DNA from: Massalongia carnosa
Lineage: Eukaryota
DNA: 64,000 nucleotides
Direction: 5' to 3'
NCBI GenBank assembly: GCA_965645245.1
Contig: OZ287070.1
Coordinates: 2,728,001-2,792,000, forward strand
Made by a program: the position numbers and the translations under genes. How positions within the stretch are numbered: the stretch's first letter is position 1; every line of letters begins with the position of its first letter. Below are positions 1 through 64,000 of the stretch, piece by piece. The notes beneath the pieces are model-generated. The model made no database searches, was not told the origin of the DNA, and saw only the letters and a list, made by a program, of their open reading frames with translations.

Positions 1-2737
1 AAGTAGTTTTCCATCAGTGACTGATACATGCTTTTATATCCCGGGTGTCCTTGCAGAGGAGGTTCGTGATGTTTCTGCAACAGGCATAATTGAAGGGGTT
101 CATGATCTGGGACATACAGCCTATCTTTGACATATAGTCTTTCATCTTTCACTTTGAGATCTCCCATGGTTAATTTGATCCCTTTCTTTATAAGATGCGA
201 TGGAAGCTTGCGAAGTTCTCGTGTTTTGGCAGCGATTATGTCTTGAACTACTTCATCTTTTTCATAAGCTTCTTCAATTAGTTCTTCTAGAGGTTTCGCT
301 GATGGATCTTCTTCCGAATCGTCGCCTAGTTCTTTCACCGGATTTTCATTTAAAATCTGACCCTGAGCCTCTTCATCGTCCTCGATGGCCTGAGGTTCCT
401 CAGCTTCTTCGTCAGTGTCATTTGTTCTTGTGTTTGCACAGAAGATCACTGATAAAGCCTTCTTTACGTCATCGTCTAGTTGATGCTCCTGTAGCAATGT
501 CTGGAATTGATGTTGTTGTCGAGAGTCGTCAAACCCTTTTGGAAGATCTTGAGAACGTCGAGTAAGTGTGTCCGGCTTTTCGCCTTGTCTGCCCGGTCGA
601 TACATGATTTTGAAATTGAACTCCGAAAGGAATTCAGCCCATCAAGCCTGTCTGCGGTTCAGTTGCTTTGTCGTCATAAAGTGTTCCAGGTTTTTATGAT
701 CAGTATAAACTTTGATTGGCTGGTCAGGCGCAGCACTTGCTGCCTCGGGCCGCCAGACCTCGAAGCTCTTTATGATAGCGAGGAGTTCCTTATCATATAT
801 CATGTAATTACATTCGGCCGGTGTCATCTTCTTGGAGAAATATGCTACCGGTTTGAGCACTCCGTCATGCATCTGAGATAAGACTCCGGCAGTGACGAAA
901 TCCGAAGAGTCTGTTTCTATCCATGTCTCTAGAGAAGGATCATAGTGCGCTAACACTGGTGCAGTAGTGAAGGCCTCTTTCAAATCTTCGACAGCTTTTT
1001 TACAATCTTCGGTCCAGATGAACACGTTATATCGGGTCTCTTCTTGCCCGACTTGGTCGTTATTTGTTCTCCTTTTGTTAATTCCGTCAGAGACCTTGTA
1101 CGCTGAGAGAACTTTGATATGAATCGTCGATAGAAGTTTGCAAAGCCTAGAAAAGCTTGCACGTCCTTCACGGACTCCGGAGTTTCCCATTTCAAAATCG
1201 CTTCAATCTTCTCGGAATCCATTTTTATTCCTTCAGTGGTGACTATAAGTCCGAGGTACTTTACCTTAGTCACCGAGAATTCACATTTGTCAATGTCAAC
1301 TTGGAGTCCTCGTTCCCCCAAGCGTTTAAGAACCTTCAAGACGTGATCTGAATGTTCTTCCTCATTATCACTGTAGATCAAGACGTCATCCAGATAAGCA
1401 GTACAAAAGACGTCTAAATATTCCCGAACCGAATTATTTATATAACTCTGAAAAGTCCCTGGAGCATTGCATAAACCGAAAGGCATGACCAGATATTCGA
1501 ACTGGCCATATCTTGTGTTAAAAGCGGTAAGCCATTCATGTCCTTCTTTTACTCGAAGACGATTGAATGCCGTAATAACGTCTAGTTTCGTGAAGCGTTT
1601 TGCCTGCGAGAGTTTTCCGAGCGTCTCGTTAATTAGGGGAATAGGATATCGATTCTTTACTGTGATGGCATTCAAGGCTCGATAGTCCACACAAAATCTC
1701 AGTCCACCACCTGCTTTTCGAACTAGAAGGACTGGAGCAGCTGCTGTCGACGAACTGGGACGAATGAATCCCTTTCCCATATGTTCGTCAATATACTTCT
1801 TGACAGCTTCCAACTCCTGTTCTGACATAGGCTTATAGTTCCTGACATAAGGGGGTTCTTTTCCGTCCATGAGGTTAATCTCGTGATCCTCCTTACGATG
1901 TTCCGGTAGTTCGTCTGCTTTATGCTTCATAAAGACTTCTATCATGCTATGATACTCTGAGGGAATTTTCTTCAACAATTCTTCGCGGGAGTACTCGGGT
2001 TTGCCTTTCATAAACTTGTCGTAATCCTTTGAGGTGACGGCCCCAGTGGTTGTGGCACAGAAGGTCTTATGTTCTCGGGGAGTCCATAAGTATCCCTCGT
2101 GATCTTTATTCCTAACCATCCGAAAGAAATGTTTCGCATTGACCGGAAGGACTTCGATATCGTCTTTTGTTCCGATCCTATTCTTTGCCCTACTTCCAAC
2201 AGCAAATTCGGTGCAGGTTATTCCACGCGAAAGGCATCCCATTTCCAAGCAATCGGCAGAGTTAAACTTCATAATTCGCTCTTTCCAGTCAATGCTGGGG
2301 TTGTGAGTTTGTAGCCATCCATCTCCTAGAATAACCGCGTACACGTCCAGTTTTGCTACATAGCAAAGGACTTGTTCTTGATGATCCCCGATTTTGACGT
2401 CGACTAGGGCGGTCCTCGTGAGAAGTTGGGCAACCTCTCCGTTTCCAAGGGTCAGTTTAACCCCCGTTTCTAATTTGGAGGTGTTCAGTTTATTTACACG
2501 CGCGAAGGATTCATCAATGAGCTCAGCCTCACTTCCATTATCAACAAGTAAACGAGTTTTAATTCCAGCTATGCTAGTTTTAAATACTAGATGCTTGCCC
2601 TCGATCTTCTTTTCAGTATCGAGAACAGCACAACTAGAGACCCTTACTGTCTTCATTTCAGCGCTACCAATTTCACAAATGACATCTTTCTTAAGACGTC
2701 CTTGATCGCGATTTTGATCAAGGACTAAGCTTTTCCC
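1..2737 (-). pseudogene. pol: Gypsy A pol (protease, RT, RNase H, start of integrase), disrupted
   Basis: LVDNGSE protease, LRFCVDYRALN and [26 protein letters not shown] RNase H; frameshift near 1035; TGA at 642-644 inside RRQA*WAEFL; integrase zinc-finger region HHEPPLQGHPG near 40-75. Confidence 0.93.
2698..2737 (-). promoter_or_regulatory. -1 ribosomal frameshift signal (gag to pol) of Gypsy A
   Basis: G GGA AAA (2737-2731), 5-nt spacer, perfect 10-bp hairpin GTCCTTGATC/GATCAAGGAC; the -1 frame is open into the pol ATG at 2656. Confidence 0.85.
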
Positions 2738-2919
2738 GACTCGGAGTCAGAGTCTATCTCAACAATTCTTGTAGTGTTAAGCTTCTTTTCTTTAAATTGA
2801 GGGCAGATCGAGTCGTTTCCTCGATGACCTGACCCCCGACATGCCCAACAGCGTCGCTGACGCGACAATGTCTCTCGCTCTTCCTTCTCCAACTTTTTGG
2901 GGTTGGGGTCAGGATCGTA

Positions 2920-4267
2920 CGAGGTTAGCGCGAAAAGTATTGACGGATTTTCGCTTATTTTGCATTTTTCCCCTCCTCTTCTCCACATCATCATCATGAA
3001 TCACCCCTCCCATCAGCCCAATTCCGAATGGGAAACTCCCACACGTCAGCGAGTACTAGATCTATATCATGACAGTCATATGCCAGCTGCTCAAATATTT
3101 AGAGCAACTGGTGTACCCACACCAACTGTGCGAAGATGGAGCAAATCTGGAGAGCCTCGGCACGATGCACATCCTCGCTCGGGACGACCTGTCAAACTCA
3201 ACCCCAGAGACGTGCGACATCTTGTGCGTGCAGTGACGAGTTCTAAAGATGGTAGACAAGCATCCTACATGAAGATAGCCAAAGATCTTGGAATTCAAGC
3301 TTCAATGTCGACTATTCGAAAGGCGCTTCGAAAAGCAGGCTTTCGTCGCTGTGTGGCCTGTCCCAAGCCCCTGGTTTCCTGGATCAATCGTCGCAAACGT
3401 CTCAAATGGGCACGAGAGCATCTGTCTTGGCAAGAAGAAGACTGGTTGCGTATTATTTTTACCGATGAGAGCACGTTTGAAACGGGACAGAGAGCTCGTC
3501 AGTTCGTTACCCGAAGGTCAGGGGAAAAGTACTGTCCTGATTGTCTGAATAGCTTTAAGCACTCGGGTCGACAGTCAGTCATGGTTTGGGGAGGCATATT
3601 TGGACAGCAGGCCAGCGAATTGGTGGAGTTTAAGAAGACTTTGAAGAAGATGAAGAGGGGGAAAAACAAAGACCTATTGAAGGACTCGATAACCACCACT
3701 GATTACATCAATCAGATCTTGGAACCATGCCTTTTTCCTTGGTACGAAGCTCTCAAAGCACAAGGCTACCGTCCCATCTTCATGCAAGACAATGCGAGCA
3801 TTCACGATTCCAAAGAGGCTCGTTTGTGGCTACGACAACATCAGATAGAGGTCATGACCTGGCCCCCTTCGAGTCCTGATCTCAATCCCATCAAGTACAT
3901 GTGAAGGGGCTGCAAGCAGAAGATCAAATGATATCCTCGTTTAGTCACGAATGCAAAAGACATATTCATAGCAGGAACGAACGAATGGAACGGGTTGGTG
4001 GTGGAAATAAGCATCTGAAATGGATCAACACGATGCGAGATCGTTGTCGGGCTGTGATTAAAAATCATGGTTTTTCCACCAAATATTGAGTGTAAAACAT
4101 GCTTCAAATTTTCAGATCAGCTACTTCATACATACGTCTGACTTCGACATCAATTGTAGAAATTATCGTGTTGAATTGAAGGTTTAGTATTTTTGATTGT
4201 GGAGGTGATTGAAAGATCGATTTTGATTTTCTCGCTTAATCCGTCAATACTTTTCACCCGAACCTAG
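2920..4267 (+). mobile_element. Tc1/mariner DNA transposon inserted in Gypsy A gag
   Basis: TA at 2918-2919 and 4268-4269; 30-bp TIRs CGAGGTTAGCGCGAAAAGTATTGACGGATT vs CTAGGTTCGGGTGAAAAGTATTGACGGATT (4 mismatches). Confidence 0.95.
2996..4089 (+). pseudogene. Tc1-like transposase, inactivated
   Basis: IFTDES, FMQDNAS, WPPSSPDLNPIK (catalytic E appears as K), stop at 3902-3904; remnant tail to GFSTKY. Confidence 0.9.
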
Positions 4268-5888
4268 TACCAAACCCCTATCCAACCAGCGGGTTTGACT
4301 ATCGTGGCGCTGAACTTGGAGTTTGGATGATCACCCGACTTCTTCTCTTTTGCACTCGATTGACGAGAATCGGAAATGGAGGTTTGTCCACTCGAGGACT
4401 TGCCTTCGCGACCAGAGTTCTTTGACGGACCAGACTTCTCTGGCCAAGGAAAATAGTGAGCGACATCCTTGCGTCGATCTTCGATTCTCCTAGCTTCGTC
4501 GAGCAAGGGACGAAAGTCGGTGAAAACTGAACCCATCAGTGAATTAGAGATGCTTGGCTTCAATGTTACAAGAAACTTCTCTATCCTCTCGTCGATGGGG
4601 GTTTTGGCCTTTTGCCAAAGCTTAAAAATTCGATGATAGTACTCGCTTACAATTTCACCACTTTTCATTGTGATGGTGATGAGTTCTTTCTTGGCATCTC
4701 GACTCTGGAGATGTATGCCCATATAATGTTCGATCTCGTCGAACAGAGCGTCAATGGTGAGAGAGTCGCCCATGTCGACGACCTAGGAGTGCATAGCCCC
4801 AAAGATAGGCGCTTCCATTTGCGATAGAGCATAACTGACCTTTTCGCCCTCGTTGGCGTAAAGCGGAGAATCGGTCTTAAGCTTGTTTCGGAGTGAGTAT
4901 TGCCAAGGACTATATTCCTCAGCGTCTTCGCCTTTCAGAGGCTTGCTGGGGTGAATGCCACGTGGACACCAGTTCTGGGGATTTATAGTGGTGCTCTGGG
5001 TTGTAGCAGTGTCCTCCCGTTGGCCACGAGAGGAGTCGGGAGCTGCTAGCCGTCGCTCAAGATTCTCCTTCTCTTTCTGTAAGTCCTGTTGGGCCCGGAG
5101 GGCTTCTTCCAACTCAATTTCTTTATGCGAAAACTCTTCCTGAGCAAGAAGGATTTGGCGTTCGTCTTCATCCTTTTCGTCAGCGAAACGGTCATTAATC
5201 TGCTTATATTGTTCTAAATGCTTCTTGGTCTTGATAAGCTTCTCATGAAGCACGAAGCTTTTTTCGTACAGTGTTTTGTCATAGGGAATTGCTCTGGACA
5301 AAAACTCATACCAACGAGGACCTTCGTTCTCGTCTAGGACGGCATTTCGGAAGTCTTCTAGGTTGCGAATTTTGTATCGTGCGGGATGTTTCCGAGTTTC
5401 TCGTTCGTAGTATGGATGTTCCGAGATGTCAATCTCGCGAGCCCCTTCCTTCTCATTTCCTGACCCAGCCTTCGGGTCTTTTCTAGTGTGCATTCTGTCT
5501 CGTCTCCCATCTGCTCACCGGGTGTAAGCTCGGAGTCTTCGAACGTCCCTGGCATACTATCAGAGCGAGCCGAATGACGGGACATGGAACGGGCGCGAGT
5601 GTTAAAAGCAGGGCCTGCTTGAGCGTCTTCGCGAGGAGCGCCGGCATTTCGAGCAGTCAGGGGAGTTTTCGAACTCATGACTGTGTTCTGGAGGTGAAAG
5701 ACATGACTGTGTTCTGGAGGTGAAAGAGCTCTGTCTTTCGATTCTGGAAGTTCTAAAGGTTCTGGAGTGAGGACCAGCTCGAATTCTCACGAGTGGTCGT
5801 TCTGGAAAGCTAAAGGAGCAGGTCGTTGTCCCTTTCTAAATGTGCTGAAAGTTCTAGAAGACTGGAAGAGTACTAATAAGCATTAAAG

Positions 5889-5899
5889 GTAGTTAAATT
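5889..5899 (-). promoter_or_regulatory. Self-priming (Tf1-type) primer-binding site of Gypsy A
   Basis: Minus-strand AATTTAACTAC 1 nt after the LTR is the exact 11-nt complement of GTAGTTAAATT inside the LTR (5955-5945); no TGG tRNA PBS. Confidence 0.8.
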
Positions 5900-5900
5900 A

Positions 5901-6107
5901 TGTCAAGCAGCTTGCCCTGATATTATTCAGTAGCTATGAACTAGAATTTAACTACAAGGAAGGAAAGAAAAGAATAATCATCGCTGAACTCCTAAACATA
6001 ATCTACCGTGGGTGCGCTAGCCAGTCAAGCGACGCGCGCTACTGCTTAGGCGAGTCACGCTGTCCCGTGACCACCAGAGCATGTCGGGTCAGGCCAGGAC
6101 CCTGACA
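5901..6107 (-). repeat. 5' LTR of Gypsy A (207 bp)
   Basis: TGTCA...TGACA inverted termini; part of it recurs at 61893-61937. Confidence 0.88.
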
Positions 6108-7296
6108 AACTGCTAGACGTGAATATTCATCTGAGACCATTGCGGTGATAATTGCTCTTCATCGAGCGAATAAATCGCATGGTCAAATAGCTAAAGAATT
6201 AAACGTTCCTAAGTCCTCCGTCACCACCATCATTCATCGAGAGACTAGGAATTCCCACCACCCATTGCTCTACTAAACGAGCTGGTCGACCTTTGAAACT
6301 GAATATTCTTGCTAGAAGAGCTTTAATTCGTCATGTGGAGCTTCATCCTCATGACAGTTTGGCTGCGTTGGCTACTCCTTCCAAATCTGGAAATTCTCTC
6401 TCTCGAGGCACCGTACGAAGATATCTGAAGAGTTCGGGATATCTGCGATTCAAGGCCAGAAAAAAGCCGTTTCTTTCATTCAAACACAAGCAAGCCAGAC
6501 TGAAATGGGCCAAAGATCATGTCAAATTGGAAGTTGGAAGAGTGGCTGCGTGTTATATGGACGGACGAAGCCTCTTTTGAAACTGGTTTAGATACTCGAT
6601 CCTGCTATGTGACTCGACCAAAAGGCACAGCAATGGAGTCCCGTTATTTGAAGCCTACTTTCAAAAGCGGACGCACCACGATAGGGATATGGGGGGCTAT
6701 AACTTTGGGGTTGAAAGGACCAGTCCACTTTTTACAGAAGGAAGGGCGCATGAACTCCGATATTTACGTCAATCAGGTTCTAAAAGAGCTAGGATTACCA
6801 TTTTATGAAAGATGCATCAAAGAAAGAGGTTATATGATATGGATGGACGATGGGGTGGGATATCATACCTCAAAAACTACCACCAAATATCGCCATGAAG
6901 TGGGGTTGATACGCATGAATTGGCCAGCCCAATCACCCGATCTCAACCCCATAGAGAACCTTTGGCGCATCATAAAACATCGAGTCAGTGCAAGACGACA
7001 TCAAATTCATTCAGTTGATGAGATGAAAGTGACATAGAGAAGGAATGGGGCCTGCTTACTGAGGAGGATTTCAGGAGGTGTATAGAGAGCATGGAAAAAC
7101 GTTGTCGATTGGTTATAGCAGCAAAAGGAGGCTCCATCAAATATCAGCCTATTGAAAGTATGAAATAGGGTAGCATATAATCTACCATTTGCGTGTTTTA
7201 CCATCAAATCTCAGCATCATCTAGATAAAATTATTTGAAAGAGGGGCAAATGATGGGGTAAAAATCGACCGGACGGTAACTTCCGGTACCCGATTG
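6108..7296 (+). mobile_element. Tc1/mariner element B (frameshifted transposase), 5' end interrupted by Gypsy A
   Basis: HTH IAKELNVPKSSVTTII, IWTDEAS, WMDDG, WPAQSPDLNPIENLW; TIR-like end GGACGGTAACTTCCGGTACCCGATTG followed by TA at 7297-7298. Confidence 0.88.
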
Positions 7297-7298
7297 TA

Positions 7299-7525
7299 CA
7301 CATGCCAGCTTGTCGAGGCAAGCACTATATTGTTATGGCCAGAGATGACTTTTCCGGATGGGTCGAGGGTAGAGCACTAGGAAAAGCTACCGCTCAGAAT
7401 GTCGCGAGATTCTTGTGGGAAGATGTTATATGTAGACATGGGTGCTTCGGAAAACTGATTGTTGATGGTGGACCAGAAAATGTTATCGAATTAGCAAACC
7501 GATATGGTATCAAAAGAGTAGTTGT
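7299..7525 (+). pseudogene. Gypsy integrase core fragment (same family as the 27691-29016 integrase)
   Basis: ARDDFSGWVEGRAL...FLWEDVICRHGCFGKLIVDGGPEN closely matches the integrase of Gypsy F. Confidence 0.9.
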
Positions 7526-7722
7526 TGTTAGAATGTACAAATCAGGCTACTTTATTTCAGCCGCACTCACCTTCTACCGCACGAGTATGACGCACGCTAA
7601 TGGCTAGACGTATCTCTAGTCTAATACTAGGATACCGTACATTGTCTATAAATCTAGCTATTCCCACTATATAGAACAAAAGCAAGCGTTCTATCTTCTA
7701 TCTACTATACTACCTTTTGATA
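7526..7722 (+). repeat. 5' LTR of Copia C
   Basis: Direct repeat of 19981-20173 with about 4 substitutions and a 4-bp indel; TGTTAG...TTTTGATA. Confidence 0.93.
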
Positions 7723-7734
7723 GGTTATGAGCCC
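7723..7734 (+). promoter_or_regulatory. Half-tRNAi-Met type PBS (Ty5/copia hemivirus type)
   Basis: GGTTATGAGCCC directly after the LTR. Confidence 0.8.
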
Positions 7735-7982
7735 GGCCGCAGGGCGCCTCTTTACATGTGTTTGCTTGTCTTACTTTACCTACCCTAACACAAGCCTCCT
7801 TACCGTCGCAAACAATTACCGTCACGAATAATCTCCTACAAAAAATCCGACAAAAATCGACACACATGAAATAGTCGGCATTGTTTGAGATAGCTAAGCA
7901 CTACTATCGGGCGCCCGGCTTCTTCTTTGCCCCTTACTAAACGAACGTTAACAATGATTTTAACCTCCTTGCACTTCGTTTC

Positions 7983-8315
7983 GACGTCTCGGATGATCTA
8001 CATTCCCAACAAAAAACCGGGAATGTGACATCCACTTCACTTTGATGTCTCGGATGATCTACGTTCCCAGTAAAAAACCGGGAACGTGACATCCACTTCA
8101 CTTTGATGTCTCGGATGATCTACATTCCCCAACAAAAAATCGGGAATGTGACATCCAGGAGTCTCGGATGATCTACATTTCTAATAAAAATCCGGAAATG
8201 TGACATTCACTTCGATGTCTCGGATGATCTACATTTCCAATAAAAAACCGGGAATGTGACATCTAGATGTCTCGGATGATCTACGTTCCCACCAAAAAAC
8301 CGGGAATGTGACATC
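7983..8315 (+). repeat. Six-unit tandem array (52-61 bp period) of nested hairpins in the Copia C leader
   Basis: Consensus GATGTCTCGGATGATCTACATTCCCAACAAAAAACCGGGAATGTGACATC; GTCTCGG starts at 7986, 8047, 8108, 8161, 8217, 8269. Confidence 0.95.
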
Positions 8316-8796
8316 CATTGGGATGAAACGAAATCTCGCTGCCATCGATTTTGCCCTCTATTCATAGTCAGCATCTGCGTATCAGTTATAAGACTGCAGG
8401 ATTATGGCTTCGAGCAACAAAAAACGCTCTCGATTTATCAATCCCAAAGGCACAACTAAACGCCTCAAATCTATCTTTGCACCTGCATCTGCTTCTGCAT
8501 TTAGATCTATTATATCAATCACTGCCCCATTCCTACGTGGCACTCTTGCCGAGATCCAATGACTATCAGAGCCTCAACCAAATAATAGGCCGGCAACAAG
8601 GCTTGAACGAGATTCTCAACATACATTACAGGCGGCTAGTGCGGCAATCGTTGCTTTTCTCTTAGAGGATAACTCAGATCAATCGAAATTGGATTGCTTT
8701 GTACCATCATCCCTGAGCCTCCAGTCACTCCCGGTCAGTCCAAATCATAATCGGACCTAGAACCGCCCAGCGACTGTGATCCTTTCGGTCTAAGAG

Positions 8797-9027
8797 TGTC
8801 AACCTTTCACATGAATTCAGGAAGGATGAAAAAGGCTTTATTCTGTATGTGGGAAATGCCCACATCTAGCTACCTATATAGAAGGGAAAAGGGGTCATGG
8901 CAGCAACGATATTAACCCCGGCAAATTGAGGGGTAAAGGTGTGGAAGAAATGGCGTAGCTTAGCGGCATCTGCCGCGACAGGGGGTCGAGGATCGGCGAT
9001 GAGAATCGACCACATTCAGGTTTGACA
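8797..9027 (-). repeat. 3' LTR of Copia E
   Basis: Identical by eye to 14392-14622; TGTCAA...TTGACA. Confidence 0.97.
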
Positions 9028-9193
9028 CACCCCCCCAGGATGCGAAGCATCCTGACCAAAAGAAGAAAACATGAAGCAATTCCCATTCGAGAAAAAGGTG
9101 CAATTCTTGCAAAATCAAAATGAGATGCCAGTGAAAAGAAATTTCTGCCCGCCGAGAGGAATTCCGCCCGGTTCACTCCCGCCTGCCCCATTC

Positions 9194-12100
9194 CTAAATC
9201 AGATACTTGATATCAATAAGGCCTAGCATTTCCAGAAAGGAACGATGCTTTTGCGGAGGCAAGGGCTTGGTGAGACCATCTGCCGTCATCCGGTTGGTCT
9301 GTAGATAACCCACATTGAGATGACCAAATTGAACGCTCTGTCTCAACCACAACTGAGCGATGTCCACATGCAGAAGTTTGGTCGTAACTTTGGGCTGTTC
9401 CGATGTCAAAATGCGGATGGTCTGCATGTTATCATTGTAGATTTTGACCGAATGGTCGTTGTCGAATCCCAGCTTGCCAAAGAAATTGATCCACCAGATG
9501 CATGCCTTGCCGGCATGGAGAAGGGCAAGCAATTCTGCCTCTGTCGTCGACGTTGAAACGGTCGCCTGCTTCCTGGCAGCCCAGTCGATCATGCCGCCAT
9601 ACAGCTTGAATGTGAAACCCTCGTAGCTGCGTCGCTCGGGACTATTTGCAAAGCTGGCATCGGCAGTGTTTTCGAAGACATGCTTTGCCGAGAGCTGATC
9701 ATCATCCGGTGACTGCACGGTAAGCTCGCCACCTCCCGAGGGGGAGTATTTTATCGCCAGATACTTAGTCGTGTGTAGATATTGCAGGCAGTGATTTGCC
9801 GCGTCTATATGCTCCGGACCGGGACAAGTGAGATGCTCTGCCAATTTGGAGGCAGCTTTGGCAACGTCAGGCCGAGTGATATTCGCGGGATAGCAGATCG
9901 ATCCTACCTTTTTACGATACTCCTGCCTCAGGGATTGGTCGACTGACCGAGGCGAGTCCGAGTCTGGGCTAGCTGCCGAGGCAGAGGTGAATGCGATGAA
10001 GTCTGACGGTAGCGGGGATGATGGAGATTTAGACGTGTCTATCTCGTATTCAATTGCCAACTTGTCCATGTAGGAGTCTTGACAAAGATAAATGTCGCCA
10101 GCATTTCGAACAATCCGTACACCGAGAAAGAAGCTCAATTGGCCCATGTCGCGTAATTCAAATCGAGCATTCAACTTCTGAATCAGCAGATCTACGTCTG
10201 CAGCTCTACTTTCCGGAAAGATGATGACTATGTCATCCACATAGAAAAAGAGGATGATGCCAGAGTAGTCGGTAAAAAGGCAGGGCTCGCCAGGGATCTG
10301 CTGCATGTCCAATGAGGTGAGTGCTTTGGAAAATTCTCGTAGCCATAGTAGAGGCGATTTTCGAAGCCCGTACAAAGCCCGGACCAGGAGCAAGCATTTC
10401 CCCTCGATGACGAAACCATCTGGCATATACACGTGGATGACCCTATCGGCTTTGGCATTTAGGAAGGCATTGATCGCGTCAAACTGCCTTGTCCTTAGTC
10501 CGAAAGCAGACGTCAGGGCCATGAGGCACCTGAAGATCTTAATTGCCAGCGTAGAGGCGTATACATCTTCTGCCGAGACTTCTTCCAAATCCCCTCGGAC
10601 TACCAGGCGTGCCTTGTATTTTACTAGAAAGCCATCCGGGTCGAACTTGTATGTAAATACCCACATTAGTGGAAGCGGCTTCTGATTGGAAGTTTTGGGA
10701 ATGACGACGAAGGTGTCCATTCTGAGAAGAGTCTGATATTCAAATTCGGCTGCTTTGCGAAATCCTTCTGCATGGGGATGTCGAAGCATACCTCGCCACT
10801 GCTTCGGCGGCGGCGGCAGGCTGTCCCTATGCAATCTGGTCGACCTAGTGGTCACTGCAAATGCCAAATAAACTTCCTTCATCCCGTCATCCAATCCCGA
10901 GTTTGTATTCCCTAGTGGTTCCGAAGCGATGCCGAGTGGTCTGATGCCGAGAGGTGCTGCGAGATTTGCGAATTTCTGCTTCGGTTTTCTGACTCGTTTT
11001 CCTTCGACGATATTGCTGACATCCAATTTGGCAGATCCGATATTCCTACTGGGACCGGTGCCAAAAGATTCGGCAATGCCGAGAGGCGTCCGGCCGGTTT
11101 CTGGCAGATCAGTCGGTAGATCTATGCTACTCGGAAGACTGTCTTTTACCACCCGTTTGTCGCGAGATGTTGAAGAAGATGTAGGTGCAGGTGCTGAAGT
11201 CGATGGAGGCGGAGTGCTCTCGGGAGTCGGAAGATGCTGCTGACTCGGTGAATGTCTCGGCATGATAGGGACGTCTTTCGCAGTCAACGACGCGGGCACA
11301 TCCAGTGCGGACGAATTTTCAACCGACGAAGAAGGATCAGCAAATGACCGATTGCGCACAGATGTCGCCAGCCATTGCTCCTCATTTTCTGCCAAATCAA
11401 CAATGTAGGGAGCAGCATCGAAAACTTCCAGCTCTACAAACTCGGCCACCTTCTCTTCGGGAATCAGATCCTTTTTGACGTATGTGGAGAAGGTTTGATC
11501 CTCATCAAAGATAACATCTCTATATCCGCTGACCGACCAGGTCTCGGGATTCCAGACTCGATAAATGTTTGTAGAATCGTATCCGACCAGATAGCCAACA
11601 AATGCTCGAGGGGCTAGTTTCTCACTTTTTGGCGGGGCATCTTTACCTTTCAAAAGGGGATATGCCTTGCACCCAAAGACCTTGAGATGACCAATTTCGG
11701 AATTGTATGGCTTCTTCAGGGCTCGGTGCAGGGAGATGTGAGGCGATTTCCAATCTAGTCCTTTTGTCGGCGTCCTATTTAGCAAGTGTCCAGCAGCGAG
11801 ATAGCACTCGGGATACAGATCTTCTGGCAAATCGGCGCCGATGCGAATGCATCTAGCCTTCTGAGTCAAAAGGCTTCCTGCCCTCTCAGCCGACCCATTC
11901 TGCTCCTTAGTATGCTTTGCGGACCATTCAAACGCGATTCCCTGTTCCTTGACGAAGTCCTGAATGACGTCTCCAACCGACGTTTCCTGATCCATTCGAA
12001 AGGTCTGAACGAAAAGACCGAATTCGGCTCCGAGTCGATCGCACCGATTTATGACATGCTTGACAATCCTAAGTAGTGTCTCCTGCTTATGATCTTGCAG

Positions 12101-14251
12101 GGGGAAGACCCAATGAAACGAGGTGAAATCATCCTGAAAATGAGCGACGCAGGTGGTCCCATCGAAAGCAGTCCTTTTCAAAATAATGAGGTCAAAATGA
12201 AGACGCTGGAATGGTTTAGTGGCTTTAGTAGCCGAGACCCTTGATACTAGTGTATGCATTTTTGACAATGCGCACGTCTCACATTTCACTGTCTTTGGAG
12301 CATCTTGACCACTGTTACCTCTTGAAATCTCAATCATCTTCTGATTCGACAACTGGTTAATGACTTCCGGTTGGCAATGTCCTAGGCGGAGATGAAATTT
12401 CCATGGCGTGCCTTTTGGGATGGCATCTGCCGAGACTCGGGAACCGACGAAATTTGCGAAAGCACCAGCGTGGCCAACGGGACGATACTCGGCAGTGTAG
12501 AGACCGAAATGCTCTTCCAATTCGAAGATTGAAATACCCTTCTTCTCGACCGTGTCCGTATGCATGTTCCACAGAAATCCATCCTTTTTCAGCTTGCTGA
12601 CCGAAATCAAAGTCACCGATGAGTCGGGAACGTATGCTGTGTGTCGAAAATGCAGAGGCTGATTCTTCCCTTTTAGTGTCCCATTCACCAACATTGTCCC
12701 AAAACCTTCAATAAGGAGATCTCCGTCGGGAGTCGAGACCCACTCGTATGCCGGGATGATTTCGTCAATAAAACGGGATTTGTCCCAGGTCAGATGATTG
12801 GAGCATCCCGAGTCGTAGGAGACGCTGAGATGAAGCAGATTGTCGCGATCCGAGATAGTATTTCCAAAAGAGACTGGAGCATTCTCGACAACAGGGAGCT
12901 CGGCGGGAGCATTGCCATTGCCTCGGCCACGACCTCCATCTCCGCGACCCCCTCGACCTCCACCTCTTCCTCTTCCTCGAGGTTTCAAAGGTTCATCAGG
13001 CTCGGAGATGCCGTTGAGAATGTCGGATGTAGCGGCGCGTTTGACATACCAATAAAGCTTGGAATTGGACCCGATTTTCTGTCGGATGTGGTCGCGTATC
13101 TCCTTATTGAATTTCCATCCCGAGATTCTAGACTCGACTGTCAAATAAGGGCATCTTTTCCAGGAGTGAGTTTCGCCGCAAAGGCATTCGTTATTGCTGT
13201 ACTTGCTATCGTCAGAAGTGGAATTTCCCTGATCGGAAGACTGTCCTTGTAGAGAAGCGGAATTCGCCGAGAGCTGCTGACGACGACCAGTGCTGATTGC
13301 ATTTTCTTCTATCTCGGTCCGATACTCATTGGCGGCCTCGAAGAATTTAAGGGGACGACCTGATACATTTCGTATCTTGATCCAGGTGTCGCAAAAGAAT
13401 GGTGCCCATATCCGAGCGGCTTTCAGAAAGTGCTGAGTGTAGATATACTCACTATAGATGGGTTCAACTTTCAAAGCAACGATTTCTTCCCTCAGCGTTT
13501 CCCATTGGCAGATCCAAGATTCGATCTTCCCTTTCACCGGGTGAGAATTTCTCAACTCGTCGTATTGGCGATCGATCTGCCTTTGAACTTCGTCCGGACT
13601 CTTTTTGAACTTATGGGCCAGGGACTGAAGAATTTCTCGAACCGAGGATGATCTGACATTCCTGGCGACATAATCTTTAGCCGACTCTAGGATGACCGTA
13701 TGAACCTTCTCAATTCCCATGGCTGCGGCCCTGGCATCTGCCTGAAGCCCTCGATGTGACCGTTCATCTGCATTGTACGACTCCTTCTGTGATTCCGAGA
13801 GATCGGCATACCGAGAACATGGTTCGGGAATCAGGACCGGCGGACCATTTAAATCGCCGAGAACTGTCCCTTGAGAAGAACCTTGAGAAGCGACAATAGC
13901 AGGCGTAGGGGTATTGGTAGAGTCAGTGCCAGGCGTATTTGCCGAGACGACTTTGACGTAATCACTGTATTTGGGAAATTTGGGAATGGTAGGTTCCGAT
14001 TCTGATCCTTCCGGATCGACGTACTCCCATACCTGAGATCGTACTGCGATACCCTTGATTTCCGACAACCAGGAATTGTAGGTCCTAGGCGTCAGAGCCG
14101 AGACGATGAGTTTCCGAGACGATCCCGACGAGTAGTCTTCCATTTGGGATAACCGACCAAAGATGGAGACAGATGGGAAAAACAGGGAAACGACCAAAAA
14201 GGCAAAGGAAAACAGAAGCACGAGGAATAAATCAACTCTGCGATGCTCCAT
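9194..14251 (-). CDS. Copia Gag-Pol polyprotein (1685 aa; alternative start at 14143)
   Basis: Knuckle CLCGETHSWKRC, RGG tract, protease YDSGCS, HLRLGH..CETC, integrase core, RT KARLVVRG/YVDD, RNase H ADASF..TEAE..ADGLTK; no stops. Confidence 0.97.
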   Translation of the reverse strand: MEHRRVDLFLVLLFSFAFLVVSLFFPSVSIFGRLSQMEDYSSGSSRKLIVSALTPRTYNSWLSEIKGIAVRSQVWEYVDPEGSESEPTIPKFPKYSDYVKVVSANTPGTDSTNTPTPAIVASQGSSQGTVLGDLNGPPVLIPEPCSRYADLSESQKESYNADERSHRGLQADARAAAMGIEKVHTVILESAKDYVARNVRSSSVREILQSLAHKFKKSPDEVQRQIDRQYDELRNSHPVKGKIESWICQWETLREEIVALKVEPIYSEYIYTQHFLKAARIWAPFFCDTWIKIRNVSGRPLKFFEAANEYRTEIEENAISTGRRQQLSANSASLQGQSSDQGNSTSDDSKYSNNECLCGETHSWKRCPYLTVESRISGWKFNKEIRDHIRQKIGSNSKLYWYVKRAATSDILNGISEPDEPLKPRGRGRGGGRGGRGDGGRGRGNGNAPAELPVVENAPVSFGNTISDRDNLLHLSVSYDSGCSNHLTWDKSRFIDEIIPAYEWVSTPDGDLLIEGFGTMLVNGTLKGKNQPLHFRHTAYVPDSSVTLISVSKLKKDGFLWNMHTDTVEKKGISIFELEEHFGLYTAEYRPVGHAGAFANFVGSRVSADAIPKGTPWKFHLRLGHCQPEVINQLSNQKMIEISRGNSGQDAPKTVKCETCALSKMHTLVSRVSATKATKPFQRLHFDLIILKRTAFDGTTCVAHFQDDFTSFHWVFPLQDHKQETLLRIVKHVINRCDRLGAEFGLFVQTFRMDQETSVGDVIQDFVKEQGIAFEWSAKHTKEQNGSAERAGSLLTQKARCIRIGADLPEDLYPECYLAAGHLLNRTPTKGLDWKSPHISLHRALKKPYNSEIGHLKVFGCKAYPLLKGKDAPPKSEKLAPRAFVGYLVGYDSTNIYRVWNPETWSVSGYRDVIFDEDQTFSTYVKKDLIPEEKVAEFVELEVFDAAPYIVDLAENEEQWLATSVRNRSFADPSSSVENSSALDVPASLTAKDVPIMPRHSPSQQHLPTPESTPPPSTSAPAPTSSSTSRDKRVVKDSLPSSIDLPTDLPETGRTPLGIAESFGTGPSRNIGSAKLDVSNIVEGKRVRKPKQKFANLAAPLGIRPLGIASEPLGNTNSGLDDGMKEVYLAFAVTTRSTRLHRDSLPPPPKQWRGMLRHPHAEGFRKAAEFEYQTLLRMDTFVVIPKTSNQKPLPLMWVFTYKFDPDGFLVKYKARLVVRGDLEEVSAEDVYASTLAIKIFRCLMALTSAFGLRTRQFDAINAFLNAKADRVIHVYMPDGFVIEGKCLLLVRALYGLRKSPLLWLREFSKALTSLDMQQIPGEPCLFTDYSGIILFFYVDDIVIIFPESRAADVDLLIQKLNARFELRDMGQLSFFLGVRIVRNAGDIYLCQDSYMDKLAIEYEIDTSKSPSSPLPSDFIAFTSASAASPDSDSPRSVDQSLRQEYRKKVGSICYPANITRPDVAKAASKLAEHLTCPGPEHIDAANHCLQYLHTTKYLAIKYSPSGGGELTVQSPDDDQLSAKHVFENTADASFANSPERRSYEGFTFKLYGGMIDWAARKQATVSTSTTEAELLALLHAGKACIWWINFFGKLGFDNDHSVKIYNDNMQTIRILTSEQPKVTTKLLHVDIAQLWLRQSVQFGHLNVGYLQTNRMTADGLTKPLPPQKHRSFLEMLGLIDIKYLI

Positions 14252-14391
14252 GAGAGATACGATAATTCCGGCGGCGATACTCAGCCTGCCTAGGATATTT
14301 CGGGGTCGATGAAGGCAGCGATAAATCAGCTTACCAATAACTAAAGTTAAGACGGAGGCAGCGAAAAATTCAGCTAACCCGGGCTCATAAC

Positions 14392-14622
14392 TGTCAACCT
14401 TTCACATGAATTCAGGAAGGATGAAAAAGGCTTTATTCTGTATGTGGGAAATGCCCACATCTAGCTACCTATATAGAAGGGAAAAGGGGTCATGGCAGCA
14501 ACGATATTAACCCCGGCAAATTGAGGGGTAAAGGTGTGGAAGAAATGGCGTAGCTTAGCGGCATCTGCCGCGACAGGGGGTCGAGGATCGGCGATGAGAA
14601 TCGACCACATTCAGGTTTGACA
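14392..14622 (-). repeat. 5' LTR of Copia E
   Basis: Identical to 8797-9027, followed on the minus strand by the PBS. Confidence 0.97.
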
Positions 14623-14752
14623 AAGAGCCAGAACCAAGTCACCGAGCACTTATAATAGCACTCCGTCGGAATCCAATAAAACCAAACACCAGTTCAAGCC
14701 AGTCCGTTAACAAGGACAATCCATCAAGCTCTTCCAATAAACCCTTTCCATC

Positions 14753-17700
14753 ATGAGTGAAAAAATCTCTAGGTCGAGGTCCTATAGCGCTATTGATAGG
14801 ATCCCTAAGCTAGTGGACCACGAGGGTTATCCAGCATGGAAGCGAGCCATGCGAGATTGCCTCAAAATGATAGATCTTTGGCTCTATTGTGATAACACCC
14901 AAGCTGCACCACGCCCAAACGCTCCCAATGGTGGCTTCAACAAATGGAAAAAGGGCTAAGATAAGGCCTGCACTACTATTCGATTAGCTTGTGAAGGAAA
15001 TGCCTACACCGATATAGAAGACCATACTACTGCTTCCGTCGCCTGGGACCTGCTTGAGTCAAACTATAAGCCTCGCGGTTCGGGATTCCTCAATGGACAC
15101 CTTCAGAAAATTAGACAGCCTTATCCTATCGGATTGCAGCAGCCCTGCAGACTACGTTACCCAATTCCGCGCGACGGTCAATAAGCTTCGCACCTTCTCA
15201 AGCAAGCTAAGCCTGGACGAAAACTGGCTTATCTATCGCTTCCATACCAATTTAGGCTTCGAATACAACAGCTATTTCGAACGATACGCTCAGGATCATG
15301 ATCCTTTCAATGAAATGGGTGAACCCAAGCACACGTTAAGTCAGGCTATGCAGCATTTCCAAAACACGGTGACCAACCCAAGCAAGTCCAGCGATAAGGC
15401 CGTAATCGCAATGGCAGCTGTTTCAAACGCTCAAACCCAAGCAGGAGCACAATCCGGAACAGCCTATTCTCAAATCATCACCAAGACCATCAAGTACTGC
15501 AACCACTGCCGAAAGGACTATCACGTAGAGAGCGAGTGTCGTGAAAAATATCCACCTCGTTAACCAAGACTCACAGCGTAAGTCCAATAAGCGTCGCAGG
15601 AATTCCAAAAGTCAAGGTCCAAGTCAAAAGTCAACCGGAAATAATGACTCAACCAAAGGAGCCTTCTGCGCCTACATGGCCACCGCGGATATAACCAAAA
15701 TATCTAAGCTCTGGATCTGTGACTCTGGAACTAGCCAACATATTACCCACGATCGCTCCATCTTCACCTCATTCAAGACATCCGATTGCCCTCTAATTCA
15801 AGGTATTGGAGGAGTATTAATTCCCAAAGGAATAGGTAACGTCATGTTGCGGTGTGCCGGTAACGAGGGTCTTCGGGAGTTCCCTCTTTTCGATGTGTTA
15901 TACGTTCCGGACGGAGGCCTAAATCTCATCTCCCAAGGACAATTACAACGAGATGGATGTCCCCTGAAGATCGTACCAGAGGGAATTGAAATCGGGAACT
16001 ATGGTATCACCGCTCGCCGCCAGGACAACAATCTGTATATCCTGAACATGTGGAACGTCTCTGAAGCCGCTCTCGCTCTCGCTGCAATTAATAGCGAGGC
16101 GATAAAAATGTGGCACGCTCGTTTAGGCCATCTTGGAAATCAAAATATTCTCAAGCTCGCTGGCATGTCAAAAGGAATGGACCTCACCAAACCCCCGCCC
16201 CAAGACGCCTGTCCTCCGTGCACCATCGCTCAGTCCCAAGTAGAGCCACAACCAGGCAAGCACCCGCTGAACTTAATTCACAGCGATGTCCAAGGACCTT
16301 TCCCAGAAGCCTTGACTGGCGCCAAATATATGGTGACCTTTCTTTGCGATTTCGATAAACGGTCCCACGTCACATTACTGCGCGTCAAAAGCGGAGTCCT
16401 TCAAGCCTTTAAAAACTACAAGAAGCAAAATGAATATGGGGACAAACGAATTAAACGCTTGCAATCGGACTGTAGGGGTGAGTATGACTCCAAAGACTTC
16501 GAGAATTTCGGAAACGAGCATGACATTCAGTGGGAACCTTGTTGGAATACTCGCTTAGCCCCATTAGATCTAGCTCAGCCCTGCAGGCTGCCATGACTGC
16601 TATAAGCAGTCACCTCCGTAGTAATTTCAACATTATGCCGTCAACTGTTTATTTAACAGGTTATGAGTCCCGGGTTTGTGCTTTGCGCCCCTCCGACGGC
16701 ATCCTTCATGCATAGACTACGTACTATCATGTCGTATCAAGAAGATGATGAGGTGAAAGTTCAGACGTGGAAAGCGCGAAAACGAAGCGGAAACGACATC
16801 GAAAGGGATGAGAAACGAAGCGGAAACGAAGCGGAAACGTCATCGAAAGTGGTGTACGTACGAAAAGTGCTGAGGAGGACATCTACAATGGGCGGTGCCT
16901 CGAAGACTTCACATCTTGCATTACTGGTCAGATCAGCAAGGGGAGATAAAAGCCCTGCGATCAGGCCACCAACGTCAATGGTCTGCGGGAAAATGTCTAA
17001 CAGAGACATCGAGAAAAGCCCTGCTCAGGCCATCAACAAAACACGTCCATAGTACTCTTCCCATCCACCCATACACTCACAAAAGCTACGTTTCGAGAGA
17101 TGGTTATGGGTTTAATGAGGCTACAAAGCAGGACAACAAAAGACATAAGAAAGAACTACGTGCTTAGGGAAAATGGAGTCAGAGGGAGCTAGATTCGTTC
17201 CGCAAGGGGAGCGAATCGGACACAGCTGGATGAATCACTTCGCAAGGGGAGTGATAAAAGCTGGATAGTTTCAATTTTGGAGGCGAAAGGGGAGCCACGC
17301 TCGAAGGGGAGTGTTGGAATACTCGCTTAGCCCCATTAGATCTAGCTCAGCCCTGCAGGCTGCCATGACTGCTATAAGCAGTCACCTCCGTAGTAATTTC
17401 AACATTATGCCGTCAACTGTTTATTTAACAAACCTACCGTACCGGGAAATCCACCCATGAACGGGACAGCCGAGCGCCTAGGTCAAACGCTTCACAAGTT
17501 AGCCAGCACCATGCGAGAAGGCGCTAAACTCGACATCAAATATTGGGCTGAAATGGTTCTCACTGCCAACTACCTAAGAAATCGACAACCAACTGCGGGA
17601 CGCTCCATCACCCCCTACGAGTCTCACACCGGCAGCCCACCAGAACTAGGACATCTAAGGATAATAGGACAGACGGGCTATGCTCAAAATCGCAAGCTCT

Positions 17701-19743
17701 CCACCGGATGGAAGAAATTAGCACCAAATGTACTTTAGTAGGATACGAAGGCGATCACATCTATCGAATGATAAATCAACGGGCGCGGTCATGCGTTATT
17801 CCAATGTTCAGTGGATAGATAAAAATCCCCCAACTCCTCCTTATCATTCTCTCAAACTAAAAGAGCCCTACACGTTGGACAGTCAGGACCGCCCACAAGA
17901 AAGCAAAAAATTACCCATCATACGGACGCCCCTCATACGGACTTAGTCGACGCTCATGAATCCATAGAATCAATTCCCACTGGACCTCTCCCATCAAACG
18001 CTGGACAAGAGACATTGGCAAACCAATGGCCCATTGAGCCTCGGTCCCAGGCAGATATTCTCTCTAAGCACCCAAAACTTCGTGCCCCCTCGCCTGACCC
18101 ACTAGCTCTCTTTTCTCTTCTTGCTCGAGCCAATGACCCGGAGCCATACGAGCCTAAAACCTATAAACAGGCCGTAGACAGTCGGGAGGAAAAGGATTGG
18201 CGAAGGGCAATGCAGGAAGAAATTGGCTCTATCAACGAAAATGATACCTGGATCCTCACCTCCCTGCCCCCGGACCGCAAAGCCCTGCGAGGCAAATGGG
18301 TTTATAAAATCAAACGAGGCCCGGCTGGCGAGATTCTTCGTTACAAGGCTCGATGGGTAGTCAGAGGCTTTGAGCAACGTGAAGGCATTGACTACAATGA
18401 GACTTTTGCTTCAGTAGTGAAGCCAATGAGCTATAAAGCCATCTTCGCTATCGCTGCAGCCAATGACTTGGGAAATTCACCAAATGGACGGAAAAACAGC
18501 CTTCTTGTACGGAAGGGTGGACGAGGAAATCTACGTGGAGCAACCAACCGGTCTGGATGACGGGTCAACGAGAGTTTGCAAGTTGAAGAAAGCTTTTTAT
18601 GGCCTGAAACAGTCGTCTATAATCTGGTATGAAACGATCACTACTTTTTTCAAGTCTCATGAATTCGTTCCAGTCAACGCCGACCTTAGCGTTTTCGTTA
18701 AAGAAGGGGTTATCGTAGCCATTTACGTCGATGATTTAACCATCACTGGCTCTTCATCTTCCGAGATACAACGTGTCAAGAAACTGCTCAGCGACGAGTT
18801 CTCGATGGTTGATTTAGGCCCTATCAATTATTACCTGGGCATGACGATAACTCGGGATCGGGCTAATAGGATTCTTCGCCTTGGTCAGCAGGCCTATCTG
18901 GAAAAAGTACTACGCGACCATGGCATGTGGGACACTAACCCCGTAGCTACCCCGATGGATGGGCGACTGGAGGCTGCACCAGAGGGCCATCAGGCCACAG
19001 ATGACTCTCGCCTCCGTTACCAATCAGCGGTGGGCTCTCTCATGTATGCTATGCTAGGCACCAGGCCTGACTTAGCCTACGCCGTATCGGTGGTCAGCCG
19101 TTATACCTCGAACCCGACCGACACGCACTGGAAGGCAGTCAAACGCATCTTTCGATACATCAAGGGCACTCTTCCGTTGCAGTTAACATACAAAGGTCAC
19201 TTACAACCCTTGAACGGTTACACTGACGCGGATTGGGCCGTAGATCATCAGACCCGAAGGTCTACCTCTGGTTTCGTGTTTAATGTGGGTAGTGGCGCTG
19301 TTAGCTGGTCTTCCAAACGACAACCGACAGTAGCCCTATCTTCATGCGAAGCCGAGTACATGGGTCAGACTCAAGCCACCAAGGAAGCCGTCTGGTTGTC
19401 TAGTCTTCTCGACCAACTTTCAGCACCTCAAGTCCCTGGGAATCACTCTCTCCAAACCCAGAGCACCTCTGTAGCCCTTGCCTGCTTGCCTACATCTTTC
19501 GCCCTAAATGCTATCATCATTCACTGCGACAATCAAGGAGCAATGGCTTTGGCCAAAAATCCCCAGGCACACGCGCGGAGCAAGCATATTGACATCCAAT
19601 GGCACTACCAAAGAGAGAAGATCGAAGACAAATCAGTGGAATTTCGCTATGTTCCTACCGAAGAGCAGGTAGCTGACGGCCTAACCAAGGCCCTACCAAA
19701 GGACAAATTTGTTGTCTTTCGAAAGGCTTTAGGCTTAGAGTAA
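14753..19743 (+). pseudogene. Copia C gag-pol, fragmented by stops, frameshifts and a TRIM
   Basis: CNHCRKDYHVESEC knuckle, WICDSGTSQH, WHARLGH, NGTAER, YKARWVVRGF, YVDD, YTDADWA, SKHIDI, ADGLTK. Confidence 0.95.
16540..17430 (+). mobile_element. Non-autonomous miniature LTR element (TRIM), 891 bp
   Basis: Identical 119-bp LTRs (16540-16658, 17312-17430), AACCT TSD, PBS GGTTATGAGTCC, PPT GAAGGGGAG; excision restores host WEP-TVPGNPPMNGTAER. Confidence 0.96.
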
Positions 19744-19980
19744 ACCAGAAGCCTTTTATCGTAAAAAATCCGACCTTAACCCCCCCCCCCAAAAAAAATT
19801 ATCACCCACAGCTGAGCCTGTGGGGGTGTTTTCGTACATCGCCAGCAGCATTAGCCTGCGGAGTACACTGACTCACCTGCAGGTGATCCACTGGGAAGCA
19901 TGATATTATACTGGAGTATGTGGGAGTTATTGAATTTCTCTTTATCATGTGAGAGTGCTATTTCAGTGCCTGAGTAGGAG

Positions 19981-20173
19981 TGTTAGAATGTACAAATCAG
20001 GCTACTTCATTTCAGCCGCACTCACCTTCTACCGCACGAGTATGACGCACGCTAATGGCTAGACGTATCGCTAGTCTAATACTAGGATACCGTACATTGT
20101 CTATAAAGCTAGCTATTCCCACTATATAGAAAAAAAGCAAGCGTTCTATCTTCTACTATACTACCTTTTGATA
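19981..20173 (+). repeat. 3' LTR of Copia C
   Basis: Repeat of 7526-7722, preceded by PPT-like GAGTAGGAG. Confidence 0.93.
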
Positions 20174-20231
20174 AGGATTAGTAAATAGTTCACGGCAAAA
20201 ATAAACATTTAACTGGTTAATCCTTCCGCAG

Positions 20232-20472
20232 ATAGAAATCTGAAGAACCGCTTCGTGCCAGAAGTCCAAGAACGTTATGCTGAAGCTTGGAAAACCTTGA
20301 TCCCAAGGCTACGATATCAAGCGAACGGACAGTTGAGGAAGCGTTAGATCGGGCGAGAGAAATCGGCGACCCAAATAATGGCATTCAAGTCTTGATAACA
20401 GGGAGACTACACCTAATTAGCGGTGCGCTTTGCCTCCTAGAGCCTGATGACTCTACGCATCATTTATGTTAG
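20232..20472 (+). pseudogene. Last-exon remnant of a folylpolyglutamate-synthase-like gene
   Basis: Acceptor-like CCGCAG, then QERYAEAWK/NLDP...TVEEALDRAREI...VLITGRLHLISGAL, resembling the FPGS C-terminal LVTGSLHLVG motif; 1-nt frameshift. Confidence 0.65.
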
Positions 20473-20879
20473 CTAGAGCTTTAAAACATATCACGAAGTC
20501 AATGGCTAGGGCCTCAGGCTTTATAGTAAGTTGCCAAGTTTCGACCGTTCAAAATGCCTTTTCCCCACTTCTCCAGACCGGCTGATATGCTTCTATCAGT
20601 TTTTATCAGGCTTTCGTACAGATCTACCCACGTTTGTTGAGCTTATTAGTCGGAGAGGTCGTTTGAGACGATTGATTGGATAATATGTGATCAAGCAAGA
20701 ACCGTGAAATGCTGTTGGGAATTCTCTCATCTTGCTTTGCTGGAATGATTATAGTCAATGATCCACAAAGTCACAGAAATTTGTTCATCGTGAAAAGAAT
20801 GTTACTATAGGGCCGTGGGATAAAGCTAAGGGACACAGAGGCGGTGATCATGAGAGGACTTTTGATTTTAAATAACAGC

Positions 20880-22480
20880 TTAAACGTAGATATAATCGAG
20901 TGACATTGATTCTATCCTTGACCTGAGTGGCTGCAGGATATATGTTCCCATCCCCGAAATGAAATGCCGAGGCCCCTGGTCGCAGAGTTTTGCTAAAGCA
21001 TATGCTCTTTGACTTTCCAGCAGCTGCCCAAGCTCAAAATATATGATAGTACGGAAAAGGAGAATAACACCTATGTAGAAAATTTCCGTCTGAAAAGGTT
21101 TTATACTTCTGCACGAGACCAAGTGTCTGTTCTGAGCTTTCGAGAGCTTCGGACCATCGAGACTCGTGATATGCGATGCGCAATAGGGCAAGGGTAGAAC
21201 GAACATGGTCCAATTGATCGGAGACATTATGGCCAGATATCCTATTGAAAATGTCGCTTAGTTGTAGGAGGACTGCTCTGGCTTGAATGCTTTTGAGCAA
21301 TGCTTGCCACAAATTTTTAGTTTCTCAATGTCCTCCTTTAACAACTCTTCAGCCTTCTCTGCAAGTTTCAATTCACAGTACACGTCTGCCAGATAATGCA
21401 CAACATGATAACGACTAGCCTCGGTCGGAATTGTCATGAGACAGTCCTTCAGGCAGTACTCTGCATGCACAAAATCGCCCAGATATCGTGACATTCTGCC
21501 GAATACAGTATTCTTCAATCGAATCACCTGAAGCTCATATCCGGAAGGTGGGTCACTCTTGGTCTCCCACTATTCTAGGTAGAATGCTGCTTTGTCGAAT
21601 TCTTTGCGCAATATTGCATTTTCTGCGCGAGAAAGTAGTAGGCGTCCGTGTAAACAATGGGATCTTATATCTCTGGCGAGTATCCTACTTAGGATATCTT
21701 GTATCAGAACATCAGATTGATCATGAGCTCCCTTGGATCGTAACAGAACGCTTTGCCTATATACAGTGGCCAGCAGAAGGTAGTCTGGTAAACCAGCTTC
21801 CCGCATCTTTGCTATCACAGCAACTGCATCATTCGCGCGGGAAACCCCGACCAATCTAGATGCTGCTAAAGACGCTTCTACCAAACTCTCACGGGCATGG
21901 GCTGGTAGAGAGGGGCAACATTCTCCGAGCACATATTCCCAAAAACGTTCGAGGTATGGTAATAGGAGCTTCCCAAAATCGTGAAATCTGGTGGATTTTA
22001 AGTACTTTAAATATAAGGCTGACATTATACTTACGAGTCATGCAAAATCTCCTCTCGGGGATATATATGGGTTGTGAAGATCAAACCTTGTAGAATAAGT
22101 TCCTTTTGTTTGAAGAAGCGAGAGATTCGAGTCTGTAAGTCATCGGTGAGTGAATAGACTAGCGAACAATCCTCTAATTCATTCGCTATAATCATGCTGT
22201 TCTGGATACAGGACTTGATAGCTTGCTCGAGCTCTATTCTGGCTGAGAACAGATGAACACATTGCTGATTGAGACCGGTGTCAAGTAAAGTGATCTCGTG
22301 TAAATTACCCTTGCCGTTCCATCTTTTCTGTGGTAAGAGTCCCCAAAACAGAATGCACTCTCGAATTTCAAAAAAACCCAGAGAATATAACAGTAGTAAG
22401 AGAGAATTACTAGTTGAATCTGACATTGATACGTTAGTGCTTTTCTCAATCGACAAAAAACGTGATATTTCCGTTACCAT
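20880..22480 (-). pseudogene. Decayed helical-repeat (TPR-like) protein gene
   Basis: Consecutive minus-strand ORF pieces with TPR-like helices (HYLADVYCELKLAEKAEELL; LALLRIAYHESRWSEALE), broken by stops and frameshifts. Confidence 0.5.
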
Positions 22481-22541
22481 CTTGAACTTTTCGAGCTATT
22501 GTTTGAGTTCCTTGATAGGCTTGAGTCTTTGGCAAGAGGAT

Positions 22542-23803
22542 TCATGAATACTGACTGCTGGAGTTACTGGATGTAGAAGATGACTGTTGGGACGAGACTT
22601 CTCTTGAGCTCTGATCCCCAACCTTACTTTGGAAGGAACTTGGTATCAAAAACTCAAAATTAGGATGAACTGAAGTGATGAGAGCGCTCTTAGTAGCAGC
22701 ATGAACGTTATATATGCTCTGGTCTGACATTGATACACGATTCGAGTTATAACCAAGGGCGGTACATATATCATCAATCCTAGTTTTCTCTCGTCAGTAT
22801 TACCTTTATCATCGGACCGGAGTTTGTACGAAATTTTGTCAGCCGTTATGCTGCATGCTTTAAGCAAAGATGCGATGAGACTGGGGATGGTGTAATCAGG
22901 TCCTAAACAATCACTGTAATCATGTTTCACGAACTCGTCTGTGTTGAAATGTTTGAGAATCAATTCTGAACTTTCATCCGTCGGAATCCGGCCAAGGCAG
23001 AAAAGAGATAGAGCGTCTAGGAAAGTCATGAATTCAGCTTTGTAAGTAGGGAGCTTGGAGAACATACTAATGAGGAATAGTTCTGTGGCTCGATAAATCG
23101 TCCAACCATGGCTGACTAGGGCAACAAAATGCCATTTATCCATAAGGCACTCTTAAGTAGCGTTCTACGATCACACTCCCGGCTGCCGGAAATACAGATT
23201 ATCTGGTCAATGGTTTCGTATAGAATGCCCAATTTGCTGAGAATTTCGCAATATGACAGCAAGATGAGCGCTTGAAACCTGGCAAATGATGCCTGGAGGA
23301 TGGCATTCATAAGGGAATCTCTGATGATAAAGGCGAAATTTTTCGCCACTTCGACAAGTCCTTTATGTGATAGTTCATCTCCCTGAGGTGTTTGTCTCTT
23401 AGGTATGGCATTGGGGCGACTAGTAAAAGCTCGAATGTCCTCCTCGCCTCCTCGTACTGCTCCACGGAATTCAGTTCAAGTTCGGTCTGTCTTTTGCGCC
23501 ATTCAGCGGCCTTAGGGGCTTTTCGTAGAAATCAACCGAGGGCCTCGGTCTTACGTGACCTTTCTACACCTAATCTTTTAGGTTTTCTACCATGGGTAGT
23601 GTTTGACGATCGAACTGAAAGTTGTGATCTAGGCTGCTGCGATGTTTGCGATGTGTGCTGTGGTTCGGACTGCTGTGGTTGCTGCTGTGGTTATTGCTGT
23701 GGTTTGGGTTGCTGTGTTTTGGGCTGCGACAGTTCTTGAGATCCATGTAGATTCTTTCGCTTCTTAGACGCGTGGGTGACTTCCGTTTCTCGCGGAAATC
23801 CAT
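22542..23803 (-). pseudogene. Decayed hypothetical fungal gene with a Q/P-rich N-terminus (may be the 5' part of the TPR-like gene)
   Basis: Frame reading QQPKPQQ*PQQQPQQ...FLRKAPKAAEWRKRQTELELNSVEQYEE with internal stops; further ORF pieces 23116-23349 and 22646-23143. Confidence 0.4.
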
Positions 23804-23970
23804 CTAGTGATGCCTTTACTAATAACTCTCGCAGTTGCTTACTGGAGGCAGGGCAATCTTCAGTGCTGGCATAAATAATTAAGCAGCTTTTTTCGAACTG
23901 TCACGAAATCATCATTTACCGCCATACTTGTAGTTGGGGATTCAATATCTTACAGAAGTCGAATACTATC

Positions 23971-24132
23971 GCATCCGGTCGGAAGGATGGTATACGAAAT
24001 ATTAAAAATCAACTTTCCGGCCCAAATACCTTGCTATAATGCACATAATTTTGTACCAAGTTTCAAACCATCAAAATAACAGTTGGGGGGTAAAAAGTTG
24101 GAGGGGCCTGACGGAAACTTTGACCCAGTACT
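23971..24132 (+). mobile_element. Tc1 3'-end remnant
   Basis: Encodes IRSEGWYTKY*, like IASEGWYTK ending at 61253; ends in TIR-like GACGGAAACTTTGACCCAGTAC. Confidence 0.6.
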
Positions 24133-24343
24133 ACAAAAACGGAAGGGCTAGCGCAATGAATGGCTAATGAGTGAGGGAAGATGGTATTGTCGGAGATGAT
24201 GAGAGCTCCGTCCAATAGAAAATTTTCCCAGAGCTAGCATGTTGACGACATCTTTGTTGGGGATAGCGAGGTGAGTTGAGAAACTAAGGTTTTGGGTGCA
24301 AAAAAGTGGAAATTATTGATAGTCGGCACACTAACCGTGTGAC

Positions 24344-26010
24344 CGAGGTAAATCCGATGGACCGCACCCGGAGCTACGCTCCAGGTGCGGCTCACCTCCA
24401 TGACGCTATCATCTCCATGACGCATTTCTCAAACTATTTACATTATATCCATTGATTAACCCTTTCAAAATGAAGCTATTGAAAATCAAAGGCTGACGTT
24501 CATCTATCCAGCTTTCGGCCTTTTTACCCACCAAGCCAAACTGTTGAAACTTGAGACGGTTGATTTTTCTATAGGAGAAGAGCGGCTAATATACATTCAG
24601 CTGACTAAGCATAGAAACTTCCAGAACGAGGGCAGTGCAATTCAACACAAACCGTTTAGCTATCGCTTTTCCATAGAGAAATATTTTCTTTTGTCTAGCC
24701 GTCTCAGCACGCTTTTGACGACCCTCCTCCCTTTCCACCTCTTCTTGGGTACGATGTAGGTGATTGTGCCTCACATCTCGAACGGTAACGATTCCTCCCT
24801 TCTGAACAACGGTACCAGCAAGCTTTTTTCGGGCCCTTTTAGCTAATGCAGCTGTGTGTGTGGCTTGCAAGTCGCGTTGCGTCAATTCTAGTAAATTAGC
24901 GTTTGCAACCGACCCTTTGATAAAACGTCGCATTCTTTCTGGAGTAATTTCTTTATTATTATTCATTCGCTGAATAATGTTTTCCCCTTCCTTAGCAACG
25001 TCTTTGGGCTTTTTGGGGGTATGAGATAGGATTATTGTCTCCGAAGATGATATTGGTAGTGGTAGTAATGCCGGATTTAAAGCACGAATTTTGGTCAAGA
25101 CTACCTCCGGATTGTAAGGTATCAACCCAGTTTTTTCCCAGGCTGATTTGATAGTAGATGATTTTAATGCCTTTGTACAAAATTGATTGAATGCGGCCAG
25201 AAAATCAAGACGATTGAAGTCAACGTCACCCAACCGAATGGCGTTGTCAACCGCTTCAGCATGATAATGTTTCATTGGCTGAAAAACACCAACGTCTAAT
25301 GGCTGCGTCAAATGGGTTGAATGGGGGGGGGGGGGTAATTTGAATAAACAGATATTATTTTCTTTCGAATATTCCCAAAATTCATACGTTAGATGAGATC
25401 CAATCCATCCAGCAAAAGAAGCCTAAACGCTCCTTATTGAACCTTTTTTGAATGAGCATTAAAATGCTTTAACCACTCTAATGCTAGACAATCATTCGAA
25501 TAGCCGCTATCGCTTGTAGTCAACACGATATCATCTTTCAAATCATTCTCTAAGGCCCATTTGTGAAGTATGTTGACCCCTTTCAAAATCAAAAAGGATG
25601 GAACGCTTCCGCCAACTCCATTGTTGCATTCGACCGAAGTTATATAGTCTCGATTGTCTGGATCAGCGATCATAATTCGTTTATGTGATGATAGTGTCAC
25701 CACCATATGGGTTACCCCACAGCCAACTCGAAAGCCTGTCTCATCCATATTCCATATATCATCTGGAGTTATACCAAGAAGGGCTACAATCGATTGAAAT
25801 GAAGAAAAATAAGTTTAAATATCCGTAACATTGTGAGCGTTTTTCCTTTCGGCTGCTAATGGCTTGCCTTTTTGCATGAAAAATTGGGGATTTCTTTTCA
25901 AGAATCGTCCGGTCCAGCATTTTCCTACGCGGGTGAGAGAAGTTGAAGACGAGGAAGGATGTTGCAATTGCAACAAATAATTAGCTGCACCGCGAATCAA
26001 TGGCAATCTT
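24344..26010 (-). mobile_element. pogo/Fot1 (DDE_1) transposon, degenerate; 5' part lost at an LTR insertion
   Basis: WTGRFLKRNP, NMDETGFRVG, SGYSND..LEWLKHF, QPLDVGVFQPMKH; left boundary approximate (hairpin GCACCCGGAGC/GCTCCAGGTGC). Confidence 0.88.
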
Positions 26011-26218
26011 TGTCAGGGGACTGGATTGGATGGTCAAGCTTTCTAATTGACTGAGTCTATAGCTACAGCTAGGCTAGATTGGCTATTCAAGACGTCGGAC
26101 AAGGAGCAAGAACTTTCGAGACTCGACCCCTTCTTTTATATCTGTTCCTTACCTCCTTACCCCTTTGTTTCCTTGATATTCGATGTCTCCTATTCATCTC
26201 CTTTTCCTAAGTTAATAC
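26011..26218. repeat. Truncated LTR related to solo LTR 35809-36239
   Basis: Starts TGTCAGGGGA exactly where the pogo ORF breaks; shares a CAAGACGTC.GA.AA..GAGC block with the solo LTR. Confidence 0.65.
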
Positions 26219-26540
26219 TGAAGAGGGGTAGTCGTGGGTGGTGCATACGTGATGACCTCAAGAAAAGAAGACCGGCAGAAAGGAAACAAGGAACACACGT
26301 GAAAACAACAAACAGAACGTTGGCGGTGACGACTCGGCCACTCTGACACTGTCACTCGGACACGAATACTGACTCTGAAGGAAAGAAAAATGTTGATTGC
26401 CTGTCTGTCTAGAGGGTGAAACTTCCCCTATCTATAGAAAAATGGGCGCCTCAGCCCCGGAAAAACCTCCCCTCCGCTCCGTCCACACCAATCCCCCCCC
26501 CTCCCCTCAGCACCTGCCCTTGTCCCTATTCACCCTATCA
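26219..26540 (-). repeat. 3' LTR of Gypsy F
   Basis: Repeat of 34493-34828 with several substitutions; lacks the 14-bp duplication of the other copy; boundary +/-2 nt. Confidence 0.92.
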
Positions 26541-26688
26541 CACACCCACAGACCCCCATTGATGCCGTCCCCTGGCATCAATGTCTGCCTGTACTATCCG
26601 CCCACCCAGTCGGCGGCGCTCCCAAGTCCCACCACGTGTCCGTCTCGGGCATGGACCGCAAGCGGTCCACCCCTCTCTTCCTTTCTGC

Positions 26689-27321
26689 CTACAACCTTGC
26701 TAACCGCCTCACCTGTTCCTTAGGTTCGATAGGAGTTTTTAGTCCGAATAGGGCAGCAAGCATATTCACGTGACGAAAACACAAACCTATGGATCCATAC
26801 TGATGGAAGGAGAGGAGCTCGATACTCCGGGTGGAGCTCGATTCCCCCTCCCCCTCCAGGTCTGCTACCCACTCTTCTGGTGCCGTGCATGCGCATCTCT
26901 CGTCCCCTTCTTCCTCCACCCGACCAGGCACCTCCGGTGCAGGCGATCCAGGAACCAGAAGGCCATGTGGCCCATAGTGCATCCCTAATCTTGCTAACAT
27001 TGGCCTCGGAATCTTTTCATATGTATTCGAGTCCTCGCTCGCAGTACTCCAATCCACATTTGATGCTCCATTGAATAGCAATTTCTTTCCAGTCCTGGTG
27101 AGTCTCTCTACGATAGCTTGATTTACGGCCGCAATTGTATGCTCATATTTGTACCTCGTGGCGCACTTCCGCACCATAACCAGTTCATTCATGGTTCCAT
27201 CGGACTCTAAGTAGTCCCAGAATTTTGCTACAGTGTCCTCAAAATGTGCGCCCATTTCTTCTAGCGACCCGGCCACTAACTCCTGTACCTGAAGGCGTAC
27301 TGGTGGTGGTAATGTGCCCAT
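26689..27321 (-). CDS. Additional ORF of unknown function between the integrase and 3' LTR of Gypsy F
   Basis: 210-aa sense-strand ORF with protein-like composition; may extend upstream via frame 27239-27424. Confidence 0.5.
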   Translation of the reverse strand: MGTLPPPVRLQVQELVAGSLEEMGAHFEDTVAKFWDYLESDGTMNELVMVRKCATRYKYEHTIAAVNQAIVERLTRTGKKLLFNGASNVDWSTASEDSNTYEKIPRPMLARLGMHYGPHGLLVPGSPAPEVPGRVEEEGDERCACTAPEEWVADLEGEGESSSTRSIELLSFHQYGSIGLCFRHVNMLAALFGLKTPIEPKEQVRRLARL

Positions 27322-27690
27322 GTACTATGTAGGCAATCGCACTATCTAGGGTGGGGAACTCTCTATCCCCGGCCCGTATCTTGACCACCTGGAACTCAGA
27401 GAAGGACATGATGGGAACACACAATCAGGTTATGGAAAGGCAGATGTAAATATGAGAAGAGAGGAGTTGTACTAGGTGTAAAAGTTTTGCTGATGATTGA
27501 TGAAAAGATGAAAGCTGAGGAAGGAGAGAACACAAGATGTGAGGAGTTCTTATGGCTACGTCTTTAGGTGAGGGAGGAAATTAGTCAATACGTGAAGTTC
27601 AAAATCCAAGGAAACTCTCACTTCTTCACTCATACAAAGAAAAATCATCATGAAAGAGCGACTACAGTCAGAAACACACACACACTCGGT

Positions 27691-30600
27691 CTATGCTATG
27701 CCGGAGATCGGAGGAACAACTACCGCTAACGGCCAACCTTCGGGAATTGCATGCTGTCTGGGATCAATGTTGACTTCTTCTGTGTCATGCTCCGGAGTCG
27801 TAATACGAGTAAGGTCTTGTCTGGGGTGGAATTCTTTCAACCGATTGCCCGCAAAGGTGTTAGCCAAGACCGTCCCGTCCAATTCTGCTAGAAGGTATGT
27901 CCCCTTCTCGGGTTTAGCTTCATGTATCCTGTATGGTCCCAGCCATCGATAGGCCAGCTTGACGGAGGTAGACATCACCGCATCTCTCTTGGTGTCATGG
28001 AGCAGTAATAAGTCTCCTTTCTTTAGCTCTTTGGCTCTAATTAGGTGCGCATCATCAAACTCCTCTTTTCCTTCCATCCTCATGCGCTGTAAATGATGCA
28101 CAGCTTCCTCAAGATCCTCCTCCCGCCTCTGAAGCTGACGAGCTCTCATAGCTAATAGCTCGGCAGTTGTATGAACCTCACTCCAAGGAAGAATACGCCA
28201 GGTAGGTACCTCCAACTCAATCGGTAGAACAGGTTCACTGCCACAGGTCACATAATATGGGGAGAAGCCGGTGGTACTCTTGACAGTGGAACGGTCAGCC
28301 CATAATACAGCGGGTAGGTTCTCGACCCAATTTCCCAACCCTCCATCGGTCATCTTGGACAGTGCATCAACAATGGGTCTATGGCCCCTCTCGATCATAC
28401 CATTGGCCTGTGGGTGATAAGAAGACACCTGGACCCTCTTAATTCCGTATCGCGCTGTGAGTTCTTCAACTAAATCCTTGTTTTCCGGCCCTCCATCTAC
28501 AATCAAGCGGCCAAAACAACCATGACGGCAGATGACATCTTCCCAAAGGAACCTAGCGACCGACAACGAATTGGCATTTCCTATTGCCCGAGCTTCTACC
28601 CAGCCTGAAAGATCATCTCTAGCAGCCACCAGGAACTTCTTGCCCTCCCTTGAAGGCATGTACACAACATCCAGACCTACTTTGGCCCAACAAAGACTTA
28701 TCCAGGTAGGATGTAGAGCTTCTTCCTGCTGTGTAGGGTCCCGCATTTGACATCTCTCGCAACTTCGTACGTAGGCCTTGACATGAGCATGAAGGTCCTC
28801 CCACCAGTAGCGGTCAGCAATCCTACGGTAGGTCCCTTCTCTCCCTTTGTGACCACTCTCATCATGTAGTTTCTCCATAATCTCCTGTCTCTCCTTGTCG
28901 TCATCTACAACTCTTCGTATGGGGACATTTTTGTTGTTTCGTCGAAACAGCTTTCTCCCCTGCACACAGTATCTCATCGCTTCTTTCTTGAACTTGTAAA
29001 ACTCTTTTCTTCCCATGCCGGCCGGTCTCTGTAAACTCGTAAGATAGGCAGCGATTTGTTGAGATTTTTCTGAATAACTCTCCTCTAAGGGCAGTTCGTC
29101 TGTAACGGAAATAGGGCAACTCTTAGAGAGCCTAATTCTGCATCAATAAAATCTTCTATGTCTTCTTCCATCTCTCTCTCCCGTATATCGTCTTCGGTAG
29201 GGGGTTTACGAGACAGTCCAGCTGCTGCTGTATGCTTTTTACCCGCAACGTGCTTCACGTCAAAGTCGAAGAGCTGAATCCAAGCTATCCATCTGGTAAC
29301 AAGCGCACCTGGCAAATCCGTCCCTCCACGATTTAATTGAGCCACAAGCACCGAAGCATCTGTCTCCAACAAGAAATGTATTCCATAAAGATAGTTGCGG
29401 ACCTTCTTGAGAGCCTTCAAGACCCCTCTACACTCTCTCTTCGTCGCATCATAGGACTTTTCGGTGTCGGACCAAATACCACTTTCATATCGCGAAGGGT
29501 GTCGCTTGCCCTCCCACTCCTGCATCAAGACGGCACCCCATCCCTTACCACTCGAATCCACTCCCAAAATGATGAGCCCAGCTCCTATCGAATAATCCAG
29601 CGACCGCAGTGCCGGAGAGGTAGTCAACGCAAGTTTCAGCTTATCCATGGCTTCTTGTTGCTCTACTCCCCAAACAAAAAGGATCTTCTTTTTGAACAGA
29701 CGGTAGATAGGCTCAGCGACGATGGCAAACTCAAAGATCCATATACGATAGTACACGCAAACACCGATGAAAGCTCGTGCACCGGTAACATCCTGACAAG
29801 GAGGCCAATCAACAATTTTTATGACCTTGGCAGTATCCGGATGTCGACCGTCATAGTCACAAATATAACCAACAATACGGATCCCAGGCATGGCAAATTG
29901 TGATTTTGCCCCCGAGATAGTCACACCAGCTCTCTCATAATCGGCTAGAACCTCGTCCAGCGCCTGAAGATGTTCCTTTATAAATCGGCGGATGCCAGGG
30001 GCGACCATTTCATTGTCATACTTTGTCTTGGGCCCTTTGACTCCCACATCATCCACGAAAGGTTCCGCATTATGAGGTATCTGAGCCTGCAGGATTTGAT
30101 TATTTATCCTAACAAATTGTCCCACGGAATTGGTGGCTCCTTGAGGAAGTCGAGTCATCCTCATGAGTCCTAGTGCCGTCTGAAAAGCTGTATAGTCTCT
30201 GCTCTTGAGGTCTAGCGAAATTTGATCATATCCGGAAAACCAGTCCACCAACGACGCTACCGAACATCCGGCGAAGTTCTCAGCAAAATCGTCCGCCATA
30301 GGAGGTAAAGTGGCGTCCCGCAAGGTAACTCTGTTCATTTCCGTGCAGGCATTGATGAGCCTATATTTTCCCTTCTCCTTTTTCCCTATGACATACCAAG
30401 GATTGCGATAATGACCATGGCAAGGTTATATTGCTCCGATCGCAAGGCGCTCTTTTACCATTTCGATAGTCTTCTCCTGTAGTGATTTTGGAATAGCGAA
30501 ACCAGGATGCTGCCAAGGCTTATGCTCGATCGTACGGATCTCCTGCGGAGGCGCCACTTCTGGTCGGACCAGTCCCATCTCTGAAAAGTCCCAAGCGAGT

Positions 30601-31223
30601 GCAGCTTCCCTACCGTGTAGGACTTCGGCCAAAAGGTCTCTCTCTTCCATGGACAACCCATCCCCTACTCGAATCTTTTGCAATCTTTCTGGAGTCAATC
30701 GTGCTCCTCGCGCCATACGTGAGAATTTCGGTATCAACCACCCTGGATATTTTTCGTTGGGCAACCTAGGCATCGCTCTTTCCCTCTCCAAAGCTCTTTC
30801 TCTCCAATCAGGCATGCCCCCAGGCATTGAACCGTCAGAAATCCATCTTTCCGCCGGGCGCACCTTATCACCCTTTCTCTTGTATGCTCCATCAACCCGA
30901 ACAAACTCCCTATCTCTATCTCTTGCTTGCGAAACCGAAAATAAATCATACTTGCGTGATAACCGAAACTCCTGCCCAATATCAAAACTGGGTACAAACT
31001 CCCAATGCGGACTAGTGGATGTTCCAACCCTAAGCCTGCCGCTAAGGATGCAAGCTGCAGCTACTTTGGATTTAGCGTCAGAATGGCGCACTAGGCCTAA
31101 TCGGTTACTTAATCCAAGATTAAGTGACGCATTGGCACTAGCGCGCTTTTCTTTCTTCCTCGGGCTATTCGAACTCCACGCCGCAGACAAACCCCCGACA
31201 GCTCGCCTGCATTCTAGTTTAAA
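27691..31223 (-). pseudogene. pol: Gypsy F pol (RT, RNase H, integrase)
   Basis: DWFSGYDQI, LPQGATNS, FVDD, VDSSGKGWG, RYESG, HDESGH..CERC, DGGPEN, NGMIER, WLGPY; stop at 30426-30428 and frameshift near 29085. Confidence 0.95.
31160..31223 (-). promoter_or_regulatory. -1 frameshift signal U UUA AAC plus candidate H-type pseudoknot
   Basis: TTTAAAC (31223-31217), stop TAG, 6-nt spacer, 10-bp stem GCAGGCGAGC/GTTTGTCTGC, loop TCGGG complementary to downstream CCCGA; the -1 frame joins ORF 30426-31190. Confidence 0.85.
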
Positions 31224-34091
31224 GGAAAAATGTCCTCCTCCTGCCGGTTGCCTTCGTCTTGATAATCAATAGCTCGGAACACGACGGACTTATGACCAGT
31301 ACAGTTCTTGATGACCGCAAAAGCTCCCTGACGACGGTACTCATACTGCAGCTCCACCATAAACAAGAAAGGCGCACCCAGGACCAGTTGATGATCCGCG
31401 GAGTCCACTACAAACACCTGTTGAAAACTCTTTAGACCCCCAATGTTTATCTCAACATTCTCGCATACTCCATCGAAGTGTTTTCGGTGCCCGGTGTGAG
31501 AAACCAAACCCAAGTGAGGAGCCGGTCTCCAGGATAGTCCAGCTTGATGCATAAGCTTAGAGGTCATCACATTGACTTCCGCGCCAGAATGTAGAAGAGC
31601 CACACTTTTGAGAAAGCCTTCTAATCGAACAGGAGCCTTAGGAGTGGATAAGGAATATAAAAGCTTCGGAATCTGTCCGCTACCCATCATCGCATCATCG
31701 CTAACCCCCAGTGAACTAACATGCGCGGGAGGAGGTTTAGGATGCTTTATAGGCTTGGAAAAGAGCTCTCGCACCCGAGGGGATATGGACCATAACTCGG
31801 ACAAGGGCATGGTTATCGGTATTTGAGTCACCTTTTTCATCAGTGTTTCATCATCCATGTCGATTTTTGTCAGCTCTGGCAAACGGAGAGCTCGAGGAGG
31901 CTTCACCTTGGCCTCATCAATTTCCACTACTTTAGGCTCAGACGAAGTCTCCTTCTTATCGGCTATAGCTTTCTTCTTATTGTCCGCAAAAGTCACGTTT
32001 TTCTTCGTAGAAGAAACCTCCGGTGTTCCATTTGGATAAGTCACAAACTCCTCAACTTCTTCCATGTCAGTATCTTCTGTCGCATCTTCCACAGTCACTT
32101 GCTGCCAACTACCAAATCTCGTATTCTTTGGAGTAGGAAGCTTTTCCTCTTTCTCAACTTTTCGTTTCAATATCCGGCGAACTGGCTCATGAAAATTGGC
32201 GGTACTCTTCGGCTTCTCATTGACTCGGGCGGCGTTTACTATTGCCTCCTTGGTACTATCCGTGCGATGTTCCACAATGCAAAGGCCAAAATCTTTGTCG
32301 TCCCAACTCTCATCTTCACTAGACAACTCATCAGGTTCGAGCTCTCCAACACGCACCGTATTAGCTTCAACCGTGGCCGCAGGGGCAGAATAGCGAAGCC
32401 GTTCGGACTCTGCCACACACTGTCTTTGAGAACGGTCCAGCCTCATCTGTACGGGACGTGCGCCTGGGTTCGGAGGTCCTACACATATCCGACCCTCGAA
32501 GTTTAAATGTATACGATTGCTGGAGAGGTCAGCCCTATAATCAGAGCACTGCCAGCGGCCTCTATGATCAGTAGACCAACAATAGTTACAACGTTGAGGG
32601 TTCGAAGATGAGTAATTGCCACCAGCAGAGTTCGTTTGTGCCTGGGGAGGGATCAGAGAAGAAGATGGCTGTGCATTTCTAGGCTGCGACGTCGTTTGTT
32701 CTGGCACTACAGTAGGGGCAGATTGGAAATTTTGCTGAAGTGGAGGAGGCTGATACGGTCGGTAAGGTCGTGGGCCCGGTAGGGGCGCTTGCATCACATT
32801 GCTCTGTATGTTAGAGGTCACCGCAGTCACAGTGGACAACATCATATCTTTAACACCGTGGGTAATTTCCTCGATAGCGCTATTCATAATAGCCCTGGTA
32901 TCTATCACCGGAGGGGCTATAGGCGCTTGTGTAAGAGAAGAACTAGGAGGAGAGGCTTTTTGCTTGCTTGCTGCCCGTCCATAATCATCCACCAAGGCAC
33001 TAATCTTATCTTGTTCCTTATCTCCTCGTACTAGATCTCTCAGGCGCTGACTTGAGGTAGCCAGAGTTATAGTGTACTGGACCAAAGTATCGAGCATCAG
33101 GGGTTCGTCGCCTTCTAGGTCAATATCATATCGCATGAATAGCTCCGAACATAATTTCTCCGGTAAACCTTGAACAAACCATAAACAATTGAGTGAAATT
33201 GTCAAGCCTTTGGCCGCCAGGAAGCTGCCTGCAAATAGCCACAAAACGACGACAACATAGCGGTATGTCATCCTCCTCCATGCGAGGCTTATTCTTTAGT
33301 GCTTCCAGAAAAGCTCGAGAGTTGACTTGTTGCGAGGTGTCATTATGACGGTATTCCTTGCGCATTGCCTTGGCTAGGCTGTCCCAATCACCAGAGGTAA
33401 ACTCGATCATAGACTTGACGTTCTGGCCTATCAGGTTCTCACAGTACCAGGGCAAACGTGGAATAATTTGATCTTCGGCGAGTCGGTAGTCGCGACACAT
33501 AAGAAGATAGCGATCCAGGAAATCGGTGACATTTCCTCCCGTGAAAAAGGGCGTTCCAGGGGAACCAGGGTGAGGTAAGGCCATATAAAAACGCGGGTCC
33601 ATCGGGAACGGTCCTATAGCAGGAGGTGGTGGCAATTCCGCCGTCGGTTGGTACACAGGCTCACCGGCAGGAGCTTTTTCTGAACGTATGGAGGCGTCAG
33701 GAGTAGAGTCTTCGGATTTTTGTTCGAGTGTCTCCGGTCGCAGGCTAAAAGGGTCACTATTGGACATGATCAGCTCACTGTAAGACTTGTCGTATACTGT
33801 ACCCAATTGCTCCAAGGAATGAGGCACTAAACTGGGGGGGTAAGAAACACAAGGAAAATTTCGGGATCTCGATTTTCTAATAACAGAACGATGAACTTTT
33901 TTCGAATTTTCTTTTCTGCTCACTCTCTGATTTTTCTCTGTCTTTTTGTCGCCTCTCATCTTTACGCGGCCGAAAGGCTCAGTCTTATAGTACTCTCGGA
34001 ACAATGGCTCCATGTCTCGGACCTCTTGGAGATATTTTTTGCCGAGCCATAACAGCATGGAATCCGGAATTTGTAGCGAAATAGTAACCAT
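31214..34091 (-). pseudogene. gag: Gypsy F gag-protease
   Basis: PFFTGGNVTDFLDRY gag motif, CNYCWSTDHRGRWQC knuckle, protease ALLHSGAEVN (catalytic D appears as H); frameshift near 33190. Confidence 0.88.
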
Positions 34092-34477
34092 TTTTCGTTA
34101 GTCGAGACGCGCCGTCGCATAGGCCGCTGCCACCAGTATTGAGGTTTTTCGGGATTCGCCACTCGCTAAAACCCGACGCTGCTTCTAAAAAGGGTAAAGT
34201 ATGGCTTGCGTCGTCCCGCGGATTGCTTCTTAGACTTCCAATTGGTCTTCTTTCAGCTCACCGCCTTCGGTCTAGAACATCAAGGTCGAACTCGATCCCA
34301 CTATCAAACAAAGAAATAAGAAACACTCTGAAGGTTAGTTCACGATCCGTGCCCCGCCCCTTTTGAACTCTTGGCTTTTTCAGGGTCAAACGCGTTCCCA
34401 CTCTCTTTTCGTTCGAATCTGCACTCGTTGATCTCTCTAGACTCTTGCTTCTACCGAATAGCCTCAAAAGGTCATCG

Positions 34478-34491
34478 CACCGTGGTCGCCA
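34478..34491 (-). promoter_or_regulatory. tRNA 3'-end PBS of Gypsy F (possibly tRNA-Ser)
   Basis: TGGCGACCACGGTG 1 nt after the 5' LTR; TGG start complements tRNA CCA. Confidence 0.75.
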
Positions 34492-34492
34492 A

Positions 34493-34828
34493 TGAAGAGG
34501 GGTAGTCGTGGGTGGTGCATACGTGATGACCTCAAGGAGAGAAGACCGGCAGAAAGCAAACAAGGAACACACGTGAAAACAACAAACAGAACGTTGGTGG
34601 TGACGACTCGGCCACTCTGACACTGTCACTCGGACACTGTCACTCGGACACGAATACTGACTCTGAAGGAAAGGAAAATGTTGATTGCCTGTCTGTCTAG
34701 AGGGTGAAACTTCCCCTATCTATAGAAAAATGGGCGCCTCAGCCCCGGAAAACCTCCCCTCCGCTCCGTCCACACCAATCCCCCCCTCCTCTCCTCAGCA
34801 CCTGCCCTTGTCCCTATTCACCCTATCA
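34493..34828 (-). repeat. 5' LTR of Gypsy F
   Basis: Repeat of 26219-26540 with tandem duplication of CACTGTCACTCGGA. Confidence 0.92.
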
Positions 34829-35808
34829 CAGCAGGTGCCCAGTCACTCCATGATAATTTATTCAGCAAGTTAAATATATATTTTAGTTCTATGCGATAAG
34901 TCCTGAAAATCGTAAATCTCTCACTATATTTGAATGCATCAATACAGCGGGCGATTATCCTCTACCACCTTTAATTCTTATATAAGGACATGAAATCATG
35001 ATGGACTGGTTTTCAAAAGAGTTGCCAAAGGGAACTCGAATTATACCTTCAAAAAACGGATTTACCTCTGACAAGATATCACAGGTAAATCTTCAGCAGT
35101 ATATTGATCATTCAGACTCTAGACCAGAAGCAGACTGGAAAATAATGCTCATTGATAATCATGGCAGTCATTGTACTCCTGAGTTTATAGCTCTTGCTAA
35201 CTTAAATCATATTTGTCCTTATCTACTTATACCGTATCTTATAAACTGTATGCAGCCGCTTGATGTTGGATTATTTCAACCCCATAAACACTGGCATGAT
35301 ATGGCAATTCAAGATGCTCTACTGGAATTTAATGTTGAGTATACATTACAGCGATTTCTTGCGGATCTTACTAAGATACGTGATAATACTTTCAAGAAAT
35401 GTACTATTCGAAGTGCTTTTGAGATATCAGGAATGTGGCCTGTTAATGCTAAAAATTGCATCTCATTGCTTAAAACTTTCAAGCCGCCTGATGCTCAAGA
35501 AAAGCTACACAATAAAGAAAAAGAGCCTACTCTTCCAATCTTGCCACATATTCAGCCAACATCCTCAATGGATGTTGAAATAGGACTTCAAACATGGCAG
35601 AAGAAAATTCAACAAGGAATTTTGTTGAGTGATCCGGCTCGCTCAGAGCAATTTGAGTCGTTTGTTAATAATACAAGAACCGTTTGTACACAAGCTACGT
35701 TAATGATATTCAATTATCTATATATCAGAAAAGAAGAGAAGATGACTTAAAACAGAAATCTACCTCTCGTAAGCGATTACGAACCTTAGGTTCAGGATTA
35801 GGGCTTAC

Positions 35809-36239
35809 TGTCAGGGGAGGGCTGGAGAGATACAAGACTCTATCTTGCAGAATGGATATCTAGATATGCTAAAACTAGAAGTTGAGAATAATACACAAGA
35901 CGTCCGATAAAGAGCTCTAAACACCTGGGAAACCACATAGACTTTATAGCCATAGCTTTCAACTCTCCTATTCTCGACTTGCCCTATCTCTGTTCCTATA
36001 CTAATTTCCTTAACATGATTGCTTTGACCTATCCCGCCTTTATCTGTGCTGAAGCACTCTCAGTCATAAGCCTGGATAGTGGAGACTTGGAGATTGGATA
36101 CGGATTGTAGGAGATTGATAGTGCGCTGAGGGCGGCAGAAGAACGCCTGAGCACGATGGGTGAGGTTTTACAGCAATGGGCCCTGTTAAATACTAACCCG
36201 ATCAGGACAAGCGGGAGGGTGCGAAGCGATTCCGTGACA
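35809..36239. mobile_element. Solo LTR (431 bp)
   Basis: TGTCA...TGACA with CTTAC TSD (35804-35808, 36240-36244). Confidence 0.93.
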
Positions 36240-36615
36240 CTTACTAAAGAGAATACTGAGGAGATGATTGCAGCAAAGGAAAAACAAGCTAAAGAAACAG
36301 AAGCAAAGAAGCAGCATCACACATGGATAAAGATTTGGCGTATAGAAAGAGACGCAAAATATGCCGAAGGAGTGATTGCTCGAAAGCAAGGAAGAAATCG
36401 TTTACGACAAATTAAAGAGCTTTCAAAATAAGATCTTGCTATTTCCTCCGAGCATCTTATTCCTATTCCCGATCCCGAAGCAATTTGGAAGGCAACAGAT
36501 GTTATTTAGCAAGAAGAAGAGAGAAAGAAAGCGAAAAAGACTAAATCTCAAGTATATAACGAAGATGAGGCGGAGACAACATTCATCTCAGATGTTACAG
36601 GTGATTCTTCTTTGC

Positions 36616-36786
36616 TGTAACGGTTCGACCGAGCGTGGTGCGGACGGCAGGACCTACAGCGAACATAGCATGAGTCCTAGTTATAGTAGAATAGAGCTTG
36701 GTCTGCGGACTAAGTATTGTGCCTTTTGGTCGGGAAGAACAGGTGGCGCAATGGTAGAAATCTATTTACTATCTCGCTTCGTCACA
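36616..36786. mobile_element. Solo LTR (171 bp)
   Basis: TGTAAC...GTCACA with TTTGC TSD (36611-36615, 36787-36791). Confidence 0.9.
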
Positions 36787-37709
36787 TTTGCAAAGAGATT
36801 TTCTGCCGTTTGTTGAAGACGATACTAATGGAGGCAACGAGTCTGACAATGATGTACAAGAACAATTAGGATATTACTAGCTTTCAGCTCTTTATTAAAG
36901 CGGCAATAGTAATTTAACGATATGATAATAAATAATAATGTGATAGTAAATGTAATAGTAATTAAATGATGCGGTGGTGCTTTAGTGATGTGGTGGTAGT
37001 TTAACGTTGCGAGCCTACGAAGCTTCGCTTTCCTACGAAGTTTGAGAATGCCACGCGGTGCGAAAAATAGTTGACACACCAAAAATATAAAATAATTATG
37101 ATAGGCTACATCGTTAAGTAATATATTTCAAAAAAGTTAAGGTGAATTTGAACACATAACTCTATTACTCTACCAAGTCTGTTTTACTGGTTCATCTGTT
37201 GTTGATTTTCTATATTATGTTGAAGCTTTGATAGTTGTGTGGTTTTATGCGTACTGACGAGTTTTGGTGATGTGGTGGGGCGACATGTGTCATCTATGGT
37301 CAGGTGACATGGCAGGCCTGTGTGGGGATAAAACGGTTTTTTGCTGGCGTTTTCTTCATGATCCCCGGACATCATCTTCTATCACCTACGCTGTTATCAT
37401 CATCGTCGTGTCACGTAGTCATCGACACACGTTCATTTCGTGCATCAACTAGTCGTTCAGTCGTTCAGTCGTTCAGTCGTCGAGTTCTTTTCATGTCTAT
37501 CAGTCGTAGGTCCTATCAGACGTTTGTGTGTGTGTATGGTTCACTGCTCAGTTCGCCATCTATCATCACGTACCACAACCTTCCATTAGCACGCACGACT
37601 ACCCTTCTTCAGTGTGTCAACTTTTTTTCGCACCGCGTGAATGCTTCTTGGAGGGAGAGGATTAAGCGAGCGACTAGCCGACGATTAGTAGGCGAAAACG
37701 ATTAGTTAC

Positions 37710-38270
37710 TGGTGCACGCGGGTGAAAAAAAATGGGCAAGGTGAGCCGAAACTCCCCTACCAAAACTTACCCCTTTTCTTCCCCTTTTTCTTCCTCATTC
37801 AACATTTCAAATGCCATCCCACTACGATACACCTCAAAAGGCCAAGGTGTAGGGGAGCTTATGAATTTCTTCTTGCAAAAGACATTTCGATCCTCGAGAG
37901 ATTTTTCAGCATTTTGGCATTCGAAGCGAGAGACAGGGCTATAAGATCATTCGAAACGGAGCATCTTCTAGAAGAAGACATCATTCAACGCTCGTTGAGA
38001 CACGCGGTCGCCAATCAAAAGTCACGGAAAGCATAAATACAGGATGCAGATCACATTCTACAAGATGAGGGGCTACAGTTGGAAGGAAAACGATACACAT
38101 GGGAACAATTGGCTATGGAGATTGGGGCCGACGTTGTCGGTCGTACAATGCACAATGTTATGTCGGCTGCTCTAACTATGAGAAATGTCTGGCCTGCGTC
38201 AAGGGATGGCTGGCCGACCCACCTATGGAAAGACGGGTCGAATTTGCTCACATGATGCTGACCAGATATC
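37710..38270 (+). mobile_element. Tc1-like element 5' remnant
   Basis: MPSHYDTPQKAKV*GAYEFL from 37811 and YEKCLACVKGWL..RRVEFAHMML, typical of fungal Tc1 N-termini; cut by the MULE end. Confidence 0.65.
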
Positions 38271-40869
38271 GAGGTGCTTAGGGACAGTCCCCCCCCGACC
38301 GTCCCCCCCCCCCCCCCCCCCCCCTGTGTAAAATCTTTGCTAGTAAACAGCTATTTCACTGCTTATCCAGGGTGCGTACAAGCTAGTAATGCAACTGCCA
38401 ACAGCACATTAAACTCTTTTCGGTTTAAATCGTAAGACCTGTTATTGCTACTAATAATTACCCTACTCGGTCTGATAAAGCATATCCTCACCCCCACCCT
38501 CACCCTCACCCTCACCCTCAGCCTCAGCCTCAGCCTCAGCCTCACTTACCATTTGCCCTTGCCCTTGTCCTAACCCTTTACCCTCCCTAAATCTCCCCTA
38601 CCACTTATGCTATACCTCATAGTATATATTTTACTACTCCTCATCGCGATGGAGTTCGATCCCACTTCTTTGGATGCACGGAAGCAACATGCCATTGCCC
38701 TTCTACCCCCACCTCACCTCCTCCCTCCGCAAGAGAATGCGTTATTTTCGTCTTGGGAGGAGGCAAAGACTCGTCTTCAAGACTATGCCTTCACCCAAAG
38801 CTTCGCGTTGGGCACAGAAACTCACTATAAGAAAAACCATTTAATCGTATTAGACTGCACACGCCACCACAAAAGAGTTAGAAACACTAGAAAAGTAGAG
38901 GAGGAAGACCGGGTGCGAGCCAATACCAAAGTTTCGTTCAATGAGTGCCCTTATCGCCTCCGTCTAAAAAAAAACAAAGACAATGCATGGAGACTAATAG
39001 TCACTAACTCCGAGCACAATCATGAGTTGGCCACTGATCCCTTTGCATTCAGAGAACATCATAGTAGGGACCCTGATTGAACAGATGCCATAGATCAAGG
39101 GAAGAGTCTCCGTGCATCGTCAACCCAATATGGCCAAGCAGCGAGAATATTAGGAATCCAAGGACTCCGTCTGTCGAGGAGCGATTATTATAATCTCACT
39201 CATTCGGAGGGAGCTCACACGCCTGAAGAAGAGCTTCTTTTTGCCTTGGGCTCGTTGAAAGACAGGGGCTTTCATGTACGGTGTAAGGAAAAATATATTG
39301 TTAAGAATAATGTGCGTGAGAGACGGGTGATAGAACACATATTTTTTTGCAATGCAGAGCAAATTAGGCTGGCTCGACGTTTCGTGGGTGGGTTTTTATT
39401 AGAAACGGATGCAACGTTCAATACTAATAAATTGAACTTGCCTTTATCCGTTTTGGTTGGAAGCACTAATACCGACCTTTCGTTTCCCGTCGCTTATTGC
39501 TATATAACTTCCGAATCGGCCGAATGTTTCACTTTTATTTTCGAATGTATGAAAGAGTTGATTTTTCATGATGATTGCCCCGGGCCTGGGGTGATTCTCG
39601 GGGATTTTGCAGTTGGGTTGACTGTAGCCATGCAAAGAAAAGCTAAAGCTCCTGCAATTGATCTCGATGCTACATTGACCATTGCAAGAGAGATCGCCGA
39701 AAATCTAAACCAATCAACGATGAAAGCGGGCGAGGAGAGATGCGTTTTGCAGCTGTGCACGTGGCATGCGGCCGAGGCAATAAAAAAAGAACTGATCAAG
39801 GCAGGAAAATATCCCCAAGAAGTGCGCAAAAAGCTGGAGACTCTGATTTAGGATTATATAAAATCCCTCACTATTGATGAGTTGGATGAGAGACGAAGAA
39901 AGTTGCTGAATGAACTTCATCCCGCAGAAAAGGTTAGTAGTCATATATCAAATTAAATTTCAGGCGAGTTAGGGCTACTGCTAACGCTACCTCTTTCGCA
40001 GGATTATCTCATGAATTTCTATCAACGTCAAGAAATTCAATTCGTGCATGCATATACTACCAAACTCCCTAATTTAGGCGCACACAGCACACAGTGTTCA
40101 GAAGGTCTACATTCATTGGTTAAAAATGTGACCAATAGAAATACTCCTATAAGACAATCGGTGCAGAAAATATGTGATGAGGTGCGGAAAAACGATTAGA
40201 TCAGGAGATTTTGTGCAATCAACGGCGGATACACAATCCTAGATTGATCGATAGAAATGCTTTTACGCTACTCATTGGGAAAATTACGCATCATGCCATT
40301 GGCCTCGTTTCAAGAGAACTCGATGCCGCCAAATCATTAGCTGAACGAATCCTCTCTATTGTCCCTGATGGTGGAAGCTGTGTTTATGATTGTGAATTGC
40401 CTTTAAGGTACGGTCTCCCATGCAAATGCTGTTTGTATAAATGCATCATCGACTCGGTCCCTATTCCCGTTTCCCTCATCCACCCCGCTGGTTTTTTGAT
40501 GACTCACCTTATGCGGTCTCTTGGCAAATGACCTTCGATTTCGCTCGTGGCTCGGAGCCCGAGGTCGCAAAGATCGTCGATGAGGTCGAAGGGAAGGGAG
40601 AGATTGAGGCGGATAAGGATGAGGTCGAGCTCGAAGAAGGAGTGTTGAGTGAGGATAGATTTCGCCGCGGGGGCCTTGATTTGCTACATTCTGTGGCATA
40701 TCAATCTATTGACCTGTATCAATCAATAGAAGATTCTCATCGAAGGGAGGAGTACGCTCGCGAGCATGCTCACATCGTTGAAAAGTTCAATAAGAAATGG
40801 CAAAAGAAGGAGCAGGTAAGACCTCTCATCCCCACCACAGTCCCCGACGAAATTCGGCCCAAAGAAAAC
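38271..40869 (+). mobile_element. Mutator-like (MULE) element, degenerate, 3' end lost
   Basis: FAR1-like N-terminus (CPYRL..HNH), ETDATFNTN..LPL, GDF, QLCTWHA, intron about 39933-40001 (GTTAGT..CTAAC..CAG), SEGLH, SWIM-like CELPLRYGLPC; C-rich TIR-like start. Confidence 0.88.
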
Positions 40870-41253
40870 TGTGGGTTTACCCCAACTCGTGGCACCAGAC
40901 GTATGACTACGTTAGTGCTTGAGTTAGATGGTAAAGTTGTTCTATTAGCTAGTAGCGAGCGTGGGCTATATAGGCGTGTGCTCCTTTTCGGGGTCACGTG
41001 GCTGGCTAGGCGTCCCGTGCCTAACAGTGACGAAGGCCTTAATACCCTCTAGTCGTGCCCACAGCCCGTTCTATCTACTAGTGCTACTAACACTGGAACC
41101 ATTTAGAAAAACGAAATAAACCCCCTCTGTGCCTCGATGCCGGGTTGCATCTATGTCTGCTGTCCCCCTACGCCCGGCTTTGCTTGCCTGTGTGAGGCTT
41201 CATATAGCGTCTCACTCAACCCAACTCGCAACTGACATAGCGCGGCCTCAGGT

Positions 41254-44200
41254 TCATTGAACATCATCACCCTGCCATTTTATCGCCGCCCTACAGTCTG
41301 ATGCTCGTTCTACCCACTCGGTCGTATCTAGGTTGATGCGATTAGTATCAATCACCGTTTTGAGGGCCGAGGATGCCTTTCTCTTGGTCATGGAGTCGGC
41401 GGGGTTGTTGTGGCCATGAATCCATTTCACCTCGGTCACCTCACGTCTCTCGTATGACTGACGGAGACTCATGACATCAATCAATAAGCGTTTCTCTTGG
41501 GTCGTCCCGAGTTTTACTAAGCAGTCATATAGCGATTTTGAATCCGTGCAGAGAATCAGTGGAATGTCGGTTCCGAGAAGTTTGCTAAGGGTTGCCTTTA
41601 TGACGGCCCCGATATCGAACCCATGTGCCATGCCATATAGCTCGGCGGCCAAGACACTCCGCGTCACCCTTTACACTTAATTGATGACCAATGAATGACG
41701 TTGGCTTTGTCAGTCGAGTCAGCAAGTGCATATGACATAACCGATTTGTGATGAGAGGTCTCGGTTGTTGGCAAAGGATGAATCGGTGAAAACGACCAAC
41801 TGAAGGCTGTTTCGATCGAGTTTGACGTATTTCAGCCCTTGGGATTGATTGTCTATTTGCCACTTAAGTCGCTTGTTTAGGGCATTGATATCATCTGAGG
41901 AGAACTTTGTTGACTGAGCGGCATAAGATAGATCAAAAGAGGCCTCGGGCTGACAGATGGAAGCTGTGTATGCACCTCTAGCTCGTTGGGCCACATATTG
42001 CTCTCTCGAAGACAACTTTTCTCGAACGATGCCTCGCGAGCTAGTTGTCGAGGCGTCATGATTCTTAACCAGCGAGATGCCTCCAACACGAGTTTCCTGG
42101 CTCAACATGATGTCTCTGCTCGGGGCGAGTCGGATCATGGTGCCATTGAACTTGATTGGGGTTTCGAGGATGAGATGAGTGCGCTCTTTAGTCATGATCT
42201 TAGCCTTCTTGATAGCATCTTCTTCTTCGGCCGAAAAGGTGTCGCTTGCTAGCATAAGGGTGTCGTCAGTTTGTAGGCCAACGATGCCAAAAGGCTCGGA
42301 TTTGTAGAGTAGGCATGGATCGTAGGTTGACTCGGTCATGCCGAGTTTTCTAGTATGATGGGCATGATACGTGGCGAACCAATGATTGCCTGCTTCCGGG
42401 ACGCCATAGAGAGGTTTTATGACTTTCAGGATGCAGTTGGATGGAGCTCCCATCATCGCGGTGAGTTCATGAGGCGGGCGGATGTAAAAGTCACGATTCA
42501 ACTCGGAATTTGATTGAACGTATGCCTGAGTGACGTCGCGAAGGTATAGCTTTGTTGACTCGTTTTGAAATGTTGCTTTGAGGCAGATGATAAGACGTTG
42601 ACTGACTCGTTGAATTGTCGATGACTGTGTCAGAACGAGGTCTTTATTGAGGTCATTGTAGGCCTGTACGACCAGACGTGATTTCTCGAAAGCCTTATCG
42701 GTGCCAGGATTCTTTATTTCGTCAACAAACCTCGAGTTGAAAACGCGTGCGTCATCTGGAACGTCTTCAGAATTTACGAGTTTGAATACACCTTTTTCTA
42801 GAAGTCCGGCGACTTCCTTTTGCCTCGATGAGGTAAATTGGGGTAATTTCGAGATGTCGTCATCATTATCTTCAGGAGTATCGATGACGAAGCAGATGTG
42901 GAAGGCGTAGTGAAATTGACATGTTCGGGATGCTTTCTGGGTCTTCCACGGCCACGTTTGACTGGTGCTGATGGTGCTGATGAAGGTGAGGCAGTCGGGG
43001 CAATGATTCCCGAGACGAGGGGATTCGTAGGAGGGGTGTCTCTTGCATCGATCGAGGGAACATGTCCCGAGGTGCGGGGGTTAATAGATGAGGCATCTCC
43101 TGTACCATCATCTATACGTCCTGCACCAACGTCGGCGTCTCCTGCGCTTTCGTCATCTTTTTCATCTTTATTTGTATCCTTCATGCCATCAGCAGCAAGG
43201 TCGTAGTACGGTTTCAACGAGGTGGAACGGAATTTGGTGGGTCCGCTCGACAGCTCGATGATAGCTGACTCGCCTTGTAGGCTGAGAAGTTTGTATGGTC
43301 CCTTCCACGTCCCTGATCGACCTGCATTGCCTTCTCGGAATACTAGCACCGGCGAATTGATGGGCAAGTCGTGAATCAAGGTGGTGGATGGGCCGTTTCG
43401 AGTGTTCAATGCATCATTAACCTGACGAGATGCATGCAGCTTGCGTACCTCCTCCATAGCCTTTCTCATGGCTATCGTGCGTTGGGTGATTGTAGGCGAG
43501 GGAGCATCCATTTCAGTCATTCTCGGGTAGGCACCGAACACAAGCAACGTCGGAACTAGACCATTCGGTCCTACCGAGTCGTTGAGTGCCTTGAATGCCA
43601 TTTGTAGGGCCAACTCGGGCTCGATTCCGGGAATTTCGGCAGTTATGATGCTATATGCTCGACGAAGTGGTCCATGATAGCGTTCAACTAGACCGATGGA
43701 GTGATGCGCTTCGACGGGGACGTTTTTGACAATGATTCCCATGTTTGCAGCATATTGTCGGAATTCCCTGGCCATGAACTGTTGCCTGCATCGGCCGAGA
43801 TGAGGTCGGGGGGGCCGAGATAGGTATCGATCCAACATGCCCGTAGCTGATCCCATACATGTCTGGCCGAAATGTCCTTCAGCCACCGTCCTGCTTGAAA
43901 TCGAGTTGCCTCGTCGACTAACTGCAGCACCGCCTTGCCTTCTATGTAAAGAATATCGACGACAATGTAGTAATTAAACTCGACGTCATCTTTTATGGTA
44001 AAACCGAACCTGCCTGGCGACTTTCCGTGCTTCTGACAATGGTGGCAATATTTAACGAGGTATTCTAGGGCTCGAAGGTCGACATCATGACCTGATCGCT
44101 CGAGAATCCGATGTAGGCGCGAGACTGATGGGTGCCCGAAGCGACGATGTAGTCGGCGGAGCTCGGTGGTAGTTAAGAAGCATGGATTTTCCGAGAATGA

Positions 44201-46448
44201 TTCAGTCGCGAGGGCATATGCGGATGTGCACCATAAAAGAAACGCATGACCATACCGGCGAATCACAGGATGAGTATGTTGGGCTTGAACAACTTGATTG
44301 GTTAGGTTATTGAAGAAGGCACCTAGCTTGTCCATGTCGGCGAGGCAGAGGAGAAACGGCGTATTGACTCGTACGATATGAAAGACGATTCTTCCTATGG
44401 GGGTATTCAGGTTGACCGTGCCGATTGAAGACGTACTACCGATGCCAAAGACGAAATTTGCTGACCCAGCCGTTGTCTCGTCGAGTTTATCGAGATGATC
44501 TTCTGCAAGGCCTTTAGCTGCCCAATGCCACCGGTTGACCGAGTTGCAGCACCGGAATCGATCAGTAGCCCTTTAAATTCGGACTCGTCGTAGCGAGTGT
44601 CGGTTGACGTGATAAAACTGTAGGGCACTGAGACGGGGGCGATGGTATTGTCTGACTAAGTTATGCGATGTTCGAATGCCTTATTGGTCAGCATGTTGAT
44701 CGCATTAATAGACACAACTGCATGAAGGGTGCCAATCGAGGTATGAAAAATCTCGGTAGCGACCTCTGCATCAAGAGAAGGGGCTTTTGCCTCGATGGAC
44801 AGGTCTCCGAAAAAGTGAGCTATTTCGTCTTCATCTTCATCATCGCCCTCATAATTAGCGATGTATTGACGAAGATTGCGTTCATAGCCTGAGCGATTTT
44901 TGTACTTGGGATGCCTATCTCCCCAGCGCTTCTTGGAGTCCTCCTGTTCTTTCGATGAGTGGTTCGTTGACCAGCATCCTTCTTCATCGCATACGAAGCA
45001 GCGTTTTTGACGCATTGGGCCACGAGACGGGTTTCGAGACTGGTTTCGAGATGAATAACTTGATCGGTTGAAACGTTGTCCGCCGCGAGAGCGAGGGTTG
45101 AAACCGCCTCGGCGATACTGCCGATCGGTGAAGAAAGACTCCTCATCGTCCTCATTCTCGCCTAGATAGCTCCCCTGCGCGGACTTATGCACCGCTTCAT
45201 AATTGACGATTGAGGCATAGAGGTTATTGACCAATCCTGGTGTGTCCTGTGGTGGATTTGTTAAACCGGCCGCGAGTACTGGGTGACCCCTACAGGCCCG
45301 AATGATGTTTTCTCGCAGATGAATTGACCCGTGATATGCCGTGTTGATGCCTCGTTGTATCGTGTCCAGCTCGGTGCATAGCTTTCTGAGACACTCGGTT
45401 GTCGACAGCGAGGGGTTGGCCGAGATAACATCGTTCAGGGAGATGGTTTGCCACTTTGCCAGATTGTAGCGTTCCCACTCGGGCCCTTCAAAGAATGTCC
45501 TCATGTTTTGACAGAAATCATCAAACGACGCGGCGGAACCTCGATTTGCATAGTAATGAGTCAATGCCTGACCAGAAAGCATAATCGAGGCTCCATGAAT
45601 GAACGCGATATGAGGTAGTCCGACTCGCCTGCATTTGTCGAGGAATATGGTGAGTTTGAAACCGAAGTTGTCGCCCGTGCCACTAAACTTGTCGTTATCC
45701 TTGTAGATTTTCTCTAGCAGAGTCAATTCCTTGGCGTATTGATTGGTCGAGTTCTCCTGAAATTGATGATGAGGCGTTTGATGCGATGATTGACTCGGAG
45801 GTAGTTGTTGCGAGATCTGCTGAGTAAATTGTGGGGACTGCGACGCGAGGGGTGCCTGAGGTATGTACGGATTTGGTGATGCAGACTGATGCAATGGGGT
45901 CTGGAGTCTGGTATCCTGGTACGATTGTGTTCTCGGATCCGCAGATAGACCTCGCGAGTTTGCAGCGATGAGATTTAGGTTATCTGACTCGATGATGCTC
46001 ATGAGTTCTCGCTTTCGGTCGAGGGTTTTCTCGGATAGATGTTTATATCGTCCTTGAACCCATTTAATTTGTTCGAGAGTCCAGTCCAGTTCCCATTCCG
46101 TGTTGATAGCCTTTCTCATGAAGGATGCGCGAGTCCTGCCGGGCCCGTAGTTGTGATCGATCCAAATGCCGTGTTGATAGCACTAGGCCTTTACGAGTTC
46201 CCAGTGTCTCGATCGAATTTGTTGAAATGCTCCTCTTTGAAGTGCTCGAAGTTTCCCTGGACGATATTCCATAGATAGTAGTCCTCGTAGTCATTGTCTG
46301 CGTATCTTTGGAAGTGATATTTAACATATTTCTTGATTGTCTCGGCATCGGCCGTCTCCGGATCGATGCCGTTGGAAAAGGGATTTGTTGACTCGGTTGA
46401 CTCGATCGCGTTTTCGGCGCTCGGAGCAACGCTCGGAGAACCTGCCAT
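41254..46448 (-). pseudogene. GalEa-like gag-pol, multiple frameshifts
   Basis: CFVCDEEGCWSTNH knuckle, LIDSGAA protease, [51 protein letters not shown] RNase H. Confidence 0.92.
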
Positions 46449-46509
46449 CGTCAGCGATAGCGAGGTTTTCAGGTTTTAATGATTGGGGTATTCTGATCTG
46501 AATAGCTAA

Positions 46510-46519
46510 ACTGATCAGT
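46510..46519 (-). promoter_or_regulatory. Palindromic hairpin site at the PBS position (fungal GalEa-type)
   Basis: Perfect palindrome ACTGATCAGT straddling the LTR end; no tRNA PBS. Confidence 0.7.
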
Positions 46520-46741
46520 GTGGGTTTACCCCAACTCGTGGCACCAGACGTATGACTACGTCAGTGCTTGAGTTGGATGGTAAAGTTGTTCTATTAGCTA
46601 GTAGCGAGCGTGGGCTATATAGGCGTGTGCCCCTTTTCGGGGTCACGTGGCTGGCTAGGCGTCCCGTGCCTAACAGTGACGAAGGCCTTAATACCCTCTA
46701 GTCGTGCCCACAGCCCGTTCTATCTACTAGTGCTACTAACA

Positions 46742-49700
46742 CTATAAAACCCTGTTCAAAATGACTTTTTTCTGACCGAGGGGGGGTCTGACCTATAAAA
46801 CCATATTTGGGACAATTTGTAATGATTTGTAAGGTATAGGGCAATTTTGTATGTGAAACTAACAGAGTTCTCCCAAAAATTCTCTGAAAATCAATCTTCC
46901 TCTACGTCCATCTCGCTATCATCATGATCATTTGTTTATCGTCTGAAACAATCAATTGAGCACCCTGTTTACCTTCCAACCTGTTTACCTTCCAAAACAA
47001 ACTCATTCCTATCCTCTATCTGCACCTCATCACCGGCCTTCTGAATATTATCGACCGTGTCGGGCTCTTCTACCTCTTGTATATCCTCCTGACCGGCCGA
47101 AAGCCTCCATTCTCCGACTTTTACGTCTGGAATGTCTTTGATTGAGAGCTCGTTATCTTCCGAACCATCTATAGCTAAAGATAATCCAAGCTTTCGAAAG
47201 GTCTGACGAATCAGAGAGGCATTCTCGCGATGAATATCCCTCCATGCCTGACCCACCTAGTGTGTTAGCATAATCCGTCGTTCACCAACCGTGTATGAGC
47301 CTTTGTTCTACTTCTCGAAATTCTCGTCATAATGAATGTCGGCCAGCTCGGAAATTCGATTTTTCAGAGGTTTGTTGATGGCTACGTCGAGAACCTGCAC
47401 AAATCCGGTACAGCCGGATGGAATAAACGATGCCGTGACATTCAAATCTCGAAAGACTTGTTTAACCTGTCAATTTGTTAGTAATCTGAAGTAGCATTGA
47501 ATTCAATTACAAACCTCGTCGGTTTTTTGTCCCGCAAATACATCTAAGGATAAAAATCGTCGAGTATTATTGTTTGAAAATCTTGTACAGTCAAACCTTC
47601 CTAATCTGTCTCATGGTCTCGTTCAATCAAAGGGTGACTATAACTGTCCAGAATCTGTTCAAATATCTCCTCCTCGTTGTCTTCCACCACCTCATCCACG
47701 AGATCCAAGAAATGATCTATCTTCATCGCCTCTGTGATGTGATTTTTGTCTTGTAGAGTCCGTATTGTAGCGTCCATCTGCTTGATCATCTCTCGCTGCT
47801 TGACATCATCTGCATTAGACTGCTCCTTCCACCCCAATTGTATAGCCACACTTTCCGAAACAGGTCCGTACTTTGGACCCAAAACTTTGGATTTCAACCA
47901 GCAATTGGCAATTGTAGTAGAAGAAACGTCTTCTTGCCAAGCAGCTACACTCCATCGAAGAGCTTGTAGAATATGAATTGACTTTAACGGATCGCGATCC
48001 AAATCATATTCCGAACAGATGTAATTCAACCAATGCCGACGATAATGAGCTTTAAAGGCCTTGATGATGCCTTGATCAAGAGGTTGACAGACGCTTGTGG
48101 CGTTGGCAGGTAAGAAAAGTACCTAAAAAGTTGATTAATCGACGCTCTTGAAAATACACATCAGTCTAACGTACCTTGACGTTGTTCAGAGCAGTTTCAT
48201 CTGCTTCTAAAAGCTTTAATCTGGCGTGATGGGATGAAAACCCATCTACTAGAAGCACTACATTGCGATCTGCGGTCAAAGCGTTGAACCATAGAAGATA
48301 CTCTTTGAATATCTTGCCTGTCATCCATGCTTTTTTGTTATGACGCCAAGTCATCGGTAGGTTTTCTATCTTGACGCCAGATCGAGCAAAACAGCGAGGC
48401 TTTGCTGCCGTTCCAATAAACCAGGGATCCATCTTGTGACCCATGACATTACAACAAAGATTGATGGTGATTCTAGACTTATTCAACTTAACACCAGCTG
48501 AATCAGACACTGCCAAGGTACGATCCGGCGTCATTTTCCAGTATAGAGCTGATTCGTCCATGTTATAGATGTCTTCATTAGGATACGACTTTAGTTCTTC
48601 CCTGAGATTCACGAGTTCAAGCTCCACTGTTGCTTGATCTACCGCAGCAGCTTCGCCATGACGAACTACTCTATGAATCTTATACCGCTTCTTGAAGCCG
48701 TCCAACCAGCCTGTTGAGAATTTGGGCTCCTCAACGCCTTGATATTGCGGCATTCGAGCCCAGAATCTTTTGGCCATGGCCTTCAATATATCACCTGTTA
48801 TGGTGGCATGCTTGAGCTCCTGTTTCTGCTGCCATTCGTACAACGCCATCTCCAGATCTTCCCAATTTGCTGGCTGTCTCTTCTTTGATTGCGGATGAAT
48901 GAGTCTTGAATCATCCAGATGATCATACTGATGAGACAAACAGAGTAAGGATTGAGACAGCTTACGACCAAACTGATTTAGAAACCAGGCTATTAAGGAG
49001 TTGGAATTGGGCTTGGGATGATCCGCCTGGTTATAGTGAGCTCGCAAGGCCTTTCTCTCAGCGTCAGTAATAGCTCGTCGTTGCTTGACGCCGGCGGAGG
49101 AGCTAATAGGTCTATTCAAGATGGACGACATGATGTTGTGAATACTCGGCGAATATCTTGGAAGTAGGAGGCTAGGTTATCAAATGCTAATACAACAAAC
49201 GGGAACGACTTGGCTAATCAGCTTAACCAGAGCTTGGTTTGTGACTGCTTCTATTACTACCTCTAGTAAAGAGTGATTCTATGAAAATATAGCAGAATAG
49301 GCTCCCTATATATATACCTATCAAAAAACTACACTGCATTATTTAAGCAGGAAGTTCGGTCGAGGTGCAACCTGGCTTCTATGTATAACGATACCCTACA
49401 AAAATTTTGAGATTTACTAACGATATCGTAATAGGGAGATTATCGTTATTTTGCACCTAAAATTGCCGGATTTCTCCAACCAATCGTTGTGGAGCGATTA
49501 TCGTTATAACCAAAATCGTTATAGGAAGGTTTGACTGTAGTTGCGAATTTATACAGCTGTTTTAGCCATCGAATCATAACTTTTGTATTGCAGTAAGCCT
49601 TTGAGTTCCATTGAACCACCACCCCTGAATCATACTGCTGCATTTCTTTTTTGATGCGACTGTTCTTGACGACATCTTGACCCTGAAATATAAGAAGAAG

Positions 49701-49955
49701 ATTGCAGCGATTCACACCATCAGCAGAAACATAAACAATCAATATGGCTTGCCTTTTATCCCATCCAGAGCGATGAGTCTTTATCCATATGGTTTTAGCT
49801 CCCTTGAAGTCATAACACTGACCCTGAAGAAACTCGTAAGAAATGGGAGTTTGATCCATATTACCAATATTGCAAAGACGATATCTTCCTCCTCCATGCA
49901 AAGGAATTTGATTCGATAATGGCTGAGAATTGCGACGATTAAACTGCAACTAGAG
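46742..49955 (-). mobile_element. pogo-like (DDE_1) element I, interrupted by element J
   Basis: NMDQTPI, AYCNTKVMIRWL; after removing J reads YKFATT-RFSNNNTRRFLSLDVF; intron near 47468-47514; IPSGCTGFVQVLDVAINKPLK; TATAAAACC subterminal repeats. Confidence 0.85.
47588..49537 (-). mobile_element. Tigger/CENP-B-like pogo element J with internal 3' deletion
   Basis: TA TSD, perfect 16-bp TIR CAGTCAAACCTTCCTA; transposase 49131-47601 with intron 48123-48174; FSTGWLDGFKKR, YNMDES, VDGFSSH, QPLDQGII. Confidence 0.93.
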
Positions 49956-50223
49956 CTCGATTACACATAGGGGGTTAAGTAAAGGCGTTTTTAGAAAGTC
50001 AGGCTTGATTCAAGCTACGAATACCAGACGGCTTCGAAGTTGGCCCAGGACGAGGCTGAATCGAAGCCTGAGCAGGATTCTGAACATGAGAAGAAGCTAT
50101 AATCATATAATTGGTTGATGATAGGACGATGAATAATGAATGGAAAGAGCATGCCAAAGGTCGAAAAATCGGGGAGAAATATTAAATTAATATGCGTTTT
50201 CGCGTTGTTTCTCCAGCTGACTA

Positions 50224-50355
50224 CCGTAATATCTAGCCCCCCTATAAAACCTCACCCACTTATAAAACCCCCCTACCTATAAAACCCTGTTCTAATTGAC
50301 CCTTTGACGGACCACCCCCCTATAAAACCAGGGTCTTATATGTCAATTAATACGG
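50224..50355. mobile_element. 132-bp MITE-like derivative of the element I family
   Basis: TA-CCGTA...TACGG-TA ends, four TATAAAACC motifs, CTATAAAACCCTGTTC shared with 46742. Confidence 0.65.
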
Positions 50356-50369
50356 TATTCGAAAGGCCG

Positions 50370-52039
50370 GCAAATTACTGAGATGACCCCCAAATAACCC
50401 CCCCATCGTTGCCTGGGGGTTATTTAGGGGTCAATTACCGTAATATACACGTAATTTTGCTTCTGGCGCTGTCACGATGACCCTCAAGAACTGTAATTAA
50501 TTGAAGGGGGTCATTTGGGGGTCATTTGGAATATTGCGACCGCACAGTTAAATGGCACGCACGAGGAAAAGTTCATTGAGCATCGGCTACCCGATAAAAG
50601 CCTTGCTACTCCAAGAAAGAAGACATGATTACAGCGATAAAAACGAGCGACTAGATATCTGTAGCCCGATGATCGTGCGATATCGGGGGGTCAATCATAG
50701 GTGGAGTGACTGAACCTACCAATTACAGCTCTATAACTTTCTACTTTAAGTGCTATAGGTCAATGAAAATCCATAGAATGCTTAAACAAGGCATTTGGAC
50801 TACGTGGCACTCGGGTTATCTAGCATTAACTCGACACTTGTTTGTGCATATCTTCGTCCATCATTTCTGCATACTTATGTCTCATTCAATCTCACTATAG
50901 TCGAATCATCAACAATGTCGCTTTATGTCGGTCAAGAGTGGGACGATAAAGATGAGACAAGACAGGCGATCACTAATTGGCTTGCAATCAAGGGCGAGTC
51001 ATGGCGTGTTGAGAAGGCCGAGAAGAATAGATATCTAGTTAAGTGCGATCATTGTGACTTTCGAATCAGAGCCAGCTTGTCCAACAAAACTGGGAGATGT
51101 AATACTTAAATGTATAAGAGCTAAGACAAAGAAATACTGACATTAGATCAGGGAAACTCACTAAAATGATCCCTCATACATGTGCCATATCGAACCACTC
51201 CGGCCATTCAGGTAGCAATGCTGTTCAGTATTTAGCAGCCACCAACAAGACAAATCAAGCGCTTGTGCAATCTGATCATCGGGTTAAATCGAGGCATTTA
51301 ATGACCGTCGAGACTTCCAGTCGAGGAATCAACACAAACTATATGGCGATGTGGCGCACAAAAGAGTTTCTCAAGATAAGCGGTTTGGCAATATTAAGCA
51401 AAGCTTTCAATATATACTTGTCAGCATGCGAAGAACAAAACAATACACGAACAGCATGGACAAATCTGGAGCTAGATGAGAACGGTTGTTTCAAACGATG
51501 TTGGGTAATGCCAAAGGCGACTGAGCGTGCTTTTCGTCATTGTCGTTCGGTGCTTCAGTGTGATGGTACCGCTTGCAAGACATCGGACGGGCTTGTGATC
51601 TTGTCTCTTGTTACTCAAGACGGTAACAACCAGGTATTGGAACTGGCGTGGGCATTGATCCCAATCGAGAACAAAGATAACTGGATCTATTTTTTACGGG
51701 CAATGGCATTATATATCCGATTTCGCTCGGGACGACAAGCGGTGATTATTAGTGATCGCAACAAAGGTATCAAACATGCAGTATCTGATCATTTCCCTGT
51801 CGCTTTAAGTGCTCATTGTTGCAAACATCTCGGAGACAATGTCGATAAAAAAATGGAAGAAGACATATCGGAATCTTTCTGGGATGCGGCCAAAGCTAAA
51901 ACACAGGCAAAATTCAACACTATACTCAACAGAATTAGAGCGACGAGACCTAATTGCGCAGGCTATATTGAAGACATACCTCCAGAGCAGTGGGCTGTAT
52001 ATGCTTTTCCTCGTCCTCGATATGGTCAATTATATTCTA
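50370..52039 (+). mobile_element. MULE (MuDR-like) element K, truncated by the YR retroelement
   Basis: MSLYVGQEW..RYLVKC..CDFRIRA, HTC, QCDGT, QDGNNQ, IISDRNKGI, AHCCKHL, PRYGQL; palindromic terminal region 50380-50530; left boundary approximate. Confidence 0.85.
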
Positions 52040-52267
52040 TGAGATGGTTCTATGTCACGTGAGGCCCCTGAGTCAAAGTAAATTAAGAATCACCCTCTGA
52101 AAATTCTTTCCTCATTCACTTCTTCTCACTCGGCCTCATCCATCTCACTGACTCGTCGTCGACCCCACGTTGTCTCGGTGCCCCTACCTCGCTGTCAGTG
52201 CTTGCTGCTTTTCCAATCTCACTGACTCGTCGTCGACCTCACGTTGTCTCGGTGCCCCTACCTCCCA

Positions 52268-53281
52268 ATGACGAACACCCGTTCCCAAAGCACCTTGATG
52301 GACGACATAGTCCCCGACCCCCAGGAGATTGTCGGATTGACGCAGGCCCAATCCAATCAAATCTTCGCCCTACAAAAGAAGAAAGCCGAGGCGGAAGCGA
52401 AGGCGGCCGAGGCTGAGGCTAGAATTGCCGAGTCCAAGGCATTGGTCGCCGAGAAGGAGGTGGAAAAAATGCAGCTAGAAATCGACTGCATGCGCCGAGA
52501 ATCTGACGCCCGAATAGCGGCCGTCATTCCTGCTGGCAAGCCGAGTCGTGTCGTCGGCGATGACGACGAGGACCTAGGTGAGATCCCTCTCGAAGTAAGA
52601 AGCATAGCACCCCGTTTCGCGGGCCTACCACAGGACGAGATCATCAAGATCTTTTCAAATAAATTCAAAGCCATCAACCTCTCCCGCCTCCGACACATGC
52701 ACGGCATGCAATACGAGTCATACAAGGATCAAGACCGCATCGGCATCGAAGACGGCGCCTTGAGGTTGAGAAAGGCATCCGGGACCTACAAAGATTTCGG
52801 AAAGACAGTTCATGACGTCTGGACCGAGAGCTTCATCAACTACACCTCGATCATGGTCAGTCTTTTCGGGAAATCGAGTCAACCGCTTCACGCCACCATG
52901 TCGGCATTCCACGGAAAAATCCTCACGCTGGCCAAGGTGTACGAGTGGCAGGAAGCAGTCCTCCCCCTCGCCATCGAAACCCACACCCACATCATCGCGT
53001 CTCAGCCATCCGACGCATCCCAATGGAAAATGCCCGACGAATTCCAAGCTCGATTCTGCACCCCCCTCACAGTCCTACGCCGTCGCCGCTCACGATCCCC
53101 GCCGTCCCGACGACCGACCCCGAGAGGAGACAGGGCCGAGAGGGCCGAGAAGGCAGCGGGGGAAATCTGCGACAAGTACAACAGCGGCACCTGCACCTGG
53201 CCGTCGTGCTACCGACAGCACAAATGCAAATCGTGCGGCGCGGCTGGGCATGGCCAGAAGACATGCCCAACGAAGAAATAG
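52268..53281 (+). CDS. Gag-like ORF1 of the YR retrotransposon
   Basis: Coiled-coil N-terminus, C-terminal double zinc finger CDKYNSGTCTWPSCYRQH-KCKSCGAAGHGQKTC. Confidence 0.88.
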   Translation: MTNTRSQSTLMDDIVPDPQEIVGLTQAQSNQIFALQKKKAEAEAKAAEAEARIAESKALVAEKEVEKMQLEIDCMRRESDARIAAVIPAGKPSRVVGDDDEDLGEIPLEVRSIAPRFAGLPQDEIIKIFSNKFKAINLSRLRHMHGMQYESYKDQDRIGIEDGALRLRKASGTYKDFGKTVHDVWTESFINYTSIMVSLFGKSSQPLHATMSAFHGKILTLAKVYEWQEAVLPLAIETHTHIIASQPSDASQWKMPDEFQARFCTPLTVLRRRRSRSPPSRRPTPRGDRAERAEKAAGEICDKYNSGTCTWPSCYRQHKCKSCGAAGHGQKTCPTKK

Positions 53282-53326
53282 GGGGTTGGTGCAGGAGGCA
53301 GTAGAATAGCTTCAATAGCTGAATTC

Positions 53327-55030
53327 ATGACGTCCCATCCCTGCTTACCTGCACCAATCAGACCAAATACAATCCCTTCGTTTCAACTCGTAGACGCATC
53401 TCGTCAGCGTTTGAAAGACAGCCCATCTCCCCTCGTACCGTCCGCATGGGCAACCCTACTTCAAGAGTATCCGGGCCCCCTCCGAGTCCATCTGCCCATG
53501 ATCTTTCGTTTCGGAGTACAAATCGGATACGAAGGCCCCACAGACATCCTTCGGATCGAAAAAAATCTGACATCAGCGAATGAGGACCCGGAAACGATCG
53601 AGAATAAGCTTCAAGAGGACCTCAGGAAGGGCCGAGTCAGACGAATAGCCGCCCCGAGTCAGCCATTTGTGGCCTCCCCCCTCGGCTTGGTCCCGAAACA
53701 TGACGGAGGATGGCGACGCATTCATCGTCTGTCTCATCCCAATCAAACATCAGTCAACGACAACATTCCAGAAGAGGCATCCAAATTACAATACGCCAGA
53801 CTCGATGACATTATTCAATTGATTCTGTCAGAGGGCAAAGGTGCTGTCATAGTGAAAAGAGACGTCAAAGACGCCTTTCGAAACGTTCCCGTCGCACCTC
53901 ATCATCAATGGCTTCTGGGTTTCGGATGGAATGACGAATTCTACACCGAGACATGCCTTTCGTTCGGACTGTCGACGGCCCCGTTCATCTTCAATCTTTT
54001 TGCGGAAGGCTTTCATTGGATTTTGGAATCCTTTCTACAATGGAGATTACATCACTATCTAGACGACTTCGTTGCAATTTTCCCATCCGAGACATCGTCA
54101 GAACGATTGCACCAAGAAACAAAAGCCTACAACATTCTCACCGACATTCTCGGCATCCCGAGAAACGACTCAAAAGACGCCGAGGGAACGACAGCGACAG
54201 TCTTCGGACTCGAGGTCGACACCATCAACAGTCTTATTCGTCTGCCAGCGGACAAGCTGGAAAAAGCGAGAATCATCACTACAAAGGCACTAAACGAGAC
54301 GACAATCAGCCTCGGCGACATGCAGTCAATAGCGGGCTTCCTAAGCTTCTGCGCACAGGCAGTCAAATTGGGCCGAGTCTTCTTACGATTATTCTGGAAT
54401 TTTATAGCCTCATTTCCCTCGGGCAGTCATCGTCGGGTCAAAAGAAGAATTCCCACATGGGTCAGACAGGATCTCATCTGGTGGAACAAACTTTTAGTGG
54501 ACTTCAACGGTATTGTCTTCTTCGAGACGTCAACACGAGACACGATCAAGGTGCATACGGATGCATGCCTCACGGGTCTCGGAGGCTATTTTCAACAAGA
54601 CAACGAGCTCGTGAATCAAAAAAACGCATGTAGGGCCCGAGTCCTAGTCCTCAATCAGGAAGAATCACCGAGCATAAACGTCCGAGAAGTCGAGGCTATC
54701 CTTCTAATCCATCAGAAATGGGCGCCGACATGGCGACATCGACAGATCCTTGTCTTTACCGACAGCAACACAGCATACACAGGATTCACGAATCTAACCC
54801 TCAAGGGACCGGCCAACGCGTCTCTACGAGAAATACTGTCCATAGCTGCAAAGTGGGACATCGTACTACGTTGTCAATGGATCAGTGGCACTTCCAATGG
54901 ACTAGCAGATGCCCTGTCACGTTTTGATGATGAAAGATTGGCTAACTTTTGCCCTCATTGGCAGAACCCATACAATTCGATGAACCTCCCTCCACCTACC
55001 TATCCTCCACACCAGGGTCAGCCCTGGTAA
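53327..55030 (+). CDS. Reverse transcriptase/RNase H of the YR retrotransposon
   Basis: SPLGLVPK, KRDVKDAF, LSFGLSTAPFIF, HYLDDF, RNase H TDAC..E..FTDS..LADALSR. Confidence 0.95.
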   Translation: MTSHPCLPAPIRPNTIPSFQLVDASRQRLKDSPSPLVPSAWATLLQEYPGPLRVHLPMIFRFGVQIGYEGPTDILRIEKNLTSANEDPETIENKLQEDLRKGRVRRIAAPSQPFVASPLGLVPKHDGGWRRIHRLSHPNQTSVNDNIPEEASKLQYARLDDIIQLILSEGKGAVIVKRDVKDAFRNVPVAPHHQWLLGFGWNDEFYTETCLSFGLSTAPFIFNLFAEGFHWILESFLQWRLHHYLDDFVAIFPSETSSERLHQETKAYNILTDILGIPRNDSKDAEGTTATVFGLEVDTINSLIRLPADKLEKARIITTKALNETTISLGDMQSIAGFLSFCAQAVKLGRVFLRLFWNFIASFPSGSHRRVKRRIPTWVRQDLIWWNKLLVDFNGIVFFETSTRDTIKVHTDACLTGLGGYFQQDNELVNQKNACRARVLVLNQEESPSINVREVEAILLIHQKWAPTWRHRQILVFTDSNTAYTGFTNLTLKGPANASLREILSIAAKWDIVLRCQWISGTSNGLADALSRFDDERLANFCPHWQNPYNSMNLPPPTYPPHQGQPW

Positions 55031-56112
55031 AACGCCTCGTCTGGCACGGACACTCGGCGGACACGAGAAAAGGGTACGGGACGGCGATCGACTCATACGA
55101 GGCATTCTGCGCGACGACGGGACGCACGTCGTGGCCTGCAACAACCGAGTCCCTCGAGGAATGGCTAGCCGGTCGACTATACGGGGGCGGCACACCCAAG
55201 CAGGGAAAGATAAAACCAGAGACGGCAGCGAGCTACCTCGCCGGCCTCAGATCATACCATGTAGACCGAGGATACGGTCTCACCCCATTCGAGGGGCCGA
55301 GACTTCAATTGATGCTGAAAGGGGGAAAAAGGATCTTTTCTCAGACAAAAAGAAGACGCCTACCCATTTCAAAAGAATTACTGACAAAAATCACCAGTAT
55401 TCCCGCTCATTCGGCCGAAGACCTCAACATCGACGCGACATTCAAAGTTGCATGGGCAGGGTTCCTCAGACTCGGGGAAATCACCTACACTGTCGCCGAT
55501 CGTAAGAAGACATCTTTTCAGAGATTGAAACCTACACGAGGTGACATCTCATTCGCCGAGAACGATCAATACGCGACATTACGTCTCAAAAGAAGCAAAA
55601 CAGACACAAGTCACTCAGGAGTTCAGATAGTGCTGGCAGCGACCAATGAGAGCACTTGCCCCGTGACAGCACTACGGCGTCTTTTCAGAAATGATCCTCA
55701 GCCATCTACATCCCCGCTTTTTCGTCTCGGCACCGCATTCACCAGAGCCTCCGTCATAGCATCCCTGAAAAAGAGACTGATAGCCGCCGGCATCAACGAC
55801 TCGGCATACTTGGGACACAGCTTCAGAAAAGAAGCAGCACAACACGCCGCCGACCACGGGATGCTGGATGAGAGTATTCAGAGACTCGGAAGATGGTCAT
55901 CAAACGCGTTTCAGCTATACTTTCAGACGTCCCAGGCCTCACTATTCAATTTGAACCTCACTTTTCAAAAAGGCATCCCTCTGGCAGTCCCACGTGCTGT
56001 CGTCGCCGAGACGAATCCTACAAACTCCTACCCCTACTCAATTGGGCATTCCATTGGGCGTACAGGTCAACCAGGGCATCGATCCGGAGCGCCGCCGGGC
56101 ACCTCCATCTAG
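54949..56112 (+). CDS. Tyrosine recombinase (overlaps RT end; true start uncertain)
   Basis: FLRLGE, KRSKTD, CPV, GHSFR, LGRWSSNAFQLY: R-K-H-R-W-Y residues present. Confidence 0.95.
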   Translation: MPSLAEPIQFDEPPSTYLSSTPGSALVKRLVWHGHSADTRKGYGTAIDSYEAFCATTGRTSWPATTESLEEWLAGRLYGGGTPKQGKIKPETAASYLAGLRSYHVDRGYGLTPFEGPRLQLMLKGGKRIFSQTKRRRLPISKELLTKITSIPAHSAEDLNIDATFKVAWAGFLRLGEITYTVADRKKTSFQRLKPTRGDISFAENDQYATLRLKRSKTDTSHSGVQIVLAATNESTCPVTALRRLFRNDPQPSTSPLFRLGTAFTRASVIASLKKRLIAAGINDSAYLGHSFRKEAAQHAADHGMLDESIQRLGRWSSNAFQLYFQTSQASLFNLNLTFQKGIPLAVPRAVVAETNPTNSYPYSIGHSIGRTGQPGHRSGAPPGTSI

Positions 56113-56369
56113 ATCATCGCGTCGGGCACTGCCGTCGGGCATCATCTATCGGATCGTTGAGCGTCAGCAGACGCCTCGGGCCTAGAAGATGAGGTTCTCA
56201 CCTCAGCACCGACCCCGAGTCACGTGCCTAGGCCTGCCCGGGCTGACCTGTGTCGTTCCCATGCCCAATCAAATTCAAGCATTCAAATCAATTCATCCAA
56301 TTAAAAGCCCCCCCCAGCGCAAGCGAAGGTAACGGCACCGATAAGGGTCATAGAACTGAATAGTTATTA

Positions 56370-59300
56370 CCTATCCGTGCCGCGTAGCTGGCACTCAGTC
56401 CTGTGAACTGAGTGCCGAACACCCATATAACCGAAAATTTAAATATTTTGACCAACCACCTTGATAAATTATCATCAACATCATCATATCTTCCACTCAT
56501 CAGGAAATTGAGGCTCGAATTCAACTAGCTATTGATCATTTATGAAAAAATCTTACAGCTAAAAGAGCTAAAATTGCGCGTCAATTCGACGTGCCTTCGC
56601 AGCGACTTCGTTTTCGACTTCAAGGTCATCCCCCGTATCTGACGTACGAGGACTGCATGGACGTCGATTATCATCTGATCAAGACTTGGCCTTAGTCTTA
56701 TAGATAGATAGATATATTCTTACGCCGATATGTCACCGGCCGAAGGCCGGCCCATGCGGGATGGACTACTATGCTACGCCAACGCTGCGCGTACGAGGTC
56801 CCAACGACCTCCAGCTGTGCTGCTCGTGTGCTTTTTCGATGAGTCCCTTGAATGAAAAGAAAATTATTGCTTGTATAGCAAGCTTGCCGATAAAGAAAAT
56901 TGCGCCAGAACGCCAGCTTCGATAATCCATCTCGTTACCTGTTTCAATGTTTTGGATGTTTCGAGTATCGTACGATACTCGTTGGTATTTATACGCCGAA
57001 ACAGCTCTTGTCTTCCCGTCATTAATGGGCAGTGCATGATTACGTGTTTGGCCGTTTGCTAGGGCCAACCACAGCTGCAGGCCGCCGTCGTCACGTTAGG
57101 AACTCGTCGTTTAAATAGAAAACTTGCCAGTCCTATTTTTTCCGTGCAAATTTGGGTAGCTAACGCGCTTTCCGCTTTTCCCAGATTGTCGTGTATTTTG
57201 TTCTTCCTTTGGTTAAGGAAGCGCGCTGTGCTTCGGTGGGAAAGGGTACGCGATCTTGATATGCTTTCCAGGTTGTCTGCCATTTCGTTTTGTAATGCGC
57301 TTTTGTGGCTTTCGTGTCAGCGCTGCGACTCATCCTTACTGCATTGGCTGTGAGCATGTGTTGCTCCGTAGGCGTGATCCAGGGTGGGTGCGGCGTTGGG
57401 GCTGCGGTGGGTATGGCGCTGATCACTGTGTTTTTGGCCCATTCATGCTTGAGCATTCCTGGGGTCGGTTTCGGCGATCTTTTCTTGCCCGCTTTTCCGC
57501 GCAACTTGCGTTCTATCTCCTTGCAGAAAGACGAGATGAGTCTCGTTTGCCCGGCGGTTCGTTGGCGATATCTCGCTTTGACTTGCAATTCTTCCAAATG
57601 CGATTCTATAGACATCACGTGCGTTTCGGTTTCCAATACTAGAATCGGGGTGGCCCGAAATGCACCCGTTATTGTTCGCAAGCACTTGTTTTGCATGACC
57701 GCCAGCTTGCTCGTCGCGGCTTTGCTTTTCCCTATTTCTTTCGGTGTGTGGCATACGGCGGATGCGTAGGTCATTGCCGGACGAACGACCGCAATATAAA
57801 CCTGTCTGGCCTTCGAGAACGAGGCTCCCCATGTGGACGCGGAGATCCTGGTCAGTGCACCCGATTGTTTCGTCATTTTTTCTTGGGTTTTCCGTACATG
57901 GGCTCCCCATCTCAGTTTGGTGTCGATTTGTAGACCCAGCACCCTGATATCCGGTTTGGGTTCGATCGTTTTTGTGCTTATCCTGATGGTGGCCGTCATG
58001 TCGAATTTTTTCTGATTTCTGGACAGATGAATAAGCTCGTATTTGCTCGGGGCAAACACGGAGCCGTGGCGTAAGGACCATCTCTCGCATTCCTTGTGAA
58101 TTCTTTCTAGCGTTCTGCAGTTTTCCTCGGTGCTTTTGCCGTATGCCAGAACGTTGACGTCGTCTACGAAGCCCAGTGAGCTTGTATTCGTGCCTGGTCT
58201 TTGACATATTTCCAGCAGGTCTGCGTTGTAGAATAAATATAGAATCGGGGAAATGGGAGAGCCCTGGGGGATCCCTGTTCTCACATCGAATACGTCGGTG
58301 GTGCGTCGTTGGATCGTAAGCGTTGTCCTTCTTTCGCTCAAGAAGCTCTCGGTCCAATCGGTAATCCATTTGGGAATCTTTCTCTTTCGCAGATTGTGTA
58401 TCAATCATTGGTGAGATACGGTATCGAACGCTCCTGCTACGTCCATGCTGAGCAGTGTTGCCACCTTGTCGTTGCCCTGGCCCCAGACCGTGTGCACCTG
58501 TTCCGTGAGAAGTTCCAGTGCCGATTCGGTGGATCTTCCTCTACGAGCCCCCATCTGCATGTCGGGTAGAAGATTGTTGCTCTCGGCCATGTAGGTGATT
58601 CTTCTTGCGATCACTGCTTCTAGTACCTTGCCCATTGTGTTCAATAACGCTATCGGTCGATAGGCTTTCGGGGTGGCCTTAGTCTTATATATTCAGCGAA
58701 TGATCGCATTAGGCCTTCATCCTCGTCTTCGAATGATAGAAGCAGCTGCCAATAAGTTGCTAATGCAGGGCTGGACTGATTCGACCCCACCACAACCATT
58801 GAGTCATGCGTGGGCCACGCGATGGATGAGTCGTCATTCTGAATTTCAGAAGATTAAACGCAAGCCTATTGCAGCCGTACGAAAGAATGCGGAGGACCCG
58901 GTCGTTTTACGAGCTTATTTTAATCAGTACAGTCAGATAGTGCATGAGCATGGCATATGTGATGAGGACAAATGGAATTTTGATGAGACGGGCTTTCGAT
59001 TGGGCATCGCACGATCAGATTGGGTCATTACTTTAGCAGATGACAAGCAGAAAAAGGTGTTTTCTAAAGATCCAGACAATCGTGAAAGTTTGACAGCCAT
59101 CGAAGGTATAAATGGCGCTGGGGGCAGCATTCCTTCATTTCTCATACTCAGTGGATTGATGATTCAAGGTTCATGGGCCGAAAATGATTTGAATGATGGA
59201 GTCATGTTTTCGACAGCCAAGACTGGTTATTCAAATGACTGGTTATCTATAGAATGGCTGAAGCATTTCGATAAGCACTCCTTAAAGAGTCAAAAAGAGG

Positions 59301-60074
59301 CGTATCGACTACTAATGATGGATGGTTATGGGTCGCATCATACTATTGAATTTATTGAGTACTGCAATGAGGCCAAAATGATTCCCTTCGGCCTGCCACC
59401 TCATACGACTCATCTGTTGCAACCATTGGACGTCGTAGTTTTTCAGCCCCTGAAACATTGGCATGCTGAGGCGGTTAAGGATGCAATGGCCCATGGGGAC
59501 GAGACGTTTAATAAGGTGGAATTTTTGAATGCTTTCAACTCGTTTCGAAATAAAGCATTCAAAATTTCGACTATAAAATCAGCATGGAAGGCCGTGGGCA
59601 TCATTCCTTTCGATCCGTCCGTTGTCTTCGATAAATTGGGAATAGGGGCCTCGTACATTGAGGCCGATCCTTTGGCTGATATTTATGATCAAACACCTGA
59701 TCATTCGGATAATGATCTTTCGGACCCGCAAACTCCGAAGACTTTGAGTGCTTTGCTTCAAGCTTCGTATGAAAGTGAGGCTCAATATCCGAAAATTCGT
59801 CAAAGGCGCTTTAGCATGTGCTCGAGAAAGCGAGCTGTTATCGGATCAATTAGCACTGACTAAAGCAGCCGAAAACTCTCGAAAGGTGAGTGCCAATCAT
59901 AGCAAGCATTACGTTCAAAAAGGAGGAGTTATTCAGGTGGATCAATGCAGAAGAATGACTTTCGAGCGAAAGGAGGAAGAGGAGCAATTGGAGTCGGATC
60001 GTCAGAATAAGGCTGATCGTCAACAACGAAAGCGATGGGGGCCGATATTTAGGGAGTTGAAACGGAAGATACTA
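56370..60074 (+). mobile_element. pogo/Fot1 element L, split by a LINE and cut by a Tc1
   Basis: HTH IARQFDVPSQRLRFRLQG, WNFDETGFRLG, MDGYGSH, LPPHTTHLLQPLDV; terminal hairpin GGCACTCAGT/ACTGAGTGCC; stop and frameshifts. Confidence 0.9.
56703..58673 (-). mobile_element. 5'-truncated Tad1-like LINE
   Basis: 16-bp TSD TGGCCTTAGTCTTATA (56687-56702, 58674-58689), (TATC)n tail, YRPIALLNTMGK, DVAGAFD, GIPQGSPISP, FVDD, C-terminal CSCG..HVIMHC; internal stops. Confidence 0.96.
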
Positions 60075-61412
60075 CAGTCCCGTGCCAAAAGTCTGCGGCC
60101 CAAACCGTAATTTTCGTGATTTCGCGTTTTCAACTAATCAACCCCCCATCTTCCACCTCATCATTTCACCATGCTTCGTGCTTCTTTGACCCCCATAAGT
60201 GGTAATCGGTCTCGTAACACTGAATTGACGCCATATCAACGTGGTATAATTGTTAGGGCCCAGGCGTTAGGGCACACACCGACCGAGATTGGGAAGACTC
60301 TTAATTTCACTAAATCGACCGTGCAGAGCACCATTCAGAAGCACTCAATTCGCAACGACGGCGTGTCTAAATCACGTTCTGGACGGCCTGAAGTGCTTTC
60401 AGAACGCGATCGACGTTATACCATCAAGCATGCACGAATCAATCCATGAATCACTTATGCACAAATCAAACTAGAAGTGGGGCTCGGCTGCAGTCGTACG
60501 ACTATTTAGCGGGCACTCAAACTGTATGGTTTAAACAACTGGGTGGCTAAAAAACGACCTTTATTGACGCCTGAGGTGGCCAAGAAACGATTGGATTGGT
60601 GCTTGCTGCGGCGTGAGTGGACTTTTGAGCAGTGGTCAAGAGTTATATGGTCAGATGAGTGCTCGGTGGAAAAGGGGTCAGGAAAACAGCGTCAGTGGGT
60701 GTTCAGATTGCCGAAAGAAAAATGGAATAAAGAGATGATACAACCTGTCCCCAAAGGCAAAGGAGTCAGTGTCATGGTCTGGGCAGCTTTTTCGTGAGAT
60801 GACAGGTCAGATCTTTACAAATTGGCTCGTGATTTTGCTGCGAAGAAGATGGGGTACTCGGCGAACTCATATATGGAATTATTGAACGATAATCTGCTTG
60901 GAATTTGGCAACCGGGCCTCATTTTCATGCAGGATAACGCACCTATACATAAGGCTAAAAAGGTGATGGAATGGTTCAATGAGAACGGCATAGAGGTCAT
61001 CGATTGGCCCCCCTATCCACCTGATTTAAATCCCATCGAGCACGTTTGGTATGTGCTCAAAAAGCTCGTCTATCAAGTCAACCCGAACATAGATTTGGTG
61101 AGCGGCAGTGATGAAACTGTTCGTGAGGTACTTTGGAAAGCGTTAGAAGAAGCCTGGACGTTGATAGATGTGAAAATGATGAGGAGGTTAATAGAGAGCA
61201 TGAATAGGAGGATAAAAGCGTGTATAGCGTCGGAAGGATGGTATACTAAATAGTAAAAATCAATTTTTGGGGGAATTCGTGTTTAGTATGTATGTAATCA
61301 TTATGTAAAGTTTCAAGACATTTCAGCAATCGTGACGTGGTTGATTGTTGATTGAATAGAATGATTGAAATGTTGGTGGGGTGCGGGGCCGCAGACTTTT
61401 GGCCTAGTACTG
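60075..61412 (+). mobile_element. Tc1/mariner element D, transposase 60171-61253 with premature stops
   Basis: TA on both sides; TIR CAGTCCCGTGCCAAAAGTCTGCGGCCC vs CAGTACTAGGCCAAAAGTCTGCGGCCC; WSDEC, MQDNA, DLNPIEH. Confidence 0.93.
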
Positions 61413-61892
61413 TAGATCATCCGAGACAGCGAAACGAGGTGCAAGGAGGTGCCTGTTAAAATCTTTGTTAGCGTTCGTTTAGTAAGAGGCAAAGAAGAAG
61501 CCGGGCGCCCGATAGTAGTGCTTAGCCATCTCACACACTGCCGACTGTTTCATATGTGTCGATTTTTGTCGGATTTTTGTAGGAGATTATTCGCGACGGT
61601 AATTGTTTGCGACGGTAAGGAGGCTTGTGTTAGGGTAGGTAAAGTAAGACAAGCAAACACATGTAAAGGGGCGCCCTGCGGCCGGGCTCATAAACTATCA
61701 AAAGGCAGTATATTAGATAGAGGATAGAACGCTTGCTTTTGTTCTATATAGTGGGAATAGCTAGATTTATAGACAATATACGGTATCCTGGTATTAGACT
61801 AGCGATACGTCTAGCCATTAGCGTGCGCCATACTCGTGCGGTAGAAGGTCAGTGCGGCTGAAATGAAGTATCCTGATTTGCACATTCTAACA
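61413..61892 (-). mobile_element. 5' fragment (LTR 61696-61892, PBS, leader) of a second Copia C-family copy
   Basis: Near-identical reverse complement of 7526-8000; PBS variant GTTTATGAGCCC. Confidence 0.93.
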
Positions 61893-61937
61893 GCGCTAGC
61901 CAGTCAAGCGACGCGCGCTATTGCTTAGGCGAGTCAC
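61893..61937. repeat. Fragment of a Gypsy A-family LTR
   Basis: Matches 6014-6058 with one mismatch. Confidence 0.88.
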
Positions 61938-61940
61938 ACT

Positions 61941-63700
61941 TAGGGCTAGGAAAAATACGTCAGTTGGGCCAACTGACACGTATTATACGTCACGTGCAGA
62001 CTTGGACCCTGTCTTTTTGGTATAATATTACTTAAGCATGTCAAATTTATCTTTCTCATAGATCAATACCTGAAATTACTAGACATTTCTACCTAATTTG
62101 AGGTACCTTCCTATTATCTCTATACATACATTGATCATGTCTCGACAATCTGGACATTCTGGCGGTCGACCGAAAAATGCATTGGTAGATGAGAATTTCG
62201 TTGATGTCATCATTGAAGGAATGAAATACCCTCAGCATCGTTGTACGCATTGCGGATATCAGTCTGCCAAAGTTGCTACCAGGGGTCAGCAGCATTTGCA
62301 GACATGCAATGCCTTTCAAGAAGTGCAAGAAAGAAGACAGCAAGAGACGTCTTCTAGGAGCAGCCAATCTTTGATTCAATTGCCCACCACCCCTTTGATT
62401 CGTCCCTTAAATCAAGCCCAAGTTGCGCATGCTCATCGCGCTGCTGCAATGTCCGTCTTTATGACCAATCTTCCGTTTAACCACTTCGAAAATCCCTATG
62501 TGATTGCTCATCATCAAGCACTGCATCCTGGATATAAACCTCCACATCATAAGCTCGTTGGCGGGAAATTATTGGACGACGCCTATGAGCCGGTTAAACT
62601 GAAAGTAAATCAGCAGTTAGATGCCTGCAGTTATCTCAACTTCTTTACCGACGAAACGGCCAACATTAAGAAGGAACGAGTTATTAATCTCTGTTGTCAT
62701 GTCCCTTCATCAGCTACCTCTCGAGGGGGGGGCTTTCATTTAAAAGCAATGGCCGGCATCGCTGAGACGATGACTGCAGCTGTTCAAGCTGAGTGGATGA
62801 TAAAAGGCTGTAGAGAAGCGACCAATAATCAGCTCTGGAGAGTCAATTGTATAGGAACAGATACTTGCTCTACTATGAAGGCCATGTGGTCTGAAATTCG
62901 AAAGTTTCCTGAGATGAGACACGTCTTTTTCGTTCCTTGCGACAGTCACGGTTTACAGCTTCTTTTGGGAGACATTTTGAAGCTTCCTTTTTTTGCAGCA
63001 TTGATCAGGGCAGAAGTCATCCTTTAGGAACATTCGTCAACGACTTCTCGTTTTGGAAAAAGCTGGCCATCGTACAGAAAATTCTTAATCCCATACATAA
63101 AGCACAATACATGTCCGAGGCAGAGGGGCATAAACTGTACGCGGTGACTGCCAATTGGAACAGGCTTCGATCTCACCTATATACAATGGCCAAAGAGGAT
63201 GAAGATTCTGAGATGGATTTGCATCACATTGCAGAGATAGTTTGGGAAGATCGATATCTCAGTCAAATAACTGAACTTCATGTGGTAGCAGCTCTGTTGG
63301 TTCCTCAGAATCATAACATTCAGGTGATTGGAGTATCCACGTCGCAGGCATTTTTCTCTATCATGCATAGATTCTTTGCTGAATATCTGAACGTTGAAGA
63401 AGCAAAGTCGGCAATGAAGCAATGGCTTTCTTTTCGAAATCAAGAAGACGGTTTTTATCCTGCCTCCGAATGCTGGACATATCAAACGGATTCGGAGCTG
63501 TTTTGGAACTTTTCCAGAAGCTTTGCTTTTGATCTCAGCAACATAGCTAGAAAGGTAATAATGCTGCCTGCTAATTCGGTGCTGGCAGAAAGAAATTGGT
63601 CGGTCATGAATTTGATCATGACCAAAAGTCGGAACTCTCTACATTCCATCAATGTCGATAAACTCATGTTTATTTACATGAATGAGCGTACTCTTAATTA
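61941..63700 (+). mobile_element. hAT transposon with internal deletion (transposase from ATG 62137)
   Basis: TAGGGCTAGG TIR-like start, BED-like CTHC..HLQTC, FTDET, GTDT, CDSH, dimerisation motif NSVLAERNWS..RNSL..KLMFIYMN; break near 63020. Confidence 0.88.
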
Positions 63701-63710
63701 CGCCGCGGAA

Positions 63711-63835
63711 TGGGTTGGGTTGGGTTGGGTTCTCACGTAAAGAACCCAACCCAATGATAGGTTGGGTTCGGGTTGGGTTATTGTTGGGTTGGGTTGGGTT
63801 CGGGTTGGGTTTTCATTGGGTTACCCAAATCACAT
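63711..63835. repeat. (GGGTT)n cluster, probably subterminal repeats of a DNA-transposon end
   Basis: More than ten GGGTT units with an inverted AACCCAACCC block, ending TTGGGTTACCCAAATCAC. Confidence 0.6.
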
Positions 63836-64000
63836 GCTTAGTAATGGTAATCAATAACCTTGACTTATCAACGTGGCGATCGGCGTTAGTATCTTATGTA
63901 TTCTCAACTATACCATCTACTTACCACCAGGCATACTCTTCCTGGTAGTTGTTTTTCTTATCGCACCAGTTCTGGCACCTGGTCCGGGTATTCTGTCCAT

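Follow-up and report, generated by a model that had tools for sequence, protein, structure and literature searches.

A family-wide array of six hairpins in the 5' leader of a young fungal Copia element, with modest and mixed support for a selected RNA structure

Tandem hairpins lying between the primer-binding site and gag of an LTR retrotransposon raise the question of whether the repeats act as folded RNA, are bound as DNA, or have accumulated with little effect. We address this question for a Copia element of Massalongia carnosa. The stretch analysed (hereafter, the window) is 64,000 nt of a 52 Mb genome in 25 contigs and consists of a nest of transposons. A first-pass annotation, based on the letters and open reading frames of this stretch, had described six copies of a hairpin unit and proposed that they form a selected, multimerised RNA element. 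The array proved to be real and family-wide, and the support for a selected RNA structure is modest and mixed. The parts of the host element and its surroundings are as follows.

7526..7722, + strand: 5' LTR of the host Copia element (197 nt, TG...TA ends)
7723..7736, + strand: primer-binding site, a 14-nt complement of the host tRNA-Met anticodon arm
7983..8318, + strand: six-unit hairpin array in the 5' leader
8404..8796, + strand: remainder of the leader before the nested insertion, a decayed upstream-ORF-like stretch in common with a sister family
8797..14622, - strand: unrelated nested Copia that splits the leader of the array copy (231-nt LTRs, 5-bp target duplication)
14753..19743, + strand: gag-pol of the host element, broken in the array copy, with a small LTR element inserted at 16540-17430
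19981..20173, + strand: 3' LTR of the same family as the 5' LTR
61411..61892, - strand: second family copy in the window, with its LTR, primer site and the opening 19 nt of unit 1 before a Tc1/mariner-like element intervenes

Based on its LTRs, tRNA primer site and protease-integrase-RT order, the host element belongs to Ty1/Copia. Its gag starts at 14753 in the array copy, and the leader of uninterrupted family copies is 1195 nt long. The primer site of the family was matched 33 times, including two matches from the sister family, and the LTR pairs of three young copies show 0-2 differences over 197 sites. The five bases that flank the two LTRs of the host element (7521-7525 and 20174-20178) differ, so the array copy may be recombinant. 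The element inserted at 16540-17430 is small and non-autonomous (119-nt LTRs, tRNA-Met-type primer site, 11-nt tandem array) and has several further copies in the genome. The sequence of the decayed stretch at 8404-8796 suggests a former extra ORF ahead of gag. Between this stretch and the leader of the sister-family locus L210, an upstream-ORF-like block of 24 codons has 10 of its 16 differences at third positions, with 8 synonymous and 5 non-synonymous codons. Branch-point and acceptor-like motifs occur just upstream of the array position in both sister families (about 30-50 nt upstream of the array in L031; also in L070 and L210). The window copy has lost part of them, and L296 and L297 lack them.

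The array starts about 260 nt behind the primer-binding site of this young family. In the window copy, the units are 52-61 nt long and the spacings are 61, 61, 53, 56, and 52 nt, exactly as first counted, whereas those of the main subfamily are 52, 61, 52, 56, and 52 nt. The exact unit pattern matched 168 times in the genome versus 0 for the control, and the array is present across family lineages up to about 3% apart. Six units were found in 28 of 38 parsed loci, seven in 1, five in 2, and one to four in 7 (some of the 38 loci are fragments, one has an interrupted unit, and two are segmental duplicates). The array is thus shared by the family; had it been unique to one copy, the annotation would have regarded its proposal as refuted. 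Its statement that the second copy in the window begins with the same unit was also correct (61411-61450, minus strand), with the unit cut there by the Tc1/mariner-like element. L296 and L297 have a common array of 2.5 units with an identical junction, and 17 of the 24 upstream ATGs of the leader lie inside the array. The A-rich loop of unit 2 in L082 has received an AT-rich insertion about 170 nt long, which shows a short target duplication.

Each unit preferentially folds into a hairpin of 15 bp, in which one A and one U are bulged and the A-rich loop measures 11 nt. The individual hairpins of the window copy are located as follows.

7991..8033, + strand: unit 1, 15 bp with bulged A and U and 11-nt A-rich loop (-19.7 kcal/mol, z -4.7)
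8052..8094, + strand: unit 2, first covarying pair G-C, where most other copies have G·U
8113..8156, + strand: unit 3, 12-nt loop in the window copy, C·A mismatch in the young main subfamily
8166..8208, + strand: unit 4, U-A at the second covarying pair and a G·U in the lower stem
8222..8264, + strand: unit 5, U·G at the second covarying pair
8274..8316, + strand: unit 6, G·U at the first covarying pair

A single unit folds better than expected even under a null that allows the best rotation (z -4.6; 0 of 120 shuffles as good), and in the ensemble of the whole leader the per-unit hairpins dominate, with inner-stem probabilities of 0.51-0.99. The inner stem drawn in the first-pass annotation is thus present in the window copy, but the full hairpin is longer than drawn, and the supposed linker is its lower 5' arm. 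An outer GATGTC/GACATC stem, which had been suggested to close within units or across junctions, hardly forms in the leader ensemble: its probability is 0.00 inside single units and does not exceed 0.07 where it would span a junction. A dimer of the array is predicted to gain just -5.2 kcal/mol, and both the outer-stem and the dimer models found little support in folding. Tolerance of G·U pairs had been taken as favouring RNA over DNA. Such tolerance does not single out the sense strand: the summed hairpin energies of a young copy are -95.8 kcal/mol for the sense strand and -104.3 kcal/mol for the antisense strand, which folds as well, yet the whole-array z is stronger for sense (-8.2 versus -4.8).

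Two base pairs covary among the 201 units compared. At the first there are 131 A-U, 64 G·U, 5 G-C, and 1 other combination, with no A·C; at the second, 133 C-G, 32 U-A, 12 U·G, 23 C·A, and 1 other. The double changes noticed in units 2 and 4 of the window copy, the G·U states in units 5 and 6, and the invariant linker are all as originally described, and both double changes fall inside single units. In a neutral simulation with the mutation spectrum of the genome (taken from private changes), the probability of the within-unit double changes was 0.021 with two changes and 0.061 with three; pooled over units, two restored pairs among 5-8 changes had a probability of 0.007-0.079. All three of the oldest one-sided changes yield G·U when read on the sense strand (p 0.03, with a neutral chance of 0.31 for each). 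In a set of 19 units selected to represent the variants, 98.2% of cells are paired and the covariation score was reached in 5 of 500 shuffles, a lenient test given that related rows inflate its result.

These results make some selection on the hairpin plausible, but the claim that variants keep the pairing holds for the window copy and fails family-wide, with C·A at one covarying pair in 23 of 201 units. Unit 3 of main (youngest) subfamily loci accounts for 21 of them. The flanks of these 21 loci differ wherever shown (one lacks the LTR start), and most differ from one another by no more than 0.5%; the mismatch is therefore carried by the recent lineage that has been most successful. In unit 3 it costs about 7 kcal/mol (hairpin of -11.3 versus about -18 kcal/mol). 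L014 and L018, which have different flanks, have three stem-breaking changes in common, namely one deletion in the stem and the mismatches U·U and C·A; one sublineage has spread with three broken pairs. When their changes are counted, G·U makes up three of six inherited one-sided substitutions (p 0.27). The pairs L030/L079 and L014/L016 are segmental duplicates, so changes common to their members were not counted as inherited through transposition. In the decayed L030, unit 1 has acquired a double change of its own where CpA and TpG lie symmetrically, showing that decay can mimic compensation, and contigs assembled from sequencing runs contained the same Copia family with no new compensatory pair. 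The check on family copies that the annotation had called for therefore returned two covarying pairs together with inherited mismatches and no distant homologues. The covariation amounts to two columns in one young family, and it may also have a DNA-level or templated origin.

To place the array among related elements, we turned to other Copia leaders. The sister family has about 58-60% Gag identity, and its leader can be aligned on both sides of the array position, where it has neither such an array nor the CGG block. At that position it contains one short hairpin, with an unrelated 27-nt array further on. Further relatives of the Gag protein, at 53-61% identity, are known from their protein sequences. 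This hairpin (CTACAT/ATGTG) resembles the unit by eye and was rejected as a homologue, having no covariance-model score; the same loose motif also occurs at 9 places among 63 metagenome leaders. The covariance model of the unit found nothing significant in 43 other loci of the same genome or in 80 of 114 metagenome Copia loci. Those 114 loci came from a primer-site scan and are mostly distant Copia (8 with Gag-region tblastn hits at 20-38% identity), and none had a blastn match to the unit. Scans with the Gag alignment gave 117 metagenome, 42 viral, and 46 prokaryote pattern matches, none of them confirmed, and the exact linker pattern had 0 matches in viral contigs and 0 in prokaryote genomes. 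Genome-wide, ATGTCTCGGAC had 32 matches versus 12 for the control, a difference on which no argument here depends.

Arrays as such are more widespread. We surveyed 60 other primer-site loci, taking the first 30 from each of two sets of matches (297 and 172). These loci form 24 clusters, and leader arrays of unrelated sequence were present in 9 of them. None occurred in the 12 clusters whose first long ORF starts within 180 nt, compared to 9 of the 12 remaining clusters, an association that is partly circular in that arrays themselves lengthen leaders. When seven of these other arrays were folded, two did better than chance (z -2.65 and -2.0) and five were unstructured. A distant Copia family (L285-L292, e.g., G000:C1:910700-920000) has a hairpin array of 50/51-nt units, 3-26 in number, at +256 from the primer site; its units contain the word CTCGGA(C/T), are often mismatched close to the loop, and show no double changes, and its exact linker had 492 matches genome-wide.

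Within the family, the stems do not stand out for their conservation. Variants shared among 29 copies (L016 was dropped as a duplicate) fall at 12 of 180 stem sites, 5 of 84 loop and spacer sites, and 25 of 871 other leader sites, compared to 20 of 458 third and 7 of 917 first and second codon positions in gag. Mis-mapping of units and recurrent CpA hits inflate the stem count, which is therefore best read as showing stems no more conserved than neutral leader. Of the annotation's selected RNA element, there remain paired changes that are unlikely under context-aware neutral substitution, set against mismatches spread by recent transposition and stems with no extra conservation. Such stems would suit a near-neutral minisatellite, in which a chance hairpin leads to polymerase pausing, slippage, and amplification, and paired changes result from symmetric C-to-T decay with templating from arm to arm. 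Private changes agree with this spectrum (57 C>T and 54 G>A of 271, strand-balanced, with CpA favoured), as does the mimic double change in the decayed copy; the family specificity of the array, the variable unit number of the distant Copia family, and the predominantly unstructured arrays of other clusters fit as well. We nevertheless consider this origin unlikely. Within-unit double changes are improbable under the measured spectrum, and the bulges have been kept, which arm-to-arm correction would tend to remove. Direct repeats are readily deleted during reverse transcription, yet the number of six units is stable in most loci.

Part of the unit does not vary. Unit positions 2-18, including unpaired bases and bulges, have no polymorphic column among the six units of the young copy L004 (post-hoc chance 0.03), and shared variants are found at 0 of 48 linker sites and 0 of 12 bulge sites, a pattern suggesting sequence recognition by an RNA- or DNA-binding protein. 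If DNA were recognised, the array could be an enhancer or insulator, with the invariant CGG block and two inverted half-sites around an A-tract bound by a host transcription factor that drives the LTR or an internal pre-gag promoter, and with the hairpin as a by-product of dyad symmetry. We regard this as possible but somewhat doubtful. Variation affects one and the same pair of positions in each arm, as in a degenerate inverted site, C·A is tolerated, folding has no strand preference, and CTCGGA(C/T) recurs without compensations in the distant array at +256. However, by our estimate the chance that the shared six-letter word turns up in one of about ten arrays is roughly one in five, and the sister family lacks the block. 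A 15-bp inverted repeat with an 11-nt loop would also be long for a factor site, CATTCY, which we take to be the TEA/AbaA motif, is kept in only 6 of 12 arms of the window copy with the variants falling inside the motif, and matched changes within one unit are not explained by a DNA site alone.

Precedents for a DNA function come from several retrotransposons. The Drosophila copia leader enhancer, the gypsy Su(Hw) insulator, and the ZAM 5' UTR arrays act as protein-binding enhancers or insulators (PMC7168160), and Ty1 uses internal Tec1/Ste12 sites (PMC4619828). The fungal array is a tandem degenerate 5' UTR repeat and resembles the arrays known from the UTRs of other retrotransposons; like the Drosophila ones (PMC7168160), it is a degenerate minisatellite that takes up about 340 nt of an LTR element's 5' UTR. 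In contrast to them, for which DNA-protein binding is established, its units are long bulged hairpins with paired changes, and its role is putative. The LTRs of plant Sireviruses (Copia) contain palindromic CGG-CCG repeats with the capacity to form hairpins (PMC2829016 and PMC4728375). With these motifs the fungal units share their multiple copies, dyad symmetry, CGG content, ability to form hairpins, fast evolution, and location in non-coding Copia sequence. The Sirevirus palindromes are 11-18 nt long and are located either near env or within the LTR, where they precede the TATA box, whereas the fungal units of 52-61 nt lie downstream of the primer site and outside the 197-nt LTR.

A tandem self-cleaving ribozyme, of a known or a new type, is another option; the annotation had listed an unknown ribozyme. 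Tandem minimal hammerheads are reported from Penelope-like elements, and the hammerhead consists of three helices around a core (PMC4209133). In the array, CGGAUGA is present in 6 of 6 units and recalls one of the two hammerhead core boxes, CUGANGA and GAAA. CUGANGA itself has 0 occurrences on either strand, there is no GAAA after the stem and no helix I, and the unit is a plain hairpin without a junction (junction stem probability at most 0.07). An Rfam search to E 10 returned four matches (E 0.21-9.3), all far below gathering scores. Moreover, cleavage at the array would part the primer site from the genome. This option is very improbable.

The reading that we favour, tentatively and with somewhat less than even confidence, is that the array is a candidate platform of redundant RNA hairpins that would serve Gag binding or packaging and, in addition, hinder scanning ribosomes. 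Within the genomic RNA, the array follows the primer site and precedes gag, a position in which retroviral packaging signals lie, and it has been carried through transposition mostly as six units. It may have arisen by template switching during reverse transcription and been kept under weak, redundant selection. The hairpins would most likely serve as repeated binding sites for Gag (nucleocapsid) that mark full-length RNA for packaging, and together with the upstream AUGs they would keep scanning ribosomes off this RNA. Scanning through the array seems unlikely, and Gag-Pol would be made from a shorter, spliced or internally initiated message. With redundant units, mismatches in single units would be tolerated and shorter arrays still copied.

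Retroviral packaging and dimerisation clusters and the 5' palindromes of Ty1 likewise comprise several hairpins between primer site and gag, mostly distinct from one another and conserved across relatives. Unlike the retroviral clusters, the fungal array is homogenised, tandem, confined to one family, and has little predicted dimer gain. A hairpin in the 5' non-coding region of fungal Copia is also known from GalEa elements, in which a single Conserved Hairpin Site adjoins the LTR and replaces the primer site, with the 9-nt CHSeq1 directly after the LTR (PMC5445492). The element studied here, by contrast, has a tRNA-Met primer site after its LTR, and 260 nt separate this site from the array. 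The words 'tandem' and 'UTR' have 0 occurrences in the main text of PMC5445492, and the literature searched, consisting of main texts largely from outside subscription journals, did not describe arrays of tandem hairpins for the leader of any fungal Copia.

A more general proposal is that fungal long-leader Copia elements have repeatedly evolved family-specific hairpin arrays about 250-300 nt behind the primer site as multivalent RNA addresses, and that these arrays also withdraw the RNA from translation. We consider this speculative and improbable. If it were true, the Gag of each family would pick its own genome via the array from among those of dozens of co-resident Copia families; to our knowledge, the selection of their own RNA by the Gag of LTR retrotransposons is poorly defined outside yeast models. 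A test of RNA against DNA function would be made simple by the modular 52-nt unit and its natural variation, which affects both pairing and copy number (1-7 units). Whichever explanation holds, unrelated leader arrays in more than a third of the surveyed clusters point to an overlooked architectural feature.

Repeats of other kinds were also encountered. A 14-nt tandem repeat containing CTCGGAC lies at 34613-34651 of the window, in the repeated end of another LTR element. Another Copia family (L076 minus strand, L223, and L233) has a 115-nt leader array with a higher-order structure built from subunits of about 32 nt.
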